NCBI GenBank assembly: GCA_963835065.1
Contig: CAWIEK010000068.1
Span: forward strand, 32,001 to 96,000
Length of the DNA stretch: 64,000 nt
Direction of reading: 5' to 3'
Source: an uncultured Chthonomonadaceae bacterium
GTDB lineage: Bacteria > Armatimonadota > Chthonomonadetes > Chthonomonadales > Chthonomonadaceae
Part shown: positions 1 through 64,000 of the stretch, in pieces
Position numbering within the stretch: the first letter of the stretch is position 1
How the letters are laid out: every line of letters begins with the position of its first letter
The notes under the pieces: generated by a model
Seen by the model: only the letters and a program-made list of their open reading frames with translations
Told to the model about the DNA's origin: nothing
Database searches by the model: none
Program-made: the position numbers and the translations under genes

Positions 1-33
1 CTTCTCCTCTATTATACCGCAAAGGGTTTTTCC

Positions 34-129
34 TTATACGGAAAGACGTTTTTGCACCTGCTGGACGAGGGTTTTGAGTTCGGGGTCGAATTCCATCAAG
101 CCTTTGACGCGCTGACAGGCATACACGAT
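34..129 (-). repeat. Diverged duplicate of the last 32 codons of dnaA (partner copy 7870-7965)
   Basis: Manual alignment gives 88/96 nt identical. It translates IVYACQRVKGLMEFDPELKTLVQQVQKRLSV* versus DnaA IVYACQRVKGLMELDPELKTLVQQVQKRLSA*. Confidence 0.95.
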
Positions 130-160
130 GGCAGCGACGCGATAGTTGCCGCGTTGTGGT

Positions 161-1818
161 TCATAGCACATTGCGTAGATAATTCTCGTACAGAGGACAT
201 CGGAGGGCAGGAGAGCGCTCGGATTAGCCTCGGAGAATGCCCGCGCTGCGCAGAGCGATAGAAACTCGCCATATCGGGACAGGGCTGACCACGCAGAACG
301 CCGCGTACTACCGCCAGGTTCTCCTCTTCCTGATACAAGATGGCGCGCAGACGGCGCAGATGCTCACCGAATAGCCCATTTTCTTTGGGCGCGTCGGCTT
401 CCAGGTCGGCATAATCCCAATGCCGAACCTGCATCTCGTAATAGCCTTTACCAGCGAGATAAGGATGCCCGTTTATGAGCGCATGGAAGCGGGCAATGTC
501 TTCGGCGGATTGGAGCAGGGCGTCGCAGGCGGCGTTGAGTTTTGCCATCTGGCTCAGGTCGAAGTCCGAAAGCGTGACCTGCGTTCCGACATTGAAGGGC
601 GATTGCGTGGTGTTGTGAATAAACAGGTGGGGTTCGGTGGAGTGCGCAATGGCAAGCGTGAGCCGTTTCCAGCCGCCGTTGGGATCGCCTGCCCGCTTGT
701 TGTGCCAGGAGCGGAACAGCCCGCAAGACATCACTGGCGTAAGGCCGCCCAAAGATGCGGTCGAACTCGTCTATCGCCCACAGCAGCGGCTCCTCAAAGG
801 CACGCAGGACATTGCGCTTGAGAATGTCGTCCAGATTGTCGTTGGCTCCCAGGTACGTCGTCCCACAGGTCGCGTATGCGCAGGTTGAGGTCGAGTTCGC
901 GCAGAGAGTTTGCCGGCAAGGGCGCGCAGGAAAACTATACGCCGGATCGCCATCTGCTCTTCGGTCAGGCTCTGCAGGTCGGTCCAGACGACGCGGAGTT
1001 GGCGTTTGACGGGACGGCATCCAGGAGCGCGGGCCAGGAGGGAAGTCTTCCCCATCTGCCGCGCCCCCTTTACCAGCACGATGCTGTTGCGGCGCTGAAC
1101 GGCGGCATGGAAGGCGACATCGGTTTCCCGAACGATATAGCGGCGGCTGGCAACGTCCAGCGCGCCCCCGGCTCCATTGGCGGCTTCGACGGGAATATCC
1201 GCAAGTGCGGCGGGCGCGGTTCTTGCGTTTGCAGGCGGGCTGGAATTGCCGCAGGCGGGAGAAACGTAGTTCCAGAGGGTAAGCTTTTGGTCATGCTTGA
1301 CGGTATATTCGCCGAGCTGATGGAGGTGCGGCTGCCACTCGTCAAAGACCGAGCAGCAGGCCGGCGTAGGCGTCGGAAAGGAGAATATGCCCCGCCTCGC
1401 CGCAGTCCATGACGCGCTGCGCGGTATTGATGCCGCCTCCTAAAACGTTGGCATTGTCGTCCGCGCCCGTGACGAGAAAGACCGCGCCGATATGCAGCCC
1501 CATGCGCAAACAAAGGTCGGACTGCGGACGGAGGGCGGAAGCGATTTCGACTGCGCAGCGAAGGGCGGCATTCGGGTTTTTGAGGAAAACAAGCGCCATG
1601 CCGTCGCCCGTGTCACAGCGTACCATGTCCTGCGTGGAAGCGTCGGGCAGACGGTTGAGCGCGGTGCGGGCAAGGTTGTGCAGCCGCGCTTTCTGACGCG
1701 CTTCCTCCTCGTTGGAAAGCAGGGTAAACCCCACAATGTCAAGGAAAAGCGTATGGGCGGTGACAGCAGGCAACAGGGTTTCGAAAGTCATGGGGACCCT
1801 TTCGGCGGCGGAGTACAT
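161..1818 (-). CDS. Class III adenylate/guanylate cyclase fused to AAA_35-type (STAND-like) NTPase, split by several frameshifts
   Basis: Cyclase motifs LFLDIVGFT, TGDGMALVF, LRMGLHIG and GGGINTAQRVMD (ORF 1342-1818). Walker A GARQMGKTS (771-1079), Walker B LLWAIDEFD, then SPFNVG and GHPYL. A shifted frame ends RCPLYENYLRNVL* at 161. Confidence 0.8.
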
Positions 1819-1854
1819 GACAACAATGATTTCCGGTTGGGGCGTACCGTCTGT

Positions 1855-2262
1855 TCAGGGGGAAACATCGAACGGCTCTGAGCCATTTCGCTGATAGATA
1901 TAGAAATCACTGTCAAGCGTAAAAATGCGCTTTTTGCCCAATGCTTCGGCGGCGGCTACAAGGGAAGCGTCCGCCATGTCCATGGACGTATCGTGGTATT
2001 GATCCATTAAAATCTGCATCCGCGCAACTTCCGCTTCGGTCGGAATATGCAAACGTAAAAGCCCGGTGTTCACTAAATTCCACATAAGGCGCTGCATCGG
2101 CAACCCGCCTGATTTGAAGGCAAAGTACATCGCCTCTGTAAAACAGGGCCAGGGAATGAGGAGCGGCTTTGGCAGTGTTCTCAAAGTGGCGCGGCAACGC
2201 GCATGCGCGTCCTGAGTCTTGTCCACGAGCGCGTAAAGGGCGCTGGCATCTGTGAGTGTCAC
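1855..2262 (-). CDS. vapC: PIN-domain (VapC-like) toxin
   Basis: LTDASALYAL, FTEAMY, MDMADASLVAAAE and IFTLDSDF give the PIN acidic tetrad. Overlaps the upstream antitoxin by 4 nt. Confidence 0.9.
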   Translation of the reverse strand: MTLTDASALYALVDKTQDAHARCRATLRTLPKPLLIPWPCFTEAMYFAFKSGGLPMQRLMWNLVNTGLLRLHIPTEAEVARMQILMDQYHDTSMDMADASLVAAAEALGKKRIFTLDSDFYIYQRNGSEPFDVSP

Positions 2263-2567
2263 GGCCTAAACCCCAGCTTAAGGTACTTTTCGTCCATGCT
2301 TTTCGTAAATGCCGCTTCCGCCGGATCTCGGCCAACAATTTTGGCCGACTTCTCAAAATGGAGCGTATCAAGGTTGTCAAAGAAACACTCGAAACGCGCT
2401 TGCAAATCTGCCTGAGCGGGTTTTTCACTGTGGCTTGCTCTGTCGGCGGCCTCAACCCGCACCTGGACTTCATCTCCAGGATGAATACCAAGTTCCTCAA
2501 TCGCTTCTTCAGGCAGAGCGAGGGAACCATCGGACTTCAATTTTGATGCGAAGGTGACTGCTGCCAT
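2259..2567 (-). CDS. AbrB/MazE-like antitoxin
   Basis: N-terminal SKLKSDGSLALPEEAIEELGIHPGDEVQVRVE is an AbrB swapped-hairpin pattern. Directly upstream of the PIN toxin. Confidence 0.8.
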   Translation of the reverse strand: MAAVTFASKLKSDGSLALPEEAIEELGIHPGDEVQVRVEAADRASHSEKPAQADLQARFECFFDNLDTLHFEKSAKIVGRDPAEAAFTKSMDEKYLKLGFRP

Positions 2568-2607
2568 ACAACATTCCATCCTTTATAAAACCGGCATTGT
2601 GGAGGTT

Positions 2608-2636
2608 AGTATACCAAACTCCTTTTAATAGCGCAA
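2608..2636 (-). promoter_or_regulatory. Sigma70-like promoter of the AbrB-VapC operon
   Basis: TTGCGC-N17-TATACT with extended TG on the minus strand. Confidence 0.55.
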
Positions 2637-2727
2637 GAGGGGAAAAAGCGCTCCGGTTTCTGAATGACTTCTTTACGGCCTGGGTAACTGGCTACTATAA
2701 ACCTCGTGCGGTGAGAAGCGCATTTGC

Positions 2728-3344
2728 TCATTCCGCATTTTCGGCGGACAGAGGGGGAGCAGGCGCTTTGCTGTAGTCGAGGCGACGGACATACGCGCCT
2801 TCGTCATACGCGCGTTCCAATACCGCCTGCACATCCAAAATCGTGTCGGGAAACCCGGCTTCAAGCGGCACGGCAATACGCGGGAGGGGTTGTTGAATCA
2901 TCGCAGGCCACAACTCATAACGCGCCCGTTCCGCCCCGATGCAGGCAAACGAGATAGTCGGGAAGTTGTGTCCAGCCTTTCCAGAGGAACCGCGAGGGTC
3001 GGCGGGCCGGCGCGAAGCAGATCAATTTCGATGAGATGCGTGTCGCTGTCACAGACAGCCCGCTGCTTGCGAAGGGAGGCGTCCCGATTTTGACCGGGGG
3101 TTTTGTTGGCGTGGCTCAGATATTCCAGAGTGGCAATCACTTCGCTGGCGTCGTGGGCGCGTACAACATTCACAAAGCGCTGGCGCGGCTCATCCTCCAG
3201 CGCCTTCACAACCGCAACATAGGCCGCAGGCAGAACGCGATTCAATGCCGCCGCCGTGTAGACAATCAGGTTATGACGAAAACTTTCCCAAATGCCGGGG
3301 GCTTCAAGATAAGGATTTATGCCGGGAAAAGGTGAACTCGCCAT
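2728..3344 (-). CDS. DUF4058 family protein (PD-(D/E)XK-like), frameshifted and shortened
   Basis: MASSPFPGINPYLE start, LEYLSHANK, HLIEIDLLRAG, and C-terminal LPRIAVPL...LDVQAVLERAYD...LDYSKAPAPPL in a second frame. Confidence 0.75.
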
Positions 3345-3395
3345 AACGCTTCCTCAACTCTCTTAATTTCGCACCTTACGCTTAAATTGGTTTTC

Positions 3396-3534
3396 GCCGG
3401 AAAACCGATTAAAATTTGGCCTGCGCTGCAAAAACGATTGTCCTGCGGACAAAACCCGTTGCAGCAAGGGTTGTGCCTGCACAGCAACCACTCGTTTTGT
3501 CCAGCGCAGGCAAAAATTCAATCGGTTTTCCGGC
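3396..3534. repeat. 139-bp long imperfect inverted repeat (MITE-like hairpin)
   Basis: ~42-bp arms GCCGGAAAACCGATT...GCCTGCGCTG...AAAACGA and its near reverse complement, with additional internal pairing. Confidence 0.75.
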
Positions 3535-3541
3535 ATGACCG

Positions 3542-3916
3542 TTACTTGCCGCCAGCCTTTTGGAGATAGACGAGCGCCTTCTCAAGCGCGGGGTTGTCCC
3601 GTTTCTTGATAGCATCCTGAACGTTGCTTGTTCCCCATTTAATCTCAAACTTTTCGGCGACTTTTAATGCCCTGTCGTACTCCTGTTTAGCGCGGGGCCA
3701 ATCATTGAGCGTTGCATAGCACAGTCCAAGATTCATTCTCAGGTACGTGCGTGTGCAGCCATTTTCTAACGCGCTGTTGTTGCTCTTGATGGCATCGTCA
3801 ACCTGACCAGCGAGGTACTCGGAACTGCCCAAGTAATACTGAAGTGTGGCGTCATTTGGGCGGAGGCGGAGTGCCGACTTGTACTCTGGCAACAGCTTCA
3901 GTTTTGTTATTTCCAC
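3542..3916 (-). CDS. TPR-repeat segment, probably the frameshifted C-terminus of the upstream AAA-WD40 gene
   Basis: ALRLRPNDATLQYYLG and RMNLGLCYATLNDWPRAKQEYDRAL are TPR patterns. Overlaps the upstream stop by 10 nt. Confidence 0.65.
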   Translation of the reverse strand: MEITKLKLLPEYKSALRLRPNDATLQYYLGSSEYLAGQVDDAIKSNNSALENGCTRTYLRMNLGLCYATLNDWPRAKQEYDRALKVAEKFEIKWGTSNVQDAIKKRDNPALEKALVYLQKAGGK

Positions 3917-6525
3917 TCAGAAACTCTGGCTATCCTGATATGCGCGTTTGCTTCGCTGACAGCCCGCATTGTATCCTTGTCGTTCGGATCGGATAACCAT
4001 ACCGTTGCACCCTCGCTTCCGCTTGCAAATACAATTTTCTTGCCATCTTTGGAGAACACAAGTGATCCAATGGTGGCCCGCTTCTTACTATCCGGGGAGG
4101 ATACAACCGATCCCACGGTGGTTAGCCTTGCCATGATCTCTCGCCCTGTCTGTGTTTCCCACACATGTATTGAGCCGGAATAATCCATAATTAGCCCGAT
4201 ATTTCCTGCTACGATCCGCTGACCGTCAGGCGAGAACGCGACAAAGCCGATGCCCGTTGGATCATAGGTCAACAATTTCAGGACTACTTGACCTGTCTGT
4301 GTATTCCATACCTTCACCGTTTTGTCATAACTTCCGGTGACGACCTGTTGGCTGTCTGGAGAATAGGCGACCGAACTTACTCCTTCCGTATGCCCTGTTA
4401 AGGTTCTGATCTCCCGGCCTGTCTGTGTATCCCAAACTTTCGCCGTTTTGTCCCAACTCCCGGTGATGATTTGTGTGCCGTCAGGAGAGAAGGCAACGGA
4501 ACTCACGCCTGCACTATGTCCCTTCAACATCAGTAACGACCGGCCTGTCTGCGCATCCCACACAATTGCTTCACCCGGTTTTCCATAATCTTTAAATTTT
4601 TCAGATTCTCCACTCGCCGTTGCAATCCGCGTACCATCGGGAGAAAAGGCGACAGAGCTAATTCTGGCGGTATGTCCTTTCAGAACCAGTATCTCTTGGC
4701 CTGTCTGCAAGTCCCATACCCTTGCCGTTTTGTCATAACTCCCGGTGACAATCCGCGTAGTATCAGGAGAGACGGCAACCGAAGAGATGAGAAGGGCGTG
4801 TCCGCGCATCGCCATCAACTTCCTTCCGGTTTGCGCTTCCCATACCGTCACTTCACCCGGCTTCCCCTCTTCTCCACTGCCAGTGATAATCCGCTGGCAA
4901 TCGGGAGTGATGGCAGCGCAAGAGACAGGATCAGAACGCCAGTTAAGACTTACAATCTCTCGCTTCACACTCTGCTCAACATTAGGGTCGTTGAACAAAG
5001 AAGCATATTCTGTATGATCCTTGGGTTTTATTGGCTCAATGTGGCGGAGACGGTTCCAATAGCCCCACTCGAAACCTCGGAAGGGGCGGTACTTCTCCTG
5101 ATTTATCTCATCCAAAATTTCATCGACGCGATCAAACCGTTTTGCCTCGTATGCGGCAGGAATGAGGCTTATGTTCGCAATGTACGCATTGCGTTCGGCT
5201 TCCTTTTGTTGTTGTTGCGACAGAGCGGACTGAGTACGCGCTATTGTCGCCGCCTTTTCCGCATCAGTCCGGTATCTATTTGCCTGCTGCTGCGACCGGA
5301 TGGCCCACATTGTCAGCAATCCCATGATACTCACAACTACGGATGCCATTGCACCCGCGCGATAGAGGCCGCGCCGGTACGCCATCTGCTGACGACGTGC
5401 TTCGGCATAGGGCATGTTCTCGCGTATCCAACTCTGGTCGAAGACGCGCTCGTAGATACGGTTGCGTATCTCCAATTGCCTGTTTCGCGCCCGCGCTATG
5501 CCCGACAGCCGCAGCGTACTTTGCAGGGCGTCCTTCTCGTCGTTGACCACACTTCCGCGCCGCACTTTGCCGTACAGGTCGAGCAGAGCGGCCCGGTCCA
5601 GCGGACTGTCCAGTATGCGCTTTGCCACGAACGCCAGATTCTTTTCGCTTTTACGCGCTTCCGGTGCGAAGAACAGGCGTTCGCAGAGGGCATCAATGGC
5701 GCGGGGGTCGGGTATCGGGTGTCGGGTGTCGGGAGATACGAAGGACGAGTTGGGATCGTCTGAACCTACTTCTGTGAGTTCGGCGCAGAGGCGTTGGGTT
5801 AGGTAGGGATGGCCGTTTGTCCAGTAGAGGATGCGGTCTAGGATCGCTTCATTGGGAAGCCCTGCCGCCAGAACCGCCGCCTCAGTTCGCGTGAAATCCG
5901 AAAGCGTGATGCCCCTCCCGATGTTGAAGGGTGTTGAAGTGACGCTGTGAATGAGTTCATCGGGAGTTGCGGAACCCGCGAGGCAAAAACTCAGGCGGCG
6001 CAGGGCGGGTTCGTCCACGCGCCGATTGTAGCAGGCGCGAATGCCCGCGAAAAACTCGTCCGTAAAGTCGAAACTGCGAACGCTTTCGATCTCGTCCACG
6101 AAAATCACGAGGTTCGCGTCGCTGTGGGCAAGGACAACGGAACGCAGGGCTTCGACCCAGCGCTGCATCGGGCCGAGTTCGCCATTGTCGCGCCAGAAGC
6201 CGCGCAGGCCGTCCCAAAAATCGGGTATTCCCGCCGCGTGGAGGCTGTCCGCCACCTGACGCAGCATCCCGTTGTACCACTGCCCGGGCGTCACCTCTTT
6301 GCCCGTCGTGGTCAGGTCTATCTTGGCGACTACAACCCCGCGCTCACGCAGTTTTCGCGCCGTCCGTTCGATGAGAGACGACTTGCCGACCTGCCGGGTA
6401 TCCAGAACGTAGCAGAATTGGGCGTCCAGAAGGGCTGCGAGCAGATCACGATCCGCCTGCCGCTCTACATAGCAAAGCGCGTCGGCAGGGAGCGTTCCCC
6501 CGGTGATATAAAAGAGTGGACGCAT
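3907..6525 (-). CDS. AAA_35-type NTPase, hydrophobic helix and WD40 beta-propeller
   Basis: GGTL..DALCYVERQAD, Walker A-like RQVGKSS, Walker B LVIFVDEIE, TPFNIG, WTNGHPYLTQ, then repeated GH...V.SVAFSPDG..I.TGS.DKTAKVWD units. Confidence 0.9.
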   Translation of the reverse strand: MRPLFYITGGTLPADALCYVERQADRDLLAALLDAQFCYVLDTRQVGKSSLIERTARKLRERGVVVAKIDLTTTGKEVTPGQWYNGMLRQVADSLHAAGIPDFWDGLRGFWRDNGELGPMQRWVEALRSVVLAHSDANLVIFVDEIESVRSFDFTDEFFAGIRACYNRRVDEPALRRLSFCLAGSATPDELIHSVTSTPFNIGRGITLSDFTRTEAAVLAAGLPNEAILDRILYWTNGHPYLTQRLCAELTEVGSDDPNSSFVSPDTRHPIPDPRAIDALCERLFFAPEARKSEKNLAFVAKRILDSPLDRAALLDLYGKVRRGSVVNDEKDALQSTLRLSGIARARNRQLEIRNRIYERVFDQSWIRENMPYAEARRQQMAYRRGLYRAGAMASVVVSIMGLLTMWAIRSQQQANRYRTDAEKAATIARTQSALSQQQQKEAERNAYIANISLIPAAYEAKRFDRVDEILDEINQEKYRPFRGFEWGYWNRLRHIEPIKPKDHTEYASLFNDPNVEQSVKREIVSLNWRSDPVSCAAITPDCQRIITGSGEEGKPGEVTVWEAQTGRKLMAMRGHALLISSVAVSPDTTRIVTGSYDKTARVWDLQTGQEILVLKGHTARISSVAFSPDGTRIATASGESEKFKDYGKPGEAIVWDAQTGRSLLMLKGHSAGVSSVAFSPDGTQIITGSWDKTAKVWDTQTGREIRTLTGHTEGVSSVAYSPDSQQVVTGSYDKTVKVWNTQTGQVVLKLLTYDPTGIGFVAFSPDGQRIVAGNIGLIMDYSGSIHVWETQTGREIMARLTTVGSVVSSPDSKKRATIGSLVFSKDGKKIVFASGSEGATVWLSDPNDKDTMRAVSEANAHIRIARVSEWK

Positions 6526-6771
6526 GGCGCAGCCTCACAGCAGACGAAAGGGCGGGGCCACAAAAGTATGGCTCCTCTTATTCTACCCGGTTCCGGCCCT
6601 GCGCCTTGTGCAGAACATCACACGCGCACTGTGATATTTTATGCTATGCGGGGAGGAGACGCTTCAAACTTTTGAAGATTGCCCTGCCCGGAACCGGGAG
6701 CATCGGCTTTCGTTCGCTTCGGCAGGGTATAATCAGGTGTAGCGTATGTTCGTTTTGAGGAGCAGAATCGT

Positions 6772-6952
6772 ATGACAATTACACTGGACTTACCCCCGGA
6801 GTTGGAAGGGCAAATACAGCAGGTGGCGCGGGCACAGGGCAAGGATGTGGCTGCCTTCCTGCTTGACAGCATCCGTCAGCGCTTGCGCCATGACGTACTG
6901 CCCGAAGCGGATGCGCGTCTGCTTCAGATAATCAATGCCCCGATTGCTCCAG
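6772..6952 (+). pseudogene. Truncated antitoxin-like small protein
   Basis: MTITLDLPPELEGQIQQVARAQGKDVAAFL resembles RHH-type antitoxin N-termini. After IINAPIAP the frame runs into low-complexity sequence and the repeated element. The breakpoint is approximate. Confidence 0.5.
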
Positions 6953-7009
6953 CGAGGGATAGATTTCCAGCCCCGAAGCAAGCGCCCCCTACGTTCCCCA
7001 AGACTCCAA

Positions 7010-7336
7010 CAGCAACCATCCCACTAAAACAATCCCGCAAAAAAGACAGAAAAAAAGAGCAAAACAATGCGAAAAAAGCGAACCCTTTGCTCAACTCAGC
7101 CGTCTAAATAGCAGTACAAACGTCTACTACACAAACACAAAGGCTGAACGTTGGTAGTTCCTATCAACTATCAACTACACTAACAGGAAGGGAGGTGCAT
7201 GAGAATGTCCCTACACCCCTCCCGCCCGCCTTGACGCTGCTGCGAGGTCACGACGCCTCTCTTCTACAATCTGACACAACGAGACATCGGGCTGGAAGCG
7301 CTGCATTGCCAAGATTTCGACGATGCCTCTACATAT
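7010..7336 (+). ncRNA. Copy A of a dispersed structured RNA/micro-ORF element
   Basis: Colinear homology to the reverse complement of 21894-22242. GCGAACC-N17-GTCTAA promoter (7078-7107), hairpins, SD GGGAGGTG and a near-identical 3' ~100 nt. Confidence 0.7.
7205..7234 (+). CDS. Micro-ORF MSLHPSRPP*
   Basis: GGAGG-N9-ATG. Frame is conserved with copy B through a 3-nt indel and two synonymous changes. Confidence 0.55.
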   Translation: MSLHPSRPP

Positions 7337-7510
7337 CCTTTTTTCTGACTGCTCTTTTTTCATCTGCCGCCTGTCCAATGCACTTTCAAGACTCCCGTTG
7401 GCAAAGGCCGGAATTCCCGCTGGTTCGTGAAGTTATAGATTTATGGACTTTTTTATTCTCGCAAAGATGGGAAGACCGCTAACCTCTGTAGAAACGGAGT
7501 AGAACGAATT

Positions 7511-7610
7511 ATGCCATTGCCTCCTTTTGAGAGAACAGGCGACAATAGAGTATTGGCAGATCAAGCGCGAGGGCGGTTTTCGCGGTATCATTGAAGTGAC
7601 AGGAGAATAA
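7511..7610 (+). pseudogene. Internally deleted DUF6932-like nucleotidyltransferase remnant
   Basis: N-terminus MPLPPF joined out of frame to C-terminus EQATIEYWQIKREGGFRGIIEVTGE*. Family assignment is from recalled sequence style. Confidence 0.5.
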
Positions 7611-7614
7611 CAAC

Positions 7615-7815
7615 ATGCTACGCAACGATCAGGAACTCACAACAACATTAGAGCGCATTGCCCGCTTTCAGCAGCAAGTCGCTCACCTGCGCCGCGTGGA
7701 AACCAATCCAGCCAACTACAAAGGCGCCTCTTCGGGCTTCCTTGCCGAAATAGACCGCATGCAATTGGAAGTGCGTGAGTATCTCAGTCTGCTTCCCGCA
7801 GAACTCGCCAAATAA
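7615..7815 (+). CDS. 66-aa conserved hypothetical helical protein, likely TA-type partner of the upstream remnant
   Basis: AGGAG RBS. Sequence MLRNDQELTTTLERIARFQQQVAHLR...GFLAEIDRMQLEVREYL. Confidence 0.7.
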   Translation: MLRNDQELTTTLERIARFQQQVAHLRRVETNPANYKGASSGFLAEIDRMQLEVREYLSLLPAELAK

Positions 7816-7869
7816 TCCCACAGGCAAAATAAACGAAACCAGCGTGAGGAACGCGGAAGCCGTGTTGCG

Positions 7870-9552
<1,683 letters not shown>

Positions 9553-10059
9553 CCGCCGCCTCCCCGATTTCCCCGCCCGTCCGCTTGGCAGACACGATAA
9601 TTTCCGACGAAAGAAACGCAGTTGCCAACGTTCTTCGACCCGGTTACTTCTCGCGCTGCGCGCGGCTTCTTTAATAGCGTGGGAACTGTCCCGACAGCGT
9701 GGAGGCAACAGTCACGAACGGACTGCGCCGGTGTTCACGGCGTGGGAACAGGGCTGATTATAGCAAATCGGGAGGAGAATCGCAAGGTGATTCAGGCAGA
9801 TTCTTACCTTATTTTCGCTTATTTCCAAAGGTACTTTTGTCTACGCAAAATGACGCCTTTGCGCTTGCGCTAAGAAGTGTCTACCTGCTTTGGAACACTA
9901 AATGTAGCGTTTTCGCCACTTAATATCAACAGGTTTAGATGAGCGTCAGCAGGTTACGCCAATCGCGCATAGCCGCGCAGAACCTCCAAAATATGCGTTT
10001 AGATACTGTTTCGCGCAATCTAGCAAAAAAATCGTAAATCATATCCAAAATGGCTTGAC

Positions 10060-10094
10060 AAAACAAAGGACAGGCAGAAATGACATGCCTGTCC
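10060..10094 (-). terminator. Intrinsic terminator downstream of sucD
   Basis: GGACAGGCA-N9-TGCCTGTCC stem followed by TTTGTTTT on the minus strand. Confidence 0.6.
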
Positions 10095-10176
10095 ACGATT
10101 TTCTCTATGCAGTTGCCCGAATAAACGCCGCCAGTTACCGATGTTTGTTCTATCAAACAGAACCTAAAACATTCTC

Positions 10177-11061
10177 CTAAATTTTCGCTAACGCCTGCCG
10201 TACCAGTTCGGGAATGTCGTGCGTGGTGTCGGCGACGGGAACGCCCGCGTCCTGCAATGCCTGTACTTTGGCCTGCGGCGTGCCGCTTGTGCCGGAAATG
10301 ATCGCGCCCGCGTGTCCCATGCGCTTGCCGGGGGGAGCGGTGCGCCCGCCGATGAAACCAACAACAGGCTTGGTCATGTGCGCTTTGATGTACGCCGCGC
10401 CCTGCTCCTCGTCGCTGCCGCCGATTTCACCCACCATCACGATCACTTTGGTGTCCGGGTCAGCCTCGAACAGTGGAAGCACGTCAATAAACTTCGTGCC
10501 GATCATCGGGTCGCCGCCGATGCCCACGCCGCTGGATTGTCCCATGCCTCCCCGCGTCAGTTCGTCGGCGATCTCGTATGTCAGTGTTCCCGAACGCGAT
10601 ACTAAACCTACCGGGCCGGGCGTGAAGATCATGCCGGGAATGATGCCGATTTTGCATTTGCCGGGCGAAATCAGGCCGGGGCAGTTCGGGCCGATCAGCC
10701 GAACGCCGGGGTAGCTCCGCTTCAAAATGGCGTTTACCTTAATCATGTCTTCGGTAGGCACGTTTTCCGAAATGCAGACGACGAGGGACACTCCCGCGTC
10801 GGCGGCTTCCAAAATGGCATCGGCAGCGTTCAATTTAGCGGGCACAAAGATGCAGGAAGCATTGGCTCCCGTTTCCCGTACAGCCTCCCGCATGGTGTTG
10901 AAAACCGGCACGCCCTGCGCCGTCTGCCCGCCTTTACCGGGCGTCACCCCGCCCGTCACTGTAGTTCCGTACTCAATCATCTGCTGCGTGTGAAACCCGC
11001 CGTCGCGCCCCGTAATACCCTGCACGACAACGCGCGTCTTTTCATCTATCAGTATGCTCAT
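10177..11061 (-). CDS. sucD: Succinyl-CoA synthetase alpha subunit
   Basis: [33 protein letters not shown] and RMGHAGAI (phospho-His). Confidence 0.98.
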
Positions 11062-11075
11062 AATCACTCCGTTCA

Positions 11076-11191
11076 AGTAGTCAGTAGTCAGTAGTCAGTA
11101 GTCAGTAGAAGAACCCGCTTCTGCAATTCGTCATTGTCGCGCAAAGAGTGAACAGACAGGCATTTCTACTGACTACTGACTACTGACTACT
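11076..11191. repeat. Inverted pair of heptamer arrays (AGTAGTC)n ... (GACTACT)n
   Basis: 28-bp perfect inverted match 11083-11110 / 11164-11191 around a unique spacer. Confidence 0.9.
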
Positions 11192-11702
11192 CCTCTTCTT
11201 CTCCTAACATCGGTTCGCCGTCCGCGTCGTAAAACGCTTCGCCTTCCGCGTAAATCAAATCGTCGCCGTGTTCGGCAAGCGTTCGCAGGGCTATATCTAA
11301 GGCCGGCCATGCGGGATGGTCCTCATCTTCAAGCATCGCAGGCAGGATTACGAATGTGTACACCATTCGGGTTTTGCGCAAATGATCGGCCACAATCAGT
11401 TTGTCGCCGGATTCGACATGGTTATTGGCAAAGCGCAAGGCCCCCGTTATGGCATGATCCGCTTCCTCGTCCGTGCCGACGACTGCGCGTTCCAGCAGCC
11501 ATACATCGTGCAGTTCCGGCTCCTTCCAGCGTACAAACGCCGTTTCCCAGAGCGGATCGTCCAACTGCGCGTCAATGGCATCCCCGGCAATCTCTATGCC
11601 GATCCCGACAGGTAGCCTCGCCCGCCGCAGCGCGTCCAGCAGGATCCGCAGCGGGACGCCCGTTTCCGCTTGCGCAAATACAAAGAGAGGTTGGTCTTGC
11701 AT
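11187..11702 (-). CDS. Hypothetical acidic protein
   Basis: 171-aa ORF co-oriented in the ROK-SRPBCC-sucD run. No family recognised. Confidence 0.75.
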   Translation of the reverse strand: MQDQPLFVFAQAETGVPLRILLDALRRARLPVGIGIEIAGDAIDAQLDDPLWETAFVRWKEPELHDVWLLERAVVGTDEEADHAITGALRFANNHVESGDKLIVADHLRKTRMVYTFVILPAMLEDEDHPAWPALDIALRTLAEHGDDLIYAEGEAFYDADGEPMLGEEEE

Positions 11703-11708
11703 GGTCGT

Positions 11709-11830
11709 AGGGATCAGGGTTCAGTGATCAGGGTCAGGGGTCAGGTTGTAAGATCGTAGCATCAAGTTGGATGCTCTTATGTCTTTTCTCTTGCGCATCT
11801 CCTGACCACTGATCCCTGATCACTGACCAC
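11709..11830. repeat. Inverted pair of degenerate heptamer arrays (TCAGGGA/TCAGTGA-type)
   Basis: GGATCAGGGTTCAGTGATCAGGGTCAGGGGTCAGG versus CCTGACCACTGATCCCTGATCACTGACC. Confidence 0.8.
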
Positions 11831-12275
11831 TATTTTCCGCCCTTTTCTTAATCGCTTCCAAAGTGGCCTGCAAATTGTCGGTCATCAGTTTTTTGACGAG
11901 CGATTTAATCATCGGACCGATCATCGGAATGTCAATGTCATAGTCTACCACGCTGTCAAAGCGCGTCTGCGCGTCTGTTTCCGTAAACTGCCAGAAGCCG
12001 GACATGCGTTTCAAGTCGCCCGTAATCATCTGAAAGTCGTCGCGATGCGTATCATCATTCCAGACATCTTCCTGCGTCCAGCGCATAGACAATTTAACGG
12101 CAGGAATAAAGCCAACCCATTCCGTGACGGTGCGGGCATTGTCCGGGCTGCGCTCCAGCACTTTCAGCGACTTCAAATCGGCCATGAATTCGGGAAACGC
12201 CTCCACATCCCGCGCCACTTCGTAGACGTGTACAATGGGCGCGTTGATGAGAATGGTTTGTTCGATGCGCGGCAT
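11820..12275 (-). CDS. SRPBCC / polyketide cyclase-dehydrase family protein
   Basis: IEQTILINAP..VYEVARDVEAFPEFM, G.W.F and C-terminal helix ATLEAIKKRAE. Confidence 0.9.
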   Translation of the reverse strand: MPRIEQTILINAPIVHVYEVARDVEAFPEFMADLKSLKVLERSPDNARTVTEWVGFIPAVKLSMRWTQEDVWNDDTHRDDFQMITGDLKRMSGFWQFTETDAQTRFDSVVDYDIDIPMIGPMIKSLVKKLMTDNLQATLEAIKKRAENSGQ

Positions 12276-12286
12276 AACTTCTCCAG

Positions 12287-12413
12287 AGGTTTCAGGTGTC
12301 AGGTGCAGGTGTCAGGGTAGAAAACACGCCCCTAATTCTTTGCTGCCTTGCATATCATCGCAAACACTGTAGAAGTGTCGTCCCTAACACCTGAAACCTG
12401 AAACCTGACCCCT
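12287..12413. repeat. Inverted pair of heptamer arrays (CAGGTGT/CAGGTTT)n
   Basis: AGGTTTCAGGTGTCAGGTGCAGGTGTCAGGG versus CCCTAACACCTGAAACCTGAAACCTGACCCCT. Confidence 0.8.
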
Positions 12414-13440
12414 ACTTATCCACTTCCCGCCACGCCAGTTCCGCCGCGCCCATAATGCCGGCGTTGTCGCCCAATTCGGCGCGGACGATTTTAGCGCCTG
12501 CCATGATGCTGCCGATGGCGCTGGCGCGGGCGGTGCGCAGGGCGGTCTGGAACAGGGTTTCCGACTGCGAGATTTTGCCGCCCAGGACGATCACTTCAGG
12601 GTTAAAGACGTTGACCATCGTGGCGATGCCCAGGCCGACGTAATGCCCGGTTTCCTGCAAAACTTCGATGGCAAGCGCGTCGCCCTTTTGCGCCGCGTCG
12701 TCAATCGCTTTGGGCGTCAAAAACTGCTGCAAGGCTTCCGTTCCGGTAATGCTTTCCCACAACAGCGTGTCACGTCCCGATTCCATTTTCAGCGCCGCGC
12801 GCTCGATGATGGCGTCGCGGCCTACGAGGGTTTCCAGGCGTCCGTGCGGGCCGTTAAGGCTGCTGCCTTTGCCGTCCGAAATGATGATGTGGCCCACTTC
12901 CGCCGCGCCGCCCGCCGAACCGCGCAGCACTTCACCCTCAATAATGATGCCGCCGCCAACGCCCGTGCCGAGCGTGAACATCACCAGATGTTTGGTTCCA
13001 CGCCCCGCGCCGAAGCGGAACTCGCCCAGCGCGGCGACATTGGCGTCGTTGTCCATCACCATCGCCACGCCCAACTCCTGCGCAACCATTTCGCGCAGGG
13101 GAACGTCTTTGTAAGGCACGTAGCCGGAAGCGTCATTGTGGCCGAAGTTGGGCGCCCATACCACTCTGCCGCTTGGCACGTCAATGTGGCCGGGCACGGC
13201 GATGCCAACCGCGCCAACTTCTTCAAGTGAAATTTTGGCGTTCTGGCACGCGCCGCGCACGGCCTCGCCAATGCGCGCAACAGTGCGCTCAACGCCGGAC
13301 TTGGCTTCTGAGGAATTTTCCGAGCGTCCCAGCGTGGTTTCCTCACGGCTGATGACGGCGGCGCGGACGTTGGTTCCGCCCAGATCAATGCCGACAACGT
13401 AGGCGGCGTCTTTTTTTGGTTGCACGGGAGCCGTATTCAC
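12412..13440 (-). CDS. ROK family sugar kinase (glucokinase-like)
   Basis: GIDLGGTN, DNDANVAALGE, TLGTGVGGG and AEVGH. The Cys-rich Zn motif is absent. Confidence 0.93.
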   Translation of the reverse strand: MNTAPVQPKKDAAYVVGIDLGGTNVRAAVISREETTLGRSENSSEAKSGVERTVARIGEAVRGACQNAKISLEEVGAVGIAVPGHIDVPSGRVVWAPNFGHNDASGYVPYKDVPLREMVAQELGVAMVMDNDANVAALGEFRFGAGRGTKHLVMFTLGTGVGGGIIIEGEVLRGSAGGAAEVGHIIISDGKGSSLNGPHGRLETLVGRDAIIERAALKMESGRDTLLWESITGTEALQQFLTPKAIDDAAQKGDALAIEVLQETGHYVGLGIATMVNVFNPEVIVLGGKISQSETLFQTALRTARASAIGSIMAGAKIVRAELGDNAGIMGAAELAWREVDK

Positions 13441-13689
13441 GGGCGCGTTCCTCCACTAAGGCTGAATTTGGTGGCTGGCAGTTGGTAATTGGTGGCAGGA
13501 AGCCAGTGCGCAGGCCGTTCCGCCGCCTGCAAGTATAGCCGAGGACGCGAGGTTTGTCAAGACTCAAAAGCAAGCCTGCGGAACGTAATTGCCTTCATTC
13601 CCGAAACATATTGTATTTTTCGTCTGTGGGCAGTATCATAGTGTCGAAAGTATCCGTTCCAAAGCATTTACTGCAAAGCGAGGACGTTC

Positions 13690-14742
13690 ATGCCGGACGA
13701 TTTTGATTATTCCAAGTTTGATTATTCCAAGCCGCGAGACGCGCGGCCTGTAGGGGAAGCGCAGCCCCTGCTGACGTATCTGCTGGTCGCGCTTTCGGTG
13801 ATGGTGACGGGCGCGTTCTTCGCGCCCGGCAGCGAACCGGGAACCTTTTTGTACCGGCTCGGCCACTTGGGATTCGGGTCGTCGCTCGACATCTGGAACG
13901 GCCACTACTATTTTCTCGTGACCGCCATTTTCAACCATCTGTCTCTAATGCACATCGTTTTCAATATGCTCTGGCTGCTGCAATTGGGCCGCGTATTGGA
14001 AATGACCCTGAAGCCCTGGCAGTACGCGCTGTTCGTTTTGGGCGCGGCGGTTGTCGGCTCATGTTCGGAAATGATGATCGGCAGCAATGGCGTCGGCATG
14101 TCGGGCGTTGTCTATGCTATGTTCGGCTTATTGTGGGCGGGGCGCGGAGCCTACCCTTCCTGGAGCGCCGTTGCCACGCGCAACAATCTGAACTATCTCA
14201 TAGGCTGGGGCGTGTTGTGCATCTTCCTCACGTACACAAATATCATGCGTATCGGCAACGGGGCGCATGCCGGCGGATTTTTGTTCGGGCTGTGCATCGG
14301 CTGGCTGTTTGTCGCGCCGCGCCGCCGCCCGATTTGGTGGCTGCCGCTTGCCGGACTGATGGTTGTTTGCGTTCTGGCGCTGACCTGGGTTCCCTGGTCG
14401 CCGGATTGGAAATGGCGGCAATACAGTCAGGCATTTGATAAAGCAAGCAAGGCGTTTGAAAAGGGCGATTACCCCCAATCCATTGCCTTGTTTGAGCAGG
14501 CATTGACGCGCGTACCCCACGAGGAAAGCGCCGAACACAATATCGCGGCTGCCTGGCACAATATGGCGGTGGCAGCGCTGAAGCGCAACGACCCAAAAGC
14601 GGCAGAAGCCGCCATGAAGCAGGAAGAACAGGCCAAAGCCCGCGCCGATGCGGATATGAAACCGGGCCAAGCCAGTGAAGATACGCCTGCATCGGACGAT
14701 TCAAACGCGCACAAACGGACAAAATCCGCCACAGAACACTAA
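13690..14742 (+). CDS. Rhomboid family intramembrane serine protease with C-terminal TPR
   Basis: H.SLMHIVFNMLWL, GMSGVVY (catalytic Ser) and AHAGG (catalytic His). TPR-like helices after residue ~245. Confidence 0.92.
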   Translation: MPDDFDYSKFDYSKPRDARPVGEAQPLLTYLLVALSVMVTGAFFAPGSEPGTFLYRLGHLGFGSSLDIWNGHYYFLVTAIFNHLSLMHIVFNMLWLLQLGRVLEMTLKPWQYALFVLGAAVVGSCSEMMIGSNGVGMSGVVYAMFGLLWAGRGAYPSWSAVATRNNLNYLIGWGVLCIFLTYTNIMRIGNGAHAGGFLFGLCIGWLFVAPRRRPIWWLPLAGLMVVCVLALTWVPWSPDWKWRQYSQAFDKASKAFEKGDYPQSIALFEQALTRVPHEESAEHNIAAAWHNMAVAALKRNDPKAAEAAMKQEEQAKARADADMKPGQASEDTPASDDSNAHKRTKSATEH

Positions 14743-14845
14743 TTTTCCTCAATGAATCTCTTTCGTAAGCCTGTTCGGTTCGGTAGGCTTTGTGTTGTTC
14801 AAGAGGATTAATGAAAACAGTTTGATAGCTGCGAAGGCAAGGCCA

Positions 14846-15781
14846 ATGCCGGAACGCGCCGTACAATCCAAAACACCGCCAACCAAAACACAACAAAAAA
14901 CGCGCGCAGCCCGCTTGTCGGTGGGCTGCAACGCGCTTTTGGTGCTGCTTAAACTCGGTATCGGGCTGTGGATCGGGTCGGTGGGCGTTTTGTCGGAAGC
15001 CATGCACTCGGCCACAGATTTGATGGCCGCAAGCATCGCGTTTTTATCCGTGCGCGCCTCAGATATTCCGCCCGACGACGATCACCCGTATGGACACGGT
15101 AAAATCGAAAGCATTTCCGGGCTTGCCGAAGCCCTCTTGATTGTTGTGGCCGCCATTCTCATCATTTATGAAGCGGCCAGTAAACTGCGCAATCCCGAAC
15201 CCGGCCTGCCGCCCCTCGGCGCGGGATTGGCCGTAATGGTCTTTTCCGCAACCGTCAACGTGTTTCTGTCCCGGCACCTGCTGCGCGTGGCGCGGCAAAC
15301 CGACTCGCTCGCTCTGGAAGCCGACGCGAAGCATTTGCGCACCGATGTTGTCACGTCCGTCGGCGTCGCAGTGGGACTATTGCTCGCGCATCTGACGGGC
15401 AGGGCGTGGTTCGATCCTCTGACCGCGCTGTTTGTGTCCCTGCTGATTTTATACACAGGCTATAAATTGGGACACGAGGCCATGCACCCCCTGCTTGACG
15501 CCCGCCTGCCCGTAGAGGAAGAGGCCGTCATACAAGAAGTTTTGGAAACGCACCCCAAAGTGCTGAGTTACCACAAGCTGCGGACGCGCAAATCCGGTTC
15601 GCAGCGCCACATAGATGTTCATGTCCTGATGGACGACAACAGCACCCTGCTGGAAGCGCATGACATCAGCGAGGAACTGGAAGACCACATACGCGCCGCC
15701 CTCGCCGACACGCATATCAACATCCACATCGAACCCTACCACGCCGAAATGCGCCATCAGCAGGAAGCGCACGGGGAGTAG
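14846..15781 (+). CDS. Cation diffusion facilitator (FieF-like)
   Basis: SEAMHSATD, PPDDDHPYGHGKIE, ADAKHLRTD and C-terminal domain HIDVH...IHIEP. Confidence 0.95.
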   Translation: MPERAVQSKTPPTKTQQKTRAARLSVGCNALLVLLKLGIGLWIGSVGVLSEAMHSATDLMAASIAFLSVRASDIPPDDDHPYGHGKIESISGLAEALLIVVAAILIIYEAASKLRNPEPGLPPLGAGLAVMVFSATVNVFLSRHLLRVARQTDSLALEADAKHLRTDVVTSVGVAVGLLLAHLTGRAWFDPLTALFVSLLILYTGYKLGHEAMHPLLDARLPVEEEAVIQEVLETHPKVLSYHKLRTRKSGSQRHIDVHVLMDDNSTLLEAHDISEELEDHIRAALADTHINIHIEPYHAEMRHQQEAHGE

Positions 15782-15880
15782 GTATCAGGTGTCAGGTGTC
15801 AGGTGCAACATTGCTGTTACACTTAATAGAGTGGGCAAATGGCATTTCCCTGAAACCTGACACCTGACACCTGATACCTA
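15779..15880. repeat. Inverted pair of heptamer arrays between convergent genes, probable bidirectional terminator
   Basis: 25-bp perfect inverted repeat TAGGTATCAGGTGTCAGGTGTCAGG (15779-15803 / 15856-15880). The outer ends are the stop codons of both genes. Confidence 0.9.
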
Positions 15881-17140
15881 GCCAACTGTCATCGTCGAAT
15901 ACACCGCGTTGAACACTTCTTTGGGCGTGGTCAGGCCCGCGAAGATTTTTTCGTAGCCGTCCTGGAGCATGGTACGCATTTTGACCGTGCCGAACGCATA
16001 GTTTTTTACTTCCTCGACGGTTGCGTGCCGCGCAATCAGTTCGCGCAGACCTGCCGTGCTGACCAGCAACTCGAACAATCCCAAGCGTCCCTTGAAGCCG
16101 GTTTGTCGGCAGTTTTCGCAGCCTTTGCCCATGTAGAACGAGCGTCCTGCCATCTGCGCGGGGTCCAGTCCGATTTCGATCAGTTCGTCGGGCGGCGGCT
16201 GAAACTGCGTTTTGCAGTTGACGCAAATGGTGCGGACAAGCCGCTGCGCCATGACCGCCTGGAGCGTGGAAGCGATCAGGTAAGGCTCCGCGCCCATGTC
16301 CATCATGCGCCCGACGGTTTCAATGGCGTTGTTGGTGTGCAGGGAGGAGAGTACAAGGTGTCCGGTCAGGCTGGCCTGTATGCCGATACCCAGCGATTCC
16401 GGGTCGCGCATTTCGCCCACGAGCATGACGTCCGGGTCCTGGCGCAGGAACGAGCGCATGACGCGGGGAAACGTCATCTTTTCCGTCACCTGCACCTGCA
16501 AAACGTGGTCGCTGAATTCGTACTCAACCGGGTCTTCGACGGTCACGATGTTGCGCTTTTCCCGATCCAGTTTGTTCAGGCTGGCGTACAGCGTGGAGGT
16601 TTTGCCGCTTCCCGTCGGGCCGGTGACAAGGATCAGGCCGTAGGAGGACTGCACGGACGTTGACCATGCCTTCAGCACATCGGGCGGCATTCCCAACTTT
16701 TCCAGTTCCACTTTTGCGCCCATCGGGTCGAGAATACGCATCACGATCTTCTCGCCGTTCAAGCCGGGCAGCACGGACATACGCGCGCTGAGTCGGCGCG
16801 GGCCGTATTCCATATCCAGACGCCCGTCCTGCGGTTCGCGCCGTTCGTCAATGTGCATCCCCGCCGCCAGTTTAAGCCGCGCCAGCACGTTGGGAACCAG
16901 GTCCGCCCGCATTTGCCCCACGTCCTGCATCACGCCGTCAATGCGGTAGCGCACCAGCAGGCGGCTGCGCTCCGGCTGCAAATGCACGTCGGACGCGCCC
17001 ACATCCAGCGCCTTGCGCAGCATGTAATCCGTTTGCGTGACGGCTTCGGTCAGTTCGCCGCCCATTTCCCGCGCCACGCCATCCTGACGCATAATCAGCT
17101 TAAACGACTGCGGCCCGGTTCGCGCCCCTACTTGTGTCAT
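15878..17140 (-). CDS. GspE/PilB family secretion ATPase with short N-terminus
   Basis: ASDVHLQP, PQDGR, GPTGSGKTSTLY, TVEDPVEY, LRQDPDVMLVGEMRD, TGHLVLSSLHTN and a tetracysteine motif. ATG 17140 after AAGGAG. Confidence 0.95.
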   Translation of the reverse strand: MTQVGARTGPQSFKLIMRQDGVAREMGGELTEAVTQTDYMLRKALDVGASDVHLQPERSRLLVRYRIDGVMQDVGQMRADLVPNVLARLKLAAGMHIDERREPQDGRLDMEYGPRRLSARMSVLPGLNGEKIVMRILDPMGAKVELEKLGMPPDVLKAWSTSVQSSYGLILVTGPTGSGKTSTLYASLNKLDREKRNIVTVEDPVEYEFSDHVLQVQVTEKMTFPRVMRSFLRQDPDVMLVGEMRDPESLGIGIQASLTGHLVLSSLHTNNAIETVGRMMDMGAEPYLIASTLQAVMAQRLVRTICVNCKTQFQPPPDELIEIGLDPAQMAGRSFYMGKGCENCRQTGFKGRLGLFELLVSTAGLRELIARHATVEEVKNYAFGTVKMRTMLQDGYEKIFAGLTTPKEVFNAVYSTMTVG

Positions 17141-17154
17141 TGGTGTTGCTCCTT

Positions 17155-17654
17155 TGTCGGATTGGGAGCAGGAGCCTTGCTGAGTTAGCCCCGTATCTTC
17201 GTCGCGCCGTTCAATCCGCTTACGCTGAACCTGGCAATGACCGCGCTCGCTTTGATTGGCCTGATAACGGCGCATGATCTGCCGACGGCGCGCATGTGCC
17301 TGCGTCGGCGGCAGGAGAAACGCGCATGACGGCTGCCGGTTCAACCGATGCTGCAACCGCAACATTTACCTCTATTTATCAGCAGGCAATGGGAGCGGAT
17401 TTTTGCCGCCTGCATCGGAAAATTCAGCAGCGTTTCGGCTTCAGCAGCAGGGATGAAACCGCTGCTGTGGGAACAGGGACGATGGAGCGCGTCTGGCATG
17501 GGCGTTTGTACACGCTGCCGTTTTTATGTGTGGGTACCTGGCGGCGCATCATGTTCCCCGAACACGGAGTAAACATTCCCTTTACCATCCAAAACTATGC
17601 GTATCTGATAGTTACGGACGCGAAACGGTGACATGGGTACGCGCGTTCCAGACT
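17155..17654 (+). pseudogene. 500-bp captured fragment: 3' end of a DoxX-like (YndG-type) gene plus 5' part of a DUF4166 (YndH-type) gene
   Basis: Frame ...S*PRIFVAPFNPLTLNLAM...DLPTARMCLRRRQEKRA* overlaps (ATGA) with MTAAG...SIYQQAMGADFCRLHRKIQQRF...MFPEHGVNIPFTIQNYAY. Flanked by the 16-bp direct repeat ATTGGTGTTGCTCCTT (17139-17154, 17655-17670). Confidence 0.75.
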
Positions 17655-17691
17655 ATTGGTGTTGCTCCTTAGAAAGTGGTTGGTAATTACA

Positions 17692-20370
17692 TTATAACGT
17701 GGTTGTAGCGTTAATCTGCCGCTTACGGATAAGAACGGATGCTGATTTTTCCTGTGTTGTTGGCGTTGGGGGCGGCGGCAATTGGAGGCGCAGCGCTTTT
17801 TGCACCAGTTCGGGACGCTGGAACTCTTTGGCGTAGTTGTCGCCGGTTTTCAGTTCGCCGCCCACGTTCCAGCGCAGGTAGGAAGCGATGTTGGCGGAGC
17901 CGTCGTAATGGCCCGCAGCGGTTTGCGCGATCCAGGCGAAGGGACGCGCGGCGAGGGCTTTGTCGTCCGGTGTGGCTGCGCCCGGTTTCTGCTCGTCGGG
18001 CGTGAGCGCGGGGAAGGCCGTCAGGCTTGCCAGCAGCGTTCCCGCGCGCGGGTCATGGATGACGAGCGATTCACCCGATGCCGTGAGCGGACGCCGGAAC
18101 GCGGACGGCAGGATGGCTAACTGCTCCAGCGACGTAATTGCAACCCGCTTGCCGACTGCAATATCCCATATAATAACCTGATTGCTTGTCGTTCGCGCGG
18201 CAAACCATTTGCTGTCATTGGAAAACGTCAGGCCGGAGGGATTGAAATTGTAATCCTGCGTGGCTTCGCTGTTGGGCGTTACCCCGGTTAAGATGCCCAC
18301 GATCTGCCCCGATTGGACGTTCCAGATACGCATTTTTTGCACCCCCCGCGTCAGGATGTATTTGGCGTCGGGGGAAAGCGTGATGCCGAACAGGTACTCC
18401 CCGTCCGTAATCTTCAAGTTGGATTTCAGCGCGCCTGTCGTCACGTCGTAAAACTGCACTTCGCGGTCCAGCATCGCCGCCAAAGTGGTCCCGTCCGCCG
18501 ACAAATGGATGCCGTCCTGGTAGCGTCCCGGCGCAACCGTCGCCCGCAACTGCCCGCCCGGCACGTCGTACAATTGAATCGCGCTGTTGTTCAGGACGAG
18601 AAACGTTTTGTTGTCGGGCGTGAAGCGGGCGATGCGTTCGCGCTCCAGTCCCGTGTTGTTGAACTGGCAGTTCAAGGTTCCGACAATCGTTCCCGTCGCC
18701 ACATCCACGAGAGATGTTTTTTCGCCGCTCACGGCCAGCAGTTTGCCGTCGGGCGAGAAGATGATGCGATTAGCGTTGGTGGTTCCATTCACGTTGGGCG
18801 AGTACAAGCGCCTCTTTTGCCTGGTTTGCAGGTCGTACACATCCACGCTGCCGCTGTGGGGAACCACAAACGCAAGGGTTTTGCCGTCCGGCGCGAACAC
18901 AGGTTCGGTTTGCAGATAGCGGTCGCGCGGCCCATACTGCTCATTGGTTTGGAAGTTGTCGCGCAATTGCCCCGTCAGCGTGTCCCAGATTTGCAGGTAG
19001 CCGTTGAAGGCAACACCGGCGGCGAGCGCTCCATCCGGCGAGTACGAAAAATAGTACAGCGCGCTGGACGCCTGGAACGCGGCAACCTGCTTCCCGCTCT
19101 GGCTGTTCCACACGCGCAGTCCACCGTCGCCGTCGCCGCCCACGAGCAGGGGATCGTTGGGCGCGAACAGCAGCATGTCCGTTTCCCCGCCCCCCTCGGT
19201 CATCACGCGCGGCTTGCCCGTCGCCACATCCCACAACTGAACGCCCTTCTGGTTTTCGTGCCAGTTGGGAGCGACGACGGCCAGCGTTTGCCCCGTTCGG
19301 TCAAAGCGCAGGGCGCGAACGCTGATTTCCGGCTTGCCCGGCAGGGTTGCCAGGCGCTTGCCGGTCGCCACGTCCCACACAAACACATCGCTCGGCGCTT
19401 CCTTGCTGCTTCTGTTGCTCCCTGTCGCCAGTTTCTTGCCGTCCGGCGAAAAGGCCAGGGACGTGACGGGCGAAGTATTGCCCTTCAGGGGTGGCAGCAG
19501 TTTGCCCGTTTTCAAATTCCATGCCCGCGCCCCGCTGTCGTTGTTGGCAAGGGCAAGCGCGGAGCTGTCCGGCGCAAACACAACGTCGGCGTTGTAGCCC
19601 TGATCGGAGCGGAGTTCAAACGGCTGGAGCGTCAATTTGGAAAGACCGGTTTCCGCGTCCACCAGTTGAAACGTCACCAATTTATACCGCCGGGGCGAGT
19701 TTGCGCCGTTGTTGTCGGTATCAATCTCTTCCTGCTCCTCGCGCTGAAACAGCAGGGTCTTGCCGTCGGGCAGAAACGCGAGCGGGCGTCCGTACTTTTG
19801 CTGTGTTTCCGGCTTCCACGCATGGGTGTCGGTCAGCGTACCCGTCCGCATGTCCCACATCTGCACCTGATTTTGGAACGTGTACGTCGTGACCATGTCG
19901 CCGCTGACGGCAAACGTGGCGTAACTGGAAGGCATGACCTGCGTTTGGCCTATCGGCTGCCCCGTTTCGGTGTTCCAAAAGCGCAATTGCCCGGAACTTT
20001 GCGTTACCAGCGTCTTGCCGCCGGCGGCAAACGCAATGCGCGAAACAGGCGCGCCCTGCGCCAGATTCAGCAGCAGTTGCCCGCTTTTGAGGTCCCACAA
20101 CCGCGCCGTGCCGTCCTGGCTGGCCGTTGCCAGCAGCGCTTTCCCCGGCGCAAAGACCATACTCAAAATGCGGTTCGAATGGCCTTGCTGGAGGACGGGG
20201 AGGGGGTTGGGAGTTGATAGTTGATAGTTGATAGTTGATAGTTGGCCGCTCGTTGCTTGCGCGACTATCGTTTGTCCTTTATTCCGGTTTTCGGCGTATT
20301 GCGCGAATGCCCTCTGAGTATTGGGCAAAAGCATTGTCATCATCAGCCATGCGTATTGTTGTCTCATCAT
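17692..20370 (-). CDS. Secreted WD40-repeat (double beta-propeller) protein
   Basis: Signal-like N-terminus ending AFAQ, QGHSNRILSMVFAPG..LATASQDGTARLWD and many FSPDG/WD units. Confidence 0.9.
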   Translation of the reverse strand: MMRQQYAWLMMTMLLPNTQRAFAQYAENRNKGQTIVAQATSGQLSTINYQLSTPNPLPVLQQGHSNRILSMVFAPGKALLATASQDGTARLWDLKSGQLLLNLAQGAPVSRIAFAAGGKTLVTQSSGQLRFWNTETGQPIGQTQVMPSSYATFAVSGDMVTTYTFQNQVQMWDMRTGTLTDTHAWKPETQQKYGRPLAFLPDGKTLLFQREEQEEIDTDNNGANSPRRYKLVTFQLVDAETGLSKLTLQPFELRSDQGYNADVVFAPDSSALALANNDSGARAWNLKTGKLLPPLKGNTSPVTSLAFSPDGKKLATGSNRSSKEAPSDVFVWDVATGKRLATLPGKPEISVRALRFDRTGQTLAVVAPNWHENQKGVQLWDVATGKPRVMTEGGGETDMLLFAPNDPLLVGGDGDGGLRVWNSQSGKQVAAFQASSALYYFSYSPDGALAAGVAFNGYLQIWDTLTGQLRDNFQTNEQYGPRDRYLQTEPVFAPDGKTLAFVVPHSGSVDVYDLQTRQKRRLYSPNVNGTTNANRIIFSPDGKLLAVSGEKTSLVDVATGTIVGTLNCQFNNTGLERERIARFTPDNKTFLVLNNSAIQLYDVPGGQLRATVAPGRYQDGIHLSADGTTLAAMLDREVQFYDVTTGALKSNLKITDGEYLFGITLSPDAKYILTRGVQKMRIWNVQSGQIVGILTGVTPNSEATQDYNFNPSGLTFSNDSKWFAARTTSNQVIIWDIAVGKRVAITSLEQLAILPSAFRRPLTASGESLVIHDPRAGTLLASLTAFPALTPDEQKPGAATPDDKALAARPFAWIAQTAAGHYDGSANIASYLRWNVGGELKTGDNYAKEFQRPELVQKALRLQLPPPPTPTTQEKSASVLIRKRQINATTTL

Positions 20371-20412
20371 AATTCCTCGTCCTATCAACTATCAACTTTT
20401 TACTATCAACTA
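20212..20412. repeat. Inverted pair of heptamer arrays (AGTTGAT)n ... (ATCAACT)n enclosing the WD40 gene start
   Basis: The left arm lies in-frame in the CDS (QLSTINYQLST) and the right arm is intergenic. Confidence 0.85.
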
Positions 20413-21412
20413 CAATGCCTCATTCTCTTCCTTCGGCGGGCGCAGCATCAGGGCGCGAATTACGTCCGGGCGCGTGGCGTCCCTCGAAGAGAATACGGTA
20501 CAGGGCGGCGCACAGGGGCATTTCGATTGCAGTGCGCGCGGCCAATTCGCACAAGACGCGGGTTGTCGGGACGCCCTCGGCCACCTGTCCCAATTCGGCC
20601 AGAATAGCGTCCAATTGCCGGCCCTGTCCCAGAGCATGGCCTACGCGGTAATTGCGCGATAGGTGGCTGGCCCCGGTTGCCACCAGATCGCCGAAGCCGG
20701 ACAGGCCGCGAAATGTTTCCGCCTGCGCGCCCTGCGCCACGCCCAATCGAATGGCTTCCGTCAGGCCCCGCGTCATCAGAGCGGCTTTGGAATTGTCGCC
20801 AAACCCCAGCCCGTCGCACACGCCCGCGCCAATCGCAATCACGTTTTTAATCGCGCCGCCGAGTTCCACGCCGATAACGTCCTGCCCGGTGTACACGCGA
20901 AAGGTCGGCGCGGCCTGCTGCGAAAACAAGCGCTGCGCCCGTCTTGCGGCTTCCTTATTTATAGACGCGGCGACACTGGCGGATGGCATCCCCTGCGCCA
21001 CTTCAATCGCTAAATTCGGGCCGGAAAGCGCGACGATGCGTTCGGGCGCGTCGGGCAGAACTTCGGCAAGAACCTGACTCATGCGCAGTCCCGTGCCTTC
21101 TTCCAGCCCTTTGGCGGCGGAAAGCAGCAGGGCGTGGGGCGGCAAAAAACCGCGCGCCTGCTCCGCAATGCCGCGCATGGCTCCACTGGGCACGGCGAAA
21201 ACAACGGCTTCCACATTATGGCAGGCTTCGGCAAGATCGGCAACAGGCGTAATCGCCTCGTCAAGCCGAAAGCCGGGCAGGTACGCGCGGTTTTCACGCG
21301 CGGCTTGCAGCAGTGCGATGAGGGCGGGACTGCGCGCCCACAGCCGTACCTGCTGCCGATTGGCAGCCAGCAGAACCGCAAGCGCCGTGCCCCAACTCCC
21401 CGCGCCCAGCAC
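20410..21412 (-). CDS. gpsA: NAD(P)H-dependent glycerol-3-phosphate dehydrogenase (start uncertain, frameshift near C-terminus)
   Basis: LGAGSWGTALA, LSGPNLA, GVELGGAIKNVIAI, GDL..T...SRN and AEGV. The natural ending VIRALMLRPPKEENEAL* is in another frame. Confidence 0.95.
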
Positions 21413-21675
21413 GGCGACCGGCGCGGAAATCAGGCTGGTTGTTGGTATGTTAGTCTCTGTTTTGATACGTTTGTTCCGGTACGTTTTGCGGCTACATTCA
21501 GGGATACGCTTCTTCCTGTGGCAAATTCGCTATTGTGGAACGCGACTCCTGCACAATGTTGCTTTTATAACCTGTCCGGTTCGCGGTACACGTTCAATGT
21601 TATGTTGAATATGCCATAATCATAAATCATGCGCGGTTGCCGCAAAGGAAGACGTTTAGCCTGGAGAAAGTCACA

Positions 21676-21893
21676 ATGGATGCCGCTGTCAAAGCCCGGT
21701 TAGAGGCCGCCGGATTTCGGGAAACGACGGTTCAGGAACTTCTCGGTCTGACGCCGGAAGAAAACGAACTGGTTGAAACGCGCCAATGCGAGGCGCGTTT
21801 GATTCGAGAATTACGTCAGACGCATCATCTAACTCAAGAAGCGTTAGCGAAGCGTTTAGGCTCAGATTAAGGCAATGTCTCCAAAACGGAGAA
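21676..21893 (+). pseudogene. XRE-family HTH antitoxin, premature stop and truncated
   Basis: MDAAVKARLEAAGF..TVQELLGLTPEE...LRQTHHLTQEALAKRLGSD*GNVSKTE. Homology-like sequence stops where element copy B begins. Confidence 0.7.
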
Positions 21894-22242
21894 ATATGTA
21901 GAGTCATCGTCGAAATCTTGGCAATACAGCGCTTCCAGCCCGATGTCTCGTTGTGTCAAATTGTAGGAGTGAGGCGTCGTGACCTCGCAAAGCGTCAGGG
22001 CGCACGGGAGGGGTGAAACATAGGCCTGCACCTCCCTTCTGGGTTAGGGTTCTAGGGTTTTAGGTTGTTAGTTGTTAGGTTGTTAGTTGATAGGAACTGC
22101 GAACGTTCAGCCTTTGTGTCTGGATAGTAGACACTTGTGCTATTTAGACAGGAGGAATGGGGAAAAGGTTCGCTGTTTTCGGATTGTTTGGCTATTTTTT
22201 TCTGCTTCTTTTTTGGTGTGATTTTTTGCGGGAGGGTTGCTG
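21894..22242 (-). ncRNA. Copy B of the dispersed structured RNA/micro-ORF element
   Basis: GCGAACC-N17-GTCTAA at 22173-22144, with the same hairpins and SD as copy A and a longer heptamer array (22042-22093). Confidence 0.7.
21995..22021 (-). CDS. Micro-ORF MFHPSRAP*
   Basis: GGAGG-N9-ATG. Homologous to 7205-7234. Confidence 0.55.
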   Translation of the reverse strand: MFHPSRAP

Positions 22243-22322
22243 GGGGATGATGGGTACGACAATCGTGAGCAATTATGTAAAGTTTTTAAGATGCGTTAGC
22301 CCTGTTCCGGTTCGCGGCCTGC

Positions 22323-22361
22323 TTGACTCTGCTTGCAGGATTAGGTAGACTACGGTATATT
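22323..22361 (+). promoter_or_regulatory. Two overlapping sigma70-like promoters
   Basis: TTGACT-N17-TAGACT (22323-22351) and TTGCAG-N17-TATATT (22333-22361). Confidence 0.6.
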
Positions 22362-22374
22362 ACAAACAACATCG

Positions 22375-22538
22375 TTGTGTACAGTAGAAAGCGAGTGCAG
22401 TCGGTACGAAAGTCTGCTCCGAAGAACAAAGTGTTTTTGCTATGTCCTTCTCGGCTCCGTCGAGTGGACGCCCGGCTAAGAACCTTTGTTTGTGCCGCAG
22501 GAACCGTTGGCCGTGACCGCATGACCATCTGTACACAA
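22375..22538 (+). ncRNA. Candidate rod-shaped ncRNA (6S-like or unknown)
   Basis: Closing 10-bp stem TTGTGTACAG/CTGTACACAA. Nested stems GAACAAAG/CTTTGTTT, TGTCC/GGACG and CTCGGC/GTCGAG. No credible ORF. Confidence 0.5.
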
Positions 22539-22608
22539 GGGAATAGGTTTGCAACACAATTACAAACAGACTTTCCACAGGGCGGTGTGGAATCAGCGCA
22601 AGACTGTA

Positions 22609-22642
22609 GAAGCCCCGGCGTTTACGCCTGGGGAGCCGTCAC
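22609..22642 (+). mobile_element. Orphan IS200/IS605-family right end
   Basis: GAAG + hairpin CCCCGGCG-TTTA-CGCC(T)GGGG with bulged T + AGCCG-TCAC terminus. No tnpA/tnpB adjacent. Confidence 0.7.
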
Positions 22643-22679
22643 AATTTGAAAGCGGAACAGAACTCAGGAGAACATTCCC

Positions 22680-23811
22680 ATGCACACTCGGCTCAACCGA
22701 CAACTCTTACTGAATGTGGCAGGCGCTGCTGCCGTGCTGTTCCTCAGCGCAAGCCTGCCTTCCCTCGCGCAGCGTCCCGGTGGCGGGCAGGGACGCGCCG
22801 GGGGCGCGAACGGCGCAAATGGCGCGAATGGTCCCGGCGCGGCGTTCGGCGGCATGATGAACACCCCGATGGGCGCGCAGATGGGCGAGATGCTCAACAA
22901 AATGCGCCAGACGCGCGCTTTTGTGGACCCCGGCGTCAGCAATACGTCCAACCTGCTGACCCGCTCCGATGTGCGCAACGAACTGGTCCTCAATGGGCGT
23001 CAGACCGAAGCCATTGCCGCGCTGTCCAGCGGCTACCCCGCCGCCATGATGCAGGGCATAATGACAACCGTAATCAGCAGTATGCAGAAAATGCAGCAGG
23101 ATGGCGTCAATATGGATTTCCGCACTATGACGCCGGACGACCGTCAGCAGATGTTTACGCAGATGCGCGACAAGGCAACGGAAAGCATGTTTGCGGTGCA
23201 GGCCGACCAGGACAAGAAGGCGGAAGCGTCCCTGACACCCGCGCAGCTTAAGCGGCTGCATGAGTTAGACTTGCAGTGGCGCGGCCCGCTCGCCTTGACC
23301 GAGGAAAAACTGGCGGACAAAGTGAATTTAACGTCCGAACAGCGCGCGAAAGTTTACGGCTCTCCTAAAAGAATTGCGGGATGCGCGCATGAAGGCGCAG
23401 ATGGGCATGTTCAGTCCGGGCGGCGGCTTCCCCGGCGCTCCGGGCGCAGGCGGCAGGGGCGCCCCCACCGGCAAACCGAACGGCGCAGCCGGCGCAAAGG
23501 ACGCGAATCCTCCCGGTAAGACCAGTGACGCAGGCGCTCCGAACGGCGCGGGCAATCCTCCCGCTAAACCCGCCACTCCCGGCGCAGACCCGAACGCGGA
23601 AATCAACGCCGCGCTCAACGCTCCCGGAGCCGGAAACTTCACCCCGCCCTCGCCGGAACAAATTCAGCGCGCGACGGATGAGGCGAGCAAGCAAAGCGAA
23701 GCCCTGCTCAAAGCGATGGATAAAAAAGGGTTGCTCCTCCTCACGCCCGAACAGCAGACGCAATGGAAACTCCTGCAAGGCAAGCCGTTCACCTTCCGCC
23801 AATACCTGTAG
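22680..23811 (+). CDS. Secreted Spy/CpxP-like (LTxxQ) helical protein with Gly/Pro-rich linkers, one frameshift near 23360
   Basis: Signal peptide. LTPAQLKRLHELDLQWRG, LTSEQ and LTPEQQTQWKLLQGKPF across ORFs 22680 and 23374. Confidence 0.75.
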
Positions 23812-23892
23812 GAAGAGATGCGTGAAACTCTCCCGGGGGCTGCTTCCGCCCACGTCAAGCGGCCCCAGGAACCTATAAGAGAAGGAGACGCG

Positions 23893-24333
23893 ATGGATCG
23901 CAGCGAGATGCTCACGCTTTGGAACGACATGGGGAGTGAAGGCAATTGGGTTCCCTCGTGGCCGGATAGCCTGGCGGGAGTGACGGCGCAGGAAGCGCTG
24001 TGGACGCCGCATCCCGGTTGCCATTGCATCTGGCAAGAAGTGGTACATGCGACCTTTTGGCGACAGGTGACGCTGGCGCGTATGGAAGGTGGCACACCGC
24101 CTAGCGAGCCGGAAATTGAGGCGCAGCAATTCGCCCTGCCTGCGCAAACCGGCGAGGCAGAATGGGCCACAGCGGTTGCCGCCTTGCAGCAGACGCAGGG
24201 AGCGATAGCCGCCGCCATTGAAGACGAAACCAAAGATGTGGAGCGCATCCCGTACCACCTGATCCACGACGCCTACCATTTAGGCCGGATCACGCAACTG
24301 CGCATGATGCAGGGGAACGCGCCCAAATTCTAG
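23893..24333 (+). CDS. DinB family protein
   Basis: GVTAQEALW, IWQEVVHATFW and HDAYHLGRI metal-binding His pattern. Confidence 0.88.
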   Translation: MDRSEMLTLWNDMGSEGNWVPSWPDSLAGVTAQEALWTPHPGCHCIWQEVVHATFWRQVTLARMEGGTPPSEPEIEAQQFALPAQTGEAEWATAVAALQQTQGAIAAAIEDETKDVERIPYHLIHDAYHLGRITQLRMMQGNAPKF

Positions 24334-24488
24334 CCCAAGTGTCTATTTATAAGCAGACAAGCATAAGAACTTCTGAACTAATCCCCGCTTGTCTGCCGTC
24401 TCTACATTGAACCCCCGCTTGCAATACCGCAAGCCCCGTTCCTGATTGCTTCCTGAACAACTTTGTCCCCCCAAAGGAGTTTACAGTT

Positions 24489-25481
24489 ATGCCGTTTGGC
24501 AATCTTGCGCCTACCCCAAAATTCGTTCGCTCGCTTCGACGCGCTCTTTCTTTGCCCATTGCAGCGTTCGCGGCCTGCATTCTGCCGATGCTGCTTGTCG
24601 GCTGTGGCACCCCTGTTACGAGGACGTCTGTTCCTATAGCCATTCCGGTCACGTCAGGAACGCGCCTGCTGTTCGACTCGGAAGTGTTTGCCGCCAACGC
24701 CTTTACCAATGGAATTGACACTATTGCCCCGGATGGCAGCAATCTTCAGCGCGTCATCAATGACGACAGCGCCGTATTTCCTCGTTTCAGCGCGGATGGG
24801 ACGAAACTCGTTTATGAAGGGGGATCGGGAATTTCTTTTCTGGTCATCGCCAATGCCGATGGCTCCAATGTTTCGACAGCCCAGTCGTCCGGCGTGGCTT
24901 CCTACCCCGCGTTTCGACCCGATGGCAAGGCGCTTGTGTTTGTCAGCGGCTCCGACGAACTCTACACGCAGAACGTTGACGGCTCACAGTTTCACAAGAT
25001 TCTCACGCCCCCGGCCGGCTACGGTCTTTCGCGCCCTGTTTACACGCCGGATGGAACCCACATCGTTTATGAGCAGGACCCTAATGTTGCTACCAACGAT
25101 ACGCCCAAAGTGTATGTCATCAATGCCGATGGCAGCAATCGCCGCGCCCTCGGCCCCGATTACAGCGTTACGCCCGCTGTCAGTCCCGATGGCAAGCGCA
25201 TCGCTTACGGCGGCTATAACAACACCGGCACAACTATGGGCCTGTTCCTGATGAACGCGGACGGGACGGGGCAGCCGGCCACACTCATTCTGAGCAACGC
25301 TTCCCATCCGGTTTTCAGCCCGGACGGCACAAAAATCGCCTACCTGAAACGGCTGGACGACAGCATGGCAATCAACAGCAGTCCCACCTACGAAATTCAC
25401 ATCATCCATGTGGACGGCACGGGCGATACGCGCGTCGGCACAAAACTGGCTGTCGCAACAACGTCACTGGACTGGCGCTAA
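24489..25481 (+). CDS. TolB-like (PD40 repeat) lipoprotein
   Basis: Lipobox LVGC. Repeated P.FSPDG..I.Y and NADG units. Confidence 0.88.
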   Translation: MPFGNLAPTPKFVRSLRRALSLPIAAFAACILPMLLVGCGTPVTRTSVPIAIPVTSGTRLLFDSEVFAANAFTNGIDTIAPDGSNLQRVINDDSAVFPRFSADGTKLVYEGGSGISFLVIANADGSNVSTAQSSGVASYPAFRPDGKALVFVSGSDELYTQNVDGSQFHKILTPPAGYGLSRPVYTPDGTHIVYEQDPNVATNDTPKVYVINADGSNRRALGPDYSVTPAVSPDGKRIAYGGYNNTGTTMGLFLMNADGTGQPATLILSNASHPVFSPDGTKIAYLKRLDDSMAINSSPTYEIHIIHVDGTGDTRVGTKLAVATTSLDWR

Positions 25482-25496
25482 GACCCACCTTAACTT

Positions 25497-25553
25497 TTGT
25501 ATCTTGTATCTTATATCTTGTGCCTTATCCCTTATCCCTTATACCTTCTGCCT
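25497..25553. repeat. Drifting heptamer array overlapping the PhyH gene end
   Basis: TTGTATC TTGTATC TTATATC TTGTGCC TTATCCC TTATCCC TTATACC TTCTGCC. Confidence 0.8.
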
Positions 25554-26376
25554 TCTTCGCTCGCTCGTCTCTCGGCGTTTGTTTGATGTCGTTCCATGGA
25601 AAGCGGCGCGGTTCTTCGCTCGGCGTGGGCGGCAGGCCGAAGCCTAAGATGTAGGCGCGGCGGGGAATGTCGGAGCGGTTTGGGCCGGCGTAGTGCAGGG
25701 TGCGATTGTGGTGGATGGTGCAGCCGCCGGGTGGCAGCGGGCAGGGAACGGCGTGAGCAACGGCTGCGCCCCCATTGGTTTCCATGTCGTCAATTTCCAG
25801 GCCGTGAATGCGAACGTCGTGGTTGATGCTGTGATGCGGCAGAATGTCCAGGCGGTGGCTGCCCGGCACGAACTGCATACAGCCATTTTCGATTGTGGCG
25901 GGCTGAAGCGGCATCCACAGGCTGAACGAGTTGTAGCGCATCATCGGGTTCCAGTACGCTTCGTCCTGATGCCAGGGCGTGGCGGCGCCGATGCGGGCAG
26001 GCTTGAAAATGGCGTGTTCGCCCATCGCCTGCGCGTCCGGCCCAAGCAGTTGGCGGGCAACATGCAGCGCATTGACGCGAAACAGGCCGTTTTTCAGTTC
26101 CGGCGCGTATTTGGCAGGGTTCAAAATCTGCGGCAGGGTGGCTTCCTTGCCCTCCTCATCCGTGCCGCCCAGGTCGAACTGATTGCCTTCCTCCCGCCCG
26201 GCGCGGCTGGCAAACAAGCGGTCGTAAATGTCGCGCAGCCAGGCCACTTCGTCAGGCGTGGTAATCGCCTCCAAAATCAGGTAGCCCTCCCGATGGTAAA
26301 AATCAATCTGCTCCTGCGCCAATGTAACCGTCGGCTCCGCTGCCGCTGTGTTCTGTAAGGTTGTTGCCGTCATCAT
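25525..26376 (-). CDS. Phytanoyl-CoA dioxygenase (PhyH) family 2OG-Fe(II) oxygenase
   Basis: TPWHQD, ENGCMQFVPGSH and TLHYAGPNRS..PRRA. Confidence 0.93.
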   Translation of the reverse strand: MMTATTLQNTAAAEPTVTLAQEQIDFYHREGYLILEAITTPDEVAWLRDIYDRLFASRAGREEGNQFDLGGTDEEGKEATLPQILNPAKYAPELKNGLFRVNALHVARQLLGPDAQAMGEHAIFKPARIGAATPWHQDEAYWNPMMRYNSFSLWMPLQPATIENGCMQFVPGSHRLDILPHHSINHDVRIHGLEIDDMETNGGAAVAHAVPCPLPPGGCTIHHNRTLHYAGPNRSDIPRRAYILGFGLPPTPSEEPRRFPWNDIKQTPRDERAKKAEGIRDKG

Positions 26377-26651
26377 GCCTCCTGATCTCGCAATTTCGTC
26401 TTCCGCGTCACCATACCCTGCTTGATTGTAGCCTGTACAGCCTATCTCCGAGCAGTGTACCTTCTATGTACCGGTTTCAGACACATTCTGAGACGTGAAT
26501 GTGAGACGCGATAAGATTGAAACCGCTCCTCATCGTCTGACGTATCAATTCCAGAATTTAATTTTCTGTCTGTGTTGATACTAAAACTTGCGCATTCATA
26601 AATACGCAGGCGCTTTCCTCAAACCAGATATGCCGAAAGAGAGATTGTACC

Positions 26652-27197
26652 ATGCGTCACCATCGTTTTCTGTTCGTCCTTGCCGTATTTGTCATTGTCA
26701 ACATAGCGGGCTGGTTTGTGGCTGCCCTTTATCTCAAAAAGCAAGTGTTTGCCGACCTGAGAGGGCCGTACACAACTCTGTTCAATACCATCTTTCCGTT
26801 TGACTCGGTGGATGCGGGACCGCGTTCCCGCTTTGTGCAGACGGATTGGGTCTTCCCAAAAGATGCGCCTGTGGTTGGCCCGAACGGAGAAACCCGCATG
26901 TCCCTGACGACGGACGGGCGTACCGTCAGCGTCAGCGTCCGTAAAGGCACGATGTACTACCACACGCCGCTTTCTTTTGAGCAGGTGTGCAGCCTGTATC
27001 GCCAGAAACCGTCCGTAGAGGAAAACCGCAATGCCTTTGAGGGCGTTGCCACCGACTCCAACCAACATGCCGTTTTTGTCTGCTATGGAAGCCGCTACAA
27101 CATCTTCCTTCTTGTCACGCATATTCCCGCAAGTCCGATGACCAACGTGACGATTGACTATCGCGCCATTGACGTAGAGGGGCTGCCAGCGCGCTGA
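26652..27197 (+). CDS. Hypothetical protein with N-terminal membrane anchor
   Basis: Hydrophobic N-terminus and GAGAG RBS. ECF-like TGAAAC-N17-CGTA upstream (26518-26544). Confidence 0.7.
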   Translation: MRHHRFLFVLAVFVIVNIAGWFVAALYLKKQVFADLRGPYTTLFNTIFPFDSVDAGPRSRFVQTDWVFPKDAPVVGPNGETRMSLTTDGRTVSVSVRKGTMYYHTPLSFEQVCSLYRQKPSVEENRNAFEGVATDSNQHAVFVCYGSRYNIFLLVTHIPASPMTNVTIDYRAIDVEGLPAR

Positions 27198-27405
27198 TAA
27201 GCCGAAACCTTTCTACAGCGCGGCTTCACTTCTTGTGCCGTTGCGCGCGGCAGCAGGCAATTTCGGGAACATTTGCCATTTCTGTTCAGTTATACACTCG
27301 TAACCAGTAACAGGGGTAACTCTGTGTCTGGTGCAGCGCCTTTTCTTTTGCAGGTGTTTGGTGTGAAACAGACGGGTTCCAGGAGTTCACAAGGAGTTTA
27401 CGACA

Positions 27406-28032
27406 ATGAAGTATGCTATGAAGACCTCGCTGTATGTGACTGCCGCCGCGCTCGTGACATTGAGCGGTCTCGCGGTTGCCCAGGATAAGATGGGCAAGAT
27501 GGACAAGGGCGATAAGATGGGCAAAGCGGGAAGCGGCACGGTCAGCGCCCAGGACAAGATGTTTATGCAGCATGGCGGAGAATTCTAATATCGCCGAAAT
27601 CAAAACCAGCCAGGTTGCGCTTACAAAAGCCACCAAACAGCCCCTCAAAGATTTCGGGCAAAAGATGATTGATGACCATACCACCGCGGAAAACGACTTG
27701 AAGACGCTTGCCGGGAGCAAGAGCGTGACACTGCGGGGCGATACCGAACCTGACAAACAAAGCGGCCCTTGCCAAACTGATGAAGCTCAGTGGCGCGGCT
27801 TTCGACGCCAGCTACACCAAAGTGCAGAAAACCGGCCACGACAAAACCATTCTCGCGTTCCAGAAAGAAATCAGCAGCGGTAAGGACGCGGATGTGAAAG
27901 CCTACGCGCAGAAAGTACCTGCCCGCCATTCAGGAACATGATAAGATGATCATGGACATGAAGGCTACGGGTAAAATGGACAAGATGGGTAAGATGGGTA
28001 AGATGGATAAAATGGGCAACGGCAAAATGTAG
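27406..28032 (+). CDS. Secreted DUF4142 protein with MxKMDK pentapeptide-like repeats, frameshifted
   Basis: Signal peptide. SAQDKMFM, NIAEIKTSQVAL, KDFGQKMIDDHT and C-terminal GKMDKMGKMGKMDKMG, spread over three frames. Confidence 0.8.
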
Positions 28033-28358
28033 ATTCTCTTCTACACTCGGCTTGTGCTTCCATGCCGGTTCTGTCCTTTTTAGCAACGCAAAATGCCCTT
28101 TCTTCAAACTGATAATTGGAGAGAGGGCATTTGTCGCGTCGGCTCCTGATGAACTCATTTCCGTCTGTGAATTTTTTCACACGCTGAACTTTTGTTAAAA
28201 TTTGTCTGTTTAACCGGCAGGAATAACCGTCATGCGGGTAGAATACCTCGCCTGCATGTTAGCGCAACGTAATGGTTGCTAATTCCATGCGCAAAACATC
28301 CGGCGCGGTAAGCAAGAAGACACCGGAGGACAATTCTTGACAAGGAGAACGTGAGCAA

Positions 28359-29706
28359 ATGAAGTTTGTAATCGCGCGCACACAGCCGTTCGCGCTCAAA
28401 AAAGGAACCCGCGCTGTTTTCACAGGATTGGCCGCTGTCGGACTGATTGCCAACTTGTTCGGCTGCGGGGGTGGCAGCGGCGGCAGCAAGAGCGCCGCCG
28501 ACTCGAAATTGCTGTACACCGAATCTAACGATCCGACGCGCAACGTCATTCTGGCGTTCCGGCGCGCGTCCGACGGTTCCTTGACGCCGCTTGCGAGCAG
28601 TCCCATTGATTTGCGGGGACAGGGATTTGCCAACCCACAGGAACAGCCCGGCCCGCCCGACGCGGACCAGCAGATTATCACCAACGCCAATCATACGCTG
28701 CTGTTCGCGGTCAATTCCGGCAGCAATACGATTGCCGTCATGAAGATCAATTCCGACGGCAGCCTGACCCACATTTCCGGTTCGCCCTTTGCTTCCGGCG
28801 GCACAAACCCGTTCACCCTGTACCTGTTGGGCAGCAAACTCTACTGCGGCAACAAAAACGTGGGGTCGGGCGCGGGGGCTGGCGGAACGCCGAACTACAC
28901 GGTCTTTAATGTGGGCGCGGACGGCACATTGACGCAATTGACGGGCGCGACAGTCGGGGCAAGCGCGGGTTCCTCGCCCTCGCAAGTGCTGGCCTCGCCG
29001 GACGGCAAGACGATGTTCACCAATGACTTCTTCGGCCCGCTCGCGTCGCCCGCTACGGGCAGTCTGCGCTCCTACAAAATCAACGCCGATGGCAGCCTGA
29101 CGCAAAACGGCGCGGCCATCGCCCCTCCGACGACGGTTCCCGCCAATACCGCCGCGCCCTTCGTGCCGTTCTATTCGCTGGTGCAGGGCGTACAGGTACA
29201 CCCGACGCAGCGCATCGTGTATGCCACTGTCCCGGTAACGGATCAACTGGCCGTGTACACCTATGACGCAAGCGGCGTCCTGAGTTTCAACTCGTTTTCG
29301 CCGGTATCGGGCGCGATTCCCTGCTGGCTCGTCATCAACAAGGCGCGAACGCGCATGTATATCGTGGAAACCGGCAGCAACAGCGTTTCGACATTTGACA
29401 TTACCAACCCGCTGACGCCCAAAGAAGTCCAGTATCTGCCATTGGGCAGTTCCGGCCCGACCTTCCCGCTGCTGCCGATTTTGCCCCCGCTGACTTCCAG
29501 CGCGGCGGCGGAAGAGTCGCTCGATCCCAATGGCAACTTCCTGTACGTGGTGTCGCACCATGCCAACCCCGACCCCACGTTCAACGGCGGCGGCGTTCTG
29601 CACACCCTGAAAGTGAACAGCGACGGCACATTGACCGAACAGGGCGTTGGCCTGAACCTCGGCCTGTCCAACGCCGCGCACCCACAGGGGCATGGTTACG
29701 TTCTAA
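28359..29706 (+). CDS. Lactonase-family 7-bladed beta-propeller lipoprotein
   Basis: Lipobox LFGC, LFAVNSGSNTIAV, DGSLT..GSPF and PCWL. The likely true end HPQGMVTF* at 29706 needs one base removed from a G run. Confidence 0.8.
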
Positions 29707-29887
29707 AAGCGCTGCCGTTCAAACAAACTTTGTGGGGGCGCAATCAAATTGCGTCCCTGCTTCCTCTTTTCCTTTTCTCCTCTCCGTGTCCTCCGTGTTC
29801 TCCGTGGTTTATTCTCTTGTTCGTGTGACTTCTGCGCGGCAGGCGCGTAGAAAGAGTGTCATCAATTTTGCGGGGAGGAGGGACATC

Positions 29888-30784
29888 ATGGAAAAGCGGG
29901 TTTTGGGCAAGACGGGCATGGAAGTCAGCGTGTTGGGCTTCGGGGGCGCGGAAATCGGATACGAGGGCGCGACAACCGCAACGGTAGAAGCCTTGCTGAA
30001 CAGCGCCTTAGACGCGGGGCTGAATATTATTGACACGGCGGAATGTTACGCCGACAGCGAGGAAAAGATCGGGCAGACCGTGGGGCATCGGCGCAAGGAC
30101 TTTTTCCTATTTACCAAATGCGGCCATGCGGCGGGCCTGGATTTGCCGGATTGGGACCCGAAACTGCTGGAACAGAGCATTGACCGCAGCCTGCAGCGTC
30201 TGCAAACGGATTATGTAGACCTGGTGCAGTTGCACAGTTGCTCCGAGGACATTCTGCGCAAGGGCGACGCGATTGAAGTGCTGCAAAAAGCGCAGGCGGC
30301 GGGCAAAACGCGGTTTATCGGCTACAGCGGCGACAACCAACACGCCAAATACGCCATCGAATGCGGCGCGTTCGACACGCTGCAAACCTCCATCAGCATC
30401 GCCGACCAAGTTGCGGTAGACACGACGCTGCCGCTTGCCCAACAGCACAACCTGGGCGTGATCGTCAAGCGTCCGATTGCCAACGCGGTTTGGCGTCACG
30501 CTACCAAGCCCGACAACGGCTATGTCGTGCCGTATTGGGAGCGGATGCAGGAATTGAAGTACGACTTTTTACGCAGCGACACCAACGACATTACGAGCAT
30601 CGCCCTGCGCTGGACATTGGGGCTGCCGGGGGTGCATACCGCCATTGTCGGAACCACGCACCCGGAGCGCTGGAAAAGCAACGCGCAATTATTGGAAGCC
30701 GGCCCGCTGCCGCAGGAATTGGAGCAGGCCATCCACGCCCGCTGGAAAGAAGTCAGCGCGCCGGAATGGACAGCACAAACGTAA
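29888..30784 (+). CDS. Aldo/keto reductase
   Basis: LGKTGMEVSVLGFG, IDTAECY, FTKCG and SLQRLQTDYVDLVQLH. Confidence 0.95.
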   Translation: MEKRVLGKTGMEVSVLGFGGAEIGYEGATTATVEALLNSALDAGLNIIDTAECYADSEEKIGQTVGHRRKDFFLFTKCGHAAGLDLPDWDPKLLEQSIDRSLQRLQTDYVDLVQLHSCSEDILRKGDAIEVLQKAQAAGKTRFIGYSGDNQHAKYAIECGAFDTLQTSISIADQVAVDTTLPLAQQHNLGVIVKRPIANAVWRHATKPDNGYVVPYWERMQELKYDFLRSDTNDITSIALRWTLGLPGVHTAIVGTTHPERWKSNAQLLEAGPLPQELEQAIHARWKEVSAPEWTAQT

Positions 30785-30792
30785 AGAAGATA

Positions 30793-30930
30793 AACCACGG
30801 AGAACACGGAGGACACGGAGGGAAGAAAAGGAGAGGGGGAGATAGGGAGAAGAGGAGATAAGGAGAAAAACTCTCCATGTTCCCTCCTGCGTTTTCCCTC
30901 TTCTCCGTGTCCTCCGTGTTCTCCGTGGTT
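30793..30930. repeat. REP-like inverted pair with 9-nt periodic arms (another arm at 29782-29809)
   Basis: AACCACGGAGAACACGGAGGACACGGAG ... CTCCGTGTCCTCCGTGTTCTCCGTGGTT. Confidence 0.85.
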
Positions 30931-30979
30931 TGACACTCCTGCATACGTTGTCGTTTGTTTCGCTGTCATTAGGTATAGT

Positions 30980-31933
30980 ATGAAGATTACGTTTTTGGGA
31001 ACCGGGGCGGGCAGTCCGAGCCGCGCGCGCAACGTCACGAGCATCGCTTTGCAGCTTCCGCAGCAGGCGCGCTTGTGGATGTTCGACTGCGGCGAAGCGA
31101 CGCAGCACCAGATATTACGTTCCCCGCTCCGGCTCAGTCAGTTGGAGCGGGTGTTTGTCACGCATCTGCACGGCGACCATATTTTCGGCCTGCCGGGACT
31201 GCTTGCCAGCCGCTCCATGCAAAACGGCGGAACCACGCCCCTGACACTGTACGGCCCGCAGGGGTTGGGCGAGTATGTGCGCGCATCCCTGGAACTCAGC
31301 CAATCGCATCTCGCCTTTCCGCTCAAAGTGGAAACCGTTCGGGCGGGCAAAGCGGGCGGAGTCTGCGCGGTTTACGAGGATGCCGGGTATCGCGTGGAGT
31401 GCGCGGCAATGGCGCATCGGGTGGAAGCGTACGGGTATGCGGTTGTGGAAAAGGATCAGACGGGGCATTTCGACGTGGACAAAGCGCGCGCCCTGAACAT
31501 TCCGCCGGGGCCATTGTACGGCGAGTTGAAAAAGGGCGCGACTGTTCGGCTGGAGGATGGGCGCGTCATTGACGGCAAAGATTTGATCGGGCCGACAATC
31601 AAAGGGCGCAAAGTGGTCTTTTGCGGCGACACGATTTACACGCCCAACGCGGTAGAACTGGCGCGCGATGCCGATGTACTGATCCACGAAGCCACGTTTT
31701 TGCAGGAAGAAACCATGCAGGCGGAGCGGGCGCGACATTCCACGGCGCTTATGGCGGCGCAAACCGCGCTGCAAGCGAACGCCAAAACGCTGATTTTAAC
31801 CCATTTCAGCGCGCGTTATGAGGCGGGGCAGCAATTGGGCGATCTGCTGGCCGAGGCGCAATCCGTGTTCCCGAATACCCTGCTCGCCCACGACTTTATG
31901 ACGGTTGAAGTGCCGCGTGAAGAAGCCGACTAA
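30980..31933 (+). CDS. rnz: Ribonuclease Z
   Basis: FLGTGAG.P...RN, FDCGEATQ, THLHGDH, exosite IPPGPLYG, GDT, HEATF and THFSARY. Confidence 0.97.
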   Translation: MKITFLGTGAGSPSRARNVTSIALQLPQQARLWMFDCGEATQHQILRSPLRLSQLERVFVTHLHGDHIFGLPGLLASRSMQNGGTTPLTLYGPQGLGEYVRASLELSQSHLAFPLKVETVRAGKAGGVCAVYEDAGYRVECAAMAHRVEAYGYAVVEKDQTGHFDVDKARALNIPPGPLYGELKKGATVRLEDGRVIDGKDLIGPTIKGRKVVFCGDTIYTPNAVELARDADVLIHEATFLQEETMQAERARHSTALMAAQTALQANAKTLILTHFSARYEAGQQLGDLLAEAQSVFPNTLLAHDFMTVEVPREEAD

Positions 31934-31976
31934 TCAGGAAGGCAGGAAAGCGACGTCGAGACATAAGGAGTAATCT

Positions 31977-32513
31977 ATGAAAGTAACCTATGACTTTACG
32001 CCTGAAGACTTTACACGGCTAAATCAGGATTACGTCAAGCACGACCCGGACACGCAGCGCAGGAAACGGCAGTCTTTTTGGGGCGTGGTTCTTTTTTGCA
32101 TGTTATCGAGCGCGGGGTGGCTTGGTTTTGGCGATAAAGTTTTTGCTGTTATCTCGGCAATTACTATTGTTATATGGATGTGCCTTTATCCAAAGTTGTG
32201 GAACTACCTGACGCAGTGCCGAATCAAGAAGGCAATTGTGGAAGCGCAGCAAACGGGATATTTCGGCATGCACGAAGCCAGCATTGGCGTTGAAGGCGTT
32301 AGTACGGTAACGCCGAGAGCAAAGACCGAGATCAAGTGGAGCGGTATCAGCAAGGTCACAGCGGCGGAACATGGTATTCTCCTCCATACAAGTTCCTCAA
32401 CCGCCATACTCATGCCCAATTCCGCTTTTACACCAACCAACACGCGCGAACAGTTTTTAGAAGAAATGACGCGCTATCGGGAGCAGGCGGCGGGATTGAC
32501 GGAAACGCTTTGA
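31977..32513 (+). CDS. YcxB-like membrane protein
   Basis: Two TM helices followed by EIKWSGI.KV and AILMP..AF pattern. Confidence 0.7.
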   Translation: MKVTYDFTPEDFTRLNQDYVKHDPDTQRRKRQSFWGVVLFCMLSSAGWLGFGDKVFAVISAITIVIWMCLYPKLWNYLTQCRIKKAIVEAQQTGYFGMHEASIGVEGVSTVTPRAKTEIKWSGISKVTAAEHGILLHTSSSTAILMPNSAFTPTNTREQFLEEMTRYREQAAGLTETL

Positions 32514-32667
32514 TGCGTGGAGGTTGAAGCGTTGGCGGGAATGTGGGATAATGAAGCAGGCGAAACGCCCTAATGATAAGAAACGTAACAGAGGAGAGGA
32601 AATGCCTCTCCTTTTGATTGTAGATTTGCTGTAACAGCAGGTTTCGAGAGAGCATAGGAAAGTTAAG

Positions 32668-33823
32668 ATGAGTAAGGGAACGGTAGTGGCCGCGATGAGC
32701 GGCGGCGTGGACAGCGCGGTTACGGCGGCCCTCCTCAAGCAGGAGGGCTACGATGTCATTGGCATCACGCTGCAAATCTGGCAGGAACACGCCGAGCAGG
32801 GCAAGCATGGCGGGTGCTGCTCGCTGGGCGCGGTGGAAGACGCGCGGCGGGCGGCGGCCAAGATCGGCATCCCGCATTATGTCCTCAATTTCCGCGATTA
32901 TTTCGCGGACAAGGTGATTGACAAGTTCGTGTCCGAGTACAGCAAGGGGCGGACGCCGAACCCCTGCGTGGAGTGCAACCGCAGCGTGAAGTTCGAGGAA
33001 CTGCTGCGGCAGGCCGAAAACCTGGGCGCGGACTATCTGGCGACGGGGCATTATGCGCGTATCCGCTACAACGAGACGAGCGGGCGCTACGAACTGCTGC
33101 GCGCCTTTGACGACGGCAAGGATCAGTCGTATGCCCTGTTCACGCTGACGCAAAAATCGTTGAGCAAGACCCTGATGCCGCTTGGCTTTTTGTCCGGCAA
33201 GCAGGAAACGCGGCGGATTGCGCAGGAATGGGGACTCGCCCTCGCCAACAAGCCCGACTCGCAGGAAATCTGCTTCGTGCCCAAAGAAGGGTACGTGTCG
33301 TTCCTGAGCGAAAAGTCACCCGGCGTCCTGCGTCCCGGCAAAATCGTGGACACGAGCGGCAAACTGGTGGGCGAGCATTTGGGCATCGCGTTCTACACCA
33401 TCGGGCAGCGCAAGCGGCTTCCGGCCAGCAATACCGGCCCGCTGTTCGTGGTCGCCCTGGACGCCGACACCAATACGGTCATTGTCGGCACGGACGCGGA
33501 ATTGTTCATGCCCGGTTTTGTGGCGGACAATTGTAATTGGAGCGCAATTAGCAGCCTGGAAGTCGGAAGTGGAGCGAACCGGCAAGGCGTTGCCTGTTCT
33601 GGCGAAAATCCGCTACAACGGACAGGCCGCGCCCGCCACGCTGACCCTCGGACGCGAACCCGATACGGTAGAAGGCCACTTCGACACGCCACAACGCGCC
33701 GTCACGCCCGGACAGGCGGCGGTCTTCTACGGCGGCGAAGGCGAAAACGCAGGGCAGATCGTTGTCGGCGGCGGAACCATTGAACGCGCCCTGTTGCCGC
33801 AACGGGAAGCGGCAAGCGTCTAA
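32668..33823 (+). CDS. mnmA: tRNA 2-thiouridylase MnmA (frameshift near 33580)
   Basis: AMSGGVDS, TPNPCVECN, ATGHYAR, KDQSYAL and DSQEICF. C-terminal KIRY...PQRAVTPGQAAVFY...GGGTI is in a second frame. Confidence 0.97.
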
Positions 33824-34270
33824 ATGATACGCGACTTTACAGTAGAAGAACAACGGCTTGTGGAACGGGCAAGGCAGGCGGCGCAATCCGCCTATTGCCC
33901 GTATTCACATTTTCCTGTCGGCGCTGTCGCTGAGTCGGAGTTGGGATTGACAACGGGCGTTAATATCGAAAACGCCAGTTATGGTTTGGCGGTGTGCGCC
34001 GAGCGGGTGGCTTTGTTCGGCGCGATTGCGCAGGGCGCGAAACGGTTCACGCGCCTGGCCGTGTCCTGCGCCAACGCCAAAGAAAATGATCCGCCCGGCA
34101 GCCGGATGCCGTGCGGCGCGTGTCGGCAGGTGATTGCCGAGTTTCTCGCGCCCGATTGTCTTGTCTTGATTGATGGTGTGGGCGCAATGACGGTAGCCGA
34201 CCTGTTGCCGCAGCCGTTTCAGTTGGAACAGCGTCCGTTTCTGGATACATCCGCGCGCCCTGCGGAATAG
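33824..34270 (+). CDS. cdd: Cytidine deaminase
   Basis: AYCPYSHFPVGA, GVNIENASYGLAVCAERVA and PCGACRQVIAEF. Confidence 0.96.
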   Translation: MIRDFTVEEQRLVERARQAAQSAYCPYSHFPVGAVAESELGLTTGVNIENASYGLAVCAERVALFGAIAQGAKRFTRLAVSCANAKENDPPGSRMPCGACRQVIAEFLAPDCLVLIDGVGAMTVADLLPQPFQLEQRPFLDTSARPAE

Positions 34271-34288
34271 AGTGCGGGAGGTTTGAGA

Positions 34289-34846
34289 ATGACAGCGCAA
34301 ATGCAGCGTGAAGCAACCATTGAAGACCTGTACCGAGTTCCGGACGATATGAAAGCCGAACTTGTCTGTGGAGAAATCGTTCTGATGCCCCCAACCGGAG
34401 ACGAACCCGGCTACGCCGGCAGTGAGGTTTTTGTTTCGTTGCGTGAGTACGTTCGGCAAAGGCAGTACGGACGCGCTGTGACCGATAATACAGGGTTTAA
34501 CGTCAACCTGCCCAATCGCAAATCGTTCAGCCCGGATGCCGCGTTTTACACGGGGCCGCGTACCGGAATGAAGTTCTTTAATGGCGCTCCCAACTTTGCC
34601 GTAGAAGTGCGCAGTGAAAACGACTATGGTCCGGCGGAGGAGCGTAAAATGGCGGCGAAACGCGCCGACTACTTTGCCGCCGGTACGCTTGTAGTATGGG
34701 ACGTGGACTTGTTGAGCGAGGATGTGGTCAAAAAGTACACGGCTGCCGATCCCGACAACCCCACTGTTTTTCGGCGCGGACAGCAAGCAGATGCCGAACC
34801 CGCCGTACCCGGCTGGACCATGCCGGTGGATGATTTGTTTGGGTAG
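34289..34846 (+). CDS. Uma2 family endonuclease
   Basis: AELVCGEIVLM, SPDAAFY, APNFAVEVRS and KRADYFAAGTLVVWDVD. Confidence 0.93.
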   Translation: MTAQMQREATIEDLYRVPDDMKAELVCGEIVLMPPTGDEPGYAGSEVFVSLREYVRQRQYGRAVTDNTGFNVNLPNRKSFSPDAAFYTGPRTGMKFFNGAPNFAVEVRSENDYGPAEERKMAAKRADYFAAGTLVVWDVDLLSEDVVKKYTAADPDNPTVFRRGQQADAEPAVPGWTMPVDDLFG

Positions 34847-34856
34847 GGAGTAGATA

Positions 34857-34956
34857 TTAGGCATCAGGCATTAGGCATTAGGCATTAGATACAAGGCAGA
34901 AGACAGAAGGCGGAAGACAGAATGAACTAATGCCTAATGCCTGATGCCTAATGCCT
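34857..34956. repeat. Inverted pair of heptamer arrays (TTAGGCA)n ... (TGCCTAA)n enclosing a (CAGAAGA)-type array
   Basis: Seen directly. The right arm contains the annotated ATG at 34944. Confidence 0.85.
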
Positions 34957-35678
34957 CTCTAAGAGGAACTCCTGTCGTGGCGCTGACGATTAACATTTTG
35001 GTGATTGTGCTGCTGTGCTGTTCCATTGTGGCCGTGATACGGCTGTGGAGCGTGTTGGGCAGCGCGCGGACGACCCTTGCTAATCTGGAAGAAACGCGTC
35101 TGGAAGCCAACGAAACCTTGAAACGGCTGTCGGAAGTGGCGGCTTCGACGGACAAGGTGATGCGCGAGGAGGTTGCCCCAACGCTGCAAAAGACCCGCGC
35201 CACGCTGGACAATGTGGAGATGACAACCCGCGCGCTGGCGCGAACCACGCAAAGCCTGCAGCGCCTCACCGGGCGCGCGGAAAACCTTTCCACCGCGCAA
35301 AAACTGTTGGCAATGGGCGGCACCATCGCGCAAAATGTGTTCGCGGGCAAGGCCAATCGGGAGACCACGCCGGCTTCCGTATCGGCTTCCGCGTCAACGG
35401 GCGTGGGATTGGCGTTTGCCGTCGTGTCCCGTCTGCGCGGCCTGTTGGCGCGGCGCAAACAACCCGATAAGCAGAAAGAACGGCAGCGCCTGGACGCTTC
35501 CAACGAAATTCCTGTTTTGCCCGCTTCCCCGCAGGAACAAGCCGTACTCACAGTGGGTAAGGACACGACCTTGATGTTGAGCGCGGAACCAAAACCCCGC
35601 CCCACAAGTAAAACAAGCAGGCAACAAGCCGCGCAGCCAAAATCAACACAGCCGGCAAGTCCGCAGAACAACCGTTAA
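34944..35678 (+). CDS. DUF948/YtxG-like membrane-anchored coiled-coil protein
   Basis: N-terminal TM helix and long amphipathic helix, upstream of a YtxH-like gene. Confidence 0.65.
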   Translation: MPNASLRGTPVVALTINILVIVLLCCSIVAVIRLWSVLGSARTTLANLEETRLEANETLKRLSEVAASTDKVMREEVAPTLQKTRATLDNVEMTTRALARTTQSLQRLTGRAENLSTAQKLLAMGGTIAQNVFAGKANRETTPASVSASASTGVGLAFAVVSRLRGLLARRKQPDKQKERQRLDASNEIPVLPASPQEQAVLTVGKDTTLMLSAEPKPRPTSKTSRQQAAQPKSTQPASPQNNR

Positions 35679-35744
35679 ACCATCTGCGTTAAGATAGCTT
35701 AAGAACGCGAGAAACCAAAAAGCACCCAAGAAAGAGAGCGAACC

Positions 35745-36026
35745 ATGAGTTACGGAGATGAAGAGCGCAACGTCGCTGTCGGCGTTATGGCCGGAATCGG
35801 AATCGGCCTCTTAGTGGGAGCCGCCGCCGCCCTGATGCTTGCCCCCAAGACCGGCGAGGAAACCCGCGACGATGTGAGCAAATCCCTCAACGACCTGACC
35901 GACAAAGTAAGTGAGTTGGGCAAAACCCTCAGCTACAAAGTCACCACAGCGGTAGACCGAACGCGAGCGCAAATGGCGCAGAAATTGGGTGAAGGTTCCG
36001 GTGAAACTGAAGAGGCAGCCCATTAA
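35745..36026 (+). CDS. YtxH domain protein
   Basis: GLLVGAAAALMLAPKTGEETR. Confidence 0.9.
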   Translation: MSYGDEERNVAVGVMAGIGIGLLVGAAAALMLAPKTGEETRDDVSKSLNDLTDKVSELGKTLSYKVTTAVDRTRAQMAQKLGEGSGETEEAAH

Positions 36027-36039
36027 CCCGGTTTCTGCA

Positions 36040-37419
36040 ATGCTGGCATCGCAGGAAATGGCGCAAACTGCCGGACTTTCCGCTGCATGGGAGCAGGGCA
36101 ATGTCGGCGCGGAGCGGACGAGCGGCTTGCACGTCATGGAAGCGCCGTTTGAGGACGCTTCCACAGGCGATTGTGCTCCGCCCGCCCCGCTTTCCCTGTT
36201 GCCTGCCGATGCCCTGCGTGTGGAAGCGGTGACGAAAACAGAAGCGCCCGTATCCGCGCCTGTGATGTTGCCGCGCGCCATGTATCCGTTCGGCTGGTCG
36301 CGCGGCGATGTGAGCCGGGCTTCAGTTGTTTTTGTGACCGTTCTGATTGCGACGCTGTTTTTGGTTCGGGTACAGGCGATTTTGCCGCCGTTTCTGATCG
36401 CGTTCGGGCTGGCTGCGCTGCTCGACCCGACCCTGCGCTACAATGAGCAGCGCGGGCGTTCGCGCGTGTACACGATTGCGCTGCTGTATATCTTCGCCCT
36501 GAGCCTGCTCGCTATTACCGTGATGTGGGTGGTTCCCGCTCTGGCGAGTCAGGTTACGGATGTCAGCCAGAACCTGAGCCACTATTACAACCACATTCAG
36601 CAGACGGCCAACGAGTTCATGGGGCGCAATTCCCGCCTGCTCAATCTGGTGGGCGTCAAGCAGCATAAAGTCGCGGACCTTCTGGACGCCAAATCAGGGC
36701 CGGTGCAGGCCAGTATCGCGGCGACATTGGGCAGCGTCAGCGGGCTGGCGCAAGCCCTGCTATCAAAGGCGCTGTGGCTGGTGATTATCCCCATTTCCAG
36801 TTTCTTCTTTATGCGCGATTTCCCTATACTCCGTGCCCGCATCATCGCCTTGTTCCCGCAGCCGCAGCATGCCCGCCTGCACCAACTCAGCCATGACATC
36901 GTGGATGTGTTCACCGCCTACCTGCGCGGTTTGGCGAAAATCTGCGCCTTATACGCCTGCGTTGCGGGAACCATGTTCGGGCTGCTGAACGTGCGGTATG
37001 CGCTTCTGCTCGGAATCCTGGGCGGCTTATTTTACGCCGTGCCCTACGTGGGCAATCTGCTGACGGCAACCTGCGCCGCCACGATTGCGTTTCTGATGGA
37101 CGCACATCCGGTTCTCTTCTGGAATGTCGGAGCGCACTCGCTGCCGTATGCGATTGTGGTGGCCGTCTGCTGCGTGGTAATGGCGAACATTGTTTTCGAT
37201 CAACTGGTGTATCCCCGTGTTGTGGGTGGTTCGGTGGGACTGCATCCCGTCGTCAGTATTTTTGCATTAATGGCGGGCGCGACAATTTTCGGCGTGTGGG
37301 GTATGCTGCTGGCAACGCCGGTAGCCGCGTCCATCCAAATCGTGCTGATGTGCCTGTACCCCAAACTCGCGCAAAAGCCCCCCGTTGCGCTGGTTCAAGC
37401 CGAAGCCTCCACAGCCTGA
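36040..37419 (+). CDS. AI-2E family transporter (start uncertain)
   Basis: ILPPFLIA...LDP, AYLRG, VPYVG and PRVVGGSVGLHPV.SIFALMAG..FGVWGMLLATP. Confidence 0.9.
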   Translation: MLASQEMAQTAGLSAAWEQGNVGAERTSGLHVMEAPFEDASTGDCAPPAPLSLLPADALRVEAVTKTEAPVSAPVMLPRAMYPFGWSRGDVSRASVVFVTVLIATLFLVRVQAILPPFLIAFGLAALLDPTLRYNEQRGRSRVYTIALLYIFALSLLAITVMWVVPALASQVTDVSQNLSHYYNHIQQTANEFMGRNSRLLNLVGVKQHKVADLLDAKSGPVQASIAATLGSVSGLAQALLSKALWLVIIPISSFFFMRDFPILRARIIALFPQPQHARLHQLSHDIVDVFTAYLRGLAKICALYACVAGTMFGLLNVRYALLLGILGGLFYAVPYVGNLLTATCAATIAFLMDAHPVLFWNVGAHSLPYAIVVAVCCVVMANIVFDQLVYPRVVGGSVGLHPVVSIFALMAGATIFGVWGMLLATPVAASIQIVLMCLYPKLAQKPPVALVQAEASTA

Positions 37420-37428
37420 ACTTGCATC

Positions 37429-37484
37429 GAATCCGCGCATTGAAATGCGCGGCTATAGTAACAAAGTCCGCCTACGCGGACTGG
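37429..37484. repeat. REP-like double hairpin
   Basis: CCGCGCATT-GA-AATGCGCGG and AGTCCGC-CTAC-GCGGACT. Confidence 0.6.
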
Positions 37485-37518
37485 GACACTTTGGTGCGTG
37501 AGAGTTCCTTAATGCTCA

Positions 37519-38316
37519 ATGCTTAATGCTCAACGCTTCACAAGGAGCAGTCTTTTGAAATATCAACGTGGGATGGTTTTGGGCGTACTGATTCTTATGG
37601 GAATGAGCCTGCTGCATGGCAGCCGGGCGCAGGAAGCGCAGACCTCGCCGCTTCCCGCATGGAAATCCGCGCCGAAATTGGCCCGGTATTTGTCGTCATT
37701 AGTACGGTTCAATGGGTATGCGATTCAGCCACCACGCGGGTATGCGATGCGGCAGATGCAGCGTCCGGGTATGGCTACGGCAGCGTGGCAGGGAAGCGCG
37801 GCGAGAAACAGCATTGCGCCGGGATTGCTTGTTGCGGTCGGGCCGACGCCGCAGGGCATGGGCCGCAAAATAACGGCGGAACAACTGCTTGCCAACGCCC
37901 TGAACTCCCAAAAACGCGGATATGACGATTGGACGCAAACGGCGGTGGAGCGGGGACGCATCAACGGCCTGACGTTCGCCCGCGCCTACTGGACAGGAAC
38001 GCTGGGGCAAGACAAGCGGAAACTGCGTGGCGTTTCGTACTTTGCCGTGGACGGCAGCCTGATGATCGTGCTGACCGCGCAGGACGCAGGCCGAGCAAAC
38101 GACAAGCCAACCGACGCTTCCACGCCCGAAACGCAGGCCGACCCGAATGGCGAAACTTCCGATGCGGACAACGACGCTTCCCTGCCGTCAGATATTGACC
38201 GTCTGCAGCTTGCCGAAGCCGCCATGCAGACGTTTCGCCGTTCAGGTGTGTCCGTAACACCTTCGCGTCCTGCCGCTTCCACGCCTTCTAACTCGCCTGC
38301 GCCTTCCATCCCATAG
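37519..38316 (+). CDS. Secreted hypothetical protein (PsbP/DcrB-like pattern)
   Basis: Signal peptide ending SRAQ. YAIQPPRGY, GRINGLTFAR and terminal AMQTFR. Confidence 0.6.
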   Translation: MLNAQRFTRSSLLKYQRGMVLGVLILMGMSLLHGSRAQEAQTSPLPAWKSAPKLARYLSSLVRFNGYAIQPPRGYAMRQMQRPGMATAAWQGSAARNSIAPGLLVAVGPTPQGMGRKITAEQLLANALNSQKRGYDDWTQTAVERGRINGLTFARAYWTGTLGQDKRKLRGVSYFAVDGSLMIVLTAQDAGRANDKPTDASTPETQADPNGETSDADNDASLPSDIDRLQLAEAAMQTFRRSGVSVTPSRPAASTPSNSPAPSIP

Positions 38317-38458
38317 TTTCACAATGCCTTAATTCCACGCTGATCATGAACACGACCACCACGAACCTACCTGACATCAACGCAGAAAACTTTCTGTTTG
38401 CTGTTCCAGCGTATGATGCCGTCGTGTCTGCTCGTTCCTCGTTGGGAGAACTTCTCAC

Positions 38459-39283
38459 TTATCCCTTATTCCTGAACATTCGCGCGGCTTCGTCCATGCG
38501 GATGAAGGTTGCTCTCATGTCGCGCAGGGCCGTGATGAGGCGTTCGAGCATCAACATGCGGTGGCCCCTGCCGATGACCTGCGGATGGAACGTGTACGTC
38601 AGGACGCCCCATTCTTCGGTTTGCGCCATGTAGCGGAAATCGTCCAGCCAGTTTGCCAGCACGTCGTCGGCGCGCTGCAGGCCGGGCAAAATGCCGTTCG
38701 GCCCGCTGCGAAACTCGAAGTGCGGAAAATCGTCCAGCGACCAACTGATCGGCATCTCGATCAGGGAAGAAGGCTGCCCGAAGCGGGCGGGCGCGTCTTT
38801 CGGAAACTGATCGCCGATGCGGGCATAATACGGGTGATGATCGTGCGCCATCATGCTGCTGTCGTATACAAAGCCATGCGCAAGGAGCAGTTCCATCGTG
38901 TTGGGGCTTAAATCCCACGCGGGCGAACGGTAGCCGCGCGGCTTCTGCGCTGTCACGCGCTCGATGCAGGCGATACCGCGCAACAGTACCGCCTCCTCTT
39001 CCTCCCGCGTGAGTTGTCCGGGCGGTTCGTGCAGGTAGCCGTGATGCGCGATCTCATGGCCTTCCACATGGATGCGGGCGCAAATATCGGGATAGGTGTC
39101 GAGGGTATGCCCCGGCGTGAACCACGTTCCCTGAATGTCGTGCTTTTGCAGCAGGGCCAGCAGGCGCCCCGCGCCGACAATGCCGAACTCGCCCCGCGAC
39201 AACTGCGTGGGCGTCGCCATATCCCGGTAAATCCAGGGCGAAACGGCGTCAAAATCAAAGGTTAAACATACATAGTGTTGCAT
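38459..39283 (-). CDS. Polysaccharide deacetylase (PuuE/HP0310-like CE4)
   Basis: LTFDFDA, GHEIAHHGYLHE, GYRSPAW, YDSSMM and TFHPQVIGR. Confidence 0.93.
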   Translation of the reverse strand: MQHYVCLTFDFDAVSPWIYRDMATPTQLSRGEFGIVGAGRLLALLQKHDIQGTWFTPGHTLDTYPDICARIHVEGHEIAHHGYLHEPPGQLTREEEEAVLLRGIACIERVTAQKPRGYRSPAWDLSPNTMELLLAHGFVYDSSMMAHDHHPYYARIGDQFPKDAPARFGQPSSLIEMPISWSLDDFPHFEFRSGPNGILPGLQRADDVLANWLDDFRYMAQTEEWGVLTYTFHPQVIGRGHRMLMLERLITALRDMRATFIRMDEAARMFRNKG

Positions 39284-39351
39284 AAGCGGCGCTTCAAGAT
39301 TCGGCAATCCAATATGTCTAGGAGTAAGCGCGAAAGCTGCCCGGTTGACAA

Positions 39352-39828
39352 TCAAGCAGGCGGCGCGCGGCGAGGTTTAGGCCGCGTGGTTCCCGATTTA
39401 CGCGAACCCGGTGTTTTGCCGCCTGTGTTTTTGCCGTCCGGCATGGGAGTGTTGGGAAACAGGAACTTAACCACAATCAGGGAAATGCCGACGATTTGTA
39501 AGAAGTTCTCGCCCACGACAAGTTTGATTAAGCTGTCGTATTTGCTGAAATCGAACCACTTCAGCCCGACGCCGACCACGATCCACCCCTGAAAAAGAAT
39601 CATAATCAGCAGCAGAAAGAAAGCGAACCAGGACCAGTGCGTTCTGAGCAGATAGTATTTCTGTAGCCCTTCCCGTTCAACATCAATGCGTTTGATTTCC
39701 GCCTGTTCGCGCAGGGAGGCAGCTCGAAGCGAGGCCTGATCCTGACGCGCCACAGTCGCAGGCGGATTGGACGGGGCGCTCTCTTTCTTGATGCGCGCGA
39801 CAAGATCATTATCAGGAGCGGAAGCCAC
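39352..39828 (-). CDS. Two-TM membrane protein
   Basis: TM1 WSWFAFFLLLIMILFQGWIVVGVGL and TM2 FLQIVGISLIVVKFLFP. GTG start overlaps the upstream gene by 17 nt. Confidence 0.8.
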   Translation of the reverse strand: MASAPDNDLVARIKKESAPSNPPATVARQDQASLRAASLREQAEIKRIDVEREGLQKYYLLRTHWSWFAFFLLLIMILFQGWIVVGVGLKWFDFSKYDSLIKLVVGENFLQIVGISLIVVKFLFPNTPMPDGKNTGGKTPGSRKSGTTRPKPRRAPPA

Positions 39829-40390
39829 TTAGTAATCCCCGGAAGGACAGCCCCCTGCTTTCCTCTTTCGCGCTGTCGGCCTGCTTAAACAGTTTACGAC
39901 GGAATACGATGAGGTCTGCCGGTACGCCAAAGATAATCGCCAGATTGCTGTCGCCTACATGATCGTTCTTTTGCGAAATGCTATCGTATTCCTGCCAGAA
40001 TTTATCCGGCATCATCAGATACGCCGCAAATACATCGGCTTCGTTTTCGCGTGGATTGTCTCCGGCTGTTCCGATAGGGCGGTGGCGAAGGATGCTCAGG
40101 TCGGAGTTGGTTTGCAGTTCGTCTTTGTACAGCAGCCAGAGTCCAAGTTCATAGGCAACCGCGAAGGTCTTGAAGGCAGGCATGTCCGCGCTGTTAAGAG
40201 CAATAGTATTATCTGCAATGTCAATGTAACCGGCAATATCGCTGAAATCATTTGAAAAGGTAAACTCGTGGACGCTCAAACCGTACTGGCGCGCGATGTC
40301 GTAAACAGGCACGGGCGGAAGCGTAATAGGATAACGCGCCAGCACTTCATTGGCCTTGATTTGGGCCGGTGAAACATCTGTATCGGGCAT
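39812..40390 (-). CDS. ImmA/IrrE-family metallopeptidase homolog with degenerate HExxH (YELGL)
   Basis: PPVPVYDIA..YGL.V, DIAGYI, IALNS, TFAVAYELGLWLL, ENEADVFAAYLMMP and LAIIFGV. Confidence 0.85.
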   Translation of the reverse strand: MPDTDVSPAQIKANEVLARYPITLPPVPVYDIARQYGLSVHEFTFSNDFSDIAGYIDIADNTIALNSADMPAFKTFAVAYELGLWLLYKDELQTNSDLSILRHRPIGTAGDNPRENEADVFAAYLMMPDKFWQEYDSISQKNDHVGDSNLAIIFGVPADLIVFRRKLFKQADSAKEESRGLSFRGLLSGFRS

Positions 40391-40589
40391 AACCGTTCCT
40401 TTCGCGCAACGGACTTGCGCGGCACACTTCAGATTGGCTGATAGCATCGGTTAATTTTCTATACGCGCCTGAAAACAAAACAATGGCGTGTTTGACCTGA
40501 AAATTCGCGTGGAATTCTCTGCCTGTTCGCCACGCCATGAGGACTTACCTTCCGGTGAGAATTACCCGTTGGCAGCTCAACTCGCGCCA

Positions 40590-42443
40590 TTACTTGCCAC
40601 TTGCGCCCTGCGCCGCGCGGATTAATCCCTTGAATACAGGCGCGAGTTGGTTAAGATCGGCTTTGGGAAGGCGGTCATAGGTTAATAAGCCGTTGAGTTC
40701 CTGCTCCACGTCCGTTAATTGCGTGTACACGAAGCCCGATAGATTCTGCGCTTCAAACAACTGGCTTGTCTGGAAGCGGACGCGGCTGATCAAGCCTTCG
40801 GGGTCGCGTACCGTCTGGTAGCCCCAACCCTGCGTCCACGTATGGCTGGGAACGGGAAGGGCGATGCCGCCGTACTCGCCCACCACTTTCGGCTTGATTG
40901 GGTTGGTGACGCCCTGCCGGAGCAGATCATTGCCGTAGTCGTGAACGTCAATCACATCGGTCAGGCTGCGCTGCGTCCAGCCGCTTGCATCCGTAATCGG
41001 GCGGCTGGTGTCGAACGAACGCGTCAGGCGTACAATGCTGTCCTGAAACTCCTGCGGGTCGCCCCAGTTCTCGTTGAACGGTATCCAGTGGACGACGCAC
41101 GGATAATTGCGCACATCGGCCATTACTTCGATCCACTCGTTGGCGAAACTTTCGCGCGCTTCGGGCGTGTTCAGGCTGTGGCTGGAGGGCATGTCCTGCC
41201 ACACGGCCACGCCCAACCGGTCGCACCAGTAGTACCAGCGCGGGTCTTCCACCTTGACGTGCTTACGCGCCATGTTGAAGCCGAGTTTCTTAATCATTTC
41301 CACGTCGTTTTTGATGGCCGCGTCTGTGGGCGGCGTGTAAATGCCGTCCGGCCAGAATCCCTGATCCAAAACGCCGCGATAAAAGTAAGGCTTGCCGTTG
41401 AGCGTCAATCGTCCATTTGCAATTCCCACTGTTCGGAAGGCGGTGTACGACTTCACCTCGTCCACAATCTTACCGTTCTGCTTCAAGCGCAGGGTCACGT
41501 CGTACAGCGCGGGCGTTTCGGGCGTCCAGGGCGCGACGTTGGGCAGGGAAATATGGAGAATGGGATTTTGGAGCGGCGCTACCGTCTGTGTTACGGTTGC
41601 CTTCTGCCCCTTGCGGGCAATGATGGTTTCCAGCGTCACGTCCTGCCTGCCCGTGACCTGTACGCCCAGCGTTAAATCGCCCTTGTGCCCCTCTTCCGAG
41701 AAACCGAGCGTCAGCGTCATGCGGTCAATGTGGATGGGCGCAACGGGTTCCAGCCACACGGTTTGCCAGATTCCGGTGGTGCGCGTGTACCAGATGCTTT
41801 CGCTGCCTAATTGCTTGCCTTTGGGCTGCTTGCCGTCTTTCTTCGGATCGGCAGGGTCGAATACGGCGACGGTCACTTCCTGTGGCCCGTCCGGTTTCAG
41901 CGCGGTTGTGATGTCGCACGTAAATGGCGTGTACCCACCCACATGCTCGCCCACCATTTTGCCATTGACGTAAACCGTCGTTTGCCAGTCCACCGCGCCG
42001 AAGTTAAGCAATACGCGCCTGCCGCTCCACGCCGGAGGGACCGTAAATTCGCGCCGATACCAGAGGTGTTCGTGAACTTCCTTGCCTTTGCCGATACCCG
42101 ACAGCGCGGCCTCGAACGTGAACGGAACCAGGATGCGCTCCGGCAGGTCATGCCCGGACTTCCAGCCCAAACTTGCGCCCTTCTCGGCATCGTCGAACGC
42201 GAATTGCCACAGCCCGTTGAGCGACTGCCATTCTTTGCGAACCATGAGCGGTCGCGGGTATTCGGGACGCGGCTTGTCGGGCGACACATCGCGGGCAAAG
42301 CGCGTCATCAGGGGCGCAGCAGCGGGCTTCCACGCCAAAGTATTGTCTAATTGTTGCGCCCAAGTTCTTGCGCCACCGGTTAAGGCCATGATAGCCAGAA
42401 CATTTACCCCATAGAAGCGCCGCCACTTTTGAACTGTTATCAA
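40590..42443 (-). CDS. Glycoside hydrolase family 2 (secreted)
   Basis: EYPRP..R..WQSLNG.WQF, LNFGAVDW, GIWQTVWLE, LDQGFWPDG, RKHVKVE, FNENWG and EYGG. Confidence 0.95.
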   Translation of the reverse strand: MITVQKWRRFYGVNVLAIMALTGGARTWAQQLDNTLAWKPAAAPLMTRFARDVSPDKPRPEYPRPLMVRKEWQSLNGLWQFAFDDAEKGASLGWKSGHDLPERILVPFTFEAALSGIGKGKEVHEHLWYRREFTVPPAWSGRRVLLNFGAVDWQTTVYVNGKMVGEHVGGYTPFTCDITTALKPDGPQEVTVAVFDPADPKKDGKQPKGKQLGSESIWYTRTTGIWQTVWLEPVAPIHIDRMTLTLGFSEEGHKGDLTLGVQVTGRQDVTLETIIARKGQKATVTQTVAPLQNPILHISLPNVAPWTPETPALYDVTLRLKQNGKIVDEVKSYTAFRTVGIANGRLTLNGKPYFYRGVLDQGFWPDGIYTPPTDAAIKNDVEMIKKLGFNMARKHVKVEDPRWYYWCDRLGVAVWQDMPSSHSLNTPEARESFANEWIEVMADVRNYPCVVHWIPFNENWGDPQEFQDSIVRLTRSFDTSRPITDASGWTQRSLTDVIDVHDYGNDLLRQGVTNPIKPKVVGEYGGIALPVPSHTWTQGWGYQTVRDPEGLISRVRFQTSQLFEAQNLSGFVYTQLTDVEQELNGLLTYDRLPKADLNQLAPVFKGLIRAAQGASGK

Positions 42444-42499
42444 AATAAAGCTCTCCCAAAAACATAGTCATTACTTCTGAGGAATGTACTGAACCCTAC

Positions 42500-43102
42500 T
42501 CATGGCACGTTTTTAGCGCAGGCGGCAATTACGGCATCCAACGCGCCGAGCAGTTCCGGCAGATTACGCATTGGATAGAGTTGCGTTTCGTAAACCTCGC
42601 TGTTTTGGGTTAATTTGTAGAACTGCCAATCCTGCCCGTTGCTGACGATGCCGAAAATATCCGGCGCATGATTCTTCTGGTGGTTTTTCCATACGCAGGC
42701 TGCCATTTCCGCGACGCATTGCGCGCGTCCCTGCTCGAAATCATCCCGTTTGGCTTCCGCCACGCACAGCAGCGGCGTCGCAATGTAAACTCGTTTGGGC
42801 GTAATGAGATAGTCTGCTACGCCTCGCAGAGTGTCCGTTTCCAGCGCGGCGGCCTTCCACACCTTCAGTCGGGGATAGTTCGGCACGATTTCACCGAATA
42901 GATTATCCATGAGCAGCGTTTTGGCCTGTTCGGTTGTTTGCAGGTCGAACGCTTCCAGGCGGCGCAGGTTTTCTTGCAGCGTGTCGCTTGGCAGGCGCAG
43001 CGGCGCGTTCAGCGTCCAGGGCGTAAACTGCTCCGCCGGAATAAGCTGCATGGCTTCTTCCAGGTTGATAGCCGAGTATTTGCGTTTGATGCGTCCTGCC
43101 AT
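42500..43102 (-). CDS. PD-(D/E)XK-like hypothetical protein
   Basis: GVADYLI, CVAEAKRDDFEQGRAQCVAEM and IFGIVSNGQDWQFYKL. Confidence 0.75.
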   Translation of the reverse strand: MAGRIKRKYSAINLEEAMQLIPAEQFTPWTLNAPLRLPSDTLQENLRRLEAFDLQTTEQAKTLLMDNLFGEIVPNYPRLKVWKAAALETDTLRGVADYLITPKRVYIATPLLCVAEAKRDDFEQGRAQCVAEMAACVWKNHQKNHAPDIFGIVSNGQDWQFYKLTQNSEVYETQLYPMRNLPELLGALDAVIAACAKNVP

Positions 43103-43129
43103 GTTTCTGCTTATTACCTTTGCGCCGGT

Positions 43130-43909
43130 TTAACCATGCGCCTTCAGTGTTTCCAACTGGCGCAGGCCGACTTCCATAATGGCCGTGTCCGGCAGCACTT
43201 CGAGGGGGGAGTAGTTGGGATGCGGGCCGGGCTTGTAGGGGTCGTTGCGGGCGGCGTTGTAACAGCAGATCAGGCCCCAGCGCGGGTTGGGACTGCGGTT
43301 CTGGTCGGAGCGGTGCAGGGTGTTGGAATGGAAGAACAGGGCGTCGCCCGCATTCATTTCCGCGTACACCAGTTCCATGCGCTCCAGAGCGGCATTGACG
43401 CGCTCCATATTCGCGCCCGTTTGCTCACCCGATTTGCCGTGTTCGATGCGCCCCATCTGCTGCGAACCGGCAATCAGCTGCATACAGCCGTTTTCTTTTG
43501 TGGCGGGATCAATGGCGACATAGCAGCTTGCCATATAGGGGAACAGGCAGCCGTTGTTGTACCAGTAGCCATAGTCCTGATGCCATTCCCACGCGCCGCC
43601 TTCAAAGGGCTTTTTGGCGGAAACTTTGTGGTGGTAGTGGTACACTTCGCCGCCAAGCATGGCTTCCATAGGCCGTACCATCTTTTCGGCCTGCACAATG
43701 GCGCTGTAAATGGTGTCGGACAGGGTATTGGTCAGCGCAAGCTGCGCGGTTCCGCCCTGCGCGTCCTTGCGCAGCGACATTTTAGAGGCAAGCGCCCCAT
43801 CCAATCGGGAAATCTCAGACAGCAGGCGGGTTTCTTCTCCCGACAGCAGGCCGGGAACAATCACGTATCCCTGCTCGTTGAAGTAATCAATTTGCGTTGT
43901 GTCTAGCAT
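43130..43909 (-). CDS. Phytanoyl-CoA dioxygenase (PhyH) family protein
   Basis: WEWHQDYGYW, ENGCMQLIAGS, GDALFFHSNTLHRSDQNRS and AAGGAG RBS. Confidence 0.93.
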   Translation of the reverse strand: MLDTTQIDYFNEQGYVIVPGLLSGEETRLLSEISRLDGALASKMSLRKDAQGGTAQLALTNTLSDTIYSAIVQAEKMVRPMEAMLGGEVYHYHHKVSAKKPFEGGAWEWHQDYGYWYNNGCLFPYMASCYVAIDPATKENGCMQLIAGSQQMGRIEHGKSGEQTGANMERVNAALERMELVYAEMNAGDALFFHSNTLHRSDQNRSPNPRWGLICCYNAARNDPYKPGPHPNYSPLEVLPDTAIMEVGLRQLETLKAHG

Positions 43910-44187
43910 TATATTCTTCTCCTTACCACACAGACAGGATAAAATTCCATAGCAAATGTAAGTTCGCCGCAGTGAGAAGCGGTTCCTGCATACGCGAACA
44001 GCATGGCCCGCATTATTCAAGCATTGTTCAGGCGTGGGGAAAAGCAACGCAGGAAAAATCAGGGAGTTAACGAAATATAGCGGTAGTTTTGTTCGCGCCG
44101 CCCCGAAAAATTTGCCTTGTGACGCTTTCCGGGATCGGGACTCAGGCTGTAGTGGTATCAGCAACATCAGGCGCAGGAGAAACAACA

Positions 44188-45094
44188 ATGGCAACCTTGG
44201 AAACCTTAGAAACAATCCGACAGCCGCGCGGCGACAAGCCTGTTCGTAAACGCGCAATCTATTACCCAACGGGAGACGGCAAGCCGATGGCCGAAGACAC
44301 GCTGCATCGCAAACAGATGGCCTACTGCTGTGACGCCCTCGAATACCGCTTTGCGTCACGTCCTGATGTATACGTAGCAGGCAATGACTTTGTGTACTAT
44401 GTGGAAGGCCAGCCCAGGATACGGGTGTCGCCCGACTGCTATGTGGTGATTGGCGTTGAAAAGAAGCGGCGCAAGTTCTACAAGCTGTGGGAGGAGAACA
44501 ACATCCCGCCGGCAGTTGTGTTTGAGATTACGTCCAAAGCCACGCAGAAAGAAGATGTGGAGGACAAGCGGCCTTTGTATGAGCAAACCTTGCGCGTAGC
44601 CGAATACTTTCAGTTCGACCCGACAGGCGACTATCTGCATCCCCGTTTGCAGGGACAGCGTTTGCAGGAGGGAAGATACCAGAACATCGAACTGCGCGAC
44701 AACCGCATGTTCAGTGAGCAGTTAGGACTGGAACTGGTGGCTCAAGACGACGCGCTTCGCTTCTACGATCCGGCAGGGGGCGAGTGGCTGCGTACCTACG
44801 AAGAAGCCGAAGCCCAACGTCTGGCGGCAGAACTTCATGCCCAGGAGGAAGCCCAACGCGCCAATGAAGAAGCCCAACGCGCTCGACACCAACAAGAACG
44901 GCCCAAGCGAAGCGCAACGCGCGCGACAACAAGAAGAACGCGCCAACGAAGAAGCGCAACGTGCTGAACTCGAAGCGCAACGCGCTCAACAACAAGAAGA
45001 GCGCGCCGAACTGGAAGCGCAGCGCGCCCAAAATGCCGAAGCGGAGTTAGCGCGATTGCGCGCCGAACTGGAAACTTTGCACCGACGGCAGTAA
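44188..45094 (+). CDS. Uma2 family endonuclease with repetitive coiled-coil tail (frameshift near 44900)
   Basis: DGKPMAE, SPDCYVV, PAVVFEITS and EYFQFDP. The tail has EEAQRA repeats ending AELARLRAELE. Confidence 0.9.
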
Positions 45095-45133
45095 CTTTTC
45101 AAGCAGTGTTGTTGATTATGAGCGCTGGTGATT

Positions 45134-47176
45134 TTACTTCATCTCATACGCTACCGAAACCATTTCCGGTTCGGCGTCCGTGTTGATCTTGTAGGTGAAG
45201 GGCAGTTTGGTGACGACGGTCTTGAAGGTTTTTTCCTGCCCGTTTTCTTTCCATTTGTGGACGACGGCGAACGGCTTGAACGCGCTTGAACCGGTGGAGG
45301 CAAGCGGGTCTTTGTAATCGGCGTCGGCGCGGAAGGAGAAGACGCCAATCGTGTTGTTGCCGGTCATTTCGTAGCGGAGCAAGGCTTTGCGCGTTCTGGC
45401 GGGAATGTTGGCGAAGCGAAAGTATCTGGTTGTGGCGGGCGTGGGACCATTGATCTGGCCCGCGTCCGTCCACGTTTGGCCGTTATCGAAGCTGAGTTTG
45501 AGTTTTACAACATCCTTGTCGCCCCGCGCCCGGATGTGCGCGCCGAAACTCAAGGCGGTTATGTCACCCGGCGTTTCGATGGGAACCGTCATGCTGCCCA
45601 CGCCCCCCTGCCACCAACACCCGCCGCCATCCGTCAGGCGCAGGTTGTCGAATTGAACGCCCATTGTGCCGGACGTTTCATTTTTGGTAAAGTTCGTGTC
45701 GGGCGTGATGCGGCAATTGATCGTTCGCGTGGCAATGTTTGTGTCCGTGTCTGCAGCAACTGTCAGCGTATTCGCGCCCTTTCCTAACCAGGGCAGAGTG
45801 CGGGGCGCGTGCTGAATGTCGTTTTCAATGGCGAGGCTGTTCAGTCCCGCTCCGCCAGGTGTCGCGGCTTTTACTTCGATTTTCAACTGGTAGGCGTAGC
45901 GGCGTGTGACGCGCTCGCCAAGATCAAGAGTGGTTTCCGTCGCGCCGGGTTTGTCGCTGCTCCAGAGCGGCGCGAATGTCCGCCCGTTGTTAGTGGACAG
46001 GGAAACGGTTACTTTGTCCTGACGGCTGCGGGCAATGGCGTTGATTTTGATGCGCCCGCCGAGATACACATACGGCGAGTTCATTTCAAGAATGGCGATG
46101 CCGGATTTACCGGACGTTTTTACATGCAGCGCGGGAGTGGCGGCAGTGGCGTTGCCGGACGCGAGATTGTCATATACAAGCGCCCCCTGCGCCAATTCGT
46201 CATGGGCTAAATCGGGCGCGTAGCGGTGATAGCCGTTGCCGACCACGCCGCCATGATAACCGGGCATGTAATCGGGCACATACGCGAGATCGCCCTGCGG
46301 AACCTGTTCTGTGAGCATCACGAAGTTAGGGTCAACGTCTTTGTTGACGTGCAGGCCGTGATTGCCCGCGTCGCGCACTAAGGATTCTCCGGGGCGCAGG
46401 GAAAACAGGGCGCGGTGTCCGATCTGGTAGCCGTACTCGTAAACTTCACTGCTGCGGTTGTATTCCAGCATCGTGGCGTCCCAGCCGTGCGTTCGGGCGG
46501 GATAATAGCCCATGCGAATGGTCGCGTTGTTGGCAAGCAGTTTGGGGCCGTTCGCTTTCCAGCCCATCCAGCCGTCGCTTTTCATTAACTGGAATATCTT
46601 GTCCCCATTACCCTCGTAGCCGGGATTGGCTTTGTACCAGTCCTTGACGGCTTTGCTGATGTCATCCACGCCCGCAATGTCGCCGTTTTCGGGTTTGGGG
46701 AACAGGGTAATCAGCGAGCAGTCGAACATGTGCCACGTATCGTTGTACTTCACTTCGGGAACGCTGTGGCCGTTGAGGATGCGCCCGCGCGCTTCGCGCC
46801 CGTCCAGCCGATTGAGCGCTTCGATGAGGGACGAGCAGCAGCAGCACATGCAGTAGCCGTACACGTCGAAAATTTTCACGGGGTCATGGACTTCCCATTC
46901 GCCGGAAATGTACTCGTTGGCCGGAATGGTCTGATGCCGGTACTTGACCGCCGCTGTCCACAGGGCTTTGGAGCGCTGTTCATCCGTCATGCCGGGCCTG
47001 ATGAACGATTTCAGGATGTTTTCGGGCGTCGTGGTGTCGTCTATTTTGTCGGACAGCACTTTGAGGTTGTTGATCCGGCTGCCGCGAACGCTTGCCGTCT
47101 GCGCGACGAGGACAGCGGGAGCGAACAGCGAAAAGGCGACTGCGGACAGCAGCAGGGAGTGGTTAAAATTGCGCAT
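45134..47176 (-). CDS. Secreted transglutaminase-like protein
   Basis: Signal peptide. YGYCMCCCC...GHSVPEV...WHMFD gives a Cys-His-Asp triad order. Confidence 0.65.
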   Translation of the reverse strand: MRNFNHSLLLSAVAFSLFAPAVLVAQTASVRGSRINNLKVLSDKIDDTTTPENILKSFIRPGMTDEQRSKALWTAAVKYRHQTIPANEYISGEWEVHDPVKIFDVYGYCMCCCCSSLIEALNRLDGREARGRILNGHSVPEVKYNDTWHMFDCSLITLFPKPENGDIAGVDDISKAVKDWYKANPGYEGNGDKIFQLMKSDGWMGWKANGPKLLANNATIRMGYYPARTHGWDATMLEYNRSSEVYEYGYQIGHRALFSLRPGESLVRDAGNHGLHVNKDVDPNFVMLTEQVPQGDLAYVPDYMPGYHGGVVGNGYHRYAPDLAHDELAQGALVYDNLASGNATAATPALHVKTSGKSGIAILEMNSPYVYLGGRIKINAIARSRQDKVTVSLSTNNGRTFAPLWSSDKPGATETTLDLGERVTRRYAYQLKIEVKAATPGGAGLNSLAIENDIQHAPRTLPWLGKGANTLTVAADTDTNIATRTINCRITPDTNFTKNETSGTMGVQFDNLRLTDGGGCWWQGGVGSMTVPIETPGDITALSFGAHIRARGDKDVVKLKLSFDNGQTWTDAGQINGPTPATTRYFRFANIPARTRKALLRYEMTGNNTIGVFSFRADADYKDPLASTGSSAFKPFAVVHKWKENGQEKTFKTVVTKLPFTYKINTDAEPEMVSVAYEMK

Positions 47177-47218
47177 GTTTTGTTTTCTTTAATTGGAAAA
47201 ACAAGTACGAAACAGTTT

Positions 47219-47276
47219 CCCCTCCTCTGGCGTAATCAAGCGCGTGCGAACGCGCTTGATTACGCCAGAGGAGGGG
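47219..47276. repeat. Perfect 27-bp stem with GCGA/TCGC loop
   Basis: CCCCTCCTCTGGCGTAATCAAGCGCGT-GCGA-ACGCGCTTGATTACGCCAGAGGAGGGG. Confidence 0.95.
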
Positions 47277-47310
47277 CGGTGTCCCCAAGTGAACGTCCGG
47301 TGAGGTAAAT

Positions 47311-48228
47311 TTATTCTGTCGGCGGCGGGGGCGGGCCTCCCTGTCCGTCGTCACCACCGCGTCCACCTGGCGGGGGAGGAGGCATATCCGGGCCGCCTGG
47401 CCCGCCCTGTCCATCCGGCGGACCGAAGCCGGGGCCACCCTGCGGACGCGGTTGCTTTTGCCGGAAGGCTTCCACCACTTTGCGCTGGTCGGACGTGAGA
47501 AGCGCCATCGCTTTCTCGTGCTGCTGGTTGGGCTGCCCGCCCAGAGCGCTTGTTGCGCCGAACTGCCCGCTGCGCCGCGCCTGGTCGCCTGCTTGCTGGC
47601 GGCTGGAATTGTCTTGCGCCGGCCTGGCGTTCAGCGCGGCCAACTGCTGCTTTTGCTCCGCTGTGAGATGCAGGTCGCCGTAAACTTCCAGCGGAATTTG
47701 GGCGGCGCGCATGGCATCCAGCGTTTTGTACAATGCCGGCAAAGCCTGCTTCTGGCTGGCCGTCAGCGTGGCTTCGATCTGCTTGCCCATGCTCTGATCC
47801 AGGCTGCGAATTTTGTCCATCCGGGCGCGCATCGCTTCCGGGTCGGGCGGGCCACCCTGCGGCCCATCCTGGCCGGGCGGCGTGGGACGCGCCTGCTGCA
47901 TAAACTGCTTTTGCGCCTGCGCGATCTTTTCTTTTTGCGCGCTCGTCAGCTTCAGTTCGGCGTCCAGAACGGCCACAGGAATGTGCAGCGCGGTCATGGG
48001 CGGGCGGTTCATGCCGCGCATCCCCGGCCCGCCGGGTCCCCCGGGTCCGAAATTGCCGCCCGGTCCTCCCGGCCCGCCGCCTGGCGGGGGAGGCCCACCC
48101 TGCGGCCCCTGGCCGGGAGGCGGGCCGTCTTCCGGTCCCTGAGCGTGTGCGGGGAGCGCGCAGATGGCGCTTCCAAGCGCAGTGAACAAAGCCAAACCAG
48201 ACCAGACCTGCAAACGACGTGATTTCAT
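47311..48228 (-). CDS. Secreted Spy/CpxP-like (LTxxQ) Gly/Pro-rich protein
   Basis: Signal peptide ending AHAQ. LKLTSAQK, LTASQK, LTAEQK and LTSDQR. Confidence 0.8.
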   Translation of the reverse strand: MKSRRLQVWSGLALFTALGSAICALPAHAQGPEDGPPPGQGPQGGPPPPGGGPGGPGGNFGPGGPGGPGMRGMNRPPMTALHIPVAVLDAELKLTSAQKEKIAQAQKQFMQQARPTPPGQDGPQGGPPDPEAMRARMDKIRSLDQSMGKQIEATLTASQKQALPALYKTLDAMRAAQIPLEVYGDLHLTAEQKQQLAALNARPAQDNSSRQQAGDQARRSGQFGATSALGGQPNQQHEKAMALLTSDQRKVVEAFRQKQPRPQGGPGFGPPDGQGGPGGPDMPPPPPGGRGGDDGQGGPPPPPTE

Positions 48229-48482
48229 AGCGAATTTTCCTCTCCTTGCTATTGTACCCTGCTTCTGTAGTGTGTTAGCCATTGCAGCAGTTTAAGCGAT
48301 TGAGTTCAGTATAGGAGCAAACTATAAAATCCACATAAGAATATACCCGCGCGCTTGAAAAAAGTGAAAATCAAGCAGGGAATTTCTGCGCGAATGTTCA
48401 ATTGGCGTATGGAATGACAAATCGAACGGGGAACACAAACCGCAGGACAGCGGAGTTCCCCGTCGCGCAAAGGAGTAAGGGC

Positions 48483-49493
48483 ATGGCGAGACGAGTCTTG
48501 ATTACGGCGCGAGCGTTTTGGGATCACGGCGCAGCCGCCGAAGCCGAGTTGAAAGCGAATGGCATGGAAGTAACGCGAACACCCCAACCCGGCCCCCTGC
48601 CCGAAGCCACGCTTCTGCCCCTGCTGGAAGGTTTTGACGCGGTCATCGCGTCGAGTGATGCGTACACCGCGCAGGTTTTCGCTTCCAACCCGCAATTGCA
48701 AATCGTTTCCCGATGGGGCGTGGGTATTGACAGCATAGACTTGAAAGCCGCCGCCGACGCGGGCGTGTTGATTACCAACTGCCCCGGTTCCATGACCGAT
48801 CCCGTTGCGGATTACACGTTTGCCCTCCTCCTCAGTCTGGCGCGGAAAATTCCCGAAGGCGACGCGCTGGTGCGCAATGGCGGCTGGGGCGAACTGACGG
48901 GCGTACTGGTCTGCGGCAAAACCCTTGGACTGATCGGCCTGGGACAAATCGGGCAGGGCGTGGCGCGGCGAGCAACGGGTTTTGCCATGCGCGTTCTCGC
49001 CTACGATCCTCCCCTTGAGGCCAACAAATCGGCACTGCCGCCGGAACTCGCCAACGTGGAATTCGTCACGCTGGAGGAACTGTTCGCGCAAAGCGATTTC
49101 GTGTCCCTCCATGCGCCCAACGTGCCGGAAACGCGCGGGCTTATCAACGCCGAACGCCTGGCGCAAATGAAACCCTCCGCGTATCTCATCAACACGGCGC
49201 GCGGTGCGCTTGTCGAAGAAACCGCCCTGCGCAATGCCCTCGAAAACGGCCAGATCGCGGGCGCGGCCTTAGACGTGTATTCCAAAGAACCCCTGCCGCC
49301 CGACCATCCCCTGCGCAACGCCCCGCGCTGCGTCCTCACACCCCACAATGCGTTCAACGCAAGAGAAACCGCGCTGGCAACCAGTATGCAAACGGTGCAG
49401 AACGTGCTGAAGTTGTGGAACGGCGAGCGCGGCGTACCCGTCTGCAACCCCGCCGCCTGGGAATCGCCAAACTTGCGTTTAAGAACATCTTAG
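48483..49493 (+). CDS. Phosphoglycerate dehydrogenase-like D-2-hydroxyacid dehydrogenase
   Basis: SRWGVGIDSID, GLIGLGQIG, LINTARG, AALDV and LTPH. Confidence 0.93.
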   Translation: MARRVLITARAFWDHGAAAEAELKANGMEVTRTPQPGPLPEATLLPLLEGFDAVIASSDAYTAQVFASNPQLQIVSRWGVGIDSIDLKAAADAGVLITNCPGSMTDPVADYTFALLLSLARKIPEGDALVRNGGWGELTGVLVCGKTLGLIGLGQIGQGVARRATGFAMRVLAYDPPLEANKSALPPELANVEFVTLEELFAQSDFVSLHAPNVPETRGLINAERLAQMKPSAYLINTARGALVEETALRNALENGQIAGAALDVYSKEPLPPDHPLRNAPRCVLTPHNAFNARETALATSMQTVQNVLKLWNGERGVPVCNPAAWESPNLRLRTS

Positions 49494-49508
49494 ACCAAAC
49501 AAACATTC

Positions 49509-49607
49509 GTAGGGGCGCAATTTATTGCGCCCAATGCCCATCATAATGTTTCGCTTCATCGGCGGGCGCAATCGCCGACCTTCGGGCGCAATAAATTGCG
49601 CCCCTAC
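49509..49607. repeat. GTAG-family REP doublet (REPIN/BIME-like)
   Basis: GTAGGGGCGCAATTTATTGCGCCC ... GGGCGCAATAAATTGCGCCCCTAC. Confidence 0.9.
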
Positions 49608-49725
49608 ATTCTTGTTGCTCAATCTGATTTTGTCCTTGTCTGAACGGTATTGATCTTGAACTTATTTGCGTTCATTCGCGTTCATTCGCGGCTATTCTTG
49701 ATTATCTGAATGGAGAATCCCATCT

Positions 49726-50527
49726 ATGCGTACCAACACGGTGAAAGCCGCTTTGCGCGAGGGGCAGGCGCAAATCGGAACCTGGCTGTCGCTTGCCAGC
49801 CCGCTTGCCGCCCGTTTTATGACCCGTTCCGGGTTCCACTGGCTCACGCTGGATATGGAGCATACGCCTGTAGACTGGTCGGTGGCGGCGCACATCTTTG
49901 CCACCATTGCCGACGCGGGCAGCATCCCCCTCGTTCGCATTCCGTTCAACAGCCTGGAAAACGTCAAGCGCGCGCTGGATGCGGGCGCGTATGGCATCGT
50001 GTTTCCCATGTGCAACACCGTTGAGGAAGCCGAGCGCGCGGTTGCCGCGTGTAAATATCCGCCACAGGGCGAACGCAGCATCGGCGGCGCGCTGCACACG
50101 TTCAACTTCAGCACGACCGCGCCGGAATACTTTGCCCGCGCCAATGACGAGATTCTGGTCATCGTGCAGGCGGAACACGTGCAGGCGGTGGAAAACTGCG
50201 AACAAATTTTAGCCGTTCCGGGCATTGACGGCATGTTTGTCGGCCCCAACGATCTGCTGTCCTCCATGCACAAAACGCCTAACATGGAGTCGGAAGACCC
50301 CGATCTTTCTGGACGCCCTGAACCATTTGCGCACAACCGCCAACCGCTTCGGCATTGCGCCGGGTATCCACGTCGCCAACGCGAAGGCGGCGCAGCGGCG
50401 GGTTGCGGAAGGCTGGCGCTTCATTGCCATCAGCAGCGAAATGGGCTTCATGCTGGAAGCGGCCCGCAATGCGGCGCAGGCGGCTATCGGCGATACTGTG
50501 GTACAAGCCGGGACGCCGCGATACTGA
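49726..50527 (+). CDS. HpcH/HpaI aldolase (frameshift near 50305)
   Basis: WLTLDMEH, PLVRIP, ALDAGA.GIVFP, YPPQGERS and FVGPNDL. C-terminus APGIH...GWRFIAISSE is in a second frame. Confidence 0.93.
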
Positions 50528-50756
50528 TACGGTTCACCACAGAGGCACAGAGACACAGAGGGGTCACAGAGAAAAGAACAAAGAGAAGAGAAAAGAACAA
50601 AGAGAGGGGAACCGCGAAACACACGAACCAAAACGAAAAAGAACAACAACACAAACATTCCGCAGATTACGCGCATTGACAACCCGCCGGAAGCAGAAAG
50701 GTTGAAATGAAGGTTTATATTACGCGGCAGTTGCCTGAAGAGGCTTTGGATATTAT
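50498..50756 (+). repeat. 259-bp direct repeat, copy 1 (aldolase 3' end, intergenic region and first codons of the dehydrogenase)
   Basis: Matches 54224-54482 with 4 mismatches by manual comparison. Confidence 0.97.
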
Positions 50757-50923
50757 GTGCGTTCATTTCGCTTGTATTCGCGTGTAATTAAGCGCCTGAA
50801 CCCCCAGAAAACAACCTCTAGCGAAAATATTGCAAGAATTGGCAAAATGGTTAGAAGTTGCTGATCATAACCTTGACATACACACCATTTCGGATATACA
50901 CTACAGGTGTGGTATTATGTTGA

Positions 50924-51310
50924 ATGGAAAGTGCCTACTCCACGACCATAACCGCCATTGACTTCCTTCGTTATCATATCTGCTGGTGTACAAAATGGCG
51001 TCGGCGTATTCTCACCGGCAGCGTCCAAGCGCGCCAAGCAGGTTGTAAACGAGGCAGCAGAAGAAATCCAGTGTCACGTAGTGGAACTCGCGGTCGCGCC
51101 CGACTATGTGCTTGTTGTAATAGATGCGCCGCCCACGCTGTCTCCCCACGAAATCGCGTCTCATCTCAACGCTGCAGCGCAGGCATACTTCGATAGGAAT
51201 ATGCCGCGATCCAACAACTGTCCGGTGTCTGGACGTGTGTGATGCTGTGTACGACCCTGCGCCTTTCTGAAACGGAAGTCACCACATTCGTGCAGTCCCA
51301 ACCTTATCGG
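50924..51310 (+). pseudogene. tnpA: IS200/IS605 TnpA (Y1) homolog, catalytic residues lost, frameshifted
   Basis: LRYHICWCTKWRRRIL, PDYVLVVIDAPPTLSPHEIA (canonical PDHVH) and LSGVWT...EVTTFVQSQ (canonical YxxxQ). Confidence 0.8.
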
Positions 51311-51365
51311 GCTAGGCCGCACATGCTGCCGGCTTGTTCCCTCCTTCAAAAAGGAGAACGGTATC

Positions 51366-52947
51366 ATGTCACGTATGCAAGTATGCAGTTCTAAGCGCTC
51401 TCTTGCGCCAATGGGCATCCTGATGGCTCTCCTGGTTTTCCTGCTCTTGGGCCGTGGAGCCTATGCCCAACCGGGCGGCGGTTACGGCGGCGGAGTTCCG
51501 GGCAGCGGCGGGCCGCAGGCGGGCGGCAAGTGGAAGTTCATCCTCGGCCTCCATGGACAATTCACGGGTTCCGACACTATCAAAACACCCCGCCGCAAGA
51601 CCTCACCACTACATGTCGGGCGGGGGCGGGCGACCGGTAGACTACGGCACGGCCAATGTCTACAACTATATCAACGGCACTGCCGCCCCCTACCATTCCA
51701 TCAACCTGTCCGCAAAGGCCGGTGTCAATTTTACGGCGATCTGGGTGTCCAATTATCCGGGTGGCACACCACCCCCGGCTCCGCCAAACTCACGGTCAAA
51801 TTCACACCATCCGCAGGTGTGGTCGGTAACTCGCTTTCCAGTACGCAGCCGGTTTCGTTATGGGCACACGCCGCCTATGACGGCATGGACGACGACGAGA
51901 AAACCACCGGCGATCCGATCAACTCCGGCAGCAGCACTGGCGGGCATTTGCGCCTTACGATCGGCAGCGGATTCGTAGTGATGACATAACGCTCACCGCC
52001 AACATGAACTTTCTCGCCCCAGGCGGTGCGCAGTGGGGTATGGGCGTCACTTTCGGCGCTGTCCAGGACGACCGGGGGGTGCGGATAACCTCTGAAAATG
52101 ACACCACCTTCAAGCGAGGCACCGATTCAACCGGCGCTCCGGTGGCAATTCCCGATATCCCGAACGCGAGCGGCGTGATCTATGCCGACATGAAAGCGCC
52201 GTCGCCGCCCATCTTGTTCAGCACGATCTACCGCGCCAATGGGTGTGTTTATTGCCGGAACCTACGGCCAATGGCATTCAGACTCGCGTATGTCTGGCAT
52301 GAAAGTCAAACGGGCACGGAAGCGGACGGAATTTTAGCGCCGCCTACCCACCCTTCAATCTGGACGTTGGCTACACCCTCGACGGTTCCCCGCCGAAATC
52401 CCATCGCATGTGTTTATTTCCTGCACGGAACTCTCAGGACGGCGTACGGGCCACAGGCAATTACTACATCAACTGGCACTATGTCTTTGAAGACTGGACA
52501 GCGCCCAAAGACATCAAGCATCCTTTGCCGTATGCCACGACGCCAGGCGACTGGACGTACCTGCTGACCATAGATAATCCTACGCGACGGAGCAGGAAGT
52601 CAAACTCACACGGGAATGGACAACCGAGTTGGAAGAGAAGGTCAAGGTGGACACCGACCTGTCTGCGGGCAGCGAGGAGGCCGTGGCCGCCAAAATCGGC
52701 ACCAGCATCGAAGTGGGTAAGAAAGATACGTACAAAGTCTCGATGGACTACACCTTCAAGGGCGAAGGCTATACGATTACCCAGTGGTACATCGGCATTT
52801 CCTGGGAGGACATGGGCGGAACATGCTCCGTTTGGGGCGGACACGGCTATGCCCATGATTGCCTGGTCAGGCGTACGCGGCAGTAGCGCCTGGTCAATCC
52901 ATCCTGAAATCACCTGGTACTACGACGGCTACGACGATGGCGGGTAA
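51366..52947 (+). CDS. Secreted beta-rich hypothetical protein broken by several frameshifts
   Basis: AAGGAG RBS and signal peptide ending AYAQ. Fragments in ORFs 51366, 52004, 52408 and 52629 can be joined, ending EITWYYDGYDDGG*. Confidence 0.6.
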
Positions 52948-53073
52948 ACGTCGCCACTTACCGCGGTAGGGCGGCCAGGACACAGGATGCGCGGCAACAG
53001 CGCGTATCCCTATCGGCGGGAGCGTGATCAAAGTACGCTCCGCTCATTGCACGGAAATGGAAGGAAATAAACC

Positions 53074-54011
53074 GTGAAACGTCACAGGGCATTGTGGGGA
53101 TTGTTGATTTTGCTCCCGTTGTCGCTGGCTCATCAGAACGCGCCGCCGCGCGTTTTAGCCGTGAAAGTGGGAAGGCTTGGTGAAATGGGACGTATCTATA
53201 CGCAGGACTTCGCCACGCCTGCGCAATTGCATGGCTTTCAACTGATCAAAGACGGCAAGCAGGGCGAAGCGCAGGCTGTCTTTACGGACGACCTCAAAAC
53301 CGATACAACCGGCGTCGCGGCCATTGGACTGGCGCAGGCCACGCCACCGGACGCGTGGGTAGGGCAGATCAAAACCCTCGATGCCCAGTTCAGCCGCAAA
53401 CAAGGCGATGTACGCCTGGGTTTTCGCCTGGCAGCGTGGCAGTATTACGACAGCATCGCGCGCAGCCAGCATCAGGCCATAAGGAACCCTGCCGATCAAA
53501 AGGAGTTTGACGACGCGGCCAATCTGTTTCTGGACTTATGGAAACGCACCCACGACCCGCTGACCGGCATGATGCTGTCGGAAATGGCCTTTCGCGTCAA
53601 GCGCAATGACTTTCCACGTCCGGTCGCGGTGCTGGAAACGCTGGTCGGGGTTGTCGGCGGGCGGACAGCCCAGGCTGCCTTTCAGCAGGCCAAGCATACT
53701 GGATTCACGGTTCCCCCTCCCGATGTCGCCGCTGTTCCCGAAACCAGGCGGCACCTACTGGTTGGCGTACTGACGGCGCTGTGGTCGGAAGCGCATCATG
53801 TATCCGGGCCGAATTTGATGTTCAACAACAAAGGTGAGCGCATAGATAATAAAGGCCAATTAATACCGGCCAGTAAACAGGGCTGAAGATGCCCGATACC
53901 ACCGCCGCTGAAAAAAGCGAACTGGCCGATATTGACACCTGGATACATCAACTTAACCCGAACCGGCCCGTCCACAAAAAAACTTCAGCCATGTCCGCGC
54001 TCAGTCATTAA
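53074..54011 (+). CDS. Secreted helical hypothetical protein (probable frameshift near 53880)
   Basis: Signal peptide MKRHRALWGLLILLPLSLA. ORF 53074-53886 has a plausible continuation to TAA at 54011. Confidence 0.6.
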
Positions 54012-54223
54012 CACTCAGTCATTAGCGCGCTTGCCAGTTGCCTCCCCGCGCCGCCGTTACTTTGACGTAACGGCGGCGGAGTTGTTTGTGGATGGAATAG
54101 GCGCTGCACTCCAGACCGCACCTGCGCGTAAAATGTTCTCCTCGTAACAGTTCAGGGTTGTGAGAATCTTTTGGTGTCTGCCTCGTAGTAACAGTATGAC
54201 TGCTTTCACTTCGCTTTCTAAAA

Positions 54224-54482
54224 GTGGTACAAACCGTGACGCCGCGATACTGATACGGTTCACCACAGAGGCACAGAGACACAGAGGGGTCACAGAGAAA
54301 AGAACAAAGAGAAGAGAAAAGAACAAAGAGAGGGGAACCGCGAAACACACGAACCAAAACGAAAAAGAACAACAATACAAACAGTCCGCAGATTACGCGC
54401 ATTGACAACCCGCCGGAAGCAGAAAGGTTGAAATGAAGGTTTATATTACGCGGCAGTTGCCTGAAGAGGCTTTGGATATTAT
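54224..54482 (+). repeat. 259-bp direct repeat, copy 2
   Basis: Offset 3726 bp from copy 1. Continues into the intact dehydrogenase. Confidence 0.97.
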
Positions 54483-55389
54483 ACGTCAGTCGGCGGATGT
54501 GGATGTTTGGTTGGAAGACAGGCCGGTTCCACGCGACGCGCTGGTGGAGAAGATTCGGGATGTGGACGGGCTGTTGTGCCTGCTGACGGATAAAATTGAC
54601 GGCGCATTGCTGGACAAGGCGGCTCAGTTGCGCGTGGTCAGTCAGATGGCGGTTGGCGTGGATAATATAGATGTGGCGGCGTGTCGGGAACGCAACATCG
54701 CCGTCGGCAACACGCCCGGAGTTCTGACGGAAACCACTGCCGATCTCGCCTTCGGCCTGCTGCTGGCAACGGCGCGGCGGATTGTCGAGTCGGAGCGGTT
54801 TCTGCGGGCGGGGCAGTGGCAAACGTGGTCGCCCATGCTGCTGGTCGGCCCCGATGTTCACCACGCCACACTGGGAATTGTTGGCATGGGGCGAATCGGG
54901 TACGAAATGGCGCGGCGGGCGCATGGCTTTCAAATGAACATTCTGTATTGCAGCCGTTCCGTTCACGCCGATGCGGAGCAGGATTTCGGCGCGAAGCGGG
55001 TTGAGTTGGATATGCTGTTGACCCAAAGCGATTTTGTTTCCCTCCACGCGCCCCTGACTTCGGAAACGCGCTATCTGATCGGCGCGACGGAACTCGCGCG
55101 CATGAAACCGTCCGCCATGCTCATCAACACAGCGCGCGGCCCCGTTGTCCATCACGCCGCGCTCGTCAACGCGCTCCAAAACCAGCAAATTGCCGGAGCC
55201 GGTTTGGACGTATTCGATGCGGAACCGCTGCCGCTTGACGATCCCCTCCTTGCCTTAGATAACGTCGTTCTCCTGCCGCACATCGGTTCCGCGTCCATTG
55301 CCACCCGAACGCGCATGGCGGTTCTGGCGGCGGAAAACCTCGTCGCCGGTATTCAGGGCAGAGCCTTGCCTCATGCCGTCGCCGGGTAA
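54433..55389 (+). CDS. D-glycerate dehydrogenase / glyoxylate reductase
   Basis: KVYITRQLP, AVGVDNID, NTPGVLTETTADL, GIVGMGRIG, INTARG and LPHIGSA. Confidence 0.95.
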   Translation: MKVYITRQLPEEALDIIRQSADVDVWLEDRPVPRDALVEKIRDVDGLLCLLTDKIDGALLDKAAQLRVVSQMAVGVDNIDVAACRERNIAVGNTPGVLTETTADLAFGLLLATARRIVESERFLRAGQWQTWSPMLLVGPDVHHATLGIVGMGRIGYEMARRAHGFQMNILYCSRSVHADAEQDFGAKRVELDMLLTQSDFVSLHAPLTSETRYLIGATELARMKPSAMLINTARGPVVHHAALVNALQNQQIAGAGLDVFDAEPLPLDDPLLALDNVVLLPHIGSASIATRTRMAVLAAENLVAGIQGRALPHAVAG

Positions 55390-55419
55390 ACTATCGCCTG
55401 ATTTCCAGACCCGCTTGTC

Positions 55420-55448
55420 TTGACAAAAAACAGTCTTGCCGATACAAT
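55420..55448 (+). promoter_or_regulatory. Near-consensus sigma70 promoter of the GNAT TA module
   Basis: TTGACA-N17-TACAAT. Confidence 0.75.
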
Positions 55449-55472
55449 AAAACAACAATCAAGGAGTTCACT

Positions 55473-55686
55473 CATGGCAATCAAAGAGCGCGAAATTACA
55501 AGCGAACCGCACACAGTTCCTCCCACAGCGCCCAATATGCCTGCGCTGGTAGGACCTCTCCTACTCAACAAAGAGCAAGCAGAAGCCCTCCTTAAATATC
55601 TTTCGGAACCGCCGAAACCGTTGACGCCGCAAATTAAACAGGCTATTGAAAACTATAAACGTATCAAAGTCGAGAAACTTTCCTAA
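55473..55686 (+). CDS. Short antitoxin resembling the C-terminal half of DUF1778
   Basis: AAGGAG RBS. LLLNKEQAEALLKYLSEPPKPLTPQIKQAIENY. 3 nt upstream of the GNAT gene. Confidence 0.65.
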
Positions 55687-55689
55687 CCG

Positions 55690-56211
55690 ATGGAGCTGCA
55701 AACGGCACAAGCGCGCTATCGTCTGGAAACGCTTTCTGAACAGCATGATGTTGCGCATTTTAATTCTGATAACTCTTATCTCAATTTCTTCCTTCAGGAG
55801 AAAGCCCTGGACGAAACAAAGCGCGATTTATCGCGCACTTTTGTTCTGCTCGATCCAGCAATATCTTCCTCTGCTGTAGCCGGTTACTTTACACTTCGTG
55901 CTGACTCGTACTATCTTCACTCAGAGAACTATATCGGGCAGCACATCATACCTGTCGCGGAACTTGTCTGTCTTGCCCGCCATATTCAGTATCGTGGACA
56001 AGGGATTGGGGATTACTTGCTGCTTGAAGCATTTCACATAGTAAACACAGCTTCGGCTCTGCTTGGAATTGCAGGTATGCAGCTTGCCTACACTGCTGAA
56101 GGAAAACGTCTCTACGACAGGTACGGCTTTGAACCACACCCCTACGGAGAGTCGCTGCTGTTCATTTCCATGAACGACATACGCCAGATACTTGAGGACG
56201 CTTCTCAATAA
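55690..56211 (+). CDS. GNAT acetyltransferase toxin (TacT/AtaT-like)
   Basis: HDVAHFNSDNSYLNFFL, SRTFVL, AGYFTL, LARHIQYRGQGIGDYLL and LYDRYGF. Confidence 0.85.
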   Translation: MELQTAQARYRLETLSEQHDVAHFNSDNSYLNFFLQEKALDETKRDLSRTFVLLDPAISSSAVAGYFTLRADSYYLHSENYIGQHIIPVAELVCLARHIQYRGQGIGDYLLLEAFHIVNTASALLGIAGMQLAYTAEGKRLYDRYGFEPHPYGESLLFISMNDIRQILEDASQ

Positions 56212-56278
56212 GTATGGGAACCAAACTCACACAGTGACGTAGCAAACTGAACTACTCGACAGAAGGGGCGATTCCTGT

Positions 56279-57269
56279 ATGACTTCCGATACCACAAAGA
56301 AAATGCAATACCGACGCTTGGGCGCGAGCGGCTTAAAAGTGAGCGAGGTTTGTTTGGGCAGTTGGCTGACATTCGGCAACGCCACCGAAGACCAGACGGC
56401 GGAAGCCTGCATTGACCGTGCGTATGAACTGGGCATCAACTTCTTCGATACCGCCAACGTGTATGCGCGGGGCGAAAGCGAAAAAGTGGTTGGCCGCGCG
56501 CTGCAAAAATATCCGCGCGACTCCTACGTCGTGGCGACCAAAGTGTACTTTCCCATGAACGACGGGCCGATGCCCAACAATCAGGGCTTGTCGCGCAAGC
56601 ACATCATGGAGCAGTGCGAGGCCAGCTTGAAGCGGCTGGGAATGGATTACATTGATCTGTACCAGTGCCACCGCTACGATACCGAAACGCCGCTCGAAGA
56701 GACCCTGCGCGCCCTTGACGACCTGGTTTCGCAGGGCAAGGTGCTGTACCTGGGCTTCAGCCAGTGGAGCGCGCCGCAGATCGCCGATGCGGTGAAATTT
56801 CAGGAAACGCACAACCTGGACCGCTTCGTTTCCAGCCAGCCGTACTACAACATGATCGGACGCGACCTGGAAAAAGCCGTGCTGCCGACGTGTGAGCGCG
56901 AAGGCATCGGGCAGATCGTGTACTCGCCACTGGCGCAGGGCGTGCTTGACGGGCAAGTACAAGCCCGGCGAACCCGCGCCCGCCGACAGCCGCGCCGCCG
57001 ACCCCAAGCAAAACTGGTTTCTGAAACTGGAAGACGGCAAACTGGCGGATCAGGCGCAACTGGAAAAAGTGCAGAAGTTGATTCCCATCGCGCAGGGATT
57101 GGGATTGACCATGCCCCAACTCGCCCTCGCCTGGTGCCTGCGCCAGCCCAACGTATCCAGCGTCATCATCGGAGCCAGCAAACCTTCGCAAGTAGAAGAC
57201 AACGCGGGCGCGTCCGGCGTTACTCTGGACAAGGACACGCTGAAAGCCATTGATGAGGCGCTTGCATAA
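56279..57269 (+). CDS. Aldo/keto reductase, Kv-beta/Tas-like (frameshift near 56945)
   Basis: YRRLGASGLKVS, FFDTANVY, ATKV, GLSRKHI, DLYQCH and YSPLAQG. QLALAWCL...SVIIGASK is in a second frame. Confidence 0.95.
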
Positions 57270-57373
57270 GCAGGTGTTCAGGAACAGACTGTTGCTTCGC
57301 GCTGTGCAGGCAATTATGCACCTTTCCAACACCCGAATACCTGAACGCCTGAACACCTGAACGCCTGAACACC

Positions 57374-58474
57374 ATGCCCCTACTATCTTCTCTCTACGGT
57401 CAGGAAGCGGCTATCGGGGCGCTGCGTAAGGCGCTGGAAGCCGAGCAACTGCCCGGAACCTATTTGTTTGCCGGGCCGGCGGGCGTCGGGAAAGGCGCGC
57501 TGGCGCGGGCGTTTGCGCAAGCGGTTGCCTGCCTGACGCCGCGCCATGCGCCGTTTGATGCGTGCGGCGAATGTGAGTCGTGCCGCCGGATGGAAGCGGG
57601 AACGCAGCCGGAAGTCGCCACGATTTACCCGGCGGGCGAGCAGATGCAAATCTGGCAGTTTTGGGACCGTGACAACAAGCCGCAGGGCATTTTGTCGCAC
57701 ACGCTCAACTTCGCGCCGCAAATCGGCAAAAAGCGCGTGTACATCCTCGAACAAGCGGAAACCCTCAACGAATCCGCCGCCAACAGCCTGCTGAAAGTCT
57801 TGGAAGAGCCGCCGCACTACGCGCTTTTTATCCTGCTTGCCACGCACCCCGCCCGCGTTTTGCCGACCATTGTATCGCGCAGTCAGGTGATCCGCTTGCG
57901 CCCGTCCCGAACCGAAGATTTGGCCGCGTATCTGCGGGCAAGCGTTGGCGTTGAACCGGCGCAGGCGGCGATGCTGGCGGCGTATGCGGAAGGACGAATC
58001 GGGCAGGCGGTGCAGATGGCGAACAATGCGCGGGTGGGAGAAGAAATCGCCCGCGTTCTGGATTTTGCCGAGCAATTACCGCAAGCGCCGCGTATTCGCG
58101 CGCTCAGGCTTGCCGAACAAATGCGCAAACTGGCGGCGCAAACCAAAGCCTTAGTCGGGGAAGAACCGGCAGGCGACAGCGATGAGGAAGGCGGCAGTGG
58201 CAAGGAGCGCGCGGGACGCCGACAGCAGGCAGCGGTTTTTGATCTGCTGATCGCCTTTTACCGCGACCTGCTTACGCTGGGAGCGGGCGCGAACAGCATT
58301 CACGTCGTCAATCAGGATCGGCTTGCCGCGCTGACGCGCCTGTCCAAAGTATCCCCTGCCGAACGCTGGATGCGCTGCCTGGACGCCCTGCTGCTTTCCC
58401 GCCGCCGCCTCGACGCCAACGCCAATGTCGCTCTAGTAACGGAAGTGCTGGCAATGACGCTGGTGAGTCCGTAG
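57374..58474 (+). CDS. holB: DNA polymerase III delta' subunit
   Basis: YLFAGPAGVGK, DACGECESCR, AANSLLKVLEEPP and LPTIVSRSQ. Confidence 0.93.
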   Translation: MPLLSSLYGQEAAIGALRKALEAEQLPGTYLFAGPAGVGKGALARAFAQAVACLTPRHAPFDACGECESCRRMEAGTQPEVATIYPAGEQMQIWQFWDRDNKPQGILSHTLNFAPQIGKKRVYILEQAETLNESAANSLLKVLEEPPHYALFILLATHPARVLPTIVSRSQVIRLRPSRTEDLAAYLRASVGVEPAQAAMLAAYAEGRIGQAVQMANNARVGEEIARVLDFAEQLPQAPRIRALRLAEQMRKLAAQTKALVGEEPAGDSDEEGGSGKERAGRRQQAAVFDLLIAFYRDLLTLGAGANSIHVVNQDRLAALTRLSKVSPAERWMRCLDALLLSRRRLDANANVALVTEVLAMTLVSP

Positions 58475-58490
58475 CTAAAAATCTATCCTC

Positions 58491-58521
58491 ATAGGCCGGG
58501 GATTTTCAATCCCCGGCCTAT
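58491..58521. terminator. Palindrome between convergent genes (REP-like / bidirectional terminator)
   Basis: ATAGGCCGGGGATT-TTC-AATCCCCGGCCTAT. Confidence 0.65.
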
Positions 58522-58532
58522 GGAGGCGAGGT

Positions 58533-60200
58533 TCACGGATTTTGCCGAACGTCAACATGGATGTGATCCGCGCCGTCCGGGAACATCGCCACAACATCTA
58601 CGCCGCGCTTCCGCGCCTGCTCTAACGCTTTGCGCAGGCGGACATCCGTTAAATCGGCTTCGGGCGCGTAGGCTTCATTCTGGTAGCGCAGAACCGCGCG
58701 GGTTGATTTCGCGCTTCGCTCCGTTTTTGCCTCCGTTTTCGCCTCCGCGCGAGCGTTCGTGGATTGGGGCATTTCGGGCGTGTCGCCGTCTTCGGTTTGC
58801 GATTCGTTTGCCACGATTTGCGTGAAGGGCGGCGGGAAAAACGGCCATGCGGGTTTGGCGCTGCTGGCGTACAAGCCATACAGCGCGGATATGGCGCAGG
58901 CGGTCGCGCTTGCCGGAACTTCCGCAGGCTCGGACTCGATTTCCACTTCCTGCGCCGCTGTTTGCGTCACGGATTTGCCTGCGAGGAGCGCGGATTTATC
59001 AAGGGCGGGGATAGACGCGCCGGAAACGACGGTGGGCGCGGGTCGGTTCAGCAGGGCGACGAGCGCGGGCGGCAGGTCCCAACCGCCTTCGGGCGCTTTG
59101 GGCAAGCCCAGTCGGTAGCGTCCGGGCGGCAGGTCGCGCAGCAGGGCCAGTGTGGCATGGATGCAGGCTTCGGGGTCAGCCTGCCGAATAGCGTAGCCGC
59201 CATACGCGCCGATGTCTACGGCCAGTCCCATTGAGTGCGGATTGGCCGGCCCGACATGGACATACCCGCCCATACGATAGGGAGGGCGCAGCAGCGACAG
59301 AATTTGCAGAGGATGTGAAGGCGTGGAATGTCCGGCCAGCGTGGTCAGCAGGCGCAGCAACAACGGGGAAGGCGGAAGCGCGCACGGGTTAAAATCGGGA
59401 TCATCGGCGGGGTTCGGAGCCGTTCGCTCCCATTCGCCGCCGCGCGACGCGAGCTGCAGGCCGGAAGACGCGGGCGGCAGGAGCGTACTGTCTTCCGTCG
59501 TGCCTGCCAGCACATTTCGCTGCCGTTCGGAGCGGACGCTCACGCCCGGAGGCGGAGTAGGCCAGCAATAAATGCCGTTGCGCTCCAGATGTTCCAGTTG
59601 TTCGCCATCCCGCGTGTCTACGACCAGCGTGATACGCCCCGCTTCCAAATCTTTACGCAGTTGATGCGCCTGCTTTTGTACGTGAACGCGCTCAATGGGC
59701 AGGGGCGGGCCGTAAACAACGGGCGGCGTCCACGATTCCGGCTTACGAAGCGGTGGCTGCGCTCCTATCGCCTGCCCTGACGTTTTCCGCGCTGAAAGTT
59801 GTTTGTCGCCAAAGGACTGCGAGGCATCCGGGGAATTGTTTGTAATCGCTTTTGCTGCTGTGGTTGTTTTGGCAGGATTACGCTCCCCGCCGCCGGAGGT
59901 TCCATTACCCAGCGTTGCTGTGGCGGCAATGGACGCGCTTGCCGCGCCCGCGCCGGTCAAATCCGGCACATCGGCAGGCGGGCGCGGCAGGGCCTCTCCA
60001 ATTTTTGCGCCGCCGGTTTTCATGCCATCGGCAGAAGGCGTTTCCAGACTGCGCGGCGACTGTAAACCGGCAGCAGACGCTTTCGCAGGCGGCGCGGATG
60101 CGCGCGCATGAGTCGCCTGGTCGGAAGCGACGCGCACAGCCAGGCAAACGGCGACAAGCGCGGCAAGCGGGGAATACACCAGCAGGCGTTGAAGCGACAT
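58533..60200 (-). CDS. Exported protein with peptidase M15/Hedgehog-like Zn motifs
   Basis: N-terminal hydrophobic segment, ILSLLR, PHSMGLAVDI (HxxxxAxD) and terminal DHIHVD. Confidence 0.65.
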   Translation of the reverse strand: MSLQRLLVYSPLAALVAVCLAVRVASDQATHARASAPPAKASAAGLQSPRSLETPSADGMKTGGAKIGEALPRPPADVPDLTGAGAASASIAATATLGNGTSGGGERNPAKTTTAAKAITNNSPDASQSFGDKQLSARKTSGQAIGAQPPLRKPESWTPPVVYGPPLPIERVHVQKQAHQLRKDLEAGRITLVVDTRDGEQLEHLERNGIYCWPTPPPGVSVRSERQRNVLAGTTEDSTLLPPASSGLQLASRGGEWERTAPNPADDPDFNPCALPPSPLLLRLLTTLAGHSTPSHPLQILSLLRPPYRMGGYVHVGPANPHSMGLAVDIGAYGGYAIRQADPEACIHATLALLRDLPPGRYRLGLPKAPEGGWDLPPALVALLNRPAPTVVSGASIPALDKSALLAGKSVTQTAAQEVEIESEPAEVPASATACAISALYGLYASSAKPAWPFFPPPFTQIVANESQTEDGDTPEMPQSTNARAEAKTEAKTERSAKSTRAVLRYQNEAYAPEADLTDVRLRKALEQARKRGVDVVAMFPDGADHIHVDVRQNP

Positions 60201-60309
60201 GACCTCTCCTGAAAAACTCGTCTCAGCCAAAGCGACACGATGAAAATACAACGGTTTTTCATTATACCCGATACTGAACGCCGAACACCGAACACCGAAC
60301 ACCAAATAC

Positions 60310-61272
60310 CTAACCCCCTTTTTGCAGGAACAGCGTCACATCCGTAAAAATAACATCACCCAATCGGCTGCTCAGGCGGTCATGATGTTCTAAGGGAACC
60401 GTCCAGTCGGGAAGCTGTATCTCCGCCGGTTCGGACAGCAGAGCGGGACCGGGTGTCAGGCGCAGCGGCCCCAGGCGCTTCAAGCCACTGTTGACGATCA
60501 GCCATTCCAGCGTGTTGCGCGTGAAAAAGCCTTCTAAACCGGTTGGCAGCGCGTGGCCGCCGGATTGAAGGACGAATTCTGTGGAAAACGCGAGTACGCC
60601 CCCCGGCTTGAGAACGCGGGCGGCTTCGCGGACGTGCGCAAGGGCGACGCGCAAGCCACCGAAATGCTCGATGGACGAAACCGAATACACAAAATCTACG
60701 CTTTCGTTGGGCATCAACAGCTGCGTAGCGTTCATTTGCAGCATCGTCAGCCGCTCGGCGGGATAGGCGTAGGGCGCGTAATTGGCGGGATGGTGCAGCA
60801 TATCCAACTGCGCCGAAACCCAGCCCCACCCGTACATATCCGTCGCGTACAGCCGCGCCGTGTGCCGGGCCAGAAAATACAGCATCGGCTCCACGCCGCA
60901 GCCGACTCCCAACCCTGTCGTCTGACCATCCAGCAGTCCCAGAGCGCGAAGCCCGTTGCACAGATGCGTGGTTTCCCAGACTTTTTTGCGCACATACCGG
61001 CCATCCGCATACAAGCGCCGATACGCTTCCAAGTTGGTATCCGCCTGCCCGGTATAGACTTCCACGCCAAGCGCGCGCCAGTCGGCGCAGTCTTCCATTT
61101 CCGCGTTTGCCAGGGCGCAATAAGGAAACGTCTCCCCCAAATCTGAGAATGTCGCTTTGGGTTTCAGCGCCAATGCGTCCTGACCAGACGCCGATGCCTC
61201 TTGGGAGAGCGACCACGCGGGAGACGCGGGAGACGCGGAAATACTTTCCAATACCGATGCGGGAGCGGACAT
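60310..61272 (-). CDS. Class I SAM-dependent methyltransferase
   Basis: LGVGCGVE, YATDMY, SVDFVYSVSSIEHFG and ARVLKPGG. Confidence 0.9.
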   Translation of the reverse strand: MSAPASVLESISASPASPAWSLSQEASASGQDALALKPKATFSDLGETFPYCALANAEMEDCADWRALGVEVYTGQADTNLEAYRRLYADGRYVRKKVWETTHLCNGLRALGLLDGQTTGLGVGCGVEPMLYFLARHTARLYATDMYGWGWVSAQLDMLHHPANYAPYAYPAERLTMLQMNATQLLMPNESVDFVYSVSSIEHFGGLRVALAHVREAARVLKPGGVLAFSTEFVLQSGGHALPTGLEGFFTRNTLEWLIVNSGLKRLGPLRLTPGPALLSEPAEIQLPDWTVPLEHHDRLSSRLGDVIFTDVTLFLQKGG

Positions 61273-61423
61273 AAGCCTGGCCTTTCCAAATAACACAGTT
61301 CGACAGAAAAATCAAATACGACACTGTGTTATCGGCGGCAAGCCCACGTATCTTTACGGGTTGATAATAAGAAGCCCCTCTCCAAGCAACGCAGGAGCGT
61401 CTATGAGAGGATTGCAGCAAAAT

Positions 61424-61473
61424 AGCCCCTCTCCTAGCGAGGAACGAGCGTCCAGGAGAGGGGTTGGGGTGAG
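61424..61473. repeat. REP-like element
   Basis: GCCCCTCTCCT...AGGAGAGGGGTTGGGGTGAGG hairpin-plus-tail pattern. Confidence 0.6.
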
Positions 61474-61485
61474 GTAAGCGTTCAA

Positions 61486-62715
61486 TCAAACGCGGTGAAG
61501 GGTTTTTGGATCTATGGCGCGAACTACAGCCTGCACCGGCAACTCTTCCGATGCGCTCAATGTGGAAGAGACATCCGGCCCGGTAGAATTTTCCTGTGGC
61601 ACAATCGGCGCGGGCGGCTGCGCGTAACGGGAAGTCAACTCCTGCGCCACCTGCGCGAACTGCGCGCGCAGTTCGGGAGGAGACAGCACTTCGGCGCGGC
61701 TGCCGTAGGAGAGTATCCACCAGCTGATCTCTTTGAGGCTGTTGACCGCGACGGTGCAGACCAGCGAACCGTCGCTTTCGTACACCATTTCCGAAAACTG
61801 ATGTCCCCGGCTGCCATGCACGAGATTGGCGACTGATGGGGCAAAACGCGCGACCACGTTGATTGCGTCGTCATGGCTCCCATTGGCCTGCCAGGCGCGC
61901 TCGAAAAACGTATCGGCGGAGAAACCGCGCGGATAGCGGAACCGATCTTCGGCCATTTCCGCTTTGCGAACGCGGCTGATTTTGAAGGTGCGAATCGCGC
62001 CGTGTTCCTCCGAATTTGCCAGCAGATACCAATGCTGGCTGACCTCGCGCAAATGGTAGGGGGAAACGAGCAGTATTTTTTCGCAGTCCGTCGCCGGCGA
62101 CCAGTACATCAAATGCAGTTTGCGGTTGGAGCGCATGGCGCGGCGAATGGTTTCCAGCAGGGGACGCTGAATGCTGTGGGAGGTGAGTCCCAGGTGAATG
62201 GGCGCTTCTTCCGCTCCCATTGCCGGGCTGTCTGCCGAGGATTGGGTGTTCGCCGGACTGTGGTCTTCCGCGCGCGTTTCGTTTTCCGGCTGTCCGGCGT
62301 TTTCGGCGCAGGGTGACGGAGTTTGCGCTTGCGTACCCGATGCCTGGCTGCCGGATGTCAGCAAATGCGCCACTTTTTTCAGGCCGGAGCGCAAATCGGC
62401 GGCAAAAAAATTGTCATGTGCCAGAGCGGGATTGGAAGCTGAGGTGAACAGCGCCAGGGCTTCCGAAGGCGTAAGCGTCAGGGGCGGCAGGTTCAACTCG
62501 CCTTCGAGCAGGTAGCGCCCTTCGCGCCGGCTATACCGTTTCTGGAGGGAGTTCCCTTTTTCCAGATTACGCAGGTCACGATACACCGTGCGTTCCGAAA
62601 TATGCAGTTCTTCGGCCAGCATGGTGGGGGTGATGTCCTGGCACACCCGCATCCGATTGGCGATGTAACTCAGGCGATCCGATTTGTACAAACGATCCGA
62701 TTTTTTGACGTTCAT
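61486..62715 (-). CDS. HTH-WYL-WCX transcriptional regulator (YafY/PafC-like)
   Basis: LAEELHISERTVYRDLRNL, LTPSEALAL, VSPYHL, HWYLLA, RTFKISRV and WILSYGSRAEVLSPPELR. Confidence 0.95.
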   Translation of the reverse strand: MNVKKSDRLYKSDRLSYIANRMRVCQDITPTMLAEELHISERTVYRDLRNLEKGNSLQKRYSRREGRYLLEGELNLPPLTLTPSEALALFTSASNPALAHDNFFAADLRSGLKKVAHLLTSGSQASGTQAQTPSPCAENAGQPENETRAEDHSPANTQSSADSPAMGAEEAPIHLGLTSHSIQRPLLETIRRAMRSNRKLHLMYWSPATDCEKILLVSPYHLREVSQHWYLLANSEEHGAIRTFKISRVRKAEMAEDRFRYPRGFSADTFFERAWQANGSHDDAINVVARFAPSVANLVHGSRGHQFSEMVYESDGSLVCTVAVNSLKEISWWILSYGSRAEVLSPPELRAQFAQVAQELTSRYAQPPAPIVPQENSTGPDVSSTLSASEELPVQAVVRAIDPKTLHRV

Positions 62716-62873
62716 GGCAGCTTTCTTTCTACGGGGGAACTTGCTACAACAGAACTTGCGACAAGCGGGTATGTTTCAGGAACACGCCCGAATCAAAGTC
62801 TATCACCCGATGGTGCGTAACTCTAATTGCTTATAACCATGATACCGCGTTTTCAGTTTATTTGAAAAGAGAT

Positions 62874-62895
62874 TTTGACAAAAAGTATTGTCAAA
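62874..62895. promoter_or_regulatory. Palindromic operator candidate in the divergent WYL/glxK region
   Basis: TTTGACAA-N6-TTGTCAAA perfect dyad. Confidence 0.5.
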
Positions 62896-62954
62896 GGACA
62901 AAATTTCACCGCAGGCAACGCCTGCCTGCGCAGTTCAGGAGGAAACATTCCGGC

Positions 62955-64000
62955 ATGGCGCGCTTCAGCACAGATTCAGACCAAAATTTACGCGCGGCAG
63001 AGGGGTTACGGACGCGGCGCGTTCTCATCTGCCCGAACGCTTTCAAAGGCAGCCTGTCCGCCGGATTGGCGGCGCAGGCAATTGCGACAGGATTGCGGCG
63101 GGGCTACGCGAACCGCCCGCTGGAACTGGTTTGCCTCCCACTGGCGGATGGCGGCGATGGAACGATGGAAACCCTTGTCGCGGCAACGGGAGGGCAAACG
63201 CATGAGCATCGCGTACGTGGGCCTTTCGGCAAATCCCGATGGGCGCATTGGGGGCAGTTGGGCGGCGCGCAGGGGGATATGGCGATCATTGAAATGGCGG
63301 AAGCGGCGGGATTGCGCCTGTTGTCGCCCGGTCAGGCCGACCCGCGCATAACCACTACCTACGGCGTGGGCGAACTGATGCTGGAAGCCGCGCATCGGGG
63401 CTGCCGCATTCTGGTTCTGGGCATCGGGGGCAGCGCGACCAATGACGGCGGCGCGGGCATGGCGCAGGCGTTGGGCGCGCGGCTGCTGGACGCGCAGGGG
63501 CAGGAACTTCCACAAGGCGGGGCGGCTCTTCGACAGTTGGCGAGCATTGACCTGAGCGGATGGCGGCTTCCTCCCCATGTTCAGGTGACGGTTGCCTGCG
63601 ATGTGGATAACCCGCTGTGTGGACCGATGGGCGCATCCGCCATTTACGGCCCGCAAAAAGGCGCGGACGCCGTGACCGTTCTCGAACTCGATGGGGCGCT
63701 GTCGCATTACGCCGATGTATTGGAAGCCCACACGAACCTGCAAGTACGGGATGTGCCGGGGGCGGGCGCGGCAGGCGGATTGGGCGCGGGGTTAATGGCG
63801 TTTTGTGGCGCGACGCTGATGCCCGGAACCGACATGGCGCTGGAAATCACGGGCTTTGAGGACAATCTGGCGGGGTGTGATCTGGTGATTACGGGTGAGG
63901 GGCGCTTGGATGCGCAGACGGCGCGCGGCAAAGTGATTGCGGGCGTGGCGAAACAAGCGCAGGCGCGGAATATCCCTGTGGTGGCGCTGGCGGGCAGCGT
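62955..64000 (+). CDS. glxK: Glycerate kinase (runs off window end; absent from ORF track)
   Basis: Own translation: RVLICPNAFKGSLSA, PLADGGDGT, IIEMAEAAGL, GIGGSATNDGGAGM, ACDVDNPLCG, YGPQKGA, GAGAAGGLG and VITGEGRLDAQT. Confidence 0.95.
   Translation, partial: MARFSTDSDQNLRAAEGLRTRRVLICPNAFKGSLSAGLAAQAIATGLRRGYANRPLELVCLPLADGGDGTMETLVAATGGQTHEHRVRGPFGKSRWAHWGQLGGAQGDMAIIEMAEAAGLRLLSPGQADPRITTTYGVGELMLEAAHRGCRILVLGIGGSATNDGGAGMAQALGARLLDAQGQELPQGGAALRQLASIDLSGWRLPPHVQVTVACDVDNPLCGPMGASAIYGPQKGADAVTVLELDGALSHYADVLEAHTNLQVRDVPGAGAAGGLGAGLMAFCGATLMPGTDMALEITGFEDNLAGCDLVITGEGRLDAQTARGKVIAGVAKQAQARNIPVVALAGS

Follow-up and report, generated by a model that had tools for sequence, protein, structure and literature searches.

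A repeated promoter, micro-ORF and RNA cassette, spread in part between transposon ends and with expression signals under selection, in one genus of uncultured Chthonomonadaceae

Bacterial repeats as abundant as the one described here are usually taken for passive MITEs or short palindromes. The 64,000-nt stretch of an uncultured Chthonomonadaceae genome analysed here (the window) holds two copies of a 330-bp unit, and about 160 copies across that genome keep the promoter, the ribosome site, the Pro-stop and the RNA fold while their transposon ends decay. The unit raises two questions: can a transcript exist in order to stall a ribosome, instead of using the stall to control a neighbour, and do such cassettes influence the sites at which a genome acquires new DNA? 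We studied the genome containing the window (G000; 8.0 Mb in 71 contigs, 92% complete) together with its two congeners, G001 (97% complete) and G002 (80% complete).

Copy A lies on the forward strand of the window. Its 5′ shell, with an A-rich tract upstream of the –35 box (6951..7079), begins where a small upstream ORF (6772 onwards) stops resembling its full-length paralogue (83% identity across 60 aa, then a divergent continuation), which suggests that the insertion of copy A cut this gene. The apparently cut ORF (6772-6951) is antitoxin-like, and its intact paralogue at G000:C37:205528 stands directly upstream of another copy. The sigmaE/ECF-like promoter GAACC-N17-GTCTAA (7080..7107; GAACC at 7080, GTCTAA at 7102), with a predicted transcription start near 7113-7114, is followed by a second –10-like box, GTCTAC(TA) (7122..7129), by a variable leader made of a hairpin (7141-7162) and heptamers that is optional in the family (7130..7187), by the Shine-Dalgarno sequence AAGGGAGGTG (7188-7197), and by the micro-ORF MSLHPSRPP-TGA (7205-7234), which has a second in-frame ATG at 7199. 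The conserved block (7244-7335) comprises hairpin P1, GAGG(T)-CACGACG-CCTC (7244..7259), and then an A/C-rich linker, stems P2/P3 (7281-7297 pairing with 7315-7329), the invariant loop AGCGCTGYATTGCCA (7297-7311) and a TACATA end (together 7260..7335), with a T-rich tail after it. An ISAzo13-type right TIR follows on the same strand (7427..7450, PWM score 23); no left partner was found within 20 kb, and the ISAs1 PWM detects no end at this copy. About 0.5 kb downstream lies dnaA (7870-9708), whose ORF has a low-complexity heptamer-repeat insert. Copy B, on the reverse strand and adjoined by gpsA, has an ISAs1-type left TIR upstream (22286..22304, PWM score 16.7), its right end being below the PWM threshold and no TSD being present. 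Its promoter (22144..22171; GAACC at 22171, GTCTAA at 22149) has the same N17 spacing and is followed by the second GTCTAC box (22132-22127), the SD (22038-22029), the micro-ORF MFHPSRAP-TGA (22021-21995), and the stretch from P1 through linker and P2/P3 to the TACATA end (21986-21895), with the invariant loop at 21933-21919. Both copies are slightly atypical, as their stop-to-P1 spacers are 9 and 8 nt, compared with 7 nt in 157/162 copies.

All motifs named in a sequence-only reading of the window are present at the positions it gave, with a similarity between the copies far beyond chance, although its description of a two-copy unit was a large undercount. The cassette family numbers 162 copies in G000, as counted by blastn with the 110-nt core and again, with the same 162, by nhmmer with an HMM built from the three genomes; these make up about 0.7% of the sequence and are dispersed genome-wide, with only 3 inside genes as called by a crude gene finder. 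Covariance-model searches returned 47 matches (one weak) in G002 and 13 in G001. The same model found the cassette in 3 of 68 genomes of the order, all of one genus, and in none of the remaining 65; in a phylum sample it was positive in 1/141 genomes, G000 itself, with none in the 140 others, both searches being run under strict filters that scored only the top candidates, so that distant relatives could escape. In five chosen relatives no match was better than E 0.4. In GTDB representatives the loop pattern occurs at no fewer than 38 loci (at least 38), and among the matches listed 33 come from two Chthonomonadaceae genomes and the other 5 are chance matches without the remaining cassette parts. 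Pattern and blastn scans of metagenomes gave 3 chance matches only, and there were no matches in viral contigs or in plasmids and phages. A scan of sequencing runs listed no RNA run as a carrier, and DNA runs with small shares only, which counts neither for nor against expression. A search of Rfam 15 at the gathering threshold yielded nothing in the window, and the two matches obtained by E-value around copy A (E 0.67 and 1.3) are at chance level. The range is narrow: one uncultured genus, three genomes. As far as we searched the family is undescribed, as no description was found in the freely available literature covered.

Across the family the promoter reads GAA(C/A)C-N16-18-GTCTA, with a second GTCTAC 10-16 nt further on. 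The full pattern is present in 133/162 G000 copies, and a looser one in 151/162 G000, 28/47 G002 and 7/13 G001 copies. We take it to resemble sigmaE/ECF promoters, as had been proposed from the two copies, and the conserved boxes with a free spacer agree with that proposal: in ISAs1-ended copies the 5-6-nt boxes hardly change, against a 19% difference in the intervening 17-nt spacer. From the shape of this promoter we infer that the cassette may be induced by stress. Some G002 copies and five G001 copies instead carry an alternative promoter-like motif, CTTCTAAA-N-AATATA/ACATATA, with the same ORF and core behind it, and the presence of a second promoter class before an unchanged ORF and core counts in favour of an RNA gene. 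A NrdR box in the G001 class-II promoter was considered and dropped, its other matches not lying beside nrd genes. Sixteen host upstream regions score >14 bits for the cassette promoter motif; three matches (G000:C44:415027, C49:35923 and C41:170514) precede apparent HrcA, proteasome subunit and glycogen phosphorylase genes and could possibly constitute a small host regulon. The upstream regions of recA, lexA and nrd, sought via protein motifs, were not retrieved.

The leader between promoter and SD is variable (0-90 nt). A UUCG hairpin had been put forward as part of the unit, yet ACACAAAGG...UUCG is present in only 43/157 parsed G000 copies, 1/45 in G002 and 0/13 in G001, and it is not a family feature. 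The heptamer array described with it is indeed present in the leader, but many copies are without that variable leader. Heptamer arrays (TATCAAC, TTCATCC, TAGTCAG, CTCTTAT and others) fill many intergenic gaps, often as inverted pairs (e.g. window 7163-7182 and L122:2720-2840), and other repeats, of a CCTGCCGGGGATTTTCAATCCCCGG type and a CCCTTCTCCC...GGGAGAAGGG type, cluster with the cassette. One G001 subfamily (L025, L027, L029, L031 and L033) has its own promoter motif and a conserved GC-rich leader hairpin, CCCTCGCACA...TGTGCGGGGG, and its loci use GTG/CTG/TTG starts and 15-codon ORFs.

The micro-ORF has 8-16 codons of variable sequence and ends in R/L/H-(S/P/A/Q)-P-stop (examples are MFHPSRSP, MPVYTRSP, MLCLLPLPP and VPTRTPRDGLYSRPP). 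When the first ATG after GGAG is taken in whichever frame it falls, it is in frame with the stop, at 24, 27, 30 or 33 nt, in 153/158 G000 copies, so that the frame survives 3-nt indels. An SD-preceded in-frame start is always present in 51 copies from the relatives (38/47 in G002 and 13/13 in G001), in a search that sought in-frame starts only; one of these copies is interrupted by a stop, and in two the last residue is Ser or Thr. Synonymous codons are used for Arg and Pro, and the stops alternate between TGA, TAA and TAG across the three genomes, which reads as a coding signature limited to the last three codons. Among predicted host genes, R-x-P-stop ends occur in only 35/6088. The translated micro-ORF that had been postulated is thus supported at the level of sequence, with frame, SD and Pro-stop kept. 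A micropeptide product or type I toxin does not fare as well, since the peptides are unconstrained in length and sequence apart from the C-terminal R-x-P-stop. Nor does SD sequestration appear to be a designed feature: the SD:ORF duplex has a median of –14.1 kcal/mol compared with –13.8 kcal/mol when the ORF letters are shuffled (n = 157), and it is weaker in the relatives than in G000. A longer protein made by frameshifting or read-through was rejected, as the stop-to-loop distance is not kept modulo 3 and no frame continues past the stop. In E. coli, Pro-stop, and PP-stop above all, slows termination and invites tmRNA tagging (PMC7246954, PMC3082878); RSPP-type motifs are reported to impede elongation (PMC12992588), and tnaC and pheL end in Pro-UGA (PMC3082878). 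By extrapolation from these other bacteria, a ribosome might stall at the S-P-stop of an 8-residue peptide.

Behind the stop come P1, an A/C-rich linker of free length, P2/P3, the loop, TACATA and a T-run, in that order. The 15-nt loop is exact in 162/162 G000 copies and the sharp conserved end TACATA is present in 159/162, with TTT ≤14 nt from the end in 198/222 copies. In an alignment of 63 copies the 19 proposed pairs are formed in 88% of cells, and double changes in these pairs number 26 compared with 10 in shuffles, while sliding the halves against each other approximately halves the pairing; the 19-pair structure was drawn by eye from these same sequences, and the shuffles ignore kinship. 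P1 is paired in 99% of cells, and in 5 sequences one of its pairs has changed both partners; double changes affect four pairs of P2 (one of which is unpaired in 46/63), and P3 shows one-sided variation in a G-U pattern with one pair mostly unformed. Compensatory and G-U-type changes of this kind fit an RNA made from the cassette strand, although most of the compensatory changes come from the one G001 subfamily and are not independent. RNAalifold retrieves just P1 plus two pairs in the loop, and the folding of individual copies does not beat that of shuffled sequences (z of –0.04, 1.11, 1.60 and 1.37; best –1.50). The conserved RNA that had been proposed is borne out by the conservation of the 3′ core, P1 and loop across copies; its fold is modest, and the sequence of the loop is the strongest constraint on it. 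A search for a loop partner or antisense target found none, the five one-mismatch matches outside the copies being at chance level.

The reading from the window had inferred that the unit moves, which is supported, but had missed the transposon ends, as well as the selection on the Pro-stop, the concerted evolution and the polarity of the flanks. Members of one subfamily, ∼465 bp long, are bounded by 19-bp inverted repeats, beyond which lie 10-bp duplications. By PWM, ISAs1-type ends occur on 37 G000 copies (18 with both ends, 11 with the right only and 8 with the left only, several of the single-end matches being marginal), and 125/162 copies have no ISAs1-type end; 9/18 two-ended copies keep a 10-bp TSD that is identical at 9-10/10 positions. 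The corresponding counts are 5 both, 8 right and 4 left of 38 copies in G002, and 0/13 both in G001, whose 13 copies have no convincing transposon ends. An autonomous ISAs1 in G002 has the same TIR as the 19-bp TIRs of the 18 copies (0-1 mismatch to the consensus), and none was found in G000 or G001. The G002 loci L040-L046 hold autonomous and broken ISAs1 copies, one of which adjoins a tyrosine recombinase gene. One ISAs1-type G002 copy occupies a site that is empty in G000. ISAzo13-type TIRs stand at 35/162 copies (5 both, 26 right only, 4 left only), with TWA targets, compared with 0.3-0.7% of 600 control gaps, and G000 has two autonomous ISAzo13 elements. As four copies are in both lists, 94/162 have neither end type; a generic TIR/TSD scan raised only the ISAs1 set above the null. 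Part of the family was amplified as cargo between ISAs1 ends with 10-bp TSDs and between ISAzo13 ends. A lone gene of 219 aa at G000:C1:163958-164882 has a short ISAzo13-type MITE on either side, an arrangement reminiscent of a small composite transposon, and at G000:C30:36860 and 37952 a ∼1.1-kb tandem duplication includes a carbonic-anhydrase-like gene along with a divergent copy that starts with ATT and stops with TAA.

If the family were an ordinary neutral MITE family, its inner conservation would stem from recent bursts and conversion. The TIRs, the TSDs, the matching autonomous ISAs1 and ISAzo13 elements and the ISAs1-type G002 copy at a site empty in G000 all agree with this reading. 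However, among the 14 G000 copies with both ISAs1 ends that served as the test set, the TIRs differ from the consensus by 10-12%, the shell by 13% and the promoter spacer by 19%, whereas the boxes differ by only 0-1.4%, SD plus RSP-stop by 0.6%, P1 by 2% and the 3′ core by 3.6%. Signals and core also have fewer private mutations (6/1582) than TIRs, shell and promoter spacer (111/2758; p = 7e-16), which indicates that the cassette is under selection. Selection acts on the promoter boxes, the SD, the reading frame, the Pro-stop and the core, so the expression signals are kept after insertion, through selection either on the copies or on the pool of conversion donors, and the cassette is, as far as its sequence tells, selected for being transcribed and translated. 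The faster decay of TIRs than of cargo largely refutes the neutral reading; the 94 copies with neither end type, the codon-level and compensatory variation, and the copies common to two species (see below) speak against it as well, and we regard it as highly improbable.

Some copies are common to two species. The 3′ flank places 36 G002 copies on G000, and at 10 of these places G000 has a copy of its own in matching orientation, compared with 2/50 control gaps (p = 0.003), and a few G001 copies also have neighbours in common. At the 9 loci common to G000 and G002 the 3′ flank is mostly orthologous and the core follows its own genome; because the 3′ flank is the main criterion by which the loci were matched, a few of them may be independent insertions. 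G000 cores at the 9 loci have identities of 0.79-0.89 to their orthologue, 0.85 to non-orthologous G002 cores and 0.93 to their own paralogues, the G000 variant AGA is found in 9/9 there compared with 1/9, and the nearest core belongs to the same genome for 98/100. Promoter and peptide type can differ at common loci. These patterns show that the cores have been homogenised within each species by concerted evolution.

As the sequence-only reading had noted from its two copies, there is no fixed downstream gene, and the neighbours are unrelated. The next gene lies on the opposite strand in 93/151 cases and on the same strand in 58/151, where it is unrelated and 46-1623 nt away; in tandem gaps the cassette is antisense 63 times and sense 23 times. 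No common neighbouring transposase or partner gene emerged among the flank clusters. The surroundings are nevertheless polar. Over 3 kb the GC content of 5′ flanks is 0.557 compared with 0.583 in 3′ flanks, lower on the 5′ side in 107/146 (p = 4e-12), the deficit extends to about –5 kb, and control tandem gaps are symmetric. Genes on the 5′ side are shorter and less often common to the sister species, and by eye they often appear to encode restriction-modification, toxin-antitoxin, nuclease or integrase functions, while core genes are frequent on the 3′ side. Consistent with this, G002 flanks map to G000 in 14/47 cases on the 5′ side and 34/47 on the 3′ side (random windows, 269/500). In TSD-bearing copies the GC asymmetry is weak (7/12, p = 0.18). 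With regard to replication strand, GC skew is uninformative in G000 and G001, and assuming an origin at dnaA, 8/13 G001 copies would lie on the leading strand. A composite transposon was rejected, as no distant left ends enclosing cargo were found.

Our best guess, held tentatively and short of even confidence, is that the cassette encodes a trans-acting, ribosome-bound stress RNA that is kept at the Pro-stop and displays its loop. It would be an RNA gene whose 5′ half engages a ribosome and whose 3′ half is conserved and structured; transposons would have multiplied it, and selection would retain it. Under stress an ECF sigma factor would produce an RNA of 215-250 nt, on which a ribosome would load at the SD, read 8-16 codons and dwell at R-x-Pro-stop. 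With a stop codon in the A site, a hairpin that starts 7 nt further on lies about at the leading edge of the ribosome, and the dwelling ribosome would set P1 there. A held ribosome can block 5′-to-3′ decay by RNase J, which is encoded here, and might in this way shield the ∼100-nt 3′ domain. The working product would be the ribosome-bound or trimmed RNA, whose invariant 15-nt loop would bind a partner in trans; the peptide would be a by-product, and copy number would supply the dose. Dose alone makes selection on each of 162 near-redundant copies hard to explain, and the stress-RNA model does not explain the accessory DNA on the 5′ side. A wider reading, possible but in our view less likely than not, would treat the cassette as the bacterial equivalent of a domesticated SINE and as a new RNA-gene class: transcribed under a stress sigma factor, its RNA would capture a ribosome by means of an expendable micro-ORF, keep it at the R-x-Pro-stop and expose the invariant loop, and as many as 162 separately selected, mutually converting copies would mark the polar edges where foreign, defence-type DNA is taken up.

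In a rival model each copy acts in cis where core genes adjoin acquired DNA, as a polar boundary and a hub for recombination, similar to phage PeSL cassettes: recombination between cores would swap 5′ flanks and import accessory genes, and the transcript would insulate or tune the junction. The low GC of the 5′ flanks down to about –5 kb with symmetric controls, the poor mapping of G002 5′ flanks to G000, the more frequent loss of left ISAzo13 ends (26 right-only and 4 left-only copies), and homogenised cores next to differing promoters and ORF types at common loci are all in line with it, and a local role explains per-copy selection. However, SD-ORF halves never occur as orphans (0 of 160 matches) and promoter pieces do so only 3 times in 159, which rules out the core as a split attachment site (an integrase attachment site was rejected on the same lack of displaced half-sites), no distant left ends surround cargo, and none of 10 close pairs is a divergent pair <15 kb. 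The polarity could equally be a survival filter that purges copies whose promoter fires into foreign genes, its weakness in TSD-bearing copies also argues against a hub, and neither the Pro-stop nor the invariant loop would be needed, so we consider this model somewhat unlikely. Selfish drive, whereby transcription and ribosome loading improve a copy as donor for conversion or transposition without benefit to the host, seems to us less probable again. Concerted evolution at the nine common loci, the same-genome nearest cores, a copy number ranging from 13 to 162 and the use of two transposase families would be expected of it, yet no dedicated enzyme was found (one IS110, only in G002; a search for Y2 transposases of the IS91/ISCR kind gave 0/3 genomes, and 0/14 controls as well), the RT matches inspected in the three genomes are a retron with its own ncRNA and a cas1-linked RT, the promoter lies upstream of the RNA and is nevertheless common to copies, which argues against retroposition, and G001 retains its 13 copies without convincing transposon ends. 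The cas1-linked RT of G000 (G000:C49:680160-683777, L119) is split in the assembly and lies near a ribosomal protein operon, with a copy ∼4 kb away.

A leader-peptide attenuator or riboswitch of the TnaC/pheL kind, or a type I toxin-antitoxin unit, is very unlikely even though SD, short ORF, Pro-stop, hairpins and T-run resemble leaders: co-oriented next genes make up just 58/151 and are unrelated and at scattered distances, the T-run is 6-10 nt from the stem, and the 8-16-aa peptides are variable, Pro-rich and mostly not hydrophobic, with no specific SD occlusion. Least credible is that the cassette serves as a trans-acting or retrotransposed template of the type XIII retron. The type XIII RT is encoded in 3/3 genomes of the genus, the retron a2 arm and the loop have the 8-mer CATTGCCA in common in G000 and G002, and msDNA-like repeats have been reported in Nannocystis (PMC6868368). 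Retron features were compared with published descriptions (PMC7736814, PMC6868368). The retron operon, though, has its own msr-msd upstream of the ARM gene, four other genomes with the RT gave no cassette in covariance-model searches, and the cassette lacks both a conserved G after GCCA and a long msd hairpin. The operon itself (ARM - SWIM/BRCT - RT) occurs in 7/68 genomes of the order; upstream of ARM lies a clear msr-msd (L160 in G000:C50; L161-L163), whose msd hairpin differs wholly between genomes; just upstream of the retron, G000 has a second msd-like cassette resembling the G001 msd, and G002 has a remnant there. A Ro60/Y RNA system was rejected, with 0 TROVE matches in G000 and weak partial ones in G001 and G002.

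Finally, we compared the cassette with the systems closest to it. It has in common with ISAs1 and ISAzo13 MITEs that 18 copies lie between ISAs1 TIRs, 9 of them with TSDs, and that 35 adjoin ISAzo13 TIRs; Neisseria Correia elements are likewise MITEs that bear promoters. In contrast to MITEs, one cargo occupies two shells that are unrelated to each other and is also present as 94 copies that have neither shell, it is a whole promoter-SD-ORF-RNA unit, and it is the cargo and not the TIRs that selection keeps, the ends being 10-12% different and not better kept than the interior. The resemblance to TnaC/PheL and the RAPP/RSPP arrest motifs lies in a short ORF, a C-terminal Arg-x-Pro plus stop and hairpins close behind (PMC3082878, PMC7246954, PMC12992588), whereas the cassette has no regulated downstream gene and no conserved upstream sensing residues, places the stop codon where RxPP motifs have the second Pro, and is dispersed in 13-162 copies. 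The PeSL cassettes of T4-type phages are repeated units of promoter, AT-rich tract, stem-loop and SD that are tied to variable regions and recombine between copies, and PeSL drives the next gene whereas the SD of our cassette serves an internal micro-ORF (PMC2839356); moreover the cassette promoter points away from the variable DNA, the structured part comes after the ORF, and the setting is a bacterial chromosome. Sibling and dual-function sRNAs are also encoded by several paralogous genes, each with its own promoter, and have in common a single-stranded motif that does not vary. Those under alternative sigma factors (Qrr, csRNA, LhrC, CcsR, SgrS) number about 2-10 copies, we know of none with transposon shells or a Pro-stop micro-ORF, and the loop of the cassette differs in that no antisense target was found for it. 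Mobility by way of MITE shells is known biology, and the cargo failed every family test that was run: the cassette moves like a MITE, is built like an attenuator that has no target, has multiplied like sibling sRNAs and sits like PeSL, and it fails a defining test of each.
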